NCBI RefSeq assembly: GCF_006345805.1
Contig: NW_021833537.1
Coordinates: 1 to 34,297 of the forward strand
Direction: 5' to 3'
DNA: 34,297 nucleotides
Source: Octopus sinensis
Lineage: Eukaryota
The notes beneath the pieces were generated by a model. The model was not told the DNA's origin, did not search any database, and saw only the letters and a program-made list of their open reading frames with translations. The translations under genes were made by a program, and so were the position numbers. Of the stretch, positions 1 through 34,297 are shown piece by piece; positions within the stretch are counted from its first letter, which is position 1, and every line of letters starts with the position of its first letter.

Positions 1-12152: not shown

Positions 12153-12409
12153 GTAGAATTCAAGCTGTAATTATTGCCAAAGGCAGTCCTACCACATATT
12201 AAAATAAATTTGTTTGTAATTTTAAGGTGTTTCCATTATTTTGTCCAACCCCTATATGTTTTGTTTAAGGCTTAATGTCTTTAGTGCTATCCCCATAATA
12301 TTGATGGGGATAGATATGTTGATGCATTTAAGAAGAGCAGTGTTTTTTGTATAAGGTCTATCCCCTAAGTATTCATATTACTAATAGTGTTAGATATGAT
12401 GATGTTTAA

Positions 12410-12629
12410 CCCTTTCATTACCAACACAGTTGAAACCAGCTGTGGCTTTGAGTAAAAATGTTTCGTTTTCATAAACTTTGAATTCAAATCTTCCACTAAA
12501 TCTTACTCACAATTTATGTTCCTAACACTAGCTGAATGATAACTAAGTTATTTTACTAAATTCTTTGTTATATTTAATGTAATTGAAAGAAACACAGAGC
12601 ATCTCAAAATAAATACAGTAACAAAAGGG
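12410..12629. mobile_element. piggyBac-like non-autonomous element (MITE), 220 bp
   Basis: TTAA on both sides (12406-12409, 12630-12633); TIR CCCTTTCATTAC / GTAACAAAAGGG; paralog at 27290-27510. Confidence 0.85.
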
Positions 12630-12791
12630 TTAAGGTTTATCCCCCCAAAATGCAGTAGCTATGCTAATATATTAATATATTTATGATGTAGTTGCATATG
12701 TATGTTGAAATTATGCCACACAAAAACTAATTTTGTATGTGATTCATTACAGAAATTTGGTAGCAATTTTGGCAATAACTCGGCGAGCTTA

Positions 12792-13365
12792 TTGGGTTGG
12801 TGCGTAATTATTGCAGCTTCTTTTTCAACAAAGTGGAGGTGCAATAGCCCAGTGGTTAGGGCAGCAGACTCGTGGTTTCGATTCCCAGATCATTGTGTGT
12901 GTTTATTGAGCGAAAACACCTAAAAGCTCCACGAGGCTCCGGCTGGGAGTGGTGGCAACCCCTGTGGTACTCTTTCACCACAACTTTCTCTCACTCTTTC
13001 TTCCTGTTTCTTGAGTAACACTGTGATGGACTGGTGTCCTGTCCAGCTGGGAGGAACACATACGCCACAGAAACCGGGAAACCGGGCCCATGAGCCCGGC
13101 CAGGCTTGAAAAGGACGACGTTTATCGTTTTTATTGTTTTTTTTCAATAAATTTTATTCAACAAAAAACAATAACAACATGTAACAAAAACATCTTTAAA
13201 TGATTGTTCTGGAACATATTCACCATCTACTTCAATTACTGCTTCCCATTTGCTTGGCAGACGGTCAGGCCGTCATTTAAAGATGTTTTTGTTAAATATT
13301 GTTATTGTTTTTGTTGAATAAAATTTGTTGAAAAAAAACCCCACAATAATTATGCACCAACCCAA
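12792..13365. mobile_element. Mariner-derived fold-back MITE interrupted by SINE D
   Basis: TA-flanked TIRs TTGGGTTGGTGCGTAATTATTG / CAATAATTATGCACCAACCCAA. Minus-strand 13211-13263 reads RLPSKWEAVIEVDGEYVP, like a mariner transposase C-terminus. Long imperfect inverted arms at ~13145-13203 and 13273-13330. Confidence 0.85.
12835..13120 (+). mobile_element. SINE family D (tRNA-like head) with an alternative 3' part
   Basis: Head GGAGGTGCAATAGCCCAGTGGTTAGGGCAG...GGTTTCGATTCC shared with 25422 and 32813; the 3' part GTGATGGACTGGTGTCCTGTCCAG...CAGAAACCGGG differs from the copy at 25599. Confidence 0.8.
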
Positions 13366-13419
13366 TATATCTGGACTGTGTGTTTGTCCAGATAAAGCCT
13401 GTTCGTATGTAATAAACCC

Positions 13420-14030
13420 AAGCATGGCCTAGTGGTTAGGGTGTTGAACTTATGAAAGTCCTCTAGTTCAGGTTAACCCCTTCATTCTCAGCAGTGGAGA
13501 GAGTACCAAATGGTTGAGGGCAGTAAGTGCCTAACAAATGTCATTTCCAGATACCAGGCACCCAATCTATATCGGCAGACTGAAACTGAAAGAAGCCCAC
13601 CATATATATATATACATACAAAAGTAGTGGGGATGTAAACACACCAAATGTCATTTCCAGATACCAGGCACCCAATCTATATTGGCAGACTGAAACTGAA
13701 AGAAGCCCACCATATATATATATACATACAAAAGTTATGGGGATGTAAACACACCGACACTGGTTGTCAAGTGGTTGTGGTGGAGGACAAACACTCACAC
13801 ACACACACATGATGGGCTTCTTTCAGTTTGTTTCTACCAAATCCACTCTCAAGTCTTTGGTCAGCCCAAATCTATAGTAGAAGTGTGATTCTCAGACTGA
13901 GCAGTGTGTTACGTTCTTGAGCAAAATTCTTCATTTCAATTTGCTTTAGTGCTATGTGGAGACTGGCATGTCAAAGAATAGACCCAACATTTTCTCTGCC
14001 TGTCATAAAAGGTGACTAACAGAGGTCAAG
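13420..14030 (+). mobile_element. Further SINE (head ~13420-13455, body ~13885-14030) split by a ~430-bp patchwork insertion of SINE A fragments in both orientations
   Basis: Head CATGGCCTAGTGGTTAGGGTGTTG; body GTGTTACGTTCTTGAGCAAAATTCTTCATTTC...CCTGTCATAAAAGGTGACTAA. Internal SINE A pieces at 13575-13620 (+) and ~13731-13884 (-). Confidence 0.55.
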
Positions 14031-14220
14031 GAAGGATTTGCACTCTGACCTCGTAAAACTCTCACCAGCAATGAATAGCCAAACAGACCCATGGGTTGGA
14101 GGGTTGTCGCCTGAGGGGTGCAGAGATGTCATCTACTAGGAGTAATTGGGAATCACCAATAAAAGGTGGATGCAATGATGTGCTGTTACAGCACATTCCC
14201 CCATATTAATTACTACCATT

Positions 14221-14601
14221 CATCATCATCATCATCATTGTTCGACTGTGGTCGAGACAATGGAATTTACCATGCTACGCCAGACTTCACGGTCCATCAT
14301 AGCATTACGGAGGTCCTGTTGCTGGATGCCTGTAACCCTGGAGATTACATTGGGGTAGGAGAGTGTGCGCCCTCTGGTATTGTGAGTAGATGGCTTTGAG
14401 ATAGATAGATAGATAGATAGATAGATCATCATCATCATCATTGTTCGACCGTGGTCGAGACAATGGAATTTACCATGCTACGCCAGACTTCACGGTCCAT
14501 CATGGCATTACGGAGGTCCTGTTGCTGGATGCCTGTATCCCTGGAGATTACATCAGGGTAGGAGAGTGTGCGCCCTCTGGTATTGTGACTAGATGGCTTT
14601 G

Positions 14602-14633
<32 letters not shown>

Positions 14634-15144
14634 CATCATCATCATTGTTCGACCGTGGTCGAGACAATGGAATTTACCATGCTACGCCAGACTTCACAGT
14701 CCATCATAGCATTATGGAGGTCCTGTTGCTGGATGCCTGTAACCCTGGAGATTACATTGGGGTAGGAGAGTGTGCGCCCTCTGGTATTGTGAGTAGATGG
14801 CTTTGAGATAGATAGATAGATAGATAGATCATCATCATCATTGTTCGACCGTGGTCGAGACAATGGAATTTACCATGCTACGCCAGACTTCACGGTCCAT
14901 CATGGCATTACGGAGGTCCTGTTGCTGATGCCTGATCCCTGGAGATTACATCAGGGTAGGAGAGTGTGCGCCCTCTGGTATTGCGAGTAGATGCCTTCCA
15001 GAGGAGAAGAGTAGAAATTACTTCTTTTTCAGCTCTACAACAATGTCCGGCAAACTGGACTCTCCTCCCTTTCACAAGAGATGACACAGGTGGTAGTTTC
15101 CCATATATTTGCATTTTGGTTGGATGGCGCTTCCACGAGAGATT
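14221..15144 (-). mobile_element. RTE/RTEX-like non-LTR retrotransposon 3' end, amplified as four tandem ~200-bp copies
   Basis: Minus strand reads NLSWKRHPTKMQIYGKLPPVSSLVKGRRVQFAGHCCRAEKEVISTLLLWKASTRNTRGRTLSYPDVISRD, and the other copies continue TGIQQQDLRNAMMDREVWRSMVNSIVSTTVEQ*. This has the RTE-type AGH..R and D.M.DR..WR motifs and a (GAT)n tail. Unit starts at 14238, 14441, 14645 and 14841. Confidence 0.85.
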
Positions 15145-15449
15145 TTACTACCATTACTGCTACGACATGGGGTGGGGTGGGGTGGGGAGAAAATAAGTAC
15201 CAAAATGGTAACAGTGAGTAGACCAATTATGGTACATAGTATTCTATAAACTTCCACAGAGAGCAGCAGTGTTTCCACAGTGATACGTCTTAGAGAAGAG
15301 AGTGGACACTTGTCTAGTTTATAAGAAACAAAGAGGGACTTTATTCAGTTGGCAATGCGCATGGAAAAAGAGGTGAAACCTTGTTTTGTGAAATGCAACA
15401 GGAAACATGTTCATATACTAACAGGCAAACACTTTATATTACACATACA

Positions 15450-15686
15450 CACACATGTGTGTGTGTGTGTATATCTATATATGTATGTGTGTGTGTGTGT
15501 ATGTATGTACATATGCATGTATGTGTGTGTATATATATATATATATATGTCTATGTGTGTGTGTCTGCATGTATATTATATTGTATGTGTGTGTGTGTGT
15601 GTGTGTATATGTATGTACATATGCATGTATGTGTGTGTATATATATATATATATGTCTATGTGTGTGTGTCTGCATGTATATATAT

Positions 15687-15729
<43 letters not shown>

Positions 15730-15845
15730 ACATATGCATGTATGTGTGTATATATATATGTATCTATATGTCTATGTGTCTGTGTCTGCATGTATATATA
15801 TATAATATATTGTATGTGTATGTGTGTGTGTGTGTGTGTGCACAT
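15450..15845. repeat. Tandem ~85-100-bp units built from (TG)n/(TA)n with fixed motifs TGTACATATGCATG and GTCTGCATG
   Basis: Three copies here, plus about 1.5 copies at 17095-17310. Confidence 0.85.
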
Positions 15846-15857
15846 AGGCAGAAGCAT

Positions 15858-15962
15858 TGCTGTGTGGTTAAGAAGTTCACTTCCCAACCACATGGTTTCA
15901 GGTTCAATACCACTGCCTGTTTGGCACTTTGAGCAAACATCCTCTACGATATAGATTGGGCG
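15858..15962 (+). mobile_element. SINE A head fragment (duplicated at 17326-17429)
   Basis: GCTGTGTGGTTAAGAAG...CAACCACATGGTTTCAGGTTCAAT. Confidence 0.75.
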
Positions 15963-16150
15963 CCTGGTATCTGGAAATGACATTTGTTAGGCACTTACTG
16001 CCCTCAACCATTTGGTACTCTCTCCACTGCTGAGAATGAAGTAGAATGGGCTGAGAGGAGACTCGGCATGACCATGGGGGATAAAAATCATACAGAGTGT
16101 ATGATTCTATGCCAATCAGTTGGGTGGCCGTTTGACAGGTGTAGTGTAGA

Positions 16151-16934
16151 AAGGCGGTGAGCTGGCAGAAACGTTAGCTCGCCAGGCGAAATGCTTAGCG
16201 GTATTTTGTCTGCGGCTACGTTCTGGGTTCAAATTCCGCCGAGGTTGACTTTGCCTTTCATCCTTTTGGGGTCGATTAAATAAGTACCAGTTATGCAATG
16301 GGGTCAATATAATCGACTTAATCCGTGTATCTGTCCTTGTTTGTCCTCTCTGTGTTTAGCCCCTTTTGGGTAGTAAAGAAATAGGTATTTAGTCTGCCGT
16401 TAAGTTCTGAGTTCAAATTCTGCCGAGGTCGACTTTGCCTTTCATCCTTTCGGGGTCGATAAATTAAGTACCAGTTACACACTGGGGTCGATATAATCAA
16501 CTTAATACCTATGTCTGTCCTTGTTTGTCCTCTCTGTGTTTAGCCCCTTGTGGGTAGTAAAGAAATAGGTATTTCGTCTGCCGCTACGTTCTGAGTTCAA
16601 ATTCCGCTGAGGTCGACTTTGCCTTTCATCCTTTCGGGGTCGATAGATTAAGTACCAGTTACACACTGGGGTCGATATAATCGACTTAATCCGTGTGTCT
16701 GTCCTTGTTTGTCCTCTCTGTGTTTAGCCCCTTGTGGGTAGTAAAGAAATAGGTATTTAGTCTGCCGTTAAGTTCTGAGTTCAAATTCCCCCGAGGTCGA
16801 CTTTGCCTTTCATCCTTTCGGGGTCGATAGATTAAGTACCAGTTACACACTGGGGTCGATATAATCGACTTAATCTGTGTGTCTGTCCTTGTTTGTCCCC
16901 TTTGTGTTTAGCCCCTTGTGTGTAGTAAAGAAAT
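16151..16934 (+). mobile_element. SINE family B multimer: one head plus four 184-bp units within a single 14-bp TSD
   Basis: TSD AGGTGTAGTGTAGA at 16137-16150 and 16935-16948; unit junctions GGTATTT at 16200, 16384, 16568 and 16752. The central GTCGACTTTGCCTTTCATCCTTTCGGGGTCGAT resembles, from memory, the Deu/Nin-type SINE domain. Confidence 0.9.
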
Positions 16935-17220
16935 AGGTGTAGTGTAGAGTGCAAGGGGCCAGCCTGTTGTAACCCCCATTGATCCCCAAAAAAATGAACC
17001 TACCTAACCATAGACATTAAAAATTGAAACGGCCCCTAAATTGAAATCCATACCATCTATTTTCATCCCCTACTAATTCTGGGAGAGTCTTTGGATACAT
17101 ATGTATCTATATGTCTATGTATGTGTGTGTGTGTATATGTATGTACATATGCATGTATGTGTGTATATATATATATATATGTATCTATATGTCTATGTGT
17201 GTGTGTCTGCATGTATATAT

Positions 17221-17252
<32 letters not shown>

Positions 17253-17268
17253 ATATATTGTATGTGTA

Positions 17269-17309
<41 letters not shown>

Positions 17310-17766
17310 ACATAGGCAGAAGCATTGCTGTGTGGTTAAGAAGTTCACTTCCCAACCACATGGTTTCAGGTTCAATTCCACTGCCTGTTTGGCACTTTGA
17401 GCAAACATCCTCTACGATATAGATTGGGCACCTCATCCAAAGAGATGACACAGGTGGTAGTTTCCCATATATCCTACTCATCCTCAGGCACCTCATCCAA
17501 AGGGTCCCATTGGAAGCAACCATCAAAATGCTTTCCATCTGGATTTCCAAGAGTGGCCAAATCAAAATAGGTCACTAAATACCAAATGGGGCTCAGTTCA
17601 CTTCTGATTTTGAAGTGTATCTTTTAGACTAGGGTGAGGTGCCATCCTTGGGTTCTTTATCTCTCTCCTCCTGGGTCTCCAGATTAAACAACACCAGTGT
17701 TCTGAGTTTAATTCATACCACTAAACACTTACAGAAACACTTCTATGTCGCTGGTCTACCACTGGC

Positions 17767-17926
17767 GGGAGTGGTTGTGTGGTAAGTAGCTTGCTTACGA
17801 ACCACATGGCTCCGGGTTCAGTCCTACTGCGTGGTACCTTGGGCAAGTGTTTTCTACTATAGCCTCAGGCCGACCAAAGCCTTGTGAGTGGATTTGGTAG
17901 ACGGAAACTGAAAGAAGCCCGTCGTA

Positions 17927-17990
<64 letters not shown>

Positions 17991-18183
17991 TATTATATAT
18001 GTATGTATGTGTATATGTTTGTGCGTCTGTGATTAGGTCCCTATAACTAAGCGGTTCGGCAAAAGAGACCGATAGAATAAAGTACTAGGCTTACAAAGAA
18101 TAAGTTCTGGGGTCGATTTGATCGACTAAAGGCAGTGCTCCGGCATGGCCACAGTCACATGACTGAAACAAGTAAAAGAGTAA
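17767..18183 (+). mobile_element. SINE family A, near full length, with an internal (TA)n expansion
   Basis: Head, central GAAAGAAGCCCGTCG-(TA)n, and 3' end ATGACTGAAACAAGTAAAAGAG. Confidence 0.9.
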
Positions 18184-19017
18184 TATTTAACATTTTTTTT
18201 AATTTTTGAAAAATATAATTTTTTTTTTGCTGTGAATATATGTTTCAGTGTGTGTGTCTGCATATATATAGCATGTGTGTATGTGTGTATGTGTGCGTAT
18301 ACTGTGCTTATAACTCATGTGTAAACTGTGTGTGTGTGTGTATACTGTTGATATGTGTAAATAGTTGTGTGTGTATATGTAGCTCGTATGTGTGTGTCTG
18401 TGTGTGTGTGTGTGTTATAGAAACAAGTATAATCCAACCCCTCCTCATCCCCTGACTTGTCTGTTGCCCCCACCCCACCCACTTACCCCTTACATAATCC
18501 GTTTTCCTTAATTATGTCTATCCGTTATGGTTATCGTTAAATTGTTAATTACAATTCTAATGAATTCTTACAGCTGTCTCGAAAGCGTTAACAAATCTTT
18601 GTAAAATCAAATTATTTTGCAATTGCTGCTGATGCCGTGGTTGTTGTTGTTACTGTTGTAGATGTTGTTCACGTCGTTTTATTATGTTTTTTTTAAATTT
18701 TCATTTATTTATTTATTTTTTTTTCTTTCTGTTAACTTTCAAAAAACAACATCGGCGAAACCCGAGAACTTTTTCTGCAAAAGTCCATGGATTGTTTACA
18801 ACAATTACTCGCTGCACCCCCTCCTCTTCTTCCTCCCCCCCCCACAACTCCACCGCCTCCGCTTCACCACCCCCCGCGCCACCCTTCATCCCCCACCCGT
18901 CTCTCTAGCACGTAATGTGATTGATGGCATTCGAGGATATCTGTGGCATAAAGTGGAGATGAGGTAGGATGTATATATATATATATATATTATATATATA
19001 TATATATATATATTATA

Positions 19018-19060
19018 TATCATCATCATCATTTAGCGTCTGCTTTCCATGCTAGCATGG
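19018..19060 (-). mobile_element. RTE family C 3'-terminal stub in (TA)n
   Basis: (CAT)n-TTAGCGTCTGCTTTCCATGCTAGCATGG. Confidence 0.7.
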
Positions 19061-19329
19061 TATATATATATATATATAATTATTATTTGAGGGAATATAT
19101 ATATATTTTATATATATTATATATATATATATATATAATATATATATACATACATACACACACATACATACATACATACATGTAGATATGTGTATGTGTT
19201 TATATGTGTATATATATATATAGTAACAAATTTAGCTGTTTCCATTTCTTATATAATATATACATACATACACACATGTACATACATACATGTAGATATG
19301 TATATGTGTCTATATGTGTATTTATATAG

Positions 19330-19371
19330 TGTATGTGTGTGTATATATGTGTGTGTGTATGTATGTATATA

Positions 19372-19425
<54 letters not shown>

Positions 19426-19459
19426 AATATATAATATAATATATATATATATATATAAT

Positions 19460-19544
<85 letters not shown>

Positions 19545-19550
19545 GTATAT
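19330..19550. repeat. (TG)n/(TA)n microsatellite
   Basis: Direct reading. Confidence 0.9.
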
Positions 19551-19778
19551 ATGGGTTTTGGATGGAAAACAGGAAACCAAAACTCAAAACCTGAATGTGT
19601 ATATTTATCTTATTATTAATTGGCAAAACTTACAGAGTGACTCAAGGATCGTGAATTTCATGCATTGGCACTTGACACTCTGTAACTTCTGCTGTTTAAT
19701 AACAATAACAACAACAATAATAATAAAGACAATAACAATAATAATAATGATATATACAGAGGGAAAGCAATATATATA

Positions 19779-20159
19779 TCTTTATATATAAAACTAAAGT
19801 TGTGTGTCTGTCTCCTACGATTTAGATTCCTAACTACTCCCACATTTTGCGGTGCAGTGTAACCAAAACCGGGTATCTTATAGTTGTGATTCATATCGAG
19901 CCCTTCTGGGTATTAGTGCGCGTCTACGATGAGTCTACGATTTTAAAAATAATTTACCATAATTTTTTTCCATTTTAATGCATTTTTTCGCTATTATATA
20001 AGGGAAGTAACTCTCTAAAAATGTCTACGAGTCAACGATTTAAAAAAAAATTTACCATTTTTTCCCCATTTTTAATGCATTTTTTTGCTATAACTCTCTA
20101 AAAATGCTTATATAGTTATTTCCCTTACAAACCTGAGCAACGCCGGGCGATACTGCTAG
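19779..20159 (+). mobile_element. Non-autonomous Helitron, 381 bp
   Basis: 5' A|TC (19778|19779-19780) followed by TTTATATATAAAAC; 3' GCAACGCCGGGCG GC-rich subterminal palindrome and CTAG|T (20156-20159|20160); no TSD; internal imperfect duplication. Confidence 0.85.
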
Positions 20160-20489
20160 TATATGTATATATGTATCTACATATGCATCTCTAAGAAAGA
20201 GTATTACAGTTGGTGTTATGTATGAGGTCGTGGAGCAGAGCAGGAAGAATATAGGATAGCCAAACTATCAGAACTGTTTGTGATTCATAGAGTGACACCA
20301 GTGCCAAAATGCTACCCCGAGACATTGAACTTTGAAAAGCTTAGAACATACAATCTGAAATGTTTGTGCGTACATACATGTTTGAGTGTGTATGTGTGTA
20401 TCTGTGTGTGTGTATGTGTGTATCTGTGTGTGTGTATGTGTGTGTGTACATACATATTAAAATGTATGTGAATAACCATGTAAAAATGT

Positions 20490-20768
20490 GGATGTATATA
20501 TTATATTATGTGTTGTGTGTGTGTGTTGTGTATTATATATTAATATATATATATATATGTGTGTGTGGTGTGTGTGTGTGTGGTATATATATATATATAT
20601 ATATGTGTGTGTTGTTTGTGTGTGTATATATATATATATATATGTGTGTGTGGTGTGGTGTTATATATATAATATAATATATAGATGTGTGTGTGTGATA
20701 TATATATATATATATCTATATATATGTGTGTGTGTGGTGGTGTATATATATATATATATATATATGTG

Positions 20769-20862
<94 letters not shown>

Positions 20863-20878
20863 TGTGTGTGTGTGTGGT

Positions 20879-20920
<42 letters not shown>

Positions 20921-20944
20921 TGTGTGTTGTGTGTGTGTGTGTAT

Positions 20945-21003
<59 letters not shown>

Positions 21004-21120
21004 TATATTATATGTGTGTGGTGCATGTGTGTGTGTATATATATGTGTGCATATATATGTGTGTATGTGTGTATATATACATATATATATATATATATCA
21101 TATATATATATCTATATATA
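20490..21120. repeat. Alternating (TG)n-(TA)n compound microsatellite
   Basis: Direct reading. Confidence 0.95.
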
Positions 21121-21122
21121 TA

Positions 21123-21393
21123 CCGGAGTAAGCACATGAATGTGAAACAAGATGGAAAAAAGAGTACTCAAATACCAGAGGTAGAGTAATATGCTTTATT
21201 TAAAAGCTGCAGAAATATAACAAAAGCTGTTACTCAGAGTTTCATGTTCCCATACATTGCACAGTTTTGTTAAAATAGAACAGAAATAACGATATCATTA
21301 TTTCTGTTGTATTTTAACAAAACTGTCCGATGAATGGGAGCGTGAAACTCTGAGTAACAGCTTTTGTTATGTTTCTGCTGCTTTTAAATAAAG
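21123..21393 (-). mobile_element. Penelope-like fold-back element, copy 3 (longest, ~96-bp arms)
   Basis: Tail 21123-21193 (reverse complement of the tails in copies 1 and 2); inverted arms 21194-21289 and 21298-21393; 8-nt loop CGATATCA; (TA)n on both sides. Confidence 0.75.
21317..21367 (+). ncRNA. Candidate type I hammerhead ribozyme with U4C core variant
   Basis: Stem I ACAAAA-CTGT / ACAG-c-TTTTGT; core CCGATGA (21327-21333); stem II ATG-GGAG-CGT; GAAA (21344-21347); palindromic stem III ACTC-T-GAGT; GUA triplet (predicted cut after 21356). Confidence 0.6.
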
Positions 21394-32333: not shown

Positions 32334-32790
32334 CATCATCATTTAATGTCCGCTTACCATGCTAGCATGGTTGGATGATTTGACTGAGGTCTGGCGACCA
32401 GACTCCAATCTGATCTGGCAGAGTTTCTGCAGCTGATGCCCTTCCTAACGCCAACCACTCCGAGAGTGTAGTGGCTGCTTTTACGTGCTACCCACACAAG
32501 GGCCAGTTTGGTGGTACTGGCAACGGCCATGACCAAATCGTGCTTTTTACGTGCCACCTGAACAGGAGGAGCCAGTCCAGCGGCACTGGCGATGACCTCA
32601 CTTGAATATTTCACATGCCATCAGCACAAGTGCTAGTAAGGCAACGCGGTAACGGTCACACTTGAATGGTGTGCTTAACATGCCATTGGCACGAAGGCTA
32701 GCTTGTTGCTCTGGCAACGATCTCACTCGTATGGTACTCTTAGCGCTCCACTAGCAATGGATGCCAGTCACCGAATTTGATTTCGACTTC
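32334..32790 (-). mobile_element. RTE-type LINE (family C) 3' UTR, diverged
   Basis: (CAT)n-TTAATGTCCGCTTACCATGCTAGCATGG...CCCTTCCTAACGCCAACCACTCCGAGAGTGTAGTGG plus diverged ~60-bp repeats. Confidence 0.8.
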
Positions 32791-32812
32791 GATATGTATA
32801 TATATAAAAATG

Positions 32813-32968
32813 TGGAGGTGCAATGGCCCAGTGGTTAGGGCAGTGGACTCGGGGTTGTAGGATCGCGGTTTCGATTCACAGACCGAGCGTTGTGAGAGTT
32901 TATTGAGAGAAAACACCTAAAGCTCCATGAGGCTTCGGCAGGGGGTGGTGGCGATCCCTGCTGTACTC
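32813..32968 (+). mobile_element. SINE family D, 5' part
   Basis: GGAGGTGCAATGGCCCAGTGGTTAGGGCAG...CCCTGCTGTACTCT. Confidence 0.85.
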
Positions 32969-33000
32969 TGATATAGTTTATTAGAATTTTAGAAGTTATT

Positions 33001-33382
33001 TATCTTTTGCCTTTTACATGTTCCAGTTACTGGACTGTGGCCATGCTGGGGCACTGCCTCGAAGGGTCTAGTTAGACAAATTGACTCCAGCACTTATTTT
33101 TTAAGCCTAGCACATATTCTATCAATCTCATTTGCTGAACTGTTAAGTCGGTTGCCAGGTGGTGGTGGTGTGGGGGAACAAACACTCAGATGCAGACATG
33201 CACACAGATATATGCTCATATACAACAGGCTTCTTTCAGTTTCTATTTGCCAAATTCATTCACAAGGATTGGGTTCTGCCAGGGGTTGTAATGGAATACT
33301 TTCACCCAAGATGCTGCACGGTGAGATTGAACCCAAGACCACATGACCAGAAAATAAGCTTCTTAACTACACAGCCATGCTT
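33001..33382 (-). mobile_element. SINE family A (old, degenerate)
   Basis: GACTGTGGCCATGCTGG...GGCTTCTTTCAGTTTC...ACTACACAGCCATGC. Confidence 0.75.
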
Positions 33383-33637
33383 ATATCTATATCAGAAACT
33401 AAATACTACTCGGTACTTATTCTAGTTCCTGACATTCTGTAATTGTGGAAAAAAAAAGAAAAGAGAAAAGAGAAGAAAAAGAACATAAGATAAAATAAAA
33501 CGTAATGGGTCAAAGGTTAAATTGAATTTGATTTCAAAATATAAATTGATTATCACAAAGTAACAGGTCAAAAATTAAATTGGATTAAAGTAAACAATAA
33601 ATCATCATCATCATCATTTAACATCCACATATAGGTG

Positions 33638-34040
33638 CAGGAGTGGCTGTGTGGTAAGTAGCTTGTTTACCAACCACATGGTTCTGGGTTCAGTCCCACT
33701 GCGTGGCATCTTGGGCAAGTGTCTTCTGCTATAACCTTGGGCCGACCAAAGCCTTGTGAGTGGATTTGGTAGACGGAAACTGAAAGAAGCCTGTCGTATA
33801 TATGTATAAATATATATGCGTGTGTGTGTTTGTGTGTCTGTGATTGTCTTCCTAGCATTGCTCTACAACCGATGCTGGTGTGTTTATGTCCCCGTTTCTT
33901 AGCGGTTCGGCAAAAGAGACCGATAAAATAAGTACTGGGCTTACAAAAGAATAAGTCCCAGGATCGAGTTGCTCGATTTAAGGCGGTGCTCCAGCATGGT
34001 CGCAGTCAAATGACTGAAACAAGTAAAAGAGTAAAAGAGT
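33638..34040 (+). mobile_element. SINE family A, full length
   Basis: Head AGGAGTGGCTGTGTGGTAAG through the 3' end GAAACAAGTAAAAGAGTAAAAGAG. Confidence 0.9.
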
Positions 34041-34089
34041 TTCCCTGCTGGCTGGGTTGGATAGTTTGACTAGAGCTGTCAGGGCCAGA

Positions 34090-34235
34090 AGCCACCATGA
34101 GGTTCCATTTTCTGTTTTGGTTTCTCTGGTTGCAAGCCTTCCCCAATGCCAACCACTTTTCAGAGTGCAATGGGTGCTTCTTATGTTGCACCAACACTGG
34201 TGCTTTTTTACATGGCACCAGCACCAGTAGGGTTG
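34090..34235 (-). mobile_element. Diverged fragment related to the family C 3' UTR
   Basis: CCTTCCCCAATGCCAACCACTTTTCAGAGTG...GGTGCTTTTTTACATGGCACC resembles 32440-32490. Confidence 0.55.
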
Positions 34236-34297
34236 CCAAGTTAACTAGCAAAAAAAAAGACCCCCTTTGCTGGGAGAGGGAGTGATACTAAGGGTGA

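Follow-up and report, generated by a model that had tools for sequence, protein, structure and literature searches.

The hammerhead-like motif found at positions 21317–21367 of the window (the 34,297-nucleotide stretch of Octopus sinensis contig NW_021833537.1 that was analysed) is, on balance, probably the relic of a non-canonical Penelope-like element (PLE) hammerhead carrying C at core position 4 (C4), kept in a fossil insertion, and not a working ribozyme. As judged from its sequence, the locus is at present a decayed repeat copy with no sign of current function. PLE hammerheads, their sequence heterogeneity, exceptions in their core and the U4C substitution are already documented. A PLE lineage with a native CCGAYGA core and a 3-bp helix II would, if true, be new, and it would be most notable in the (TA)n-targeting clades that have been reported to lack canonical hammerheads (PMC8557442).

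Layout of the Hammerhead-Like Motif

The motif is located on the plus strand and reads ACAAAACTGT-CCGATGA-ATG GGAG CGT-GAAA-CTCTGAG-TA-ACAGCTTTTGT. The hammerhead elements listed in the earlier note were all recovered, at the positions given there, by direct reading of the sequence:

21317–21367, plus strand: hammerhead-like type I domain, right arm of repeat copy A; the only match of the descriptor described below
21323–21326 and 21357–21360: stem I, CTGT/ACAG
21317–21322 and 21362–21367: extension of stem I, ACAAAA/TTTTGT, with C21361 as a bulge
21327–21333: core, CCGATGA
21334–21343: helix II, ATG (21334–21336), GGAG loop and CGT (21341–21343)
21344–21347: GAAA
21347–21355: helix III, ACTC-T-GAGT
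21356: A17, with the predicted scissile bond between 21356 and 21357

The type I helix order (I, core, II, GAA, III, H, I) is present in this arm, with 4 + 6 bp in helix I, 3 bp in helix II and 3–4 bp in helix III. Both the C15.2–G16.2 pair and the GUA cleavage triplet are seen. The strict core is C3 U4 G5 A6 N7 G8 A9 ... G12 A13 A14 A15.1–U16.1 H17 (PMC3088659), and the arm agrees with it at 11 of 12 conserved positions, the exception being C at position 4. Under the definition of Perreault et al., any core mutation disqualifies a match (PMC3088659). Helix II comprises just three pairs, one of them G·U: in the extant copy they are A-U, U·G and G-C, and the GGAG loop is of a non-GNRA type. The conserved G10.1–C11.1 closing pair of this helix is replaced by A-U in all four arms that contain the pair.

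Helix III had been described previously as ACTC-T-GAGT. The sequence is as described, but four base pairs closed by a single-nucleotide loop are impossible in a monomer, so the helix must either consist of 3 bp with a 3-nt loop or form as an intermolecular duplex. The string ACUCWGAGU is near-palindromic, and two such strands can pair over 8 bp around a single central mismatch, at −9.9 kcal/mol for one variant of the string and −9.4 kcal/mol for the other. Thus, the small palindromic helix III/loop 3 that permits a dimeric helix III in minimal PLE hammerheads is present. Helix II departs from those hammerheads, having 3 bp and no space for an unpaired nucleotide.

Rarity, Folding and Model Comparisons

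Both strands of the window were scanned with our own type I descriptor, which requires at least 4, 3 and 3 bp in stems I, II and III, respectively, and tolerates no more than one mismatch across the 12 conserved positions. The single match was the 21317–21367 site. In 200 dinucleotide-preserving shuffles, the descriptor gave a mean of 0.005 matches per window, and the reversed window gave none. The motif is therefore unlikely to have arisen by chance in one window; still, about one window in 200 would be expected to hold such a match. A relaxed descriptor for minimal hammerheads (optional bulge, U3–A8 allowed, helix III down to 1 bp) detected no canonical hammerhead in the window. Two additional matches seem spurious: one with two mismatches at 21422 on the minus strand, inside a repetitive TA-rich run, and one of the relaxed descriptor at 22379 on the plus strand, in repetitive sequence beside a 29-nt tandem array.

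The stability of the isolated 52-mer is ordinary: its minimum free energy, −7.8 kcal/mol, is close to that of shuffled sequences (z = +0.09), and folded as a hammerhead the isolated RNA reaches −3.9 kcal/mol. No Rfam hammerhead family reached its gathering score over the whole window, and none was found at E ≤ 10 in segments of 401 nt and 61 nt. Covariation in the helices, estimated from the arm alignment with 2–6 sequences per pair, was null, with 241 of 500 shuffles reaching the observed score. In this alignment, 98% of the cells are paired and the pairs are essentially invariant; the single variable pair is CG/UG/UA, a pattern attributable to CpG decay.

The absence of an Rfam match and of covariation, together with a 52-mer that folds no better than shuffles, favours a chance resemblance, in which a hairpin-forming non-autonomous repeat of another class acquired the motif when a 5′ truncation or an internal deletion in copy A put CTGT beside CCGATGA; the motif would then have no ribozyme ancestry, and conservation would be confined to the long hairpin. 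False positives are known to rise when the core is relaxed (PMC3088659), and an event seen in one of 200 windows is to be expected many times genome-wide. Against this, the 30 nt enclosed by a pre-existing 11-bp stem hold not only 11 of the 12 core positions but also two nested mini-helices, the C15.2–G16.2 pair and GUA, all in the correct order. Taken with the anatomy of the repeat family described below, a chance resemblance is possible but considered rather unlikely.

Palindromic Repeat Family

The motif noted earlier proved to be real, but the palindromic repeat in which it is embedded had been missed. The features of the family in the window are as follows:

21073–21121, no strand: (TA)n-rich microsatellite to the left of copy A, with a right-hand (TA)n counterpart at about 21394–21416
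21122–21393, plus strand: copy A, tail and palindrome
21122–21193, plus strand: one-sided unique tail of copy A, ACCGGAGTAAGCACATGAATGTG...GTAATATG, about 72 nt, joined solely to the outer end of the inverted arm
21189–21398, no strand: 210-nt zero-spacer palindrome with arms at 21189–21293 and 21294–21398, 90% complementary
21220–21270, minus strand: mirror-image decayed hammerhead-like domain (the left arm read on the minus strand), core GCAATGT at 21254–21260, helix II ATG/CAT
5577–5758, minus strand: copy B, tail and short hairpin, −51.3 kcal/mol
1996–2182, minus strand: copy C, long hairpin, −32.8 kcal/mol

The family is an interspersed repeat of 180–270 bp, present in three copies. Each copy has the same plan: a 72-nt tail on one side only, followed by an inverted and then a direct 5′-truncated copy of one ~100-nt 3′-terminal sequence. 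The palindrome of copy A represents such an inverted and direct pair, with the hammerhead-like motif in its right arm, and its family-homologous portion stops at 21393. The outer ends are common to all copies: one is formed by the tail, which is conserved at the corresponding junction of copies B and C, and the opposite one by ...GCTGCTTTTAAATAAAG. The inner arm junctions differ in every copy. Both arms of copy A are about 100 nt long. Copy B has a direct arm beginning at CGTGAAAC and an inverted one beginning at AACGGCAACGTG; as a result, neither arm includes the hammerhead core (positions 3–9) or the 5′ strand of stem I. In copy C, the direct arm begins 2 nt ahead of the core and the inverted arm begins at ACTCAGATTAACAGG / ACTCAGATT.

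The arms of one copy are more similar to each other (91–96% identity) than arms of different copies (83–91%), and private variants are common to both arms of a copy. The sequence GAAACTCWGAGTAACAG is invariant over its six matches and forms the hairpin stem in every copy, while the length and apex of the hairpin vary from copy to copy. The invariance of the parts that make up this stem, and a core that is different in each arm or absent, again agree with a fortuitous origin of the motif. The mirror arm of copy A has four core mismatches and escapes the descriptor even when two mismatches are allowed. Each of the three copies has (TA)n on either side.

The whole of copy A folds as one hairpin with a free energy of −152.2 kcal/mol (z = −22.7), which would sequester the hammerhead-like domain in any transcript spanning both arms. 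The stability of this structure raises the question of a long hairpin that is itself the functional unit, as a miRNA-like or endo-siRNA precursor, with the hammerhead-like motif being irrelevant. Rfam miRNA precursor models do produce sub-threshold matches, e.g., MIR8562 with 80 bits and MIR5380 with 74.5 bits, but these are far under the respective gathering scores (211 and 150 bits), and none in the window reaches the gathering level. Matches to unrelated plant and animal families are to be expected of any long perfect hairpin. Moreover, the length and apex differ in every copy and the copies evolve neutrally, and a small-RNA role of the hairpin is considered very improbable.

Other repeat classes were compared with the termini of the family. 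The reading as a miniature element with terminal inverted repeats (TIR-MITE) is out, since the family termini are not mutual inverted repeats. A Helitron or Helentron is likewise out: neither ACYGGAG at the 5′ end nor AAATAAAG at the 3′ end agrees with TC...CTRR, and the hairpin extends to the extreme 3′ end. The absence of both TIRs and Helitron-like ends also counts against a chance hairpin in a repeat of another class. At 21167–21186 in copy A, and correspondingly in copies B and C, the tail contains CAG[A/T]GGTAGAG, which resembles a tRNA A box. This string is probably a coincidence, as its position is wrong for the head of a pol III SINE and there is no B box. A tRNA-SINE reading of the tail was rejected as weak, given that the A-box-like part CAGTGGTAGAG is 10 nt long and at the wrong distance, with no B box and no Rfam tRNA match.

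The motif is not part of any tandem array in the window; each copy stands alone and is palindromic. Exact-pattern scans of metagenome contigs, viral contigs and GTDB genome contigs returned no additional copy of the family, and the family sequence was absent from the published supplements in which it was looked for. Peptides translated across the element had no match in a protein-word search. Exact look-up of two ORFs of the window returned no record.

Relation to Penelope-Like Elements

The Penelope-like context suggested in the earlier note is plausible in view of the (TA)n sites, the head-to-head 5′-truncated copies, the copy-specific breakpoints and the one-sided tail. PLE insertions are characterised by heavy 5′ truncation, a common abutting inverted 5′-truncated copy, a short tail at one end only and a bias towards microsatellites, including (TA)n (Craig et al. 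2021, PMC8557442). All three copies in the window combine direct and adjacent inverted 5′-truncated copies having a common 3′ end, and all three lie in an AT-rich or microsatellite target. A tail at one end is present in 3/3 copies as well, with a length of 72 nt versus the published 30–40 nt. The arms of 50–100 nt are extremely short in comparison with published PLE insertions.

The biochemistry of these elements is known from the Anolis Poseidon protein; acting on AT-rich DNA, this protein cuts both strands and extends each of them (Frangieh et al. 2024, PMC11167929). It initiates reverse transcription at two internal sites, which lie about 90 nt downstream of the position cut by the hammerhead, and the segment separating these sites constitutes the tail (PMC11167929). 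Judged by the polarity of truncation, the hammerhead-like domain of the copies described here has the sense orientation; the outer end is about 37 nt downstream of it, or about 109 nt if the tail is included. This is where a PLE hammerhead would be expected, tens of nucleotides upstream of the start of reverse transcription, and the placement counts against a chance resemblance. The insertion architecture, which is independent of the motif, also points to PLEs and away from that explanation.

PLE hammerheads are located in pLTRs; their helix III is short and palindromic, and they act in dimeric form (Cervera and de la Peña 2014, PMC4209133; for dimer action, also PMC6765202). Dual minimal hammerheads on opposite strands, 100–700 bp apart, have been seen in PLEs (PMC4209133). 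The motif in copy A has in common with minimal PLE hammerheads the type I topology, the short helix I adjoining the core, the GAAAC...GUH arrangement, the C15.2–G16.2 pair and a small near-palindromic helix III that implies dimers. Moreover, PLE motifs are mostly dispersed as single or opposite-strand paired motifs in truncated elements, as here, and exceptions in their core (U3–A8) are known (PMC4209133). The differences consist in C4 instead of U4, a helix II of 3 bp instead of 6–8 bp, an A-U pair at 10.1–11.1 instead of the conserved G-C, and no unpaired nucleotide after A9, where the PLE consensus has one (PMC4209133). No linked RT/GIY-YIG ORF or pLTR was seen, in contrast to the PLE hammerheads.

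Among 10 pseudo-proteins derived from complex ORF segments, Pfam searches detected neither the PLE reverse transcriptase (RVT) nor the GIY-YIG domain, the only match being DDE_3. No PLE ORF or tandem arrangement was seen nearby, and no autonomous parent with the same 3′ end was found in the collections scanned. Non-LTR retrozymes resemble the copies in being short, non-autonomous, PLE pLTR-derived sequences with type I hammerheads (PMC7229834; bioRxiv 10.64898/2026.07.22.740005). However, retrozymes are head-to-tail tandem arrays yielding circRNAs, whereas the copies in the window are solitary and head-to-head palindromic.

Cytosine at Core Position 4

The second core, CCGACAA, which had been reported in another copy on the minus strand, was confirmed at 2055–2061 and belongs to copy C. 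It keeps C4 and has G8 replaced by A; its helix II is ACG/CGT with a GGAA loop, and the 5′ strand of stem I is absent. The proposal that C4 is a trait of the family holds insofar as C4 is common to both independent core-retaining insertions, A and C. It is weakened by the state of copy C, where the G8 change is accompanied by truncation at the core and the loss of the 5′ strand of stem I. Cytosine is found at this position in the right arm of copy A (CCGATGA), in its left arm (GCAATGT) and in the right arm of copy C. Different breakpoints and private variants show that A and C are independent insertions, so the source lineage most likely had C4, as far as a sample of two insertions can indicate. 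The three cores are each one or two transitions from C-CG-A-CG-A; G8 is retained in A but not in C.

A natural U4C hammerhead has been documented in a viroid, where the change "considerably decreases activity in vitro" while infectivity is retained (Ambros and Flores 1998, as cited in PMC3088659). The C4 core is thus not unprecedented. The viroid ribozyme, as described in that citation, has the same single core substitution as the motif in copy A, but it is part of a circular, infectious RNA whose helices and tertiary contacts are canonical in other respects. In the present case, the motif is encoded in DNA as the probable relic of a retroelement, its helices are weak and its activity is hypothetical.

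The site at 21317–21367 might, in principle, be a currently functional C4 hammerhead that cleaves itself after A21356 and belongs to a class variant missed by CUGANGA searches. The motif is complete apart from one core change, C4 occurs in independent copies, and the activity of the U4C viroid hammerhead in vivo is, according to the cited account, sufficient for infectivity (PMC3088659). In addition, PLE hammerheads can require a dimer or a protein, and weak folds are therefore not disqualifying (PMC4209133, PMC11167929). Nevertheless, we regard present-day activity as very unlikely. The insertion is an old fossil with arms that have diverged by 10%, helix II has decayed to A-U/U·G/G-C beneath the non-GNRA GGAG loop, and the hammerhead fold of −3.9 kcal/mol competes with the −152 kcal/mol hairpin. 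There is no second copy nearby on the same strand to serve as a dimer partner: the other two lie more than 15 kb away on the opposite strand and have dead or absent cores. The reported decrease of U4C activity in vitro, as quoted above, points in the same direction.

Proposed Origin and Implications

The preferred reading, a C4 PLE hammerhead surviving as a relic, is consistent with the following scheme, suggested by the anatomy of the copies and the literature. The family would have been made by PLE-type double-strand target-primed reverse transcription into (TA)n. The PLE RT/GIY-YIG nuclease would nick both strands of AT-rich DNA and extend both from internal start sites on the RNA, and this double extension would yield head-to-head truncated cDNAs and a one-sided tail. 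The outer end of each copy would correspond to the point where reverse transcription began. The master RNA was probably ...ACAAAACUGU-CCGAYGA-ACG GGAA CGU-GAAA-CUCWGAG-UA/ACAG... (the slash marks the predicted cut), with C at core position 4, A10.1–U11.1 and a 3-bp helix II with a GNRA loop. These reconstructed ancestral states, i.e., helix II ACG/CGU and the GGAA tetraloop, are more hammerhead-like than the extant copy. Several results weigh against the preferred reading: no PLE reverse transcriptase or GIY-YIG remnant among the ORF segments analysed, no parent element in the collections scanned, no Rfam hammerhead match at E ≤ 10, a tail longer than published ones, stem variation ascribable to CpG decay and a core represented by two independent insertions.

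Cleavage of such an RNA, if any, would take place after A17 (between 21356 and 21357 in copy A), in a dimer formed via the near-palindromic helix III and/or with the assistance of a protein, and with reduced efficiency. C4 removes the N3-H contact of the uridine turn, and catalysis should weaken. For the hammerhead of one PLE, protein is needed for cleavage, and hammerhead-null mutants of the RNA of this element still insert in vitro (PMC11167929). Since cleavage is dispensable for insertion under these conditions, a lineage could keep a crippled core and still be competent for transposition. Taken together, the viable U4C viroid, the insertion of hammerhead-null PLE RNA and the protein dependence of the ribozyme make a weakened core in a PLE lineage plausible with no new catalytic solution.

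The copies in the window themselves are neutral fossils, as shown by arm divergence of about 10%, by cores that have decayed or are missing, and by the hairpin that competes with the hammerhead fold. No cleavage is expected of them: the core is decayed in one arm of copy A and in copy C, and it is truncated off copy B.

A bolder proposition is that a (TA)n-targeting PLE lineage, possibly of a clade called hammerhead-less, natively uses a CCGAYGA hammerhead with a 3-bp, GNRA-capped helix II that is active as a dimer and/or with protein. Naiad PLEs, which target (TA)n, have been reported without canonical hammerheads (PMC8557442), and this counts against the preferred reading. We consider the bolder proposition improbable. 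If it were true, "hammerhead-less" PLEs would carry a core variant missed by CUGANGA descriptors and Rfam models. If C4 were native to a successful PLE lineage, either a cellular retroelement tolerates U4C, adding to the one precedent from a viroid, or PLEs can multiply despite a crippled ribozyme, in agreement with the dispensability of cleavage in vitro. Either outcome would bear on the role of PLE hammerheads, and strict-core descriptors would undercount them.

Other Repeats of the Window

The window is rich in other repetitive sequences. A tRNA-SINE-like repeat ending in ...GACTGAAACTGAAAGAAGCCC and (TA)n occurs in multiple copies in both orientations, at the following positions:

10021–10202 and 11578–11759: tRNA-SINE-like repeats
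13480–13574 and 15947–16041: tRNA-SINE-like repeats
29.0–29.4 kb: tRNA-SINE-like repeats
33.1–34.0 kb: tRNA-SINE-like repeats

One inverted pair of these repeats is 99% complementary, with the members 2.4 kb apart. The repeats presumably resemble octopus SINEs, as would suit a cephalopod host.

A remnant of a Tc1/mariner-type transposase (Pfam DDE_3, E = 1.6e-7) is located at about 10450–10880 on the plus strand and continues into a 61/123-nt tandem array at 10728–11036, in which the 61-nt unit is repeated 5.1 times. On the minus strand, ORF pieces at 14222–14997 and 17188–17571 resemble the C-terminal tail of a LINE protein and lie within a tandem array of a 203-nt unit (×3.9). These pieces have no Pfam match. 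A composite query assembled from them showed 90% identity to a 157-aa ORF on a 576-bp ENA metagenome contig (P0001). Eight short ENA contigs obtained with the LINE-tail query contained no copy of the palindromic family in the contig sequence scanned.

Between 16200 and 16938, a 184-nt unit is repeated four times in tandem with 92% matches; it contains a tRNA-T-arm-like string, GAGTTCAAATTCCGCCGAGGTCGAC, and no hammerhead motif. Very large simple repeats occupy 85–755, 3272–3883, 8199–8490, 23113–24180 and 30531–31492, and they account for the blocks of extreme GC skew. They include (AGAT)168, (TAA)204, (TCTA)75, (ATT)366 with a local GC-content of 8.6%, and a 15-nt ACCACCACCACCATT unit repeated 47–64 times. 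About 0.8 kb downstream of copy A, at 22180–22375, a 29-nt unit, GAAATGTGGGCTGTGAAATATGGGCCGA, is repeated 6.8 times and is also periodic at 58 and 87 nt. A second small near-palindrome, with 66-nt arms at 13138–13203 and 13273–13338 that are 80% complementary, has a spacer of 69 nt.
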